This document shows, piece after piece, positions 1 to 64,000 of a stretch of DNA of 64,000 bases (positions are counted from its first letter, which is position 1; each line of letters begins with the position of its first letter). Both the position numbers and the translations under genes were made by a program. This stretch comes from Eledone cirrhosa. Lineage: Eukaryota. Under the pieces are notes generated by a model. The model searched no databases and was not told the DNA's origin. It was given only the letters and a program-made list of their open reading frames with translations. The stretch lies in the NCBI GenBank assembly GCA_964016885.1, contig CAXHJY010001768.1, forward strand, positions 124,001 through 188,000, read 5' to 3'.

Positions 1-110
1 ACTGGCTCTGGTTCTATGACATAAAACCACCCATCTTAAAGGTTTCCAATTTAAATTAAAATCTTCCAGCATAATTTTATATAAGAACCTTACATTAAGT
101 TACTATCTTA

Positions 111-303
111 TAGGGCAGTGGATTAGCAGTATCAGTAGAGCGTCAGACAACATGCTTTGCGGCATAGAGTTACGGCCCTTTACGTGCTGAGTTCAAATCC
201 TGCCAAGGTTAATTTTGCCTTTCATCCTCACAGGGTCGATAAAATAAAGCACCAGTAATGTACTGGGGTAATTGCTGGCCTTATGCCAAAAGTAGAAACA
301 ATT
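111..303 (+). mobile_element. tRNA-derived SINE family B (Nin/Deu-type core)
   Basis: A-box-like GGATTAGCAGTATCAGTAGAGC, B-box GAGTTCAAATCC, core TTGCCTTTCATCCT..GGTCGATAAAATAAAGCACCAG, 3' end GGCCTTATGCCAAAAGTAGAAACAATTA. About 10 copies in the window. Confidence 0.8.
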
Positions 304-604
304 AAGTTACTATCTTAGTAATGGAATAATAATTTTAGTAAATCCCTCAAAATTCTCTTCTTCATTAAATTAATTAAAATCAAGTGTGCTTCATTAGAAA
401 TGTGGCCATGGAAGGGTTAAGGAAATATCTTGCAAAAAACAGTGTAAATAATTTCAAAGAATTTTTCAAGCTAAAATCAATTTCCCGACTGGAATCCACA
501 AATTTCCTTCCCCACCCTAAAGAGACCCCCACCCCACTCCCTGCCTCATCCACCCTGAAAGATAACTGCATTTCCTCTAGGTTAAGAATTTTAAATTTAA
601 GTAG

Positions 605-754
605 TGAATGATGATGGCAGTGGTAATAGTAGTGTTGGTAGTAATAATTGTGATAGTGGTGGTGTAGTGGTGGTGTTAAAATGGTAGCAGAGATGATGTA
701 GTGAGAAGGTGGTGTTGGTAGCGGGGAGGGGGGTAATACAAATATCGGTGATGC

Positions 755-796
<42 letters not shown>

Positions 797-1090
797 CAGC
801 AGTAGTAATGGTGATAATGGTTGTAGTAGTGATGATTGTTGTAGTAGTAGTGGTGGTGGTGGTGATAGTGATGACAATAGTGGTGGTGGTATTGATAGTT
901 GGAATAACAGCAGAAGAGAAGATGGTGGCTGTAGTGGTGGTAACAACAGTATTGGAGATGGTGATGATGGTATTGGAGATGATGATGATGGTGATGATAA
1001 TATTGATGATGATGGTAAAAAAACATGGCAGTAATAGTAATGATGTTGACAGTAAGTTATGGTGATGAGTTCAATGATGATAATGATATC
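605..1090. repeat. (GTA/GAT/GGT)n low-complexity tract
   Basis: Trinucleotide repeats; source of the poly-V/H/P pseudo-ORFs. Confidence 0.9.
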
Positions 1091-1759
1091 ACAATACAAA
1101 ACAACCTAATGGAAAGATATGAAAAGTCAGACATGTCACCATGTTGTTTTGTCTGGCTGCATTCTATATTATAGAACCTGGTGCAATAGAGTGAAACACA
1201 GAGTGGCTGATGGTTAGGGGTTGTGTGGGTCCCTATAAATTCCCTGTTATTGCGACATTTTCTTCATGTCATGTTGTCCTGTTTATGTCTAAATTAGAAA
1301 ACTGTTACAATCTGTTACTATCTTCTCCCTTACCCATTATGATATTACATAATCTCCAAGAAATGTTATGCTTTATTCTTTGTGTCATGTTGTCCCTCAT
1401 TTAAGTCATAAGACCCTTTATATTCTTCAAAATAAATATTTTCTGCTATTGTTTTATTACACCTTATAACAATATGATACCCTAAACCGTTTTAATGCCA
1501 CTGGCACTACTATTTGAGGGTGTTGAAACCACAAGAATCTCTGGTAGACAGTTGAAGAATGGGGGGGGGGGTCAGTTTTTATTTTGGATGTCTATTTTCA
1601 CTTTTCCTGTACATTCCCATGGCAAATCTGTCCTAATGGATTCCCTAAGTCGTAATGAAGGCAACCTGCCTAGGAGAGTAGACACTCTGAATAAAAACTG
1701 ATATAGAGTGGCAAGGACTCTCAATCCCAGTAAGACAACCTCTCTAGTGCAGGTGGCAT

Positions 1760-1935
1760 GGATAATGCACCCAGTCCATGCTGTAAAGTGGTTGATGATA
1801 GGAAGGGCATCCAGCCAGAAAAAATCCTGCCAAAATTATGGAAAGTACAATGAATATATATATAACCCATACCTATTAAACCCATGCTAGCATGGAAAAT
1901 GGATGTTAAACGATGATGATGATGATGATGATGAT
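1760..1935 (+). mobile_element. RTE-type 3' tail (LINE or SINE fragment)
   Basis: GTAAAGTGGTTG..AGGAAGGGCATCCAGCC..GCATGGAAAATGGATGTTAAAC(GAT)n, the same as the LINE 3' end at 29600-29770. Confidence 0.7.
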
Positions 1936-1974
1936 ATATATATATATATATATATATATAGATAGATGAGGAAA

Positions 1975-3060
1975 CTAGAGAGGCATCAAGTTGATGGACA
2001 AGGTCATGAAAGTTATAAAAAGAATTATTTCACAGTTGATTAGGGACCAAGTTAATCTAGATGAGATGCAATTTGGATTTGTGCTGGGCAAAAGCACCAC
2101 TAATATCCTCATCCTTGTGAGGTAACTGCAAAAGTACCTATCTAAAAGTAAGCTAGCTACAATGATTATAAGGAAGAATTCAGCATGCAAGTAATGGTCC
2201 ACCAGGGCTGTGTTGCTAGCCCTCCCCTGTTTATTATCACCCTGGAGGCTATAAAAGAAGAGTTTCAGGTTAGTTGTCTATGGGAACTCTTATATGCTGA
2301 TGATCTAACCCTCATGGCTGAATCTATGGCAGAATTAGAGAAGAAATTCCTAAACCAGGAAACATAACTTGGAATCAAAAGATCATAATATCAACATGGC
2401 AGAGACTAAAGTCCTAGTAAGTAGAAAGGAAAACAGGGCTTTGATCTCTTCATGGAAATGGCCTTGCTCAATGTGCAGGAAAGAAGTGAGTAGAAAGTTC
2501 ACCCTTTTCTCAAATGCAAACAAGAGATGTAGCAGGATCTCAGACAGGTGAACAAAGAATGTACGTTTTATATGTGGTTGATGCACAGGAGCAGTAAACA
2601 ACAAGAGATCACAGGAAACAAGTGCTATCAAATTTTTGGAGGGTTCCGTAAAAGTAATTGATAGCTTCTGCTACCTGAGTGACCAAATCAGCAGTGGAGG
2701 TGGGTGTTCTGAAAGTACAGTAACCAAAGTAAGAACGGGATAGAAAAAGTTCAGGGTCTACTACCACTGATAACTACAAAAGGTTTTTCCTCAAATTGAA
2801 GGATAGATTGTATGATGCATGTATACAAACTGCAATGCTGTATGAGAGTGAGACCTGGGCGCTATGTGCAGAAGACTTGCAAAGATTGGAAAGAAATGAA
2901 TCTTGCATGCTCTGATGGGTGTGTAATAATAGCGTGTATGAAAGGTGAAGCGGCAATGAACTAAGATAGAAACTGGGTATAAGGGGTCAAATGCAGAGTG
3001 CAGGAGAGAAGATTGTGTGAGTATGGACATGTGTTGTGTATGGAGGATGAAAGCTGGTTA
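1975..3060 (+). pseudogene. Decayed RTE LINE RT-region fragment
   Basis: Collinear with 27980-29210: RGIKL.DKVMK, VHQG, LWELLYADDLTL, KWPCSMCRK and LYDACI motifs, with many stops and frameshifts. Confidence 0.85.
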
Positions 3061-3114
3061 CCCACCGACACCACATGAAAATCTACATATATATATATAT
3101 TTGTATATATAATA

Positions 3115-3305
3115 TGTAGGTTCCCGAGTAGTGTCAGGGGGCACCCACAGTTAAAAGAGGTACTCAATGCATTGGTAGAGTATAGGCACCTTTATTATAT
3201 AGAGAAATGACTTCTACATGACTAGAACTGTATCATTCATAAGAAATCATCAGGATTTTATACGAATGAAACAGTTCTAGCCATGTAGAAGTTATTTCTA
3301 TATAT
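3115..3305. mobile_element. Short Penelope-like element with inverted terminal structure
   Basis: Flanked by TA tracts. Inverted repeat AGAAATGACTTCTACATGACTAGAACTG / CAGTTCTAGCCATGTAGAAGTTATTTCT; CTGATGA core on the minus strand. Related copies at 5120-5205 and 9230-9312. Confidence 0.5.
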
Positions 3306-3885
3306 AATATATATATTATATTATCATACAAAGAGGGAAAGGGAGAGAGAGAAGGAAATAAAGAGGGAAGAGAAAAAGTAAAGCGGAAGGGGAAAGATGC
3401 GAGGAAGAAGAGAGGAGGGCGGCTACATAGTAAGACTGTCTGTTTTTGTGTGAGAAAAAGAGAGAGGGTAGAGTGAAAGGGAGGTAAATGGCAGTTAGAG
3501 ACGTTAGGTGGAGGAAGGAGTGTGTCGGTTGAATAAATAAACATGTGTGAAGAAGAATGTCGGTCGATTCAGTGAAAAAAGTGAGAAAACGGGGAAAAAA
3601 ACAGGAAATTTCAGTGAATTGAATAAAATAAAGATGTCAGGCAAATTTATGGAAGAGTGTTGAGATTCACAGACGACACAATAACGGCTGTCCTCCGATT
3701 TCTATGGCAGACGACATGCTGTGTTTATCTACGATACTCACACTGATTAGTTTACCTTCTCGCATCAATCGAACTGTCTGTTAGCTTCTCTTTCTCCCAG
3801 TTTTTATATATATATCTAACCATCAATCTGTTTATTTGTCTCTCAGCCTATCTATCAATCAGCTTATGCAGACGACGCTCTCTCT

Positions 3886-3926
<41 letters not shown>

Positions 3927-4002
3927 CGAAGGAAATGTGGTAAGGAACCAGGTGGACCATAACGCACCAAAGTACTCAATACTTAGGGTAGTAGAGTGGG
4001 TA

Positions 4003-4128
4003 ATAGGAACGAGTAGGACCCCGACGGCTGAGCTGAAGCCGTTTCGACGGCTAATTCTGGACTCCTGAGTCCAGAATTAGCCGTCGAAACGGCTTGAGCT
4101 CAGCCGTCGGGGTCCTACTCGTTCCTAT
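4003..4128. repeat. 126-bp near-perfect palindrome
   Basis: 62-bp arms with one mismatch and a 2-nt centre (CT at 4065-4066). Confidence 0.95.
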
Positions 4129-4139
4129 ATATATATATA

Positions 4140-4861
<722 letters not shown>

Positions 4862-5247
4862 GGGGGGGAGAGAGACAGACAGTCTGCGGTGCTGACACAG
4901 AGGAGACCACTAATCATATGAGTACTCGATACATGGAGAGATGTAGAGTGGGTATAGAGATATGTAAAATCCAGACTGCTTGGCGCCGCGTTTTCACACA
5001 CACACACACACACACATATTATAAAGAAGAGGGACGGTTTTAAATGTACATTTTGTGTTTATTATATAATCCTGTTATACATATTTCGAAGAGGTCAAAG
5101 TATATATATATATATTGAAATGACACCTACATGACTAGAACTGTTTCATTCGTATGATTTCATTACCAATGAAACAGTTCTACTACTCACATAGAAGCCA
5201 TTTCTCTTTTTCTCTATATAAATATATATTCAATACATTATATATAT

Positions 5248-5420
5248 AATTGTTTCTACTTTTGGCACAAGGCCAGCAATTACCCAGTACATTACTGATA
5301 CTTTATTTTATCGACCTCGTAAGGATGAAAGGCAAAGTTAACCTCGGCGCGATTTGAACTCAGAATGGCAAGGGGCGTAACTCTATGCGTCAAAGCATGG
5401 CGTCCGACCCTCTACCGATA
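5248..5420 (-). mobile_element. SINE family B
   Basis: Reverse complement of the 111-303 consensus. Confidence 0.8.
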
Positions 5421-5485
5421 CTAATGTATGGTGGTGGTACTAAAATGAACATTCAATGCACAGGCAGAGTGTGTATGTGTGTGTG

Positions 5486-5531
<46 letters not shown>

Positions 5532-6015
5532 AGGGAGAAATACAAACACAGACACACGGCTGTGTACCTGTCCCTTTGTATATCCATCATTTCCTACATC
5601 CATCAACACAAACACACGTATGTCCGCATGCATATACATGTATATAAATACCTACTTACACATCTAAGCTATTTATTGATCTACTCATATACGCATCTAT
5701 TTAGGCCCCATCTCTCTATCCACCAATTAACTCACCTCCTCATCATGTCAACTTAATTTTGTAGTGTTATATCATAACATGTGACGTTACAATATATTGA
5801 TATTATAAACATACCTACATACTAGTTATATATTAGCTTACCTGTGCGTGTCTATGTATGTGTCTAAGTGTGTATGTGTGTGTACCTGTGTGTGTGTGTG
5901 TGTGTGTGTGTCTAAGTGTGTGTGTGTGTGTGAGTCTGCGTATGTGTCTAAGTGTGTGTGTGTGTCTAAGTGTGTGTGTGTCTGCGTATGTGTCTAAGTG
6001 TGTGTGTGTGTGTGA

Positions 6016-7245
6016 ATCCTAGCCCACCTCCCCTGCCACCTCTCTTCAGCATCATGCTCTCAACAATGTTGACCAATGTATAAAGTATCACACTGGTGGT
6101 AAGGTGTACAGCAACTGCTACATTGAAGTCATCATTAAAGTATAAGAAGCTGTTTACAGAGGTATTCCTTTTGCCAATGACTGCTCCCTGAATGTTGTTG
6201 GAGATAAGCCAGTTCCTGTGAAAACGCTGACTTCACAATTAGCATAAAGAAAACAGATCATACACTAACCTGACCCAAGAAACTTCAGGTCACTATGGAT
6301 AGATTAAAAACTACAGGTAGTTGACAGGTGACGCTAACTTAGCAACACATTCTCAAGAGCAGAAAATAGCAAAGTTGTCTTCTTGTAGTATGACATATGC
6401 AAGTTGACACTGGCAAGTCAGACCAGGGTATCATTTGCAGATTGTCTCCAGGCTGCCAGGGAAATTGGAGAGGGAAATGGCCACCATCATGTGGTCTAGT
6501 CTGTATGGAATTCATTCCAACTAATGCCAGTGCGCAATATATGCACATTGCTTGATATATGCCATTGCACAATATATGCACATTGCTCGATATATGCACA
6601 CATTGTACAATCAATGAAGTGAACAGCAAAATCTTCAAGACCAGCACCACCTTCAATAAACTGCAAGAGAGCACAGAGGAATCTGCCTCATCACCAGGCT
6701 GAAGGTCTACCATACAGTTTGTTCTCAGAACCCTCTTATATGCTTGAGAGTTCTGAACAGTATATAAAAGACATACAAGACATTTCAACCGTTTTCATAT
6801 GCGGTGTCACTGCTGAATCCTGCAGATCTCCAAACACAAGAGCCTTTATTTCATATTACTTTAGCAAGTCAGTATCCCAAGTAATGTCTATACAAGTGAG
6901 ATGGGCTGGATATGTCAGTTGCATCCCAGACTATTGTATCTTAATGTGGCCTCTCTATGGTGAAGTCAAGGAAAATGTGATGTTCAGGGACTGCCTTAAA
7001 AGTATCTATAAAATACCTCAACAGTGTAGTTGACTGCTCTAAACCAGCACAACTGGTTGCAGTCAGATTTTCAATGGTACTCAAACAGCCAAATGTAAAT
7101 GACCTGCTACTGCTAAGCAGTGTTCACTCCACAAATCTAGAGCTATAAATACCCAAAGTGCCATATTTTCTTGCTCTGCATGTGGGAGAGGGTTCTTGAC
7201 CAAGATAATCCTCATCAGCCACTTAAGGATCCACCAGATAAGATA
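6016..7245 (+). pseudogene. Ancient RTE (BovB-like) LINE remnant
   Basis: Degenerate motifs: LFSIMLSTML, LFAND (YADD-like), EVNSKIFKTSTTF, RLKVY, QVRWAGYV and C-terminal C2H2 CSACGRGFLTKIILISHLRIH. Confidence 0.7.
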
Positions 7246-7821
7246 GAACATATCTCAATCTTAAATTTTTGCCATCTTTGACAATAAAGGGCAAATAAGA
7301 TATGTGTATGTGTGTGTGTAATGTGTGTGTGTATGTCAGAAATTCAAACTTAGTCATTAGACTTCACTTATGAGAGTACTACCATTGGAAACGTGTAAAC
7401 ACCACAACATAAACATCAATCTTCATGTACCTTGGATGAAGTTACAGCTACACACAAACATCCTAGACCACATCCAAACAATGGCTCTTTGGCCAGGATT
7501 TGTTCACTAATACAATAATGATGATGATGATGATGATGGTGATAACAGTTATGTTGATAATGTTGGTGGTGCAATATAGATTGCATGGCTGTGTGTGTTT
7601 ATATAGATTAAAAAGATGCAGTTTTGGCTCTGCAATACACAAATATATAGTGAGGAGGGGGTAAGCTTAAGATTCTTAATGATTTCACTGCAAAATAAAT
7701 AATTATTAATAAAGTACTAAATAGAAATAATAATAAAACACAAGACAATAACAAAAGAAAAGTCACCTTACTCATTTCTTACTGAATCTATTAGAAGATT
7801 CTGGTCAGTGTTCAACTTAAT

Positions 7822-7995
7822 GATTTCTATTATAGGCACAAGAACAGCAATTTGGGGCGAGGGGAAAGTCGATTAAATCAACCCCAGTGCATCACTGGTA
7901 CTTTATTTTATCAACCCCTTAAGGATGAAAGGCAAAGCTAACCTCAGCAGGATTTGAACTCAGAATGTAAAGGACCATAACTATGCTACAAAGCA
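7822..7995 (-). mobile_element. SINE family B
   Basis: Core ACTTTATTTTATCAACCCC..GGATGAAAGGCAAAG..GGATTTGAACTCAG. Confidence 0.75.
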
Positions 7996-8009
7996 TGAAT
8001 AAAAACTGC

Positions 8010-8239
8010 ATTAATTCTTTACCATTTACATTACTCTATATTTACTATTGTATTTTCACAGTAAAGGCTTTATCTTACATAATTATCTCACATGATATTG
8101 AATCTACGAGATTTTGATGTTATTTATTTTGAGAACAATACCTTAATATAGGTATGAGTGGCCAGTTACAGCCAGTTTGAACTGAAAGTGGTGAGAGAGT
8201 TCTGGCCGGATATGGCCGGTTTAAATGCTAAAGGGTTAA
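8010..8239. mobile_element. piggyBac-like MITE family 1
   Basis: Homologous to 10844-11056; right end AAATGCTAAAGGG-TTAA. Confidence 0.7.
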
Positions 8240-9231
8240 CAGTAAGAAACAGCTGTATCAATGTGTACTTTAACATGCATCTATAGTTTGCAAATGGTGT
8301 TTCTGACATAAGATTCACATTTATTATCTACAGTACACTATGTAACTCAACAAACACTGACTACAGAGCAGGTAATCAGTGTGCATACATTTTTACCATA
8401 TGAAGATAAATTCTCTCAGACAAGAAGTTTCTTAGAGAAAGACCAGAACATGCCAGCTGTATTATTCAACCTCTCCCTCCCTCCATTCCTCCTTTTTTAT
8501 GCATTGTAACTTTGATTCTATAATCAAAGTGTGACAGCTGTAAACATGTAGTGGATCATACACCAGAAGCACCAGTTGTAAGACTGCACATCTGCACTAA
8601 TGAATACATGTTTTCTATTAGAAAACATGTACAGAGATCTCATAGCCAAGATATTATAAGGAAAAGGAAGTCGACAAGATCCCATTATTTACTGAGTGGT
8701 TTTGTATATATTATTACAATCAACAGGGAATGTTCTGCATGGTCACCCAGCTTGTAAGAAATAGCAGCCAGAAGGAACCAATCAACAAGATTCCAGATCT
8801 CATTAATTTACCGAGTGAGGTGGACCTCGTCAAATCGGATCGGACCAAGGAAACAATGTTTCCATTGGTCTTTCCATTGCTGATACTATCTAGCAGTCAC
8901 AACTCCTAGCAGACAGATACTATGGTCCCCATGAAAGTCACAGAACAGAATATAATAAATTTGAGGAATAAGGTAACTATTCTTCATAATCAAGTAAATC
9001 AACAACTAAAAACAGTTACATAACACTGCCTAATATAACACCACCAATCTCACTTATGCTCCTCAGATATTTCTACAGATCACATCTAAACCTTCACTTT
9101 TTTCTTTTGACAAAGGTTTTTTTAGAACTAAAGGTTGTTTTCAATTTGTTTTTGTTTTCACTCCTTCGTTTCCATCTTACAATGTTATTGGCCTTCTGAA
9201 AACACTGAAGCATCGTGAAATAAAGTGTCTT

Positions 9232-9312
9232 GAACTGTTTCATTGAAAAGAAATCACCAGGAAAGCCTGATGATTTCTTTTGAATGAAACAGTTCTAGTC
9301 CCATAAAAGCCA
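9232..9312. other. Inverted pair of minimal hammerhead-like cores (Penelope-like end)
   Basis: CTGATGA-TTTC-TTTT-GAAT-GAAAC-AGTT at 9267-9294, with an inverted degenerate copy at 9232-9261. Confidence 0.45.
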
Positions 9313-9488
9313 TTTATATGTATATATATATATATATATATGTTTAATTAGGAATATACTCACTTATTTCCTAATGTTTGTTGAGTGAGTTGGGATTTGG
9401 CCGGAGTATTGCTATTAGCTTTCTCCGATAATGTATTTATATATATATATATATAAAAGAAATCTTGCAAAACAAATTCAAAGACGAA

Positions 9489-9539
<51 letters not shown>

Positions 9540-10193
9540 TGTTGTCATTGTCATAATTAAGGAAGATTTTGTCATACAAGAAATAACAAACAAGAATATT
9601 GGGAGATAGTGTCAAACTTCTTTCTTCACCCTTTGTAAAAGTTTGGCATTTAAATATCGTAATTGCCTTTCTCAAAAGAAAAGGAAAACTCTAAAGCAAT
9701 AAACCAAAGTTTCCTTTGAGACTTTTAATGGACAGCTACGCATACTACTTTTTTCTGGCCCCTCTAAACCATATGAACAAGGTTTTTAATCAGGGTAAAG
9801 CAGACTCAACCCATTCACTGATTCACACAACACACACATATAAAACTAAGTACCTTGGCACACACATACATACATATATATAAACTTTTTTAAATTAACA
9901 AAGAGAGGACAAGACAACGAACAAAAATAAGGCAAAACGCAAAAAAAATTTTAAGAGAAAAACCTTAGAAAATTATTTTTCAAAAATATACATACAAACG
10001 AACGACACAGAACTCCTGGGTCATCGGCCACTGAGATGGACTTTGGCAGTTTCGACCCCTACCAACAGTACTGCTGGACTACCCGGAGTCACAGTGTCTG
10101 ACATAAGCCAAACAGTCCAATGGAGTCAGAGACGAGAGACAAAACATTAATTTATAGCAATTAAGTTACAAGTACACATACAATTTTATGTTA

Positions 10194-10259
<66 letters not shown>

Positions 10260-10572
10260 TTGGATATATGTTGGTAGATATGTTGAGTATTTTAATTATA
10301 TATAAATTCAATGAACACAGTCATAAAATACACTAACATATAGAATCTTTCAGGCACACATACAGACATACACACAGCTCAAGGGTCCTACGTGTTGCTA
10401 GAAAAAACCCCTATATAAGGAAGACAGACCTGAATTGCTGTAACAAGGGGGGAGGGCAGTCACTGACATCATTGAGAGGTGGGGCACAGATGCATACAAG
10501 CACACACATGCAACATATATACACCTATATATATTGACACATACACACACACAATATATATATATATATACA

Positions 10573-10670
10573 CAGAGGGTCCCAAAAAATGTATACACAC
10601 TTTGATTATCTGTACAGGCAATATTTATTAGAATGCTGTTGAAGTGTGTATACATTTCTGGAACACTCTG
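10573..10670. mobile_element. Tc1/mariner-like MITE (~100 bp)
   Basis: TIRs CAGAGGGTCCCAAAAAATGTATACAC / GTGTATACATTTCTGGAACACTCTG within TA context. Confidence 0.7.
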
Positions 10671-10843
10671 TATATATATATATAATTACACACACATATA
10701 TCTGTATACATTCAAGATTATACTATGTAAAAACATTCATTAACACATAAGCATACAAACACATACACATAACCAACTATATCATTGAACATCAGAAAAG
10801 TCCAAGAATTTTCTTCATTTTCTTATATCATAATTAACATCGT

Positions 10844-11056
10844 TTAACCCTTTAGCATTTACATTACTCTATATTTACTATCGGATTTTTGTGGTAAAGG
10901 CTTTATCTTACCTAATTATCTCACATTATATCGAATCTATTTATTTTAAGAACAATACCTTAACGTCAGTATGAGCGGCCAGTTACAGCCAGTTTGAACA
11001 GAAAGAGGTGAGAGAATTCTGGCTGGATATGGCCGGTTTAAATGCTAAAGGGTTAA
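10844..11056. mobile_element. piggyBac-like MITE family 1
   Basis: TTAA-CCCTTTAGCATTT ... AAATGCTAAAGGG-TTAA (TTAA target duplication, CCC terminus). Confidence 0.85.
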
Positions 11057-11094
11057 CATCCATTAGCATGTGGAAAACAGACGTTAAATGATGA

Positions 11095-11362
11095 CTATTA
11101 TATATATATATATATATACACACTATATATATATATATACACACACTATATATATATATATATATATACACACTATATCATCATCATCATCATCAACGTT
11201 TAACGTCCGTGTTCCACGCTTGCATGTATATATATATACACACACACTATATATATATACACACACTATATATATATTAATATATATACACACACTATAT
11301 ATATATATATATATATACACACACTATATATATATATACACACTATATATATATATACACAC

Positions 11363-11393
<31 letters not shown>

Positions 11394-11542
11394 TATATAT
11401 ATATATATATATACACACTATATATATATATATATATATACACACTATATATATATATATATACACACTATATATATATATATACACACTATATATATAT
11501 ATATACAATATATATATATATACATGATATATATTATATACA

Positions 11543-11596
<54 letters not shown>

Positions 11597-11825
11597 GATA
11601 TATATATATATATACATGATATATATATATATATACATGATATATATATATATACATGATATATATATATATATACATGATATATATATATATATATACA
11701 TGATATATATATATATATATACATGATATATATATATATATATATACATGATATATATATATATATATATATACACGATATATATATATATATATATATA
11801 CACAATATATATATATATATATACA

Positions 11826-11858
<33 letters not shown>

Positions 11859-12160
11859 ATATATATATATATATACACGATATATATATATATATACACG
11901 ATATATATATATATATACACGATATATATATATACATATATATACATGATATATATATATACATATATATATACATGATATATATATACATATATATATA
12001 CATGATATATATATACATATATATATACATGATATATATATACATATATATATACATGATATATATATACATATATATATACATGATATATATATATACA
12101 CATGATATATATATATACACGATATATATATATACACGATATATATATATACATATATAC
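11095..12160. repeat. Compound (TA)n microsatellite with CACAC/CATGA/CACGA interruptions
   Basis: About 1 kb of TA tract with periodic spacers. Confidence 0.95.
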
Positions 12161-12292
12161 AATCAATGTACACTTCAAAGAATACAAAGAACTCATGATG
12201 AATGTATTCCTTGTAGTGTAAATAGATTATGTATACCATAACTCTTCCACAAACTACAACTAGAATATATATATATATATGTATACACATAA

Positions 12293-12369
<77 letters not shown>

Positions 12370-12662
12370 CATGTATATCCAGGTGTGTAGTTAAACTACA
12401 AAAGGTAATTCAAACATCACCCCCCACACTTCACTTTTATGCTCCTTACATCAGCAAAGTATGGCAGGGGAGGGGGGGGGGGAAGAGATGATGAGAAGGA
12501 AGAGGAGGAAACGGGAGGGGGGGAGAAGAAGAGAGAATGGTAAATATAGAACTATAACAGAATGTTCCAGAACATTGAATGTGCAGGGGAGGGAATGAGG
12601 GGGCAAGGTATCATTTATATTTAGAGCTGTCCCTAATGCATGTACACATACATATACATATC

Positions 12663-12693
<31 letters not shown>

Positions 12694-13478
12694 GTCTGTC
12701 TCTCTGAGTGTGTGTTTGTGTCTTTGTGTATGTGTCTGTGCGTGTGTGTGTATGTCTGTGTACCTTTAGTTTTACAATTACGTGTTGTAGGGGATGACAA
12801 GAACTCAATACTTGAAGCAAGGAGAACATAATGTTTTACTAGCTAAGAATACCATGGGGATTAATGAAGAGGTAACATGCCTGCTTTTCATGCCAAAGAA
12901 GTTTGATAAGGGTTTTGACATGAAACTCTAGGGTCTTGAGTAACTCCTGGGTATTCTCAGTTACTAAAAGATTATTACACATGGCTGTGTGGTGAAAAGC
13001 CTCAGTTTGCAACCACAAGAGTGGCACCCCAGACAAATGTTTTCTACTATAACCTTGGGCCAACCAATGTCTTATGAGTGAAACTTGGTAGACTGAAACT
13101 GTGTGGAAGTCTGTATGTATGTATGTGTTTGTATGTATATGTGTATATGTGTGTATGCATATGTGTGTGTGTGTGTATGCATATGTGTGTGTGTGTATAT
13201 GTGTATATTTATATGTGTGTGTTTATGTCCTATAACTTAGCAGTTTGACAAAGAGACATTGATGAAAATGGGTTGGCAGCATATATATATTTATATATAT
13301 ATATATATATATACACAAGTGGAAGTTTAGTAAAATCGAAGCTTTGGCTGCGGCCAAGCAAACGTCTTTCAATTAGGAATGTGCAGCAAAGCACTCAATA
13401 AGGTTGCAGGCCTTAGAGTAATAACATACGTTTAGACAGCTTGACAAATTGAAAATTGCGGCAGGTAGACCTAGCCAC

Positions 13479-13534
<56 letters not shown>

Positions 13535-13535
13535 T

Positions 13536-13945
13536 ATGTATAGAAATTTCGTATTTCTAAAGAAATACGGTTTTAGGAAGCCGTAGCTATGCTTGAAGCG
13601 AAATCTTATTATTTCTTTTCTATTATAAGTTGAGCCAACTGGTGCAGCTCCATATGCAAATGAGATTAATCACCTCATTTACACAGACGAGAAAAGTATA
13701 TATTCTCGACTGTTTTCAAGTCCAGCAGTAGCAAGCGGTGGGAGGGACCAACCTGACGAAGGCCAGTCAAGCATGAAATGCATAGACGGTTGTCTCCCTT
13801 GCTTCTGCTGGACACCACCAGAGGGCGTTATCCCCACACCCCCCATAGCTACGGCTTCCTAAAACCGTATTTCTTTAGAAATATGAAATTTCTATACATA
13901 TTGTATAAAGCTATGCTTGAAGCGAAGTCTTATTTCTTTTATATA
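13536..13945 (+). mobile_element. Penelope-like non-autonomous element with hammerhead core
   Basis: Inverted repeat 13536-13591 / 13844-13898; direct repeat AGCTATGCTTGAAGCGAA at 13586 and 13909; CTGACGA..GAAATGCATA core at 13753-13784; TA flanks. Confidence 0.6.
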
Positions 13946-14436
13946 TATACATGAGTATACTGGAGCAACGTGAAATGAAGTGTTTTGCACTTTGTATGGC
14001 TTCTTCCTCAGATGGACTGCTGCCATTCCAATTTTACAGAGGAGGTCAGCTGTACAGGGTCTGGGGTCCCTGGAAGTCAGCTGTACAGGGTTTGAGGACC
14101 CCGAAGGTCATGACAATGACTGGTGCAAAGAGGAAACAACCAAACAAGCCCTAATATTTGCTTAAAACTGAATATTCAAATAAATTAATCAATTTCTACT
14201 ATATATGAAAAATAAATAACAATAACAATGATAATAATAATAAATATAATAATTAGGATAAAACTCAATAAAACTAATTAATACCATAATTAATATATAT
14301 TTCATTTAATAAAGCTATGATTCTGATAGAATATATTTCTGTCATCTTTCTATTCTTGAACTATCATGTTTAAAAATAACACATTCATATCCACATGTAG
14401 ACATACACATGTATAATGAATATAGAAATATATATA

Positions 14437-15313
14437 CGAGCTCTGTCAGAAAAGTTCCAGGACTGATGTCACAAAAGATTTATTTCAAACTTCAGACTAA
14501 GAGTTTTCTCCTTCAAAGTAATCCCCCTGGAGTATGTAACTGTAATCTTAGCTCTCTGCAGCGATCAAACTTTTTTCTTCATAATTTTATATACATGTCT
14601 TCTGTTTCAGGTCGTCAAGCAATGAGCACAGAGCAACGAACAAACTTGAAAACTCTGTCAGAAGCACTGGGATTGCTGCAGCAAGTGTATTGAGATGAGA
14701 TGATGTCACGCTCACGTGTTTTTGAGTGGTGCAAGAGGTTTAAAGAAGGGCGCGAGGACGTGGAAGATGACCCCAGGAGTGGAAGGCCCTCAACAACCAG
14801 GACTGAGGTCAACGTTGAGCGCGTCAGGCAGATGGTGCATAGGGATCATCGGCTGACTGTTCGACTGATGGCAAATGAGCTGGGCATGAATTGGGACAGC
14901 GTCTGGAAGATTCTCACTGAAGATTTGGACATGCGGAAAGTCTGCGCGAAGATGGTGCCAAAACTGCTGAACGATGACCAGAAGGGTCGACGCATGCAAG
15001 TGTGCCAGGACATCCTCGAGCGTCTTGAAACCGAACCAGACTTGCTAGGGACAGTCATCACCGGTGATGTGTCATGGATCTTCGAATACAACCCGGAGGG
15101 GACCCGTTTTGAAGACGTGAATGACATCAAAAAGGCCGTGACGACGGAACTGCGGAGGATGCCGGAAGAATCCTTCCAGGAGTGCATGCAAGGATGGAAA
15201 AGTGCATTAGACTCCAGGGGGATTACTTTGAAGGAGAAAAGTCTTAGTGTGAAGTTTGGGTTTGAAATAAATTTTTTGTGACATCAGTCCTGGAACTTTT
15301 CTGACCCACCTCG
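14437..15313 (+). mobile_element. Internally deleted mariner element
   Basis: TA flanks and ~100-bp inverted ends (CGAG..TCAGAAAAGTTCCAGGACTGATGTCAC). ORF 14700-15281 has mariner HTH motifs (VFEWCKRFKEGRE, PRSGRPST, AKMVPKLL, VITGD) but lacks the 2nd/3rd catalytic Asp region. Confidence 0.92.
14700..15281 (+). pseudogene. Truncated mariner transposase (DNA-binding region fused to C-terminus)
   Basis: Junction WIFEYNPE|GTRFEDV skips the HDNA and YSPDL motifs. Confidence 0.85.
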
Positions 15314-15315
15314 TA

Positions 15316-15700
15316 TATATATAAAGTTGTATTCCTGTCTGTTTGTTTGTTTCTTCACAAACTCCTCCTATGGTTTTGGAGATAGACCTCCATAACCATA
15401 CATATTCTGAAACTACATTGTCCAGGGTACTTGGATAAGTATATTTCATTTTAATCAAAGGGTTCCCTGGGGGCAAAAAAAACCCCGCTGAAAATTTTTT
15501 CCCTTTGATTCATATGAAATTTAAACCATAGGTAAATGACAAGATATGATGCCAATTCAGAGAATTTCAGTAAATTTCAATAATATTAAGACACCTAATA
15601 GGGGGTTAAACCCCCTATTAGGGTTCCTCAGAGACACAAAGCCCCGCTGAAAATTTTTTTCCCTTCGATTTATATAAAATGTAGAAATGAGATAATAGGA
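15316..15700 (+). mobile_element. Possible Helitron/Helentron-associated short element
   Basis: TATATAAAG..GTCTGTTTGTTTG..AAACTCCTCCTA start, internal duplication CCCCGCTGAAAATTTTTT and a small palindrome at 15594-15622. Confidence 0.3.
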
Positions 15701-15936
15701 CTAGGGGTCCCTATCATTCCACTGCAAAGTGGGCGTGTAGGCGCCAAAACAGCACCCAGCCCACACTGTAAAGTGGGTGTGTAGGTGCCACGGAAAAAAA
15801 AGCACCCAGCACTCACTGTAAATGAGATTGGTGTTAGGAAGGGCATCCAGCTGTAGAAATCAAGCCAGAATCAGTTCCCATCCTACCCTTGCAAGCAGGG
15901 AAAAGCGGACGTAAAATGATGATGATAATGATGATG
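15700..15936 (+). mobile_element. SINE family A, 3' part
   Basis: CACTGTAAAGTGG modules, AGGAAGGGCATCCAGC and (GAT)n tail. Confidence 0.8.
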
Positions 15937-16103
15937 GAGGGTCAGCTGAAAAGTTCATAGGTTGATCAAATGAGGTTTACTTTTCAACATAGTCCCTGGA
16001 AAGAAACAATGAATTTATTGATGAGAAGAGTTGAAATTAATGCATGCAAGATTTCACAGCTCTAGCATCAGTTGTCAGTGTATGAACTTTTCAGTCTAAC
16101 CTC
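15937..16103. mobile_element. Mariner-derived MITE
   Basis: TIR GAGGGTCAGCTGAAAAGTTCATAG / TATGAACTTTTCAGTCTAACCTC; related to 47127-47464. Confidence 0.7.
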
Positions 16104-16746
16104 AGGTCTTGAAAAATCACCCCTACACTATTAATTTGTCAGATTTCTTCCAACCCACTCGCTCTTATCCCCACCCCAACCTCGTTAATTAAATTTTGCT
16201 AATCTATCTCCAGTAAATTTTTTTAAACCATTATACATGACAAAAAAGTACATTACTAGAAGTCCCATACATTATAAAATAAATAGGATGGGTTGGGGTC
16301 TCAATATGTAAACTAAACAACTAATTCTGGTTTTTAAAAAATAATCAACTGAGACATCCTAGAAAAATTACCAATTTTCCACCACCACCCCACTTGTGCA
16401 TCTCCCTCCCCCCATTATTTGGGACCCGTGGGTATGCACATATGAGTAAGCACACCTACCTACACATATTTAGGCATATGCACTTACCCAAAACTAAATA
16501 ACATATACGTTTTTTTCTAAATTTTGTCTGTAATATTAGGAAATGTTTATACTGCCTCCACAGATTTTAGAATATTTAAATTTCTAACATATTTATACAA
16601 ATATATATACAAGTATCATCATCATCATCATCATCATCGTTTAACGTCCATTTTCCACGCTAGCATGGGTCTGGACGGGAATTGTCCCACTTGAGGCAAG
16701 ATTGGTTGTCTTGCTCAGGACTGTCTGGCGGGTTTTCTACGGCTGG

Positions 16747-16803
<57 letters not shown>

Positions 16804-17512
16804 TTTTCCACGTGCTTACGCTCTGCTAACTCTCTAGCCCACTAAATATTAACACTTCGAATATTTAATACTGCCGGCACTAGTATCGAGCACCTTTGGC
16901 ATACGTTACTTGGCAAATAACTATATGTATCACCTATCCTCCCCTTTTTTTCTCTCTCTCAATACATAAATACTGTATATATATATACATTTAAAAAAAA
17001 AAAAATGATGAATATATATATATATATATTATATGAAAAAAAAAATATATATATATATATGCATACACATACCTACATATACATACACGCACGCACACAA
17101 ACACACATACATACAGGCATACACAAACACACATGCATGCATGCTTGCACAAACACATATATCCACACACATGCATGCACATAGACATACATACATACAT
17201 ACACACACATGCATGCACATAGACAAACATACATGTGCTGTAATGTGAATTATATATGTGATGGATATATATGTATACTGATAACACACACAATACTTTT
17301 TCAGCCAAGTTAACAGTTGGAAGTATGACTGTGGAATACATTAAAACATCCGTGGGGGGAGGGGAGATGAAATAATATCTCAACTTCAATCAATAAGACA
17401 AAAGTCTACTGATGTATGTCATGATATGTAGTACGACAGAACTACAGAACCATTGATAGCATTGACACATAATAGTGCGGATATATATTCTATATAATAC
17501 GTCTGCTTACAA

Positions 17513-17587
<75 letters not shown>

Positions 17588-17590
<3 letters not shown>

Positions 17591-17862
17591 TAGAAGTTGT
17601 ATTTAATTTTTTGGAAGTCCGACAAACATAAATGTTTATAACTGATTTAGAGCACTCAACAAGTTACTGGAGTAAATATTCAATGATATTAAATAAATAG
17701 AAACTATATTTATAAAACCATATTTATTTTATTATATATATTTCAAGGGCAACCAAGACAACATTGGTGCACTTTCATCAGATAAAATACAAAGTTTGTT
17801 TTATAAATAGAGACGTACCCATGAAAATCATACCTTATCGGTTGGAAATTCACTGGATAGTG
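17588..17862 (-). mobile_element. Penelope-like/retrozyme-like element, copy 1
   Basis: Homologous to 20527-20748, adjoins (TA)n and carries a type I hammerhead. Confidence 0.65.
17725..17789 (-). ncRNA. Type I hammerhead ribozyme
   Basis: Minus strand: TATTTTAT-CTGATGA-AAGTGCACCAA..TTGGTTGCCCTT-GAAA-TATATATA-ATAAAATA. Intact core, 8-bp stem I, long stem II. Confidence 0.75.
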
Positions 17863-18115
17863 GAAATATATTAGGGATTCATCATCATTTTACGTCCGCT
17901 TTTCCCTGCTTGCAAGGGTGGGACTATTCAAATATATTAGGGCTTATTCAAACTTATGTGTGAATATGCAAATGAATATGTAAATAATTGAAAAACAACT
18001 GTTTATTTAAATAAATATATATATATATATAGAGAGAGAGAGGCTGCAGTGGTGAGACCACTAATCATGGGAGTACTCAATGCATGGGGAGATGTAGAGT
18101 GGGTGTAGGGACTTA

Positions 18116-18251
<136 letters not shown>

Positions 18252-18930
18252 GAGAGAGAGAGAGAGAACTGCAGACACTAATGTTTCTGGGTGATTACCC
18301 TTCATCAGTACAGTTCACTGTTCACCTGCCAACTGTCAGAGCTAGTGAAAATATATGATATTTTCTAAAATATACAGTGACTGATCGGCCTGATTTGCAT
18401 ATTAGCAGATTGCCTGATCAGTCAGATTTGTATATTAGCAGACTCACTAATCAGCCAGATTTGCATATCAGCAGATAGGCCAATCAGTTTCATGTATACG
18501 AGCGATCAATGGCCAGCTTTACCATATTCAAATAACAAACAAATGGTTTATCGCTCTACATGGCTGAATACGACAAATGTAATCTGAGTTTTTCGAATAT
18601 TAATAATAACTGCAGTTTTGTTTACATGCCAACGCAAGAGCAAAAATAACGGGGTCATTCTACTGACATGGCTATAATGAGGCTGTTTGCATAATTGCAA
18701 ACGAATCGAATATTATTTAGTCACTTGTTTAGTCACATGCAGGAATATAGTGAACTTATTCTAAAATATGTATATTATATCAGTTAGGAAAGAACTCAAT
18801 ACATTAAGAATGTAAACTCTATTTATTAGATTAATATGTGTTGTCGAAATACATTTACAGACACACACAAACATATACATATAAACATGTATATACACAA
18901 ATATATACACTTGCAAACACACATAAACAT

Positions 18931-19405
18931 ATTAGTGGTTAGAGCATTGGACTTGCAATCGAAAGGTTGTGAGTTCAATTCTCAGACCAGGTGATGTGTT
19001 GTTTCCTTGAGCAAGACACATTATTTCACATTGCTCCAGTTTACTCAGCTGTTGAAATGAGATGATAGGGACTGGGGTGGACTGGGGTCCCTATCATTCC
19101 ACTGCAGAGTGGTCGTGGAGGTGCCACAGCAAAAAAGCACCCAGCCCACACTGTAAAGTGGATGTGTAGGCACCACGGCAAAAAAGCACCCAGCACTCAC
19201 TGTAAATGAGGTTGGTGTTAGGAAGGGCATCCAGCTGTAGAAATCAAGCCAGAATCAGTGTCTGGTCGGCTGACCTTGTCTTGCTCATACTGGAGTATGA
19301 GCAAGACAAGGTCAGCCGACCAGACACTGCCCACAACAGAACAACCCATCTAACCCATGCTAGCGTGGAAGAACGGACGTAAAACGGTGATGATGATGAT
19401 GATGT
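18931..19405 (+). mobile_element. SINE family A (tRNA head + core + RTE tail), rearranged tail
   Basis: TTAGTGGTTAGAGC A-box, TTGCAAT anticodon-like loop, GAGTTCAATTC B-box, CCTTGAGCAAGACAC core, RTE tail. Confidence 0.85.
19256..19329. repeat. Perfect 74-bp palindrome
   Basis: 36-bp arms with a GG centre. Confidence 0.95.
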
Positions 19406-19419
19406 CTATATATATAGAT

Positions 19420-19620
19420 ATCATCATCATCGTTTCACGTCCGTTCTTCCACACTGGGTTAGACGGGTTGTTCTGTTGTGGGCAGTGTCCGGTCGGCTGA
19501 CCTTGTCTTGCTCATACGGGAACTGATTCTGCTTGATTTCTACAGCTGGATGCCCTTCCTAACACCAACCTCATTTACAGTGAGTTGCTGCGGCGTCTAC
19601 ACGTCCACTTTACAGTGGAG
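19420..19620 (-). mobile_element. SINE family A tail (inverted relative to the preceding copy)
   Basis: Reverse complement of ~19200-19400. Confidence 0.8.
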
Positions 19621-20298
19621 TGGGGGCATATTGTCTATATGCTTATATATAAATATATATATATACATAAATATATACACTTGCAGGCACACAAACACAT
19701 ACACATACATATAAACATATATATACACAAATCTATAAACTTGCAGACAAACTCATACACATATATAAGGATATATATATACACAAATATATACACCTGC
19801 AGACACATAAGCACATAGACATATATATATATACACATATATATACACTTGCAGACACACATATACATATAAACATATATATATACACAAGTATATATAC
19901 CCGCAGATACATATATATAAATATATATATACACAAATATATACAACCACAGATAAACATATATATAAACATATATATACACTCGCAGACACAATGGCAC
20001 CTCTCATCCCCTGCTTCCCCCCACTTACATACAAAGTTGGGGTCACATTGACCCACAAACCATAACATAGCACCACATCTTGCTTCCCTTCCCAATCCCT
20101 GGGTCTGCATACCACTTCTACACTCACACACTGTGAATCCCCACCACTACCACCCCACCCACATAAACACCCCCTCACACTAACACCTACAACAATAACA
20201 GTCACCCACCACCAGCAACACCGCCACCTCTCCATTCACAGAAAACTGCAGCCATCGAGCATCATTTCTTTAACAATTATACACACAACACCATGCAT

Positions 20299-20345
<47 letters not shown>

Positions 20346-20526
20346 CATATATACAAAAACACACACATATATATATACACATACATACATATACACACAT
20401 TTACATATATTTACATATATACACACATATACACACATATATACATATAAATACACTCAAATACATATATATATACACATATATATATAAATATACAATA
20501 TATATATAATATATATATATATATAT

Positions 20527-20748
20527 GTAGGAGTTGTATTTAATTTGTTGAAATTTCGACAAACATAAATGTTAATCCAGCGAATCTTCGGACCGTGAAG
20601 GTGTGATCTCCATGGGTATGTCATTATTTATAAAACAAATTTTGTATTTTATCTGATGAAAGCGCACCAAGATTTGCTTGGTCGCCCTTGAAATATATAT
20701 ATAATAAAATAAATATGGTTTTATAAATATAGTTTCCATTTATTATTA
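20527..20748 (+). mobile_element. Penelope-like/retrozyme-like element, copy 2 with inverted 3' end at its 5' side
   Basis: 20527-20573 matches 17590-17637 in the same orientation, while 20574-20748 matches 17692-17858 inverted. Confidence 0.65.
20645..20711 (+). ncRNA. Type I hammerhead ribozyme
   Basis: TATTTTAT-CTGATGA-AAGCGCACCAAG-ATTTG-CTTGGTCGCCCTT-GAAA-TATATATATA-ATAAAATA; predicted cleavage after AUA at 20703. Confidence 0.8.
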
Positions 20749-21052
20749 TCTTGGTATATATATCCCGTCGAGGTTAACTTTGCCTTTCATCCTTACGGGG
20801 TCGATAAAATAAAGTACCAGTAATGCACTGGGATAATCGCTGGCCTTGTGCCAAAAGTAGAAACAATATATATATATATATATACACACACACAGACATA
20901 TATATATATCTATTATATGTATAATATACACACCATATAAGCACATGTAAAAATCTATACATAATGATTTTTTATTGAGACACAATTCCAGTAATTTGTG
21001 GGGAGGGGGAAGCCAATTATATTAATCATAGTACATTACTGGTACTTTATAA

Positions 21053-21145
21053 TAGGGGTCACCAACCTTTTGGACCTCATGGACCACTAAATTCATAATT
21101 TTAAATCCTGCAAACGACTAATATGAATTTTTTAAAAAAGATAAA
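21053..21145. mobile_element. hAT (Charlie-like) terminal fragment
   Basis: AGGGGTCACCAACCTTTT terminus. Confidence 0.45.
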
Positions 21146-21160
21146 TGTTTGTAAAATAAT

Positions 21161-21355
21161 TGTTTCTACTTTTGGCACAAGGCCAGCAATTACCTCAGTA
21201 CATTACTGGTACTTTATTTTATCTACCCCGTAGGGAGGAAAGGCAAAGTTAACCGCGGTGGGATTTGAACTCAGAACATAAAGAATCATAAATCTATGCT
21301 GCAAATCACGATGTCTGACGCTCTACTGATATTGCCGATCCACTGCACTTTTACA
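21161..21355 (-). mobile_element. SINE family B with TSD
   Basis: 13-bp TSD TTTGTAAAATAAT at 21148-21160 and 21356-21368. Confidence 0.85.
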
Positions 21356-21672
21356 TTTGTAAAATAATGATCAGAGAACTTCTATTTTATTAATATGAAA
21401 TGCACCTATTAAATATAACAAAATTATACCATCAGTGGTAGGTGAGCCACCAGTTGGTGACAACTGCTTTATATCATTGACTTCAGAAGGATGGAGGTAA
21501 AGTTCACCTCTGACCTCAGAAGGATGGAGGGCAAAGTTGACCTCTAACCTCAGAAGGATGGAGGGCAAAGCCGACCTCCACAGAATTTGAACTCAGAACA
21601 TAAAGAAATGTAACTGAATACTGTAAAGCATTTAGTCCAACGCTCTAATAATACAAACATAATAGCTATGTA

Positions 21673-21718
<46 letters not shown>

Positions 21719-21850
21719 GGGGGGGGGGCATATGTAAAATTCCATGGCATTTTACACATTTCTATACCCGCTCTACATCTCCCCATGTATTGAGTACTCC
21801 CATGATTAGTAGTCTCCTCGGTCTCAGCACTGCAGATTATATATATGTAT

Positions 21851-22166
21851 ATCATCATCATCATCATTTTACGTCCGCTTTTCTCTGCTTGCAAGGGTGG
21901 GAGGGGAACTGATTCTGGCTTGATTTCTACAGCTGGATGCCCTTCCTAACACCAACCTCATTTACAGTGAGTGCTGGGTGCTTTTTTGCCGTGGCACCTA
22001 CACGTCCACTTTACAGTGGAATGATAGGGACCCCATCTCATTTCTACAGCTGAGTAAACTGGAGCAATGTGAAGTAAAGTGTCTTGCTCAAGGAAACAAC
22101 ACATCACCTGGTCTGAGAATTGAACCCACAACCTTTCGATTGCAAGATCAATGCTCTAACCACTAA

Positions 22167-22170
<4 letters not shown>
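21851..22170 (-). mobile_element. SINE family A
   Basis: Near full-length reverse-complement copy. Confidence 0.9.
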
Positions 22171-22201
<31 letters not shown>

Positions 22202-22213
22202 ATATATATATAT

Positions 22214-22491
22214 CTTGCAATCGAAAGGTTGTGAGTTCAATTCTCAGACCGGGTGATGTGTTGTTTCCTTGAGCAAGACACTTTATTTCACATTGCTCCA
22301 GTTTACTCAGCTGTAGAAATGAAATAGGGTCCATATTATTCCACTGCAAAGTAGTCGTGGAGGTGCCACAGCAAAAAAGCACCCAGCACTCACTGTAAAT
22401 GAGGTTGGTGTTAGGAAGGGCATCCAGCTGTAGAAATCAAGCCAGAATCAGTCCCCCCCCCCCCTTGCAAGCAGGGAAAAGCGGACGTAAA

Positions 22492-22522
<31 letters not shown>
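22214..22522 (+). mobile_element. SINE family A
   Basis: Head-to-head with the previous copy across a (TA)n spacer. Confidence 0.9.
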
Positions 22523-22752
22523 CACATACATAAGTACACACATATATCATCATCATTTATATACATAAATATTAAGGTCAATACACAATAAAAATCTAAT
22601 ACATGTAAAGAAACTTCATCGTTTTAATACATACTTGTTTTGGTACCATCAGCCATAATTCACTGAATCATCTACACTATATACAAATATATATATATAC
22701 ATATATATGTAAACTCATGCAAGCGTGGAAGATGGACGTTAAACGATGATGA

Positions 22753-22811
<59 letters not shown>

Positions 22812-23324
22812 TACATATATGCACACACATTCATATATATTTATTTATGTTGTGTGGTTCACCAAGGGATAGAACTGGATCATTCCGTTTAATAATGATG
22901 CAGTAGGAAAAGCACTCTACGTTATGTAATTCATTCCTCATTGATGTTGAATCCCATGGCTGGTGCAGAAACGGAGTTAAATATTAATTTAATTAAACAT
23001 CACAAAGCTGGACTGGAGATATTCCTTTAAAGTTTTATTCTTGCAAAAAACGCCATATATATTTCAATGGCCTGATAATATATACATATACACATGTGTA
23101 TATATATAATCATATATAATTATATATATACATATATATACATATACACGTGTACATATACACATACGTATATATATAATTATCTATGTACATATATATA
23201 CATATACACGTACGTATATATATAATTATATATATACATATATATACACATACGTATATATATAATTATATATATACATATATATATACACATATACACA
23301 TATACATATATATATACATATACA

Positions 23325-23781
23325 CCCGCGTCCCACCCCCCACCCACCCCATCCACACCGCCCCTTCAATGTAAAGTTATGTTGGTGCCACAACATCCAG
23401 GCCGAAACAAATGAGATCGTGTAGGTGTCACGACAAAAAACACACAGTCCACGCTGTAATGTGGCCGTGTAGGCAACACGGTAAAAACCTGCCAGCCCCA
23501 CACTGTAAATGTGGTTGGTGTTAGGAAGGGCATCCAGCCGTAGAAAACCTGCCAGACAGTCCACGCTGTAATGTGGCCGTGTAGGCAACACGGTAAAAAC
23601 CTCCCAGCCCCACACTGTAAATGTGGTTGGTGTTAGGAAGGGCATCCAGCTGTAGAAAACCCGCCAGACAGTCCTATGCGAGCAAGACAATCACTCTTGC
23701 CTCAAGTGGGACTACCCCCGTCCAAACCCATGTAAGTGTGGAACACGGACGTTAAACGTTGATGATGATGATGATGATGAT
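23325..23781 (+). mobile_element. RTE LINE 3'UTR fragment with internal ~110-bp tandem duplication
   Basis: Matches 29430-29770; segment CAGTCCACGCTG..GTAGAAAACC occurs twice. Confidence 0.85.
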
Positions 23782-24044
23782 ATAATTATATATACATATA
23801 TATATACACATACGTATATATATAATTATATATATACATATATATATACATATACACATACGTATATATATAATTATATATATACATATATATATATACA
23901 TATACACATATATATAATTATATATATACATATATATATATATACATATACATATATATACATATACACATGTACACATACGTATATATATAATTATATA
24001 TATACATATATATACATATAATTATACGTATATATACATATATA

Positions 24045-24655
24045 TCTTGTTGGTTGTCCATCATAAACGATAATGACATCTTCTTTATTTTAGTTCCCGT
24101 CTGCCGTGGGCATGAAGGTGGCTGTGGAGGCCGATCATTGCCGCAGGGCTTTGGGAGTGCACGCTAAAGAAGAAACCTGTGTGGGAAAGGTTTATAGTGG
24201 GAGGGCTAGTGCACAGTGACGGTCCCACTCACTCGGCCGCAGAAGCCAGAATCCGGTGGTACGGAAGACTGTGACGACCAGGGACTTCCTTGGCTGCAGT
24301 GGATGGCCACGACGTCTGTAGTGCCTTGCCATGCTCTAGCGCTCCACACCACTTTCATGACCATTGGGACAATGTTGTCCTCCTCCACTCACTTCACCAG
24401 GTCCAGTCTTCGCATGCAGGGGCAGGCATCCCCTATCTAACTCACCAGGGGGTTTCAGACCCATCCAGCTACCCTCAGCCTGGTTTGGCCCGCCAACCAA
24501 GGCAGTTTACCGCTGTCGCATGCTACAGCTTCTGGGGGCCACAGGTGAGAGCTGAGTGTCAGGTGGGACCCAATGCAGGACGAGCTGCCTTGAAAAGGGC
24601 ATGGCTACCCCCCCCCCCCCTACAGAGGTACATGCCCCTCCCTGACACCCCAGGA
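24045..24655 (-). mobile_element. Non-autonomous RTE/BovB-like element (5'UTR + 3' end)
   Basis: GC-rich. Minus strand has CAGCTCTCACCTGTGG..AAACCAGGCTGAGGGTAGC (RTE 5'UTR-like) and ends GATGGACAACCAACAAG. Confidence 0.5.
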
Positions 24656-24704
24656 ATATATACACGTATATATATACACATACATATGTACATGTTTACA
24701 CATT

Positions 24705-24893
24705 TTTGGATGGCCGTTGACACATCAGTTCTTCCACCCTTTGTCAGGTTTTGTTTTTTGTCCAGCAGGGTGTCCAAAATCACCCTCCTCACCAAGTAAA
24801 CTTAGTGGGGTTGTCAGTTTAGTCGCCGACGACCCGACCATGCAACGGGTTGTACTGGTTTACATGTTACCAGTAACACTCAAGAGTGACCTG
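24705..24893 (-). mobile_element. RTE 5'UTR-like repeat
   Basis: Clear homology to 52545-52737 (inverted); GGCGACTAAACTG.CAACCCCAC motif. Confidence 0.65.
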
Positions 24894-25255
24894 TGTGTAT
24901 GTATATATACATACAATTATATATATACACATAATTATATATATACACATATACATATAATTATATATATACACATAATTATATATATACACATATACAT
25001 ATAATTATATATATACATATATACATATAATTATATATACATATAATTATATATATACATATATACATTTATATATATACATATATACATATAATTATAT
25101 ATATACATATATAATATACACATATACATATAATTATATATATATAATTATATATATACATATACACATATACATATACATATATATACATATATACATA
25201 TACACATATACATATAATTATATATATACATATATACATATACACATATATATAA

Positions 25256-25290
<35 letters not shown>

Positions 25291-25534
25291 TATCATCATT
25301 TTTGTGTCCATTTTTCCACACTTGCATGGGTTGGACAGGTTTTTTTCAGCACAATATCTCTCCATTCACCTATTGGGTATGACTCTATCCAGTATTATCT
25401 GATTGACTATGCGAGTTACTAGTTCGACCCCTACTTCTCCTGAGGCTGTAATGCTCTGGTTTTTCTCTCATGAGAAACACTTTGACAGGACCAAAAGTTC
25501 AACTAAAGATATGACAGCTGGTTATGGAGAGACT

Positions 25535-26109
25535 CTAGAGACTTCCAAAGTTTCTGGCATTTGTGATGGTTCTAGGAGTTGTGAGCAGTGAGAGAGATGT
25601 CACACCTCTTTACTTCTTCCCTTAGAGATAAGAGTCAATGCTACTGACTATAAGGATGTGTTAGGGAGGGATGTGAGACCTTGGATAGTGACTGTGAGTA
25701 AAAAAAGACCATACACCTCTCAACAAGACTCCATCTCATAGGTTAAGACGACCCAAGAATGAATGAGTTACAATCTCCATAATCATGTCACCCCAAACAT
25801 ATAACCTCCTAGTTCTCCAGACCCGAATCCATTAGACTACTACATATGCTCCCATAACACTATCAAACCTCAAGAATCTGCCAAAACTAGCACAATATTC
25901 AAAATAGATAAAGATCATCTGATTCGGGTTTGCCAATGTTTCATTCCTCATCTTGATACAGACACCGATGTTAATGGCAGATCCATTGAATAGATGCATC
26001 AAGAAAAGTCTCAAGGTTATTCATGCCATTTTTTTCTGACATAAAGCTCTTCTTTCAGGACATATGCATCTTTTACTAAATTCGTGCAAATGTCCTTGAA
26101 CCGAGCATC

Positions 26110-26114
<5 letters not shown>
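25535..26114 (+). pseudogene. Decayed maT/DD37D-like transposase remnant
   Basis: VMVLGVVSSE..FFP, RVNA..Y..VL, QQDS and *PPSSPDPNPLDY motifs; possible CCCTG terminus at ~26110. Confidence 0.65.
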
Positions 26115-29771
<3,657 letters not shown>

Positions 29772-29785
29772 TATATATATAATGA

Positions 29786-30109
29786 TGGAGGCACATGGCT
29801 TAGTGGTTAGAGCATTGGTCTTGCAATCGAAAGGTTGTGAGTTCAATTCTCAGACCGGGTGATGTGCAAGACACTTTATTTCACATTGCTCCAGTTTACT
29901 CAGCTGTAGAAATGAGATGATAGGGACTGGGGTCCCTATCATTCCACTGCAAAGTGGTCGTGGAGGTGCCACGGGAAAAAAAGCACCCACCACTCACTGT
30001 AAATGAGGTTGGTGTTAGGAAGGGCATCCAGCTGTAGAAATCAAGCCAGAATCAGTGTCCGTCCCACCCTTGCAAGCAGGGAAAGCGGACGTAAAATGAT
30101 GATGATGAT

Positions 30110-30112
<3 letters not shown>
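29786..30112 (+). mobile_element. SINE family A, full head
   Basis: GGAGGCACATGGCTTAGTGGTTAGAGC..TTGCAAT..GAGTTCAATTCTC head and RTE tail. Confidence 0.9.
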
Positions 30113-30147
<35 letters not shown>

Positions 30148-30647
30148 TACAGGGTGCTTTATATATATATATATAAAGCACCCAGCCCACTCTGTAAAGT
30201 GGTCATGTAGGTGTCACAACAAAAAGCACCAAGCACACATGGTAAATGTGGTTGGCGTTAGAAACTAAGCCAGAAACAGTTCTGTGTGAGCATAACACAG
30301 TCACCTGACCCAACTTGCCTCAAACGGGATAACCTGTCTAACCCGTGCTAGTGTGGAAAAATGGATATTAAACGATGATGATATAAACAATGAGATATTC
30401 ATTGTTGGTATATCATTCATCACAAGTTTGTTTGATCAGGTTGATTTGAAGTAAACATCAACATCAACAGCAATAGGGAACGTTTATGTGGTTGTTTGAG
30501 CTGCTGAAAACAAAGGAAACCTCTCTGAAATCATGCCCTGTCATCTTGAAAAGTTAAGAAATATATTAGATTATATAGTTTTATATATGTAAAGAGAATG
30601 AGAATTTACAGCTCATATAAAACGTAAGTAGATTTAGCTGGCACATA

Positions 30648-30898
30648 AGGTGATGGTGGTGATAGTGGTGATGGTGATGATGGTGATGATGGTAGTGGTG
30701 GTGATGATGTTGATGGTAGTGGTGGTGATGATGTTGATGATGTTGGTGGTGATGGTTGTGGTGATGGCGGTGGTGATGGTGTTGATGAAGGCATTGGTGG
30801 TGGTGGTGGTGGTGGTGGTGATGATGTTGATGGTGGTGATGGTGATGGTAGTAATGATGATGATGATGATGATGATGGTGATGGTGATGGTGATGATC
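30648..30898. repeat. (GAT/GGT)n tract
   Basis: Trinucleotide repeat. Confidence 0.9.
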
Positions 30899-32047
30899 CT
30901 GATCCAACCATGATAATTCTGACTTTATTTCAGGCAGTTCTATTCACAACTAGGTTTTCCGATATCTTTTGGGGGTTTTAAGATGGAAGAATAAGTATGT
31001 AGAGGATGATATTGCTGCTATTTCTAGTAAATTAAGAGACCACGTAGAGGCTCTTTTGTTGGCTTGTGGTGAGGTTAGTGAAATGATGGTGGTGGTGGAA
31101 AAGGGTATATAAATGTATATGTGACTAGTGGTGGTAGTGGTGGGGTGGATGGATGTAAGAAGAAGGGGTTGAGGTGGTGAAGGGCTAGATATACAGTATA
31201 TGTGGTGGTGAAGGGGGTAGATATAGAATTAAGTGTATGTGGTGGTGGTGGTGAAGGGGGTAGATATAGAATTGTGTGTATGTGATGGTGGTGGAAATGG
31301 GGGTAGATATAGAATTGTGTGTATGTGATGGTGGTGGTGGTGGTAATGGGGGTAGATATAGAATTGTGTGTATGTGGTGGTGGGGTGTATGTGTATGTGT
31401 GTGGTGGGAGTGTTAATGAAGTAGTGGTGAAAGGGAAGGATACATATATACTTGTGTGTGTGTGAGAGCATGCATATAAGCATGCCTGTGTGTATGTGTA
31501 AGTGTGTGCGTGTGTGCATGCATGCGTGCCAGCTTGTGTGTATGTGTGTGTGCATCTGTGTGATGGTATAGGGGGTTAGATATGTGTGTATATGTGGTAG
31601 TGGTGGTGGCGGTGGTGGTGGTGCAATAATAATGGGGCTAGATATAAGTGTGTATATGTATGTGGTGTGACAGTGTGGTGGTGGTGGTGTTGAAGGGAAG
31701 ATGTGTGTGTGGTGGTGGGGAAGAAGGATATGCCAGCTAAGCATTCTTCCCTATCTACTGAGGCTGACTGCTAAAGCAACACAAACATAGAATTTGTCTG
31801 AGAGATAACAGTAGTGACAGGGGAGGGAAAGATGTGTATGTGTGTGTATCTGTGTGTGTGGGAGACAGAGAGACAGTATTTGTATATGTATGTGTGCATG
31901 CATGTGTGTGCATGAGTATGAGTGCATTTGTGCATGTGTGCATTTGTGTGCACACTCACATATTCAGAGAGAAAGTGAGTTTCTAAATGTTACTTAAGGT
32001 AGTAAGAACACAAAAGAGTGTGGTAGAAAGATGATGGAATTATAGTT

Positions 32048-32287
32048 AAATAGGTAGATAGACAGGTAGATAGAGAGATAGAGCAGTAGATAGACAGGTA
32101 AATAGAAAGGTAGATAGAGCAGTTGGTATATAGGTAAATAGAGAGGTAGATAAAGCAGCTGGTATATAGGTAAATAGAAATGTAGATAGAGCTGCAGATA
32201 GAAGGTAAATAGAAAGGTAGAGAGATAAAAAGGCAAATAGAACGGTAGGTAGAAAGATAGATAGAACGGTAGGTAGAAAGATAGATA
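32048..32287. repeat. Degenerate 24-bp GATA-derived satellite units
   Basis: AGATAGATAGAACGGTAGGTAGAA-like units decaying leftwards. Confidence 0.8.
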
Positions 32288-33379
32288 AATTTTTTTATTA
32301 GCCACAAGGGCACAAAAGAAGGGGACAAATACAAATGGGGAGTTTACATACAGGTATATGAAAATAAAACTATTAATACAATAACAAATAACAATTGAAA
32401 TCCCCAATAGGGGGGAGGTGTTACACAGGGGTTGTACACACCCCGTAAAAATGTACAACTCTCATCTCCAGGAGCACCAAGAGTGAGTACTCCCTTCCTC
32501 AATTCCTCTTTTTCCTCAACCTACAGGCTTATATAGAGAGAAGGCCCAACCACTCAGGCCATCTTTGCCACACTCACCCACCTTTTATAAAATTTGCTGC
32601 TGTACAGCACCTCTCTCTCCATCCTGATTCTTCTTCCAAAGTGGTATTTGAAAAAAAGAATCAGTTGTTGGCCGGAGAGAAAGGTGTCTGACATCAACCC
32701 TTTTAACCTCGTCCACCATATAACTTCTTTCACCATAGCCATAACACATAGGAAAACCGCCTCTCCCTCGTTTTTGAAGGAGGGTGGCAGTTTGATCATG
32801 ACAATGGACTCGGTGGTCAACTGGATTGGTCCCACGTGCGACAATAGTCGTTCTACATAGCCCCACAGGTCGGTAGAGCTCCTCGGTAGCACTGCCAGGC
32901 CAGGGACTTTTGGAAGTTGTCCATTAGTCCTGGGCGGAAGGTCCTATAAAAACAGACTGGCCAGTTCGTCCTCCTCTACGCCTAGAGTTTCTCCGAGCGT
33001 GTCGTCGCTCTTGCTGCGGACCAACCCTCTATAGAATGTCGAAGTGGAGTCTCCACTGATCACCGGGTCCGTTTGCCAGAGGACTGTGAGCGCCTGAGCA
33101 CATTCAATGTGCCAGTCGCCCATTTTCCTCGGTCTTTGCTTGACCCAGGACTGCAGCTCGGTCAGCGAGACGAATCGTGGGAAGGCTCGCCTCACGAACG
33201 GGGCCCACACCGGTTGTCTGGTGAGGAATACGTGGAGGTGCCGCAGCCTGAGCGTGTGTTTGCGCATCGTCAGCCACGGCATCCCCAGCCCTCCGTTTGA
33301 AGGGTGTTGGCAGCAGATGGATCTTCTCACCAAAGGAGCCCGTTTCTTCCAAAGGAATTGGAAGAGCGCGCGCTCCACC
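32288..33379 (-). mobile_element. Tx1/L1-clade non-LTR retrotransposon 3' fragment A
   Basis: ERALFQFLWKKRAPLV..HPSNGGLGMPWL ORF2 C-terminal motif; 3'UTR ending AATAAAAAAA; flanked by AGAAAGATAGATA (32275-32287 and 33380-33392); CCHC region deleted relative to fragment B. Confidence 0.85.
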
Positions 33380-35024
33380 AGAAAGATAGATAGAACGGTA
33401 GATAGTAAGATAGAGAGAATGGTAGGTAGTAAGATAGAGAGAATGGTAGGTAGTAAGATAGAGAGAATGGTAGGTAGTAAGATAGATAGAACGGTAGGTA
33501 GTAAGATAGAGAGAACGGTAGGTAGTAAGATAGAGAGAATGGTAGATAGTAATATAGAGAGAATGGTAGGTAGTAAGATAGAGAGAATGGTAGGTAGTAA
33601 GATAGAGAGAATGGTAGGTAGTAAGATAGATAGAACGGTAGGTAGTAAGATAGAGAGAATGGTAGGTAGTAAGATAGAGAGAATGGTAGGTAGTAAGATA
33701 GATAGAACGGTAGGTAGTAAGATAGAGAGAATGGTAGGTAGTAAGATAGAGAGAATGGTAGGTAGTAAGATAGATAGAACGGTAGGTAGTAAGATAGAGA
33801 GAATGGTAGGTAGTAAGATAGAGAGAATGGTAGGTAGTAAGATAGAGAGAATGGTAGGTAGTAAGATAGAGAGAATGGTAGGTAGTAAGATAGAGAGAAT
33901 GGTAGGTAGTAAGATAGAGAGAATGGTAGGTAGTAAGATAGAGAGAATGGTAGGTAGTAAGATAGAGAGAATGGTAGATAGTAAGATAGAGAGAATGGTA
34001 GGTAGTAAGATAGAGAGAATGGTAGGTAGTAAGATAGAGAGAATGGTAGGTAGTAAGATAGAGAGAATGGTAGGTAGTAAGATAGAGAGAATGGTAGGTA
34101 GTAAGATAGAGAGAATGGTAGGTAGTAAGATAGATAGAACGGTAGGTAGAGAGATAGAGAGAATGGTAGGTAGTAAGATAGAGAGAACGGTAGGTAGTAA
34201 GATAGAGAGAACGGTAGGTAGTAAGATAGAGAGAATGGTAGGTAGTAAGATAGAGAGAATGGTAGGTAGTAAGATAGAGAGAATGGTAGGTAGTAAGATA
34301 GAGAGAATGGTAGGTAGTAAGATAGAGAGAATGGTAGGTAGTAAGATAGAGAGAATGGTAGGTAGTAAGATAGAGAGAATGGTAGGTAGTAAGATAGAGA
34401 GAACGGTAGGTAGTAAGATAGAGAGAATGGTAGGTAGTAAGATAGAGAGAATGGTAGGTAGTAAGATAGAGAGAATGGTAGGTAGTAAGATAGAGAGAAT
34501 GGTAGGTAGTAAGATAGAGAGAATGGTAGGTAGTAAGATAGATAGAACGGTAGGTAGTAAGATAGAGAGAATGGTAGGTAGTAAGATAGATAGAACGGTA
34601 GGTAGTAAGATAGAGAGAATGGTAGGTAGTAAGATAGATAGAACGGTAGGTAGTAAGATAGAGAGAATGGTAGGTAGTAAGATAGAGAGAATGGTAGGTA
34701 GTAAGATAGAGAGAATGGTAGGTAGTAAGATAGAGAGAATGGTAGGTAGTAAGATAGAGAGAATGGTAGGTAGTAAGATAGAGAGAATGGTAGGTAGTAA
34801 GATAGAGAGAATGGTAGGTAGTAAGATAGAGAGAACGGTAGGTAGTAAGATAGAGAGAATGGTAGGTAGTAAGATAGAGAGAACGGTAGGTAGTAAGATA
34901 GAGAGAATGGTAGGTAGTAAGATAGATAGAATGGTAGGTAGTAAGATAGAGAGAACGGTAGGTAGTAAGATAGAGAGAATGGTAGGTAGTAAGATAGAGA
35001 GAATGGTAGGTAGTAAGATAGATA
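33380..35024. repeat. 24-bp tandem array (GATAGAGAGAATGGTAGGTAGTAA)n, ~68 units
   Basis: Highly homogeneous units with a few recurring variants. Confidence 0.97.
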
Positions 35025-36196
35025 AGTTTCTTTTATTTGCCACTAGGGCATCAAAAGTGGGACAAGTACAAAGGGGGGAGTTTACACAAAAAGGCGTCCT
35101 CAATAAGGAGGAGGCAATAACAAAATATAAAAATAAAATAAGATATAACAAAAAATAAAATTTTTAACAAAATCCTCAATAGAGAGGAGGCGCCTTGGGG
35201 GGTCGCACACACCCCCGAAAAAAGTGTGCAACCCTTTTCCTCAGGAGCACAGAGAGGGGGTGCTCCCTCGTTCCTTCCTCTTTTCCACCTACAGGCTTAT
35301 GTAAAGAGAAGGCCCATTCACACGGGCCATTCTCGCCACTTTCACCCACCTTTCATAAAAACGACTGGGGTGCAGCACCTCTCTCTCCATCCTGATCCTT
35401 CTTCCGAAATGATATCGGAAGAAACGGACCAGTTGTTGGCCAGAGAGAAAGGTGCCTGACCTCAGTCCTTTCAGACGCGTCCACCATACAACCTCTTTCG
35501 CCATGGCTATTACGCACAGAAACACCGCCTCTGCTTCATCTTTGAAGGGGGGAGGCGGCTTGATCATTACAATAGACTCGGTGGTCAACCGGATCGGTCC
35601 CACCCCTGACAGCAGTTGTTCGACATAGCCCCACAGATCGGCTACGCCCGAGCAGTGTACCAATGCGTGTGCAACGGTTTCCTCGTCGCACACGCATCTG
35701 GGACAGATCTTTTTGGCGGGGTCCCTACCCGGGCGCCCGTGTCTGTAGAGCCTTTCTCGAACGGGTAAAGCCCCTCGGTAGCACTGCCAGGCTAGGGACT
35801 TCTGGAAGTTGTCCATAGGTCCCGGGCTGAATGTCCTACCGAACAGGCTGGCCAGTTCGTCCTCCTCCATGTCTAGGGCTTCTCCGAGGGCGTCGTCGCA
35901 CCTGCTGCGTACCAGCCCTCTATAGAATGTTGCGGTGGAGTCTCCACTGATAACCGGATCCGCCTGCCAGAGGACGGTGAGCGCCTGGGCACACTCAGTG
36001 TGCCAGGCGCCCAGTTTTCTCGGTCTTTGCTTGACCCAGGATTGCAGCTCGGTGAGTGAGACGAGTCTGGGAAAGGTTCGTCTCACAAACGAGGCCCACA
36101 CCGGTTGTCCGGTGAGGAATACGTAGAGGTGCCGTAGCCTTAATGCGTGTTTACGCATCATTAGCCACGGCATCCCCAGCCCTCCTTTCGAAGGGT
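35025..36196 (-). mobile_element. Tx1/L1-clade non-LTR retrotransposon 3' fragment B
   Basis: Open ORF2 C-terminus HPSKGGLGMPWL..WQCYRGALPV..CPRCVCDEETVAHALVHC (CCHC zinc knuckle), stop at 35289, AATAAA 3' end; flanked by GTAAGATAGATA (35013-35024 and 36197-36208). Confidence 0.9.
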
Positions 36197-37418
36197 GTAA
36201 GATAGATAGAACGGTAGATAGTAAGATAGAGAGAATGGTAGGTAGTAAGATAGATAGAACGGTAGGTAGTAAGATAGAGAGAATGGTAGGTAGTAAGATA
36301 GAGAGAATGGTAGGTAGTAAGATAGAGAGAATGGTAGGTAGTAAGATAGATAGAACGGTAGATAGTAAGATAGAGAGAATGGTAGATAGTAAGATAGAGA
36401 GAATGGTAGGTAGTAAGATAGATAGAACGGTAGGTAGTAAGATAGAGAGAATGGTAGGTAGTAAGATAGAGAGAATGGTAGGTAGTAAGATAGAGAGAAT
36501 GGTAGGTAGTAAGATAGAGAGAATGGTAGGTAGTAAGATAGAGAGAATGGTAGGTAGTAAGATAGTGAGAATGGTAGGTAGTAAGATAGAGAGAACGGTA
36601 GGTAGTAAGATAGAGAGAACGGTAGGTAGTAAGATAGAGAGAATGGTAGGTAGTAAGATAGTGAGAATGGTAGGTAGTAAGATAGAGAGAATGGTAGGTA
36701 GTAAGATAGAGAGAATGGTAGGTAGTAAGATAGAGAGAATGGTAGGTAGTAAGATAGAGAGAATGGTAGGTAGTAAGATAGAGAGAATGGTAGGTAGTAA
36801 GATAGAGAGAACGGTAGGTAGTAAGATAGAGAGAACGGTAGATAGTAAGATAGAGAGAATGGTAGGTAGTAAGATAGAGAGAACGGTAGGTAGTAAGATA
36901 GAGAGAACGGTAGGTAGTAAGATAGAGAGAATGGTAGGTAGTAAGATAGAGAGAATGGTAGGTAGTAAGATAGAGAGAACGGTAGGTAGTAAGATAGAGA
37001 GAACGGTAGATAGTAAGATAGAGAGAATGGTAGGTAGTAAGATAGAGAGAACGGTAGGTAGTAAGATAGAGAGAATGGTAGGTAGTAAGATAGAGAGAAT
37101 GGTAGGTAGTAAGATAGAGAGAATGGTAGGTAGTAAGATAGAGAGAACGGTAGGTAGTAAGATAGAGAGAACGGTAGATAGTAAGATAGTGAGAATGGTA
37201 GGTAGAAAGATAGATAGAACGGTAGGTAGAGAGATAGATAGAACGGTAGGTAGTAAGATAGATAGAACGGTAGGTAGAGAGATAGATAGAACAGCAGATA
37301 GTAAGATAGATAGAATGGTAGGTAGAGAGATAGATAGAAGAGCAGATAGAAAGATAGATAGAACGGTAGGTAGAAAGATAGATAGAACGGCAGATAGAAA
37401 GATAGATAGAAGGCTAGA
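36197..37418. repeat. 24-bp tandem array, ~50 units, degenerate right edge
   Basis: Same unit; divergence rises after ~37200. Confidence 0.97.
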
Positions 37419-37559
37419 AAAGAACAACTAGAAGAAATGTCATGTAGTGGATAGTTCCATCCTCTTCCTATAAATTCTACATTCAAATGTTACTAAAAGC
37501 AGCCATTTCCCATACCAGGTGTCTTGAAGAGTAGCTCAACACCTATCTTCCTTGCAGGG

Positions 37560-37730
37560 GAAGTGTAAGTAGTTTTCTTTTATCTGGTGAAAACAATTGT
37601 ATGGTGGACAAGACTGAAAGGGCTGTCCTGGTATGTGTTGTGCAGATCTGATTAAGGGACACCCATTGCTTTCTGTGAAGGTCAAAGCTGGTGGGTTTAG
37701 ATGTGGGGTCCTGGATGAGGTGGGCAACTG
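37560..37730 (-). pseudogene. Ancient Ingi/Vingi-like LINE C-terminal fragment
   Basis: HLIQDPTSKPTSFDLHRKQWVSLNQICT resembles the LI.DPT..P.GFDL.R..W..LNR.RT motif. Confidence 0.45.
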
Positions 37731-38402
37731 TGTATAAATAAATAAAGCATACACATATGCATGTATGGTCACATAAACTCCTGATGGAGTCATAGGGGCA
37801 CTGTATTGACATTCAGCGTTTCTAGGGCATTTTAAAACTCTCCAGGTCTGAATACAGCAGATTTCTTCCAGAGAAGGATAGAGTGTGAGAGAAAGCAAAT
37901 GAGAAAGAGATATAGAGGAAGAGTCGACCCCAGTATTGGATGAAAGGCAAAGTTGACCTCAGCAGGATTTGAACTCAGAGTAGAGAGCTGAACAAATACT
38001 GCAAAGCATTCTATCTGACATTCTAATGACTCTGCCATACACTTATATAAATATATATATATAAATGAATATATATAAAATATAAAATAAATGCATACAC
38101 ATTATTATAATTCACTGCAGCTGTATTTGGCTGAAATGATTTATAACATGGCTCATGTTCAAACACTATCAATGTAGAATGAAAGAAAGAAGTGATTTGA
38201 GAAGGCAAGAAAAGAAATTAAGAAATGCAATATAACACTATTCTATATGTAGATTCCATTCATCAAAATTTAAAAAATAGGGAAAAAGAAACATTACTAC
38301 ATAGAAATGCTATAAGCATTTGCTCTTCATTCATGAATTTCTATACTGAAAAATTATATTAAACAGTCACCACCTCTCTTTATCTATCTCTCACGCGCAT
38401 AT

Positions 38403-38434
<32 letters not shown>

Positions 38435-38443
38435 GTAAACATA

Positions 38444-38776
38444 CAGTGGAACCTCAATTCACAAACTTAATTTGTTCCTGAAAGCCATTTGTTACCCGAA
38501 ATGTTTGTAAACCGAAACTACTTTTCCCATATGAAATGTTAAGAGAGGAATTCACCGAGAGAGGGACAGTGTGTGAAAGATGGATAGATATCATCATAGT
38601 AACTAACTACACAGCAAGTGACACTTTCCCACCGATACTCCCAGCTTGTTGCCAACTGTTGTTGCTGGCGTGTGTGTTTGTTACTCAAGATCTACCAAGA
38701 CGTTTTATGTGAGAAAAAATTGTTCATAAACCGATTTGTTCGTGATGAGAGGTGTTTGTGAACTGAGGTTCCACTG
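38444..38776. mobile_element. pogo/Tigger-like MITE
   Basis: TIRs CAGTGGAACCTCAATTCACAAAC / GTTTGTGAACTGAGGTTCCACTG. Confidence 0.8.
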
Positions 38777-38936
38777 TGTATGTATATATATATATATATA
38801 TATATTGTAAGTGAGATGTCAATCTCTGGTTTGCTAAGAGGTCTGTGACCCCCTTGCTTCAGTACTGACTCAGACTGTGAAGACCCATCTAACCCTTGCT
38901 AGCAGAGAAAGTGGATTTTAAATGATGATGATAATA

Positions 38937-38971
<35 letters not shown>

Positions 38972-39447
38972 AATGATAATGATGATGATGATGCCTGCAT
39001 TAACAAGACATTTATTAAAAGTACAAAAACAGCAATATGACTGCATCACATGAAAAATTAAAACCATTCTTCAAATACTGTAGATTTTCTGACCAATGTC
39101 AACTAGTGAACATCCTATAAACATTTGAATTAACAAATCAGTTTTTTCAATATTTTCTGCTGCTATGGAATGGCAAATTAAGCAACATACCTTTGATAAA
39201 CTATGATATCAATTCTAATGGACCATACATTCATGCCTCATCCTCCCTTCACCCCCACCTACAAAACGTGGCCATTATGTTAAGTGCATTGTTTGTAATT
39301 AATGTACCATTCTGTGGATGAATGAATGGGCAAATTGGCCCAGATGTGATTTAAACGCCGAATATCAAAGTGGTGGGATGAAACATCTTCTTTGCCCACT
39401 TATTCCTGAGAGAGTCGAGGGAGGGGGGGGGGGGTCAGAGTCTTATG

Positions 39448-39810
39448 CTGATAATGAAATTATTGCATACAGTGCTCAGGAGCACTACAACTCATCAAAG
39501 GTGCATGTATAGTACATAGAATAATGTACAAATATCAGGAAAATGAACAGTGTATGAGTGATGATATACACACACACGCACACATACACACGCACACACG
39601 CATGTGTGTGTATGGAGAGGGAATATCAGGTGTAGTGTTGGTGAATTTCAGGAAGCATGGAGGTTTTAAAGGATGCAGTGTCTCAGCAGCTAACAACTAA
39701 TGCAGGTAGTTTGTTCCATGCTTCAGCAACTCTGAGCGTGAAATAATGTTTCCGAAAGTCATGGGAGCTGTGCTGTTTCCTGACTTTGTAGGCCTGTCCA
39801 CGGGTATTCC
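39448..39810 (-). mobile_element. CR1-clade LINE 3' end
   Basis: RGQAYKVRKQHSSHDFRKHYFTLRVAEAWNKLP (CR1 C-terminal motif); the same 3' tail occurs on + at 45050-45130. Confidence 0.75.
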
Positions 39811-40791
39811 TCAAACACTCCTTCCAGTGGGTCCTGTCAGAAGCAACCATCTCCAACAGATCTGGCTGGATTCCCAAGCATGACTAGCCAAGCTCATGGA
39901 TGTTATCCAATCATCTTGCTCGGGGGCTACACCTGGGTCTCCTGCCAGTTGATTTTTGCCCATAAAATCTGCCCAGAGATTCTTTCCAGAGACATTCTAA
40001 CCACATTTGTAATCACTGCTTGTCCATCACTCTTGCAAAACCAAAACTATTTCCACTTAACTCTAAACATTTCGTATTTGTTTTGCAACATTTTTTTAAT
40101 TTAAAACTGTATATTGAAACAGATATAGTTATACTTTGGGAGGGTCATGCTGCCAATAAAAAACATATGCACCTGTTGGAGTTTCACTTCAATTATTATA
40201 ATTTTCTAGTCGGTTAGTTTAATAACAAGATGGTTGTTTAGTTGTTGATTGCCAAAGTTCTTTTGTCGCACATTCTGTGACCTCCTCAGTGAGTACTTTT
40301 GTTGTTATTTTATGTCTCTCTTTTGTTTTACACCATTATGTTGTATTACATCATCAAGATGGTCTAAGAGAGAACAAGAGGGATACAGACCTTCTTCACT
40401 TGTCTGGGACAACAGTGGCCCCACTTCGGTACTGACTTGGTCTATGTAAACCTGTCCAACCCTTGTTAGCAGGGAAAGCTGAGGTTAAATGATTATATAT
40501 ATATATATATATATATTAACAATAATAAATGTGAAGACTAAAATCCAAAGAGGGCTTGATAAGGATAAATATATATCAAATATATAAGAACCCTAGAGCA
40601 AATATTTATTAAAATAACAGATCTTCAGAAGATCCCATTAAGGGAGAAAGCAGCGATTCTTTTCTTAAACTTTAATCTGTTATTTTAATAAATATATATA
40701 TATATATATAAGGTAAACAGAAATAACAAAGCAAACAACACAGTACAATGAAAAAGTATATTAGTTTTATGCTTGATATAGTAGGAAAAGA

Positions 40792-40830
40792 GCCTTAACG
40801 TTTCAGACACTAGTCCTTCATCAGAAAGTA
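40792..40830 (-). ncRNA. Minimal hammerhead ribozyme core
   Basis: CTGATGA-A-GGAC-TAGT-GTCT-GAAAC-GTTA with palindromic stem III AACGTT; stem I weak. Confidence 0.5.
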
Positions 40831-41244
40831 GAATGGGAAATTAAAGAAGAAATAGAAAGATAGAGGAGACTGGGCAGTGGCAGAAACGAAAAGAAATTCT
40901 TTGAGAAAAGCAGTTTTGTTTAGGTCGCCATCTCTTGGAAATTCACACACACACACACACATATGTGTGTGTATACATACACACACATATATATATATAC
41001 ACATACACATGCACACACAGGTATACATGTGAATGGACACATACATACTCTACAAAAAGCAATGACATAACTACTATCACCACCACCAGTGCAGGTAACC
41101 TCCCTCCTGCATCACCTGCACCACTACCACCACTCTCACTTATTGATGAAAATAGAAAGAAAAAGAAGGGAAGGTATTTATGATAGAGGAGGGAGGAAGA
41201 GTGACAGAATGTGAGAGAGATATAAACAGAGGGAGGAGAGAGTG

Positions 41245-41299
<55 letters not shown>

Positions 41300-41489
41300 C
41301 GAAAGAGGGGGAGAGAGAGTGAGAGGGAAAAACAGGCAGAGAAAGTGGAGGTCAGGTAGATTGAGAGAGAAAGACAGACAGAGAAAGAGGGAGAGAAAAT
41401 GAGAGAGAGGTAGAGAGAAAATGATATATTGAGATGACAATGTGTGAATACACATGAGATTTATAGCTGGAATTAAAAGATAGGGTGAT

Positions 41490-42660
41490 GTGGTGGTGTT
41501 GATGGTGCAGTGTAGTGTTGATGTGGTGGTGGTGGTGGTGGTGCAGTGTAGTGTTGTGGTGGTGGTGGTGCAGTGTAGTGTTAAGGTGGTGGTGCAGTGT
41601 AGTGTTGATGTGGTGGTGGTGGTGGTGGTGGTGCAGTGTAGTGTTGTGGTGGTGGTGGTGCAGTGTAGTGTTGTGGTGGTGGTGGTGCAGTGTAGTGTTG
41701 TGGTGGTGGTGGCAGTGTAGTGTTGTGGTGGTGGTGGTGCAGTGTAGTGTTGTGGTGGTGGTGCAGTGTAGTGTTGATGTGGTGGTGGTGGTGGTGCAGT
41801 GTTGTGTTGTGGTGGTGGTGGTGCAGTGTAGTGTTGAGGTGGTGGTGCAGTGTAGTGTTGAGGTGGTGGTGGTGGTGGTGGTGCAGTGTAGTGTTGTGGT
41901 GGTGGTGGTGGTGGTGTAGTGTTGTGGTGGTGGTGGTGGTGCAGTGTAGTGTTGAGGTGGTGGTGGTGGTGGTGGTGCAGTGTAGTGTTGTGGTGGTGGT
42001 GGTGGTGGTGCAGTGTAGTATTGTGGTGGTGGTGCAGTGTAGTGTTGTGGTGGTGGTGCAGTGTAGTGTTGAGAAGGTGGTGTTGGTGGTGCAGTGTAGT
42101 GTTGAGGAGGTGGTGGTGGTGCTGCAGTGTAGTGTTGAGAAGGTCGTGTTGGTGGTGCAGTGTAGTGTTGTGGGGTGAGGGGGGTGCAGTGTGGTGGTGG
42201 TGCAGTGTAGTGTTGTGGGGTGAGGGGGGTGCAGTGTAGTGTTGGAGTGGTGGTGGTGCAGTGTAGTGTTGGGGTGGTGGTGGTGGTAGTGCAGTGTAGT
42301 GTTGGAGTGGTTATGGTGCAGTGTAGTGCTGGGGGTGAGGGCGGTGCAGTGTAGTGCTGGAGGAGGGGGCAGTGTAGCTCTTGGGTGGTGTTGATGGTGC
42401 AGTGTAGTGTTGGGGTGGTGATGCTGGTGGCGGTGGTGCAGTGTAGTGCTGGGAAGGGGGCAGTTTAGTGCTGGAGGAGGGGGCAGTGTAGCCCTGGGTG
42501 GTTTTGATGGTGTTGACGGTGTGCAGTATAGTGTTGGGGTGGTGATGGTGGTGCAGTGTAGTACTGTGGTGGTGGTGGTGCAGTGTAGTGCTGAGGTGGT
42601 GGTGGTGGTGATGATGGTGGTGGTGCAATGTAGTGTCGGGGTGGTGGTAATGGTGGTGGT
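41490..42660. repeat. Minisatellite GTGCAGTGTAGTGTT + (GGT)n
   Basis: Constant core with variable-length GGT spacer. Confidence 0.9.
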
Positions 42661-43059
42661 GATGAAACAGTGATGCTGGTTATGTGATGCCATGGTAGTG
42701 TTGACAGGTTGGTGTAATGCTGGTGTTGGCTCTGCAGTGAGGTGGTAGTTTTGGTGGTGTGATGTTGTGGAGGTGGTGGTTAGTATGAAGGTATGGTGAT
42801 GGTGATGATGATGATGTTTCTAGCAAATAAATATCAATGATAATTCTTCAAAATAATCAACATCAACCGATGCATAATTTAACAGATTCAAATGTGGTGG
42901 AACTTCCAGCAGGACAACTTTATGGTATATATATATATATATTTATGTGTTTGTGTGTATATATATATGTATATATTATGTATGTATATATCATTTGTTT
43001 TGCTTTATTTTCGTTTATTGTCTTCCTTTTGTTAATTTTCCTAAGCATATATATATATA

Positions 43060-43099
<40 letters not shown>

Positions 43100-43104
43100 T
43101 TTCA

Positions 43105-43460
43105 TTTTTACGTCCGCTTTTCCCTGCTTGCAAGGGTGGGACGGGAACTGATTCTGGCTTGATTTCTACAGCTGGATGCCCTTCCTAACACCAACCTCAT
43201 TTACAGTGAGTGCTGGGTGCTTTTTTGCCGTGGTGCCTACACATCCACTTTACAGTGTGGGCTGGGTGCTTTTTTGCTGTGGCACCTCCACGACCACTCT
43301 GCAGTGGAATGATAGGGACCCCAGTCCACCCCAGTCCCTATCATCTCATTTCTACAGCTGAGTAAACTGGAGCAATGTGAAATAAAGTGTCTTGCTCAAG
43401 GAAACAACACATCACCCGGTCTGAGAATTGAACTCACAACCTTTTGATTGCAAGGCCAAT
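43105..43460 (-). mobile_element. SINE family A
   Basis: Reverse complement of the 18931-19255 type. Confidence 0.9.
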
Positions 43461-43576
43461 GTAAATATGTGTGTATATATATATATATATGTATATATGT
43501 GTGTATATATATGTACATATGTGTGTGTCTGTGTGAGTGTATATATATATGTGTGAGAGTGTATATTTTTTTTTTT

Positions 43577-43898
43577 TTTACGTCCACTTTTCCCTGCTTG
43601 CAAGGGTGGGATGGGAACTGATTCTGGCTTGATTTCTACAGCTGGATGCCCTTCCTAACACCAACCTCATTTACAGTGAGTGCTGGGTGCTTTTTGCCGT
43701 GGCACCTACACGACCACTTTACAGTGGAATGATATGGACCCCAGTCCCTATCATCTCATTTCTACAGCTGAGTAAACTGGAGCAATGTGAAATAAAGTGT
43801 CTTGCTCAAGGAAACAACACATCACCCGGTCTGAGAATTGAACTCACAACCTTTCGATTGCAAGGCCAATTCTCTAACCACTAAGCCATGTGCCTCCA
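43577..43898 (-). mobile_element. SINE family A, full head
   Basis: Ends CTAAGCCATGTGCCTCC. Confidence 0.9.
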
Positions 43899-44157
43899 TT
43901 ATATATATATATGTATGTATATGTGTATATATATATATGTGTGCATCTAAATATACGTATCTATATATGTATATACATATATATCTATATGTGTGTGTAT
44001 GCATGTATGTATGTGTTTGTATATATATGTAATGTATATAGCGTCAGTTGTGATGCAACCCTTATCTCCAGATCTTCCTGGGGTACAGCCAAGATGTCAG
44101 TACCAACCAAAACACTCTCCTCTTTATCCAAATATTGTTCTAGCTCTCACATACTTC

Positions 44158-44620
44158 TATTCATGCTTCCCCTATATACACTTCCTTCTACATTTACCCA
44201 CACACACATACACATACATACACACACATTCATGCATCCCCTATATACACTTCCTTCTACATTTACCCACACACACATACACACACATACACACACATTC
44301 ATGCATCCCCTATATACACTTCCTTCTACATTTACCCACACACACATACAAACACACACAAACACATTCATGCTTCTTCTATATACACTTCCTTCTACAT
44401 TTATCCACACAACCACACACATACACAGACACAAACACTCACACACACATATATACACACACACACATTCATGCTTCTATATACACTTCCTTCTACATTT
44501 AACCCGCCCCCCCCCCACACACACACACACAAACACACATTCATGCTTCTATATACACTTCCTTCTACATTTACCCACACACACATACACACACACATAC
44601 ATACACACATTCATGCACAC
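44158..44620. repeat. ~65-70-bp minisatellite with (CA) spacers
   Basis: ATTCATGC..CTATATACACTTCCTTCTACATTTA repeated 6 times. Confidence 0.85.
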
Positions 44621-46564
44621 ACTCGTTCATACACACACACACTTACACATTCACACACACATTCAACCACACACACACACACACATACACATTCACACAC
44701 ACACACTCACATTCAACTACACACACATACACATTCACTCACACACACAATGCATTCAACCAAAATAAAAATGTTTTCCCATTAACAAAATGGCCACAGT
44801 TTGTAGTGAGTGTAGAAGATGAATGGAAACTTTGGACCATTAAAATTGACAGTCTAGTATATTACTAGTATAATGGAATGGACCTCTGTTGGTGTCATGG
44901 ATAAGTCTTCCAATTGTTTGATCAATGGAACTGCCTGGTCATATCATTAACTTGTAAGTGGCTGAGCATTCCACAGACTAGTGAACCCCTTAACATAATT
45001 CTTAGGGAGATACAGCTTGGCACAGTATGTGACAAGGCTAGATCATTCTATGTACTATACATGCACCTTTGATGAGTTGTAGTGCACCTGAGCATTGAAC
45101 ACAATAATTTCATTATTATTATTATTATTATTGTTTTACAGGTACAGTCCATCTGATGGGCTTCCAAACAGTTTGTCTGCTGAATTTCACTCACAAAGCA
45201 TAGATTGATCTGAGGCTATGGTAAATTACACATGCCCAAGGTGCCACCCAGTGAGATAATTAAGACCTATGAGAGGGAGGTCCAGTCGGTACTTTATTCT
45301 GGGGCCAAAAGCTAAGAATACCCCACAGCAACCATGCAGCATCCATTTTGAGAAAAATCTTTGCCTGCTTTGGGCCCAAAAGGGGTCTTGGGCCGCGTTG
45401 CAAAATTTGTCTTGGAAGCAACCTCCTTAATCATTTTACTATGCTGTATCCATATTACTGGTCCTCTAAACATTTGAATTAACAAACTTGTTTTTAGATA
45501 TTTTCTACCAAGCCGTTATCGAGTGCAGAGGAGTTGTCGTGTCTTATGACACAAACTGAAGGACCCTCCTAACCCCTTATATATATAAGCATGCAGGAGT
45601 TTTAACAAAAAAACAATTTAACCTAATACCAACCACCACCACAACGTCCATTACCAATACCACAACCACTGCCGATTACAACAACAACAACACAATCTCT
45701 GCAACAAATACCATAGCCTCCACCAGAATTTTTAGCTGTTCTTGCAAGTTACACATCACATGACCATTTTCCCATAATCATCTTCTTTTGATTTTTATCA
45801 GGTTAGTCGGTCCATGTTCACTTGAAACTGTTTCATCTCCTTCTGTCACTATAACCTTATCACCCTCATTACCACCCACCACCAACCCCTCATACACCAT
45901 CAATCCCTTAATATCGATCACCATTACCAACTACATCCTCATACCCTCACCCCACCAACACTACCATCATTATGACTACTAACATCATTGCAACCACCAT
46001 CTTCATCACCGACCCCATCTTTACTACCACACCACCACTGCCATCCACATTGCCACAACAGCCATCATCATCACAACCACCACCCTCATCATCAAAAACA
46101 CTATCATCATCATCACAATCTTAATCACCATAATCAACCCCATCTTCACCACCGCCTCTACCATGTTAACACCCTCCCTCATTCAACAGTCAATTATTAT
46201 TAATCCTCAGCCAACTAGATTATCCCTTTGAAAATATCAGCCAGGATTAATAGTTCCCTTGAAAAGATTGACCCCTGAGAAACCCCTAGTTTCAGGCAAC
46301 CTACAAATATAACTTAACTGCATATGTTAACCTTAAGAACCCCAAAACAACCTTAAACAATGTCAGGACATTATCCCTAGGGCTAAAGGAACTACAAAAT
46401 AATACTTCAGTGGCAAGGGATCAGATATAGCAACAATTTAATCATAAATCTCAGAAGTGGACCAACACAGTACTGTAAACATTTGTACTTAATGAGCCTC
46501 TACATAATCACTCACCCAGCTAGACATAGTAACCAAATCTCCTTCAAACCACACCCAACCATCT

Positions 46565-47030
46565 TTAACCCTTTCGTTATTATATTTCTAATGAAATACT
46601 TTGCATTTTAATTATTTAAGGAAGAATTTGGGAAGGATTTACTAAAATACTAAAATTATAATTTTATTAAGATGATATTTGTAGCATATCAAATTGCTCT
46701 TATATAAAATTATGTTGGAAAGTTTTAATTTAAGTATGAGCCCTTTAAAATGAATGGTTTTGTTTCATTGAAACAGTGGCGGTTGTAAGTATTAACCCTT
46801 TCAAACCACATTTCTAATAAAATACACTGTTTTAATTAATAAATGAAGAATTTCAAGGGATTTACTAGAATTATTAATTATTTCATTATTAACATAGTAA
46901 TTTAATGTAGGGTTCTTATATAAAATTATGTTGGGAGACTTTAATTTAAAGTAGAAACCTTTAAAATGGATGGTTTTATTTCATAGAACCCGAGCTGGAT
47001 TTAGCAGGGTTAGTAACTAAAGGATTAAAG
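46565..47030. mobile_element. piggyBac-like MITE family 2 (two tandem degenerate copies)
   Basis: TTAACCCTTTC starts at 46565 and ~46792; homologous to 1-110, 305-420 and 63145-63622. Confidence 0.6.
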
Positions 47031-47126
47031 AGTTAAAAAGGTAGGGTACATAGGACAATGTAACCCTAGTTAAAATATGTTTGAAAATAAAATAGGTTCT
47101 CTCTTGTTGGAATGCTTTTGATCATA

Positions 47127-47464
47127 CAAGGGTCAGCTAAAAAGTTCATAGGCTGACTATGAAGCAGTGATGTTAGCGCTGCGATATCTTGCATGCATTA
47201 ATTTCAACTCTCTTATTAATATCTACATTGTTTCTTTCCAGGGACTATGTTGAAAAATAAACCTCATTTGGGCATTCCATGAGAGTGTCTTGGTCAACCC
47301 ATTAAAGTCTGATGCTAGAGCTGTGAAATCTTGCATGCATCAATTTCAACTCTTCTCATCAATAACTACATTGTTTCTTTCCAGGAACTATGTTGAAAAA
47401 TAAACCTCATTTGGTCATTCTATGAGAGTATCTTGGTCAGCCTATGAACTTTCCAGCCGGCCCA
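47127..47464. mobile_element. Mariner-derived MITE with internal tandem duplication
   Basis: TIR AGGGTCAGCTAAAAAGTTCATAGGCTGAC / GTCAGCCTATGAACTTTCCAGCCGGCCC; ~140-bp duplicated interior. Confidence 0.75.
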
Positions 47465-47809
47465 CCTATGTCTGCTGACTATAAAGTCCCCTCTCTTTCC
47501 CTAATAATAACTGAAATCAGAATCCAATATCTTTAGAAATCAAAGAAGAGAGTGAGAGAGGTGATAGAATGGACAGAAGACCACACAATGACCTTGCAGT
47601 ATTCCTGCCAGGGTTAAGTTAGCTTCATCTTTCTATGGTGGATGAATATAATCCCGAGCCACCATATGTATTTTGAGACCATGAATTTACACCTAGAAAG
47701 TTCCTCTCTACAAACTGCCAGAAGGCTGACTAAGCATACAAAGGTGTAAGCCATAACAATAACTCCTTCCATCCATCAACTCTTGAATCACATAAGGTGC
47801 TCTCTCCAT

Positions 47810-48320
47810 TCCTCACTATCAACGGTGGTGTGCTCCAAGGTTCCACTATGTCTCTTACACTTTTCTTTCCTTACATAAATAACTTACTCACCGTATATAT
47901 TTGAATATAAGCCAAGAAATATGTGACCAAAACATCGATGATAAAATTGTGGGAGGGGTCGGCTTATATATGCCATCTAAAAAAATGTGTTGATTAGCTG
48001 CCTCGGCTTATAAACGGGGTTTAAATTTCTGCCCATTTCTCAGACATAAAATAAGAGGGGCAGCTTATATTCAAATATATACAGTAACATTATATATAAC
48101 AACAGAACCTACACACACACACTCCTACACAGATGATACCACCATCTTTCATTCATCCTTAACATTCTGTACACACACACACACACACACAGCATCCACA
48201 CAAAACCTAGACACACCATACCACACGCCAGACATGCACTGTTTCCACGAACACACAGAAAGAGACCTTGAAAACATCCTTCATATATAGTTTCCTCAAC
48301 AGCTCAAAGATACAATCTCT
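47810..48320 (+). pseudogene. Ancient L2/CR1-group RT fragment interrupted by a MITE
   Basis: INGGVLQGSTMSLTLF..YINNL, HSYTDDTTI, ERDLENI and FLNSSKIQ motifs in order. Confidence 0.55.
47891..48086. mobile_element. pogo-like MITE family (CCGTATATACTCGAATATAAG-type TIR)
   Basis: TIR CCGTATATATTTGAATATAAGC / GCTTATATTCAAATATATACAG. Confidence 0.75.
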
Positions 48321-48819
48321 ATGTATATAACAGGAACAGTCTTCTACTGCTAATAACCCTCACTATCACTACCGCCACCATCATCATCATCACTACTACC
48401 AGCACCACCACTACAATGACAACCACTACTACCATCTTTATTACCACAGCAACCAGCTCCACCACTATTACAACAACCACCACTACTACCACCACCCATA
48501 CAACAATAACCACAATTACCACCACCAACGCCACCACCATTACCACAACCACCAACTACACAAGTACTATCACCACCATTACAGCAACCATCACCATTAT
48601 GACAACCACCACAATAACCACAACTACCATCACCACCATTACAACTATAATCACCACTACTACCACCTACACCACAATAACCATAACTATCATCACCATT
48701 ACAACAACCATCACCACGACCACCAACATTACAACTACCATCACCACCACTACAACTACCACCATACAACAGACCTATGAATGAATAAAACACCCAACTA
48801 CACTCATCAAAGTCAATAT

Positions 48820-48955
48820 AAAGACTAGATACCACCATCTCAAACAAACCTAGACCTCTGAAAATATAAAGACTTGATACCACCATCTCTAACAAACCTA
48901 GACCTCTGAAAATATAAAGACTTGATACCACCATCTTGAAACCTAGACCTCTCAA
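48820..48955. repeat. ~48-bp tandem repeat x3
   Basis: ATATAAAGACT.GATACCACCATCT..AAACCTAGACCTCT units. Confidence 0.85.
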
Positions 48956-49330
48956 AAGTCTCTCTGGTGTTCTAACGTGACCCATCTTTTGTTCCTCTGT
49001 TCAACCTACAGATGTTCAAACTGAACATTGGCCACATCAATCTCACTAGCCTGTGAGGGACTGCAAAGGTCACCAGTAATACATCCCTACTCATTGACTT
49101 ACCAATTAAAAAATACATATAAATACTGATTTAAACACTGATATTTATATACATATACACATGTACATACAAAGGAAATACATATGTAAATTATTTATAT
49201 ATATATATATATATACATGTACATATATATACATATATATATATATTTGCATAAGTGTGTATATATAAATATATATGTATGTATGTATATATATATATAT
49301 ATATATATATGCATATCCATATGTGTATTA

Positions 49331-49364
<34 letters not shown>

Positions 49365-49459
49365 AATGCAAAGACACACATACACAGAAACAAGACGCAC
49401 ACACAGAAACTGTCTGAGAAAGCTATGATTAAGATAAATACATTAAGCATTGCCGCCGC

Positions 49460-49690
49460 CACTCTCCCATTCTCCCCCACCACCCTCTCGCTCTCCACCA
49501 CCACCCTCTCGTTCTCCACCACCACCCTCTCGTTCTCCCTCACCACCGCCCTCTCGTTCTCCACCACTGCCCTCTCATTCTCCCCCACCACCCTCTCGTT
49601 CTCCACCACCACCCTCTCGTTCTCCCCCACCACCCTCTCGTTCTCCACCACCACCCTCTCGTTCTCCCCCACCACCCTCTTGTTCTCCAC
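49460..49690. repeat. 21-bp minisatellite (CACCACCCTCTCGTTCTCCAC)n
   Basis: About 11 units. Confidence 0.9.
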
Positions 49691-49890
49691 ACACATACAC
49701 ACAGAATTAGGTTACTCCCACTATTTCTAAATGTTAAGAGGGCTGCATGTACTGACATAGTCTGTGATGTGTAGAACTGTGCTTGTGTAACTATGTGTGT
49801 GTGTGAAGTAATGGTTAGCTGTGTGTGTGTGTGTGTGAAGTAATGGTTAGCTGTGTGTGTGTGTGTGTGTGTGTGTGAAGTAATGGTTAG

Positions 49891-49930
<40 letters not shown>

Positions 49931-50541
49931 TAATGGTTAGCTGTACCTGTGTGTATGTGTATGTGTAGCTGTGTGTATGTGTGTAGCTGCATGTATATGT
50001 GTATGCAACTGCACACTTGTCTATGTGTAACTGCATGTTTGGTTTATGTGTGTATGCAGCAGAAGGTTGTAGTACATATATGTGTGTGTGTGTGGGTCTA
50101 TATGTAACTGTGTGTATATATGTGTGTCAGGAATATTACATAACATTTGTCTAATATTCCACAACACAGACAAGATCTGTTGTTGTTGTTGTATAGATTC
50201 CTCAAGGAGTGGGTAGAGTATCAATGCTGGTACAATAGATCAATGTCACTCTTGTTATATAGTTCCTTTGAAAGTGAGGATCAATCCTGATATTTTAGGT
50301 TAGGGGGTCAATATACTATGTCATGCAGTCCATATGCAGCCCACAGATTCATTTCATCCATCCTTTAGACATCATTGAGTATATGACATTGTATATAAAA
50401 ATTGTTTTCCTAACTAATCATTGGTTAGTACAATCTTTGTAATATTTTCACTAATCTACTTCATTCATATTCATCATTCTGTGTTGAATTTCTGAGCCTG
50501 CTCTCACTTTGCAAAAGATTTTTTTTTTTTTTTTTAACAGT

Positions 50542-50760
50542 TACTATATATACTCAAATATAAGCCAATACAAATAAAAGCCCACCATTTTATGCCTGAG
50601 AAATGGGCAAAAATCAAAATTTTATTTATGTAGAATTTGAAGTTGGTGAAAATCATCAAAATATTGCCCCCCCCCCCCCCTCCCCAATATAAGCTGACCC
50701 CATTCTACCATCGAATTTTTGGTCACATATTACTCACTTTATATTCAAGTATATACAGTA
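50542..50760. mobile_element. pogo-like MITE
   Basis: TACTATATATACTCAAATATAAGC ... TATATTCAAGTATATACAGTA. Confidence 0.8.
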
Positions 50761-51303
50761 AACGATGTTATGGTATTAAGATATACTTGCTCTTTTGGTT
50801 ATTCTTTATATCATATGTGAAAACATTTACATTATTCTATGCTAAACACATAATGAAAAACATCAAAATAATTTTTTAAACAAAAAAAAAAGCTTCTTCC
50901 ATAGTTTTGTATGATCATGGTTCTATCTTTGACTTGCCGTGGCCCATAAGGCAAAATATTTCCATATCAGTCCATCTCCAAACAAGTTTGCCGATCTCTT
51001 TATTAAATCAATATGAAACCTGGAATGTTTTCATTAATGATTGCTATAGAGTGTCTACTTTCAGCCATTGCCTTTTTGTGTCACTGTTAAATACTTTATA
51101 TACCTGTGTATAAGTTAGAACTTCATTTTACATACATTTACAATCATCATCATCTTTGTTTATCATATATTTTCCATGTTTCCGTGGTTTTGACAGATTG
51201 TCATGTCATGTTCTGAAACTAGACCAGTCAGGTGACCACATCTTTCTCATACTCTCAGTTTTGAGCTTGGTTACTATGGCTGGATGCCCTACCTAATGTC
51301 AAT

Positions 51304-51510
51304 TACTGTTTATACTTGAATATAGGCCAAGGAGTGTGACCGGAGGGGGGGGGGGGTGAAAAAAAAAAATCGATGGTATTGGCCAATATTTGAGATCAAT
51401 ATTTTGATGATTTTCACCAACTTCAAATCCTATGTAAATAAGGTTTGAATGTTTGCCCATTTCTCAGACATAAAATGGTGGGGTCAACTTATATTCAAGT
51501 TTATATGGTA
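51304..51510. mobile_element. pogo-like MITE (opposite orientation)
   Basis: Same TIRs and interior as 50542-50760, inverted. Confidence 0.8.
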
Positions 51511-51859
51511 ACTTACTGTATGTACTGACTGAGAGTATTTTATTATGGCACCAGCACAACCAGCTTACAACAGGGTGGACTGGGTGCTTTTTATCAAAGC
51601 ACCAGCACAATGCATCATATATTTCGAATTGAGGTTTTGTTAGATCCAGTAGATAAGTTATATACTAGTTTTCACGTATTTTCATGGAAAAAGTTGTGGA
51701 TTATACACAAGTATATCTGGTGCTTTCTTGACTTACTACTATTCTGTTCAGCTTTACTTAGTATCAGACCACCAAAGCCATCGGAGGGTTTGTGCCTATA
51801 ATTCATAGGTCCAGCCGTGTCAGACATTGTATTATACTTATTCAGCTTGGTTATTACAT

Positions 51860-52085
51860 TAACCCTTTAGCATTTAAACTGCCATATCTGGCCAGAATTT
51901 CTCACATCTTTCTGTTCAAACTGCCTCTAATGGCTGTTCATACTGATGTTAAGGTATTGTTCTCAAAATAAATAACAACAAAATCTCATAGATTCAATAT
52001 TATGTGAGATAATTATGTGAGGTAAAACCTTTTACCATAAAAATATAATAGTTTATATTGAGTAATGTAAATGCTTAAGGGTTAA
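51860..52085. mobile_element. piggyBac-like MITE family 1
   Basis: TTAA-CCCTTTAGCATTT ... AAATGCTTAAGGG-TTAA. Confidence 0.85.
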
Positions 52086-52544
52086 AGATACATATGTCTG
52101 TGGAATACTCAACCACTTATATGTTAATGAGTTAAATGTCCAGTTATTCAAACAACAAATGCTCATTGCTCAATCCAGCAAAATATCGTTGGAGAGGTGT
52201 GTGAATAAATGGCATTCATTTAACAGGGGAGGTTTATCAGGGAAACCCTCATCATCATCATCACCAAAGTAGTAGCAACAGTAGAGGAAGAAGAATATAA
52301 AATGAGAATATTTTAAACAAAATAGAAAGTGTGTGAGTGTGTATGTACACGTGTGTGTGTGCATGTGTGTATGTGCATGTATGAATGCATACGAATGCAT
52401 GTAAGTACAAGTGTGTGAACAAATATATGTACATGTATGTATGTACATGCATGCATATATGTATGTACATATGTATGTACATGTATTTATATATGTATGT
52501 GCATGTATGTACATGTATTTATATATGTATGTGCATGTATGTGT

Positions 52545-53152
52545 CAGGTCACCAGTTGGTGCTACTGGTAACATGTATCCCAGTACAACCTGTCTCATGG
52601 TCGGGTCGTTGGCGACTAAACTGGCAACCCCACCAAGGTTTCTTGGTGAGGAGGGTGACTTTGGACATCCTGCAGGACTAAAAACAAAACCTGTCAAAGG
52701 GCAAAGGAGCTCTTAAGAGTCAATGGCCATCCGAAATCACCGGGAGAGATGACCCCTTAGCCTTTGTCAAGGCAGAATTCTAGGAGAAGGAAAACTCTGA
52801 TATAACACCTGCAACCCTGATGGTATCCAATGATGTTGACTTGTTCTTCTTTTTGGTAAATATCATCTTGGTTAAGAGAGTGGGACTGGCTTTGTGCAGA
52901 GCCTTTGCTCACTATAAAAGCTTCACGGCACAGGCATTGCTTTATATCTGGAGATCTCTCTGCACTTGTCGTCACATGGTACCAAAGGCAAAGCACTATG
53001 TGTCAATAATTGTCACAAGTGTAGTGTTTGTACCAGAGTTTTCAAGTCGCTGGCTGGACTAAAAAGTCACACTCGTTCAGCATATCGGTAGGGGTTCTCC
53101 TACATGGATATAAAGTAGTGGCCATACTCGAAAACGAGTTGGCAGCCACCAT
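52545..53152 (+). mobile_element. Bipartite non-autonomous RTE element (5'UTR + C2H2-encoding 3' end)
   Basis: RTE-like 5' motifs GGCGACTAAACTGGCAACCCC and GGAGAAGGAAAACTCTGA; HKCSVCTRVFKSLAGLKSH at ~53015-53075. Confidence 0.55.
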
Positions 53153-53759
53153 GTGCATGTATGTATATACATGTAAGTGTGTGTGTGTATAAATTTATAT
53201 GTGGGCATCATCATGTGTATAGATGTACACAGATATGCATGCATGTATACAGATATGCATATGTGTTTATGGATGCATGTGTGTAGGTGTACACATATGC
53301 ATGTGTGTATACGAATATGTATGTGTGTATGCAGATGCATGTGTGCATACAAATATGCATGCGTGTGCAGATGCATGTGTGTATGCAGATGCATGTGTGT
53401 ATATATATGGATGTGTTAGTGTTTCTCCACTTCTCTTAATGACAATAATTGCAGTGGACAGACTCCGTCATATGAGGAAGAGGAAGTGAGCCGTGGATGG
53501 AGAAGGGACTGAAGGAGGAGAAGAAACAGAAGACTCCAAGTACCATATAAAGGTAAGGAGGGAGTAGGGAGATGGAATATGCCCCCTTCCCTCCCCATCA
53601 TCTCTTCTCAACATCCTCTTCCTTATGTCTCACAGATTTTCTAGAATGTTCCTGACATAGAGTGATGGAGGGGAGAAGATTGCAGAGAAGACAACATGTT
53701 GACTATACGGAACTTAACGGAAATGGTGGGAAATTACTGGGTGTATAAATATACATATA

Positions 53760-54207
53760 TATATAGAGAGAGAGAGAGTGGGGGGGGGGGGTAATATCCT
53801 AGTGTGTGTGAATATAGAGGGGGGAGAGAAAGAGCAAGGGGTAATTATATCTTAGTATGAAAGTATAGAGAGAGAGAGAGAGAGAGAGAGATAAAGAGAG
53901 AGAATAATATCCTAGTGTGTGAGAGTGTATGGAAAGTGGATAGAGAGGTTTTAGTGTAAGTGTGTGGTGGAGAGAGATAGAGAGAGGAATAGAGGGAGAG
54001 AGAGAGTGAAAGAGATATAGAGGGGAAGAGAGAGAGAGAGGGGAAGAGAGAGATATAGAGGAAGATAGATAGATAGATAGAGAGAGGGGAATAGAGGGAG
54101 AGAGAGAGAGTAAGAGAGAGGGGAAGAGAGAGATATAGAGGAAGATAGAGAGAGAGAGAGGGGAATAGAGGGAGAGAGAGAGTGAGAGGAAGAGAGAGAT
54201 ATAGAAG

Positions 54208-54240
<33 letters not shown>
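53760..54240. repeat. (GA)n-rich tract
   Basis: Purine-rich microsatellite. Confidence 0.9.
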
Positions 54241-54243
<3 letters not shown>

Positions 54244-54539
54244 TTACAGCGTGTAAGATTGATTTGGATTTGTAAGGAAAGAATTGATAGGTGCCACACT
54301 AACAAATACACAAAATACCATCATCACGTTTCTATCATATTGGACAGCTATGGGTTTCACACACCACCATCACTCTCCTTCTGGTTGGTCCAGAAATGTA
54401 TGCGTATATATATATACACATACATACATGCATATGCATACATATATACATATACATACAAATATATACTTAAGCATACATACATATACATACAGATATA
54501 TACTTACAAATATATACATAAGCATACATACATATATAC

Positions 54540-54571
<32 letters not shown>

Positions 54572-54736
54572 TTATACATATAAATATATACATACATACA
54601 CATTCATACATACATATACATACATTCATACAAACACATATTCATATATATATATATAGTTAGACAGGAACAAAAACCTGAGAGGCAGTACAAATGGTAG
54701 TTTATTAGGTTCACACTTTTGTGAGTGGGGGTGGGG

Positions 54737-54772
54737 GACGACGTTTCGGGCATAAGCTCTTCATCAGGAGAA
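54737..54772 (-). ncRNA. Minimal hammerhead-like core in a Penelope-like end
   Basis: CTGATGA-A-GAGC-TTAT-GCCC-GAAAC-GTCGTC; stem I not evident. Confidence 0.4.
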
Positions 54773-54929
54773 TAGTGGGTAGGAAGAGAGTTCCGAGGGT
54801 GTTGGAAAGACATTTAAAAAAAAGAGGGGGAGAGAAAAGGGAGGAAAAACGATATTTTTAGAAGTACAAATAAAAATAAAAATATATAGATATATATATT
54901 TGAAAAAGTAAGTCCCGTGTGACTAAAAA

Positions 54930-55615
54930 CATGAATGAATAAAATATATGGCCAAAGATAGGAAAAATGAACCAATACAGACATTATTCCCATCTCATCA
55001 GTTGACCGCTAGAGATATGTTGTTTTGATGCTTTAAGGTCAATGCAACTGGCTCTAGTGAACAAGGGACAGTCAGAAATGGACAAAAGACAAGACGATAG
55101 TCTTAACAACTATTTACAAATAATTGTTTCTACTTTTGGCACAAGGTCAGCAATTACCCCAGTGTATTACTAGTACTTTATTTTATCGACCCCGTAAGGA
55201 TGAAAGGCAAAGTTAACCTCGGCGGGATTTGAACTCAGACCATAAAGGGTCGTAACTCTATGCTGCAAAGCATGGCGTCAGACCCTCTACCAACACTCCC
55301 AATCCACCGCCCTATTTACAAATAATGTACAAAGAACAGTAACAAATGGATAGTCTAATAGATACGTTGGGTTTCATCAATATCTTTTCAGTAGCAGATC
55401 ATTGGGTTACTGGCAAATTTGCTATTATTTGTAAATAGTTGTTAAAACTATCGTCTTGTCTTTTGTCCATTTCTGACTGTCCCTTATTCACTAGAGCCAG
55501 TTGTATTGACCTTAAAGCATCAAAACAGCGTATCCCTAGCAGTCAACTGATGAGATGGGGCTTCTGTTTGTATTCCTTCATTTTCCTGTCTGCACCCATA
55601 TTTTTTATTCATTTT
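54930..55615. repeat. ~190-bp inverted repeat (foldback element) with SINE B inserted
   Basis: 54930-55123 is the reverse complement of 55426-55615. Confidence 0.8.
55125..55311 (-). mobile_element. SINE family B with 15-bp TSD
   Basis: TSD CTATTTACAAATAAT at 55110-55124 and 55312-55326. Confidence 0.9.
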
Positions 55616-56038
55616 ACATATATATATATATATATATATATACATTCAATTATACATACATACACATGTATCATTATGAAATATGGCAGAGATTATGCAA
55701 CAGCCTAATACATACAAACATATATATGAACATGAAAAATATACATACACATACATATATACACGCACACACATATACTATTACTATGATTCTATGTACA
55801 TATGGGAAGAGAGAGAGTATAAACATGATGTATACACCCTCTTGTTAAAGGTATGGTTCCAATTCAAGCTTTTTCTAGTCATAAATTTAATCTGGTGCAG
55901 ATTCGGTTAATGAACCAACAAATATAGATATGTTGGAGCTAGGGAGAGGAAACATATACATACATACAATAAATATGGTTGTATATATTTTAAAGATAAA
56001 CATATTCTATCTTGCTATCCACTCTGCATGTGTTGATG

Positions 56039-56236
56039 TACTGTATATACTCAAATATAAGTCGACTGAACAATTTTATGTTTAAGAAATGGACAAAAAT
56101 CCAAACCTTATTTACATAGAATTTGAAGTTGATGAAAAATCGTCAAAATATTAACCTCGAATATAAGTTGACCCCTTCTTCTGCCATCGATTTTTTAGTT
56201 ACATATTCCTTGTCTTATATTCAAGTATATACAGTA
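56039..56236. mobile_element. pogo-like MITE
   Basis: TACTGTATATACTCAAATATAAG ... CTTATATTCAAGTATATACAGTA. Confidence 0.85.
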
Positions 56237-56624
56237 AATGATGTTATGGTATTAAGATATACTTGCTCTTTTGGTTATTTTTTATATCACAAATGAAAAC
56301 ATTTACATTATTCTATGCTAAACATTTTATTCGAGTATATACGGTGTGTGTAAATAGAAGCATCAATCAAACTCCAAGGGATTTTGGAAGAGACAGTGCT
56401 AGGTCTACAATAGAAGAGAGATACACCACCACAAGGATCTATCACAAATAACATTTCTCCTGGTGGCCTTATGATATATATATATTGTTGGTAACAGCTA
56501 GGTGTGAACATAGGTTATGTAGAAAATAGAGCACAACATGAAACTGATATATATCCACTTTACCACCGAGATTGGACACCATACTATGATGGGTAAATGC
56601 GATATTGTGAGGGTAGAGGACCTG

Positions 56625-58045
56625 TGATGACTGGAGAGACAGTGTGGTGTATGTAACAGTGGTGTGACTGGAGAGATAGTGTAGTGTATGTAACAGTAGT
56701 GTGACTGGAGAGATAGTGTAGTGTATGTAACAGTGGTGTGATTGGAGAGACATGGTGTATGTAACAGTGGTGTGACTGGAGAGACTGTAGTGTATGTAAC
56801 AGTGGTGTGGTGTGACTGAAGTGATAGTGTAGTGTATGTAACAGTGGTGTGACTGGAGAGACAGTGTAGTGTATGTAACAGTGGTGTGATTGGAGAGACA
56901 GTGTAGTGTATGTAACAGTGGTGAGACAATGTAGTATATGTAACAGTGGTGTGACTGGAGACAGTGTGGTGTATGTAACAGTGGAGTGGTGTTGTGACTG
57001 GAGAGATAGTGTGGTGTATATAACAGTGGTGTGACTGGAGAGACAGTGTAGTGTATGTAACAGTGGTGTGACTGGAGAGACAGTGTAGTGTATGTAACAG
57101 TGGTGTGACTGGAGAGATAGTGTAGTGTATGTAACAGTAGTGTGGTGTGACTGAAGAGATAGTGTAGTGTATGTAAGTGGTGTGGTGTGACTGGAGAGAT
57201 AGTGTAGTGTATGTAACAGTGTGGTGTGACTGGAGAGATAGTGTAGTGTGACTGGAGAGATAGTGTAGTGTATGTAACAGTGTGGTGTGACTGGAGAGAT
57301 AGTGTAGTGTATGTAACAGTGGTGTGGTGTGACTGGAGAGATAGTGTAGTGTATGTAACAGTAGTGTGGTGTGACTGAAGAGATAGTGTAGTGTATGTAA
57401 GTGGTGTGGTGTGACTGGAGAGATAGTGTAGTGTATGTAACAGTGTGGTGTGACTGGAGAGATAGTGTAGTGTGACTGGAGAGATAGTGTAGTGTATGTA
57501 ACAGTGTGGTGTGACTGGAGAGATAGTGTAGTGTATGTAACAGTGGTGTGGTGTGACTGGAGAGATAGTGTAGTGTATGTAACAGTAGTGTGGTGTGACT
57601 GGAGAGACAGTGTAGTGTATGTAACAGTGGTGTGGTGTGACTGGAGAGATAGTGTAGTGTATGTAACAGTAGTATGGTGTGACTGAAGAGATAGTGTAGT
57701 GCATGTAACAGTGGTGTGGTGTGACTGGAGAGACAGTGTAGTGCATGTAACAGTGGTGTGGTGTGACTGGAGAGACAGTGTAGTGTATGTAACAGTAGTA
57801 TGGTGTGACTGGAGAGACAGTGTAGTGCATGTAACAGTGGTGTGGTGTGACTGGAGAGACAGTGTAGTGTATGTAACAGTGGTGTGGTGTGACTGGAGAG
57901 ACAGTGTAGTGTATGTAACAGTAGTATGGTGTGACTGGAGAGACAGTGTAGTGCATGTAACAGTGGTGTGGTGTGACTGGAGAGACAGTGTAGTGTATGT
58001 AACAGAGGTGTGGTGTGACTGGAGAGATTGTGTAGTGTATGTGTC
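56625..58045. repeat. 37-42-bp minisatellite
   Basis: GTGACTGGAGAGAYAGTGTAGTGTATGTAACAGTG(GTGTG)GT units. Confidence 0.95.
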
Positions 58046-58422
58046 AATGGTGTGTTGTGAAGATAGAGGATCTATAGTGAATGGAGAGACAGTATGGTCT
58101 ATGTAGCCCTGGGTTAACCATTTTAACCATTAAACAAAATAAGCACCTTCTTAGGTCCTCTAATAAAGAGGATCCTCAAATAATCAAAATGTATTGAAGT
58201 TTTCATTTTGTGAGACCTACAGGTGTAATTTTTACTAGTGGCTTCTAAATGTTATACAGCTGAAGGCCTACAGTATGTCAGTGAAAGTAGAGGACATGGA
58301 GAGACTGTGGGGTGTGTTACAAATGTGATGCTCTAAGTTCTGTATTTAAAATGTAATATAAACAGAGGAGTTGCTGTACAGAAACTGATGAGAGGCTCCA
58401 GGTGAATTTGGATGCCTTCACT

Positions 58423-58565
58423 CAGGGCTCGATTTAATGTGGGCTAAATGGGGCCCCCTGCAGTGGTGAGCGCCATCAGCGACAGCCATAGCAATTTATT
58501 TGTGCCCTCAGCTGGATATCATTTTTTGCATATGCAGGCCCGCCCAAGGTCTAAACCCAACCCTG
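58423..58565. mobile_element. Possible hAT-like MITE
   Basis: CAGGGCTCGATTTA ... TAAACCCAACCCTG ends. Confidence 0.4.
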
Positions 58566-58724
58566 CCTCCACTGCAATAAAAGCTGTTAAAGAAATAACA
58601 ATAAGATGATTAAATATGTGATTATGGTTTATAGTACTCAAACAATTGCAGTGAAGTGTGTATAAGTGTATGCAGGGAAAATTCTATTATAACAAATTTT
58701 TCAGTATAACAATATTTTTTTTAG

Positions 58725-59150
58725 GCAAGATTGGTCAGGTGACCATGTCTCACTCATAAAGAACTGTTTCTGGCTTGTTTTCTATTGCGGGATGCCCTTC
58801 CTACTGCCAACCACATTCACAGTTTGAACTGGGTGCTTTTTGTCATGACACCTACATGACCACTTTACAGTGTAGGCTGGATGTTTTGAAGTACCAACAT
58901 AACTTTACAGAGTAAGGGTGGTGTGGGGTGTATATTGCATTAAGAGATGCCTACTGAGTGTATGTTAAGTCTGTGTGCAAAGGAAGGCAGGTCTTCTGTA
59001 TTACTGCATAGCGCCAAAGATCTCAATCCTGTGTCATTGTCTTAGAGGGGTGCAAATGTACAAGGTCAGCTTTTATCACCTCATCCCAGGTCTACCTACT
59101 CCGTAGCTTCCATCAATTTTGATCGCCCTGCACTTTTTTATACAGCTGTT
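58725..59150 (-). mobile_element. Older RTE LINE 3' fragment
   Basis: Reverse complement of 29200-29700 with divergence. Confidence 0.75.
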
Positions 59151-60324
59151 TAAAGGTGTGTATAAGATATGTCAGTAAAACATGGACAATGTATATAGGA
59201 AATAAATTATTTTGACCTGGATATAAATTACTATATCAGTAGAGTAACTTATATCTACTTGAGATATAGGTAAAAACTGGGTAAAAATGCAATAAAAATA
59301 ACAAACAAACAAAAAGATTACAAAGTAGGACTCCAAAAAATCAATGTAATTTCACAGAAGAAAAGGAAAGAAAATGAAATTGATGTTTCTGACTGTTGTC
59401 CTTTGTGAAGAAGTGACAGGAAAAAAAAACAATGTTGGGTCAAAGATGAAACATGTTGGAATGGCAGACAAGAAGTAAGTGGTGTAACAAAAGTGGTTTT
59501 TCAACAGAGAAGAGTGAGGTTGTGGTAGGGGAAATAAGCATGACAAACAGAAGAGAATGTACTGAAGTATGTTTATGTATGTCTAACGCCCAGATCTTTG
59601 CTCTTTTCACAGGGCCTGACCCCAGATATTCCCAATATTTACAGCTGTTACAACAACGATTATATTGGCACTAACTCATTTACCCACAGTCACCTCCTTC
59701 ATTAACTCATTCTACACTGCCTTAAAATTAACTTCCATCTTCTCCAACATCCACTTTCTAGTCATCATCATCATCAACATCATCATCATTTAATGTACAT
59801 TTTCCACTCTAGCATGGGTCAGACATCTATATTTCTATTAACTACACTGAACCATTCCATCTTTGTCTTTGACAAACCTTCAAACTCCTACCCAATGTTA
59901 CCTCATTCTACTCCTCACACAAAACCAGTTGTCCTTTACCCACAATTCCTCCACTTCCACTACTGCCTCTCCAAACTGGGGTTGACTTTAAAGTCCAGTT
60001 ACACTAATTGGCTCAACTCTTCTGACAGCAGTTGCCCCTAACCAGTGGTCCAGTAAGTAGTATATCCAATAATTTCACACAATGATCACCACTATCATTA
60101 TCACCACAACCACAACAACCACCTCCAACAACAACAACAACACCACCACCACCATCACTAACAACATTACCACCATCACCACAACAACCACCACCACCAC
60201 CACCACCATCACCAACAACACCATCACCACCACCACAACAACCACCACCACAACCATCACCACCACCACCACCATTACCACTACCAATACCATCATCACC
60301 AACAACAACACCACCAACAGCAAC

Positions 60325-61385
60325 TACAAATCATAACAAACTACAGATCATAACAAACTACAGTATTTATTTCAGAATCTAATTTTTTTTGTTATGATCT
60401 GTAGTTTGTTTATGATCTGTAGTTTGTTATGATCTGTAGTTTGTTATGATCTGTAGTTTGTTATGATCTGTAGTTTGTTATGATCTGTAGTTATGATCTG
60501 TAGTTTGTTATGACTGTAGTTTGTTATGATTTGTAGTTTGTTATGATTTGTAGTTTGTTATGGTTTGTAGTTTGTTGTGATCAGTAGTTTTATGATCTGT
60601 AGTTTGTTATGATCTGTAGTTTGTTATGATCTGTAGTTTGTTATGATCTGTAGTTTGTTATGATCTGTAGTTTGTTATGATCTGTAGTTTATGATCTGTA
60701 GTTATGATCTGTAGTTTGTTATGACTGTAGTTTGTTATGATTTGTAGTTTGTTATGGTTTGTAGTTTGCTATGGTTTGTAGTTTGTTGTGATCAGTAGTT
60801 TGTTATGATCAGTAGTTTGTTATGATCAGTAGTTTGTTATGATCAGTAGTTTGTTATGACTGTAGTTTGTTATGATCTGTAGTTTGTTATGATCTTAAGT
60901 TTGTTATGATCAGTAGTTTGTTATGATCTGAAGTTTGTTATGCTCAGTAGTTTGTTATGATCTGTAGTTTATGATCAGTAGTTTGTTATGATCAGTAGTT
61001 TGTTGTGATCTGTAGTTTATGATCAGTAGTTTGTTATGATCTGTAGTTTGTTGTGATCTGTAGTTTGTTGTGATCTGTAGTTTGTTATGATCTGTAGTTT
61101 GTTATGATCTGTAGTTTATGATCAGTAGTTTGTTGTGATCTGTAGTTTATGATCAGTAGTTTGTTATGATCTGTAGTTTGTTGTGATCTGTAGTTTGTTG
61201 TGATCTGTAGTTTGTTGTGATCTGTAGTTTGTTGTGATCTGTAGTTTGTTGTGATCTGTAGTTTGTTGTGATCTGTAGTTTGTTATGATCTGTAGTTTAT
61301 GATCAGTAGTTTGTTGTGATCTGTAGTTTATGATCAGTAGTTTGTTATGATCTGTAGTTTGTTGTGATCTGTAGTTTGTTGTGTT
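60325..61385. repeat. 17-bp tandem array (GATCTGTAGTTTGTTAT)n
   Basis: About 60 units at 60390-61385, plus 2-3 inverted units at 60325-60363. Confidence 0.95.
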
Positions 61386-61764
61386 GTGAAGATAAACAAC
61401 AATCTGGAGATGATGATAGAGATAATGGTGGTGTTGTGGTGATGATGGTGGTATGATAGTAGTATTGTAGTTACAATAATGGTAGCATGGTGGTGGTAGT
61501 AGTGGTAGAGCAATAATACTGTGATGTTGGGGTATGATGGTAGTAGGGTAGTAACAGTAATGGTAGTGTGGTGGTGGTATTTTGATGATGATGCTAGTGA
61601 TAGTAGTAGAGGTATAATAGTATGGTGATGTTGATGCTATGATGGTAGTTACAACAATGGTGTGGTGGTGATAGAGTGATGATGATGATGATGATAGTGA
61701 TAGTAACAGAGGTAATAGTGTGGTGGTGTTGATGGTGTGATGGTAGTATTGTGGTAATAATAAT

Positions 61765-61950
61765 AATTGTTTCTACGTTTGGCACAAGGCCAGCAATTAC
61801 CCAGTGTATTACTGGTACTTTATTTTATCGACCCCGTAGGGATGAAAGGCAAAGTTAACCTTGGCGGGATTTGAACTCAGACCGTAAAGGGCCGTAACTC
61901 TATGCTGCATAGCATGGTGTCCGACCTTCTACCGATACTGCCAATCCACG
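61765..61950 (-). mobile_element. SINE family B
   Basis: Full-length reverse-complement copy. Confidence 0.85.
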
Positions 61951-62034
61951 GTTGTGATGATAGTATGATGATGATGGTAGTGATAGTAATAGAGGTATAA
62001 TAGTGTAGTGATGTTGGTGGTGAAAAGTAACAAC

Positions 62035-62520
62035 AGTGATGATGGTGATAGTTATAATGATGGTGGTGGTGGTGGTAATAGTTATAGTGATGATGGTGGT
62101 GGTGGTAATAGTTATAGTGATGATGATGGTGGTGGTGATAGTTATAGTGATGATGGTGGTGGTAGTGATGGTGGTGGTGGTAATAGTTATAGTGATGATG
62201 GTGGTGGTGGTGGTGATGGTGATAATAGTTATAGTGATGATGGTGGTGGTGGTAATCGTTATAGTGATGATGGTGGTGGTGATAGTTATAGTGGTGATAG
62301 TTATGGTGGTGGTAATAGTTATAGTGATGATGGTGGTGGTGGTGATAGTTATAGTCATGATGGTGGTGGTGGTGATAGTTATAGTGATGATGCTGATGGT
62401 AATAGTTATAGTGATGATGGTGGTGGTGCTGATAGTTATAGTGATGATGGTGGTGATGGTGGTGGTAATAGTTATAGTGATGATGCTGGTGGTAATAGTT
62501 ATAGTGATGATGATAATGGT
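62035..62520. repeat. Minisatellite ATAGTTATAGTGATGAT(GGT)n
   Basis: Repeated constant core with GGT spacer. Confidence 0.9.
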
Positions 62521-63144
62521 GGCTGCGATAAAAATTTCGATAAGATTTATTTTACTATAACTTCACTACAAATCATTAGCCAGAAATATACAGAGAAAGA
62601 GATAACGTGTGTGTGTCTGTCTGTTTTTGTGTTTGTGTGTCTGTCTTTTATGTGTGTGTGTGAGTGTTTATGTCTGTCTTTTGTGTCTGTGTCTATGTTT
62701 GTGTGTGTTTGTGTCTATGTTTGTGTGTGTGTCTGTGTCTATATTTGTGTTTGTGTTTGTGTGTGTGTGTCTGTGTCTATGTTTATGTTTGTGTGTGTGT
62801 AAGCACATATTTTATAGGTCTAACCCTTGCTAGCCGGGGAAGTATACATATGGTGATGATGATGGTCACAGTTTGATCAGTGAGTAGACAAAATCATATA
62901 GAACATCAGGTAAGATACTTTATGGTAATTGATTCCATTCTTTACAATCTGAGTTAAAATCCAGCCAAGGTCAACTTTGTTTTTCATTATTTTCGAGTTG
63001 ATAAAATAAAGTACCAGTCAAGTACTGGGGTCAATTTAATAAATTGCTGAACTGTGACAACATGCAATGGACTAGCATGGCACTGTAGATACCAAAATCC
63101 CTGTCTAAATCTTCACCTAATGACGGGTGAAGTAAAACATTAGT

Positions 63145-63622
63145 TTAACCCTTTAGTTGCCAACCCAGCCATAACCAGCTCTGGTTCTATGTAATAAAAC
63201 CACCCATTTTTAAAGTTTCCCATTTAAATTAACATCTTAAAAATTAGAACCTTACATTAAGTTACTGTTTTAGTAATGAAATAATTAATAATTTTAATAA
63301 ATCCCTAAAAATTCTTCATTAATTAATTAAAATAGAGTGGTCATGAAAGGGTTACTATCTTGGTAATGAAATAATAATTTTAGTAAATCCCTCAAAATTC
63401 TCCATTAATTCATGACTACATTTCTAATTAAATACACTCTATTTTAATTAATTAATGAAGAATTTTGAGGGATTTACCAAACTTATTAATTATTTCATTA
63501 CTAAGATAGTAAGTTTTTTATATATAATTATGTTTTTATTTAAATTGGAAACCTTTAAAATGGGTGGTTTTATTTCATAAAACCAGAGATGGTTTTGGCT
63601 AGGTTGGTAACTAAAGGGTTAA
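63145..63622. mobile_element. piggyBac-like MITE family 2 (long TIR, composite)
   Basis: TTAA-CCCTTTAGTTGCCAACC ... GGTTGGTAACTAAAGGG-TTAA with ~85-bp inverted arms. Confidence 0.8.
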
Positions 63623-64000
63623 AGACAAGATCTATTCTAATCTGCATCGTCTATAATATTGTTCTAAAATATTTTGAACTCATTTTCATACATATGTAAG
63701 ACCCTTCTCTATAGTGATAGGGAACCAAGGGTCGGTGTGCCTGAGCTAGGCCGTGGAGTGCCACTAAGGGTTGATATGCCTGAGCTGGGCAATGAGTTGA
63801 GCTCCTGCTGGCCTACAAAATGGCTCAAACAGGTTGTGTTTATCACCTGTGCCAGCCAAACACCCTCCTATGCATCCCCATCGTGACATTGTGCTAGGTG
63901 TGAAAGCAAGAGGTCAGCGCTATAACCAATGCAATACTTGAATTGCACTATTCTAAAGTATATAAACTTGTGGCTGGACACCACTTGTGAAACCAATCGC

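Follow-up and report, generated by a model that had tools for sequence, protein, structure and literature searches.

Two diverged, 5'-truncated LINE copies at the same base of a degenerate GATA array, and a likely preference of their family for GATA/TATC repeats

The window (the whole stretch of 64,000 nucleotides that was analysed) contains an array of 24-bp units interrupted by two minus-strand elements, A and B. The left edge of the array (32048..32236, plus strand) is composed of degenerate GATA-derived units of roughly 12 bp (TRF period 12 and 36), which depart from pure GATA at 2-7 positions in every 12 nt. Two edge-type 24-bp units (32237..32287, plus strand) terminate in the left copy of the duplication that flanks element A (32275-32287). 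Element A (32288..33379, minus strand, 1092 bp) is followed by 68 units of 24 bp (33380..35024, plus strand), which open with the right copy of the same duplication (33380-33392) and whose final bases are the left copy of the duplication of B (35013-35024). Element B (35025..36196, minus strand, 1172 bp) includes the 302 C-terminal codons of ORF2 as an open frame (35289..36197, minus strand). The last segment of 51 units (36197..37418, plus strand) opens with the right copy of the B duplication (36197-36208). The units of the array diverge from their own consensus by only 2-5%. Those of the GATAGATA type represent 24 of the 120 units, and all the array edges are of this type, including the final nine units of the last segment. 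The 24-bp repeat is a degenerate form of (GATA)6, from which the bulk unit differs at 7 positions and the units carrying the insertions at 5, and the array seems to have expanded locally from degenerate GATA.

Both elements are the 3' ends of a LINE of the L1/Tx1 group, truncated in 5', and the endonuclease and the reverse transcriptase are absent from both. The coordinates, strand and junctions given by the first-pass annotation were confirmed on re-examination; A does extend farther than B in 5', by about 75 nt and not 70. An internal deletion of 125 nt in A (32873/32874) has removed the CCHC knuckle, and this copy also carries a 1-nt insertion near 32952 and an early stop. In B, the GGLG motif corresponds to residues 5-8 of the ORF2 fragment and the knuckle CX2CX8HX4C to residues 165-182 (35652-35705); the match to the Pfam zf-RVT profile has an E value of 5.3e-6 and 27.4 bits, for a cut-off of 27.5. 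The signal AATAAA is located at 32294-32299 in A and at 35032-35037 in B, and in both copies 6-7 nt separate it from the target TATCTATC. A poly(A) tail is typical of L1 elements, and A and B, which end without one, depart from the L1 group in this respect. A 3'-terminal stem-loop scored no better in the two elements than in shuffled sequences (z -0.5 and -0.7). A and B are dead copies, with the array as their passive landing site; the term "system" applied to this locus was too strong for two dead, truncated copies.

The named proteins nearest to A and B are from octopods. B is 59-64% identical to full-length proteins combining an endonuclease, a reverse transcriptase and a zinc finger (relatives P0204, P0208 and P0210), and the reverse transcriptase of another relative (P0005) is nearer to L1, with an E value of 3e-50 to human L1 ORF2p and of 4e-24 or weaker to R2 proteins. 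The features of the L1 group (L1 + Tx1), namely an APE endonuclease, a reverse transcriptase and a CCHC knuckle, are all represented, the knuckle in B itself and the two enzymes in its relatives. In the phylogenetic tree, A and B are sisters (100/100) within a clade of Argonauta and Octopus proteins (98/99), and no named Tx1 is found among the tips. The GGLG motif and the CCHC knuckle, which had been taken as the mark of Tx1, are present in B, and this combination is not exclusive to Tx1. The similarity searches brought up no labelled Tx1 reference, and an ESM Atlas search returned only unnamed zf-RVT clusters. A and B are putative members of the Tx1 clade; in the list of bivalve clades, as far as the available portion of PMC10294476 goes, Tx1 alone represents the L1 group. 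The L1-Tx1 elements of Octopus vulgaris, according to the accessible part of PMC13282606, occupy 56.3 Mb and comprise 80 families, 13 of them recently active, and A and B may be among families of this type.

The 3' ends of A and B both meet the array after GATAGATA, at the same phase, strand and nick position. The duplication is of 13 bp for A (AGAAAGATAGATA) and of 12 bp for B (GTAAGATAGATA), as had been announced, except that the first 2 nt of the latter also fit the element (the blastn alignment of A continues to 36198), so that the safe figure for B is 10-12 bp. These duplications are not a by-product of the periodicity of the array, because their length of 12-13 bp is no multiple of the 24-bp period and because each of them puts a minority variant on both sides of the element. 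Both elements show what target-primed insertion leaves behind, a truncated 5' end, an intact 3' end and a target-site duplication, and the 5' joint of B shows 0-2 nt of microhomology. The 5' flanks of A and B are near-identical and both carry a rare 21-nt variant. As previously noticed, the uncommon variant GATAGATAGAACGGTAGATAG follows both 5' ends: it occurs three times within the 64-kb window (33385, 36201 and 36345), and two of these occurrences directly adjoin the elements.

The two elements are clearly diverged from each other, with an identity of 85.8% over 436 nt of the ORF and of 76.5% over 527 nt spanning the distal ORF and the 3'UTR. The 3'UTRs, described as different, are diverged but not unrelated, since they are homologous and have the last ~35 nt in common. 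Over 257 codons, dS is 0.59 and dN/dS is 0.16 (Fisher p 8e-21), and 72 of the 128 differences are at third codon positions. It is hardly credible that A and B stem from a single old insertion, copied along with its flanks through unequal crossover within the array: near-identical 5' flanks and similar lengths would suit such an origin, but the 5' ends are 75 nt apart, the two duplications differ, and the elements have accumulated mostly third-position differences under a dN/dS of 0.16 in an array whose units diverge by 2-5%. This possibility, which had been proposed as a refutation, was rejected on the separate duplications and a dN/dS far below 1; A and B diverged as working elements and thus represent two insertions.

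The sites of A and B match pure GATA at 19-20 of 24 positions, a score reached at 43 of the 2838 array positions (top 1.5%). Only two matches to the family were detected in the 64 kb, both inside the 2.9-kb array (4.5% of the window). In the 58.6 kb outside the array, ATAGATAG occurs four times; the (GATA)4 tract at 54063 has received no insertion. By chance, both insertions would fall in GATAGATA-type units (24/120) with a probability of 0.039 and in the doubly GATA-like variant (3/120 units) with a probability of 0.0004; both tests are post hoc, and since the array edges are all of the GATAGATA type, the units next to the insertions may be ancestral ones that were frozen; this would lower the weight of the minority-unit statistics and leave the phase match unaffected. 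With a sample of two, and with L1-Tx1 elements as abundant as they are in Octopus vulgaris (56.3 Mb and 80 families in the accessible part of PMC13282606), weakly specific LINEs could have piled up in a harmless repeat and shared one base fortuitously. We regard this as very unlikely, given the common phase (1 in 24) and strand, the top 1.5% of GATA-like positions, the concentration in 4.5% of the window and the junction data from other runs.

Four public sequencing runs were examined (X8, X1, which has another organism code, X14 and X11), of which X8 and X1 were informative at the junction. The base 35025 is T in 48 contigs of X8 and in 3/3 contigs of X1, whereas the locus has A, so these contigs represent other copies. 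Their alignment continues past the 3' junction to cover 2-10 bases of the GATA flank in X8 and at least 9 in X1 by depth arithmetic, an indirect measure given that none of the 23 loose-end rows listed, out of 667, lies at the 3' junction, and that the aligner may force short ends. The depth at 35025 is about 40% of that of the next bin in X8 and X1 alike, and the measure covers the flanks of that fraction only. In X8, a loose end corresponds to a diverged copy broken near 35890 and continued by AGACATAGATAG, a sequence that the array does not contain; this hints at a third junction where a 5' end would enter GATA-like DNA other than the 24-mer, with three contigs, a median loose length of 12 and a GATA tail that may come from one contig. 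The raw-read run X14 gave 42 reads, all at an A-rich patch and none at the junction, and run X11 gave no contig over the junction base.

These runs also bear on the idea that the endonuclease reads the 24-bp satellite itself (through a site at least 20 nt long) and that the family inhabits its arrays. Both sites lie in the same rare 21-nt context (3/120 units), which is also compatible with a longer recognition site, one contig type of X8 extends 34 letters from the junction base, and satellite-targeting Tx1 families are known ("Sat" in the Fig. 3 legend of PMC4494074). On the other hand, the summed contig depth is 160,000-1,200,000 over B and 124 (X8) or 0 (X1, X11) on the array-only last bin, a weak comparison in that 34 array bases served as query and summed depth is not copy number. 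In addition, a repeat of pure GATA matches the array flank used as query at 26/35 positions, so that GATA-flanked copies would also align, the third junction is not in the 24-mer, and the array resembles a local expansion of degenerate GATA. We consider a satellite-reading endonuclease quite unlikely. Sequence-specific insertion stands as a preference, which best explains two hits at one base; the claim of the first-pass annotation that the 24-bp satellite is the target finds no support in that form, the unit being a degenerate (GATA)6, the third junction lying outside the 24-mer and the family being far commoner than the array appears to be.

Because the 24-bp unit is a degenerate (GATA)6, both sites are among its most GATA-like positions and, in two of the four runs, other copies appear to continue into the GATA flank, the target is likely the GATA/TATC motif itself, in the manner of Kibi and Koshi, with the 24-mer likely incidental. 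From two fully read sites in one array and one partial junction, we judge it fairly probable that A and B are independent 5'-truncated copies, from sister subfamilies of a likely octopod L1/Tx1-group LINE that targets GATA/TATC microsatellite-type DNA, and that the array was struck twice as a degenerate (GATA)6.

Concerning the mechanism, the junctions and standard target-primed reverse transcription suggest that the endonuclease of a full-length copy located elsewhere, which would be specific for GATA/TATC, nicks the GATA strand after GATAGATA. From the 3' end thus released, cDNA synthesis would start just beyond AATAAA, with no poly(A) tail copied, in keeping with its observed absence; a second nick 10-13 nt off would generate the observed duplication, and synthesis would halt after about 1.1 kb, with joining through the 0-2 nt of microhomology seen for B. 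It is unlikely that the landing in GATA is chosen mainly by the RNA, whose 3' end, reading into UAUC, would anneal to nicked GATA and prime there with a loosely specific endonuclease. Such a choice would agree with the passage, in both copies, from AATAAA and 6-7 nt straight into TATCTATC with no poly(A), and RNA-target pairing is known for other LINEs (PMC6007223, in part). Against it, the 5' junctions are also in GATA DNA with clean duplications, which makes the repeat the target and not merely a tail, and endonuclease swaps between SART1 and TRAS1 alter specificity (excerpt of PMC7265360). Both routes could operate side by side.

Tx1 elements are well known to target repeats; the GATA/TATC target and the host group would be new. 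The excerpts of PMC4494074 and PMC3812793 describe Kibi in (TC)n and Koshi in (TTC)n of teleost fish and crocodilian Tx1 in (TTCC)n/(TTTC)n, which are, like A and B, APE-type L1-group LINEs with the 3' end at the pyrimidine-rich strand of a short repeat, in a fixed phase. A and B differ from them by the TATC/GATA target (their junctions adjoin TATCTATC, neither (TC)n nor (TTC)n), the likely octopod host and the degenerate repeat, and the likeness is one of habit, A and B not being members of Kibi or Koshi. The satellite Tx1 families (PMC4494074, in part) and Xenopus Tx1L, which inserts into Tx1D, also use one base of a longer unit repeatedly; in A and B this longer unit is likely incidental and a 4-nt motif inside it is favoured. 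The available text of PMC4494074 defines a target-specific Tx1 family as one in which a single sequence type flanks over 20% of the copies; bearing on this, 2/2 copies in the window have such a flank, as may one further, partial junction, with indirect support in 2/4 runs. Waldo (ACAY), Mino (AC), Dong (TAA) and Togen (TG) likewise use microsatellites as safe landing sites, but they belong to other clades with other motifs, and none of those listed in the portions of PMC3812793 and PMC4640811 at hand targets GATA. The L1-Tx1 families of Octopus vulgaris belong to the same LINE group as A and B, whose nearest named proteins are octopod; the main text of PMC13282606, from which the word "target" is absent, reports no insertion preference. 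No report of a GATA/TATC LINE target was found in the literature searched, although Kojima and Fujiwara 2004 and the PMC4494074 supplement may add to the known Tx1 targets. We suggest, tentatively, that base-precise targeting of GATA has persisted in an abundant lineage of octopod LINEs across deeply diverged subfamilies (dS about 0.6) and several species, with no poly(A) and an undescribed target; the lineage would be a cephalopod microsatellite-specific APE retrotransposon, a natural GATA-tract integrator. If confirmed, the preference would provide a naturally evolved endonuclease specificity with which the recognition of short repeats by APE domains could be compared, and a candidate site-directed insertion tool for cephalopods; it would partly explain the location of the large octopod LINE fraction, and octopod GATA microsatellite markers may carry LINE flanks.

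No related locus was detected in the scanned metagenome, bacterial genome or viral contigs; 24 metagenome loci with the 19-nt 3'-end motif were dropped, 0/24 matching the element by tblastn, blastn or profile. Translated TATC repeats fused to truncated ORFs were found in 0 of 354 proteins, a result of little weight because gene callers start inside the element. In the public runs, the loose ends at 35299-35314 correspond to subfamilies with other 3'UTRs, and a loose end at 36197 indicates longer copies of the family that extend beyond the 5' end of B.

The 24-bp tandem array at 32048-37418 is composed of about 120 units (68 + 51 + 2) and is broken by two non-repetitive inserts, both on the minus strand: element A (32288-33379) and element B (35025-36196). 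As the first-pass annotation had claimed, both inserts occupy the same base of the array, which is joined directly after GATAGATA at the 3' ends of A and B. The flanking duplications, described there as 12-13 bp long, are of 13 bp for A and 12 bp for B; the first two bases of the latter fit the element too and may represent microhomology. These duplications are genuine, because neither length is divisible by the array period and each copies a minority variant on either side. The variant adjoining both 5' ends is indeed uncommon, with 3 occurrences in the whole window. A poly(A) tail is absent from both elements. The case is real and clean: LINEs inserted here repeatedly and with site precision.

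The open frame of B (302 codons) contains both the GGLG motif and the CCHC knuckle (CX2CX8HX4C) expected from the first reading, and its zf-RVT match is slightly below the Pfam cut-off. A is damaged: a 125-nt deletion takes out the knuckle, 1 nt is inserted and a stop codon comes early. The relatives of B at 59-64% identity are proteins of 1096-1148 amino acids with endonuclease, RT and zf-RVT domains, and one of them matches human L1 ORF2p far more strongly than R2; these similarities indicate that A and B correspond to the terminal 1.1 kb of a LINE of the L1 group. Among named proteins, the nearest are those of Argonauta hians (57-59%) and Octopus sinensis (44%), which makes an octopod host likely. 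A tree of 34 C-terminal regions, none labelled as Tx1, places A and B as sisters (100/100) within a clade of Argonauta and Octopus proteins (98/99). The family is likely Tx1. The proteins P0198 and P0209, filed as Herbaspirillum sp. in NCBI, sit within the octopod LINE clade and are likely of animal origin, misplaced in a bacterial bin.

The divergence between A and B was confirmed, with dS 0.59, dN 0.097 and a ratio of 0.16 over 257 aligned codons (42 codons skipped for gaps and 1 for a stop). Such a ratio marks divergence that arose under selection in active lineages. A single insertion later duplicated would predict identical 5' truncation points; the 5' ends are about 75 nt apart and the two duplications are unlike each other. 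Together with the ratio and the array units, merely 2-5% off their consensus, these differences rule out that scenario, and the two separate insertions stand.

The bulk 24-bp unit corresponds to (GATA)6 with 7 changes, and the units hit by A and B to (GATA)6 with 5 changes. The left array edge is a degenerate GATA-derived 12-mer tract, older than the array, which suggests that the array is a local expansion from a GATA microsatellite. In post hoc tests on the array with the elements removed, both insertion sites match pure GATA at 19-20 of 24 bases, as do 43 of 2838 positions; GATAGATA-type units account for 24/120 and the doubly GATA-like type for 3/120. Since every unit at the array edges is of the GATAGATA type, the units next to A and B may be ancestral ones that were preserved; the common phase and strand of A and B hold in either case. 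Elsewhere in the window, a (GATA)4 tract at 54063-54080, within a GA-rich repeat, is found without attached element.

Part of B is present in 13 public sequencing runs. Four of them (X8, X1, X14 and X11) were aligned to B extended on either side by about 35 nt; X8 and X1, which differ in organism code, were informative, and X14 and X11 gave no information on the junction. In X8, which may be the source run of the window itself, 8590 contigs align to B, 1436 with at least 99%; the family is therefore an abundant one in which young copies occur. Junction base 35025, the 3'-end edge of B against the array, is A at the window locus and T in 48 X8 contigs and 3/3 X1 contigs, which therefore derive from other copies. 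As implied by the depth table, these contigs stay aligned over 2-10 flank bases (X8) or at least 9 (X1), short flank ends being possibly forced by the aligner. About 60% of the 3'-end depth stops short of the junction base. The summed contig depth, which is not a copy number, is 124 in X8 on the array-only last bin versus 285,000 inside the element, and zero on this bin in X1 and X11. Among the 23 of 667 loose ends listed, one of the six from X8 looks like a diverged copy broken near 35890 and followed by AGACATAGATAG, a sequence absent from the 24-bp array. Loose ends at 35299-35314 (X8, X1) correspond to related subfamilies switching to other 3'UTRs just past the stop codon. Of the satellite-targeting system initially proposed, the repeated site-precise insertion is retained. 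As target, a GATA motif is favoured over the 24-mer by the run data taken together, short of proof for genome-wide specificity.

Junction position, duplications, truncation and poly(A) absence were observed directly. By analogy with established target-primed reverse transcription, a nick in the GATA strand after GATAGATA would prime cDNA synthesis from the 3' end of the RNA, and another nick, 10-13 nt off, would produce the target-site duplication. The domain-swap work described in PMC7265360 and a statement in PMC4494074 imply that the endonuclease would set the insertion site. Alternatively, the site may be chosen through the RNA, read-through UAUC repeats annealing to the primer; A and B are without poly(A), and PMC6007223 presents such annealing as proposed in other LINEs. 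It is fairly probable that A and B belong to an octopod family, within the L1/Tx1 group, that targets GATA microsatellites, and such targeting is quite probable when the RNA-annealing variant is counted in.

PMC4494074, PMC3812793 and PMC4640811 report microsatellite targets for Kibi, Koshi and crocodilian Tx1 families, and snRNA genes, transposons and satellites as further Tx1 targets. A and B would resemble the former by their probable microsatellite targeting. The Octopus vulgaris genome annotation includes L1-Tx1 (PMC13282606), with no target analysis in the main text of that article, and Tx1 has zero occurrences in PMC9115989. Neither a GATA/TATC-targeting LINE nor a cephalopod target-specific Tx1 was found in the literature, mostly non-subscription, and an earlier description is possible.

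Five scans of metagenome, bacterial and viral contig collections recovered no related loci, and the 24 metagenome loci from a sixth scan, based on the 19-nt 3'-end motif of A and B, were rejected as unrelated. In L002, L003, L005-L007, L013, L015, L017, L022 and L023, the motif runs into G and A-rich sequence, and the loci contain no ORF matching A/B; they may represent the 3' termini of other animal retroposons, or the motif may recur by chance.

A second, unrelated LINE, presumably RTE-type, lies at 26895-29770 (+) with broken frames, an RVT_1 match (E 7e-29) and a PHD finger; a (TG)n(TA)n tract immediately precedes it and GAT repeats follow. By eye, we observed a directly duplicated segment of about 200 bp (26157-26360 and 26587-26790, spaced 430 bp) between two (TG)n tracts and, at 29785-29845 (+), a putative tRNA-like stretch resembling a SINE head.
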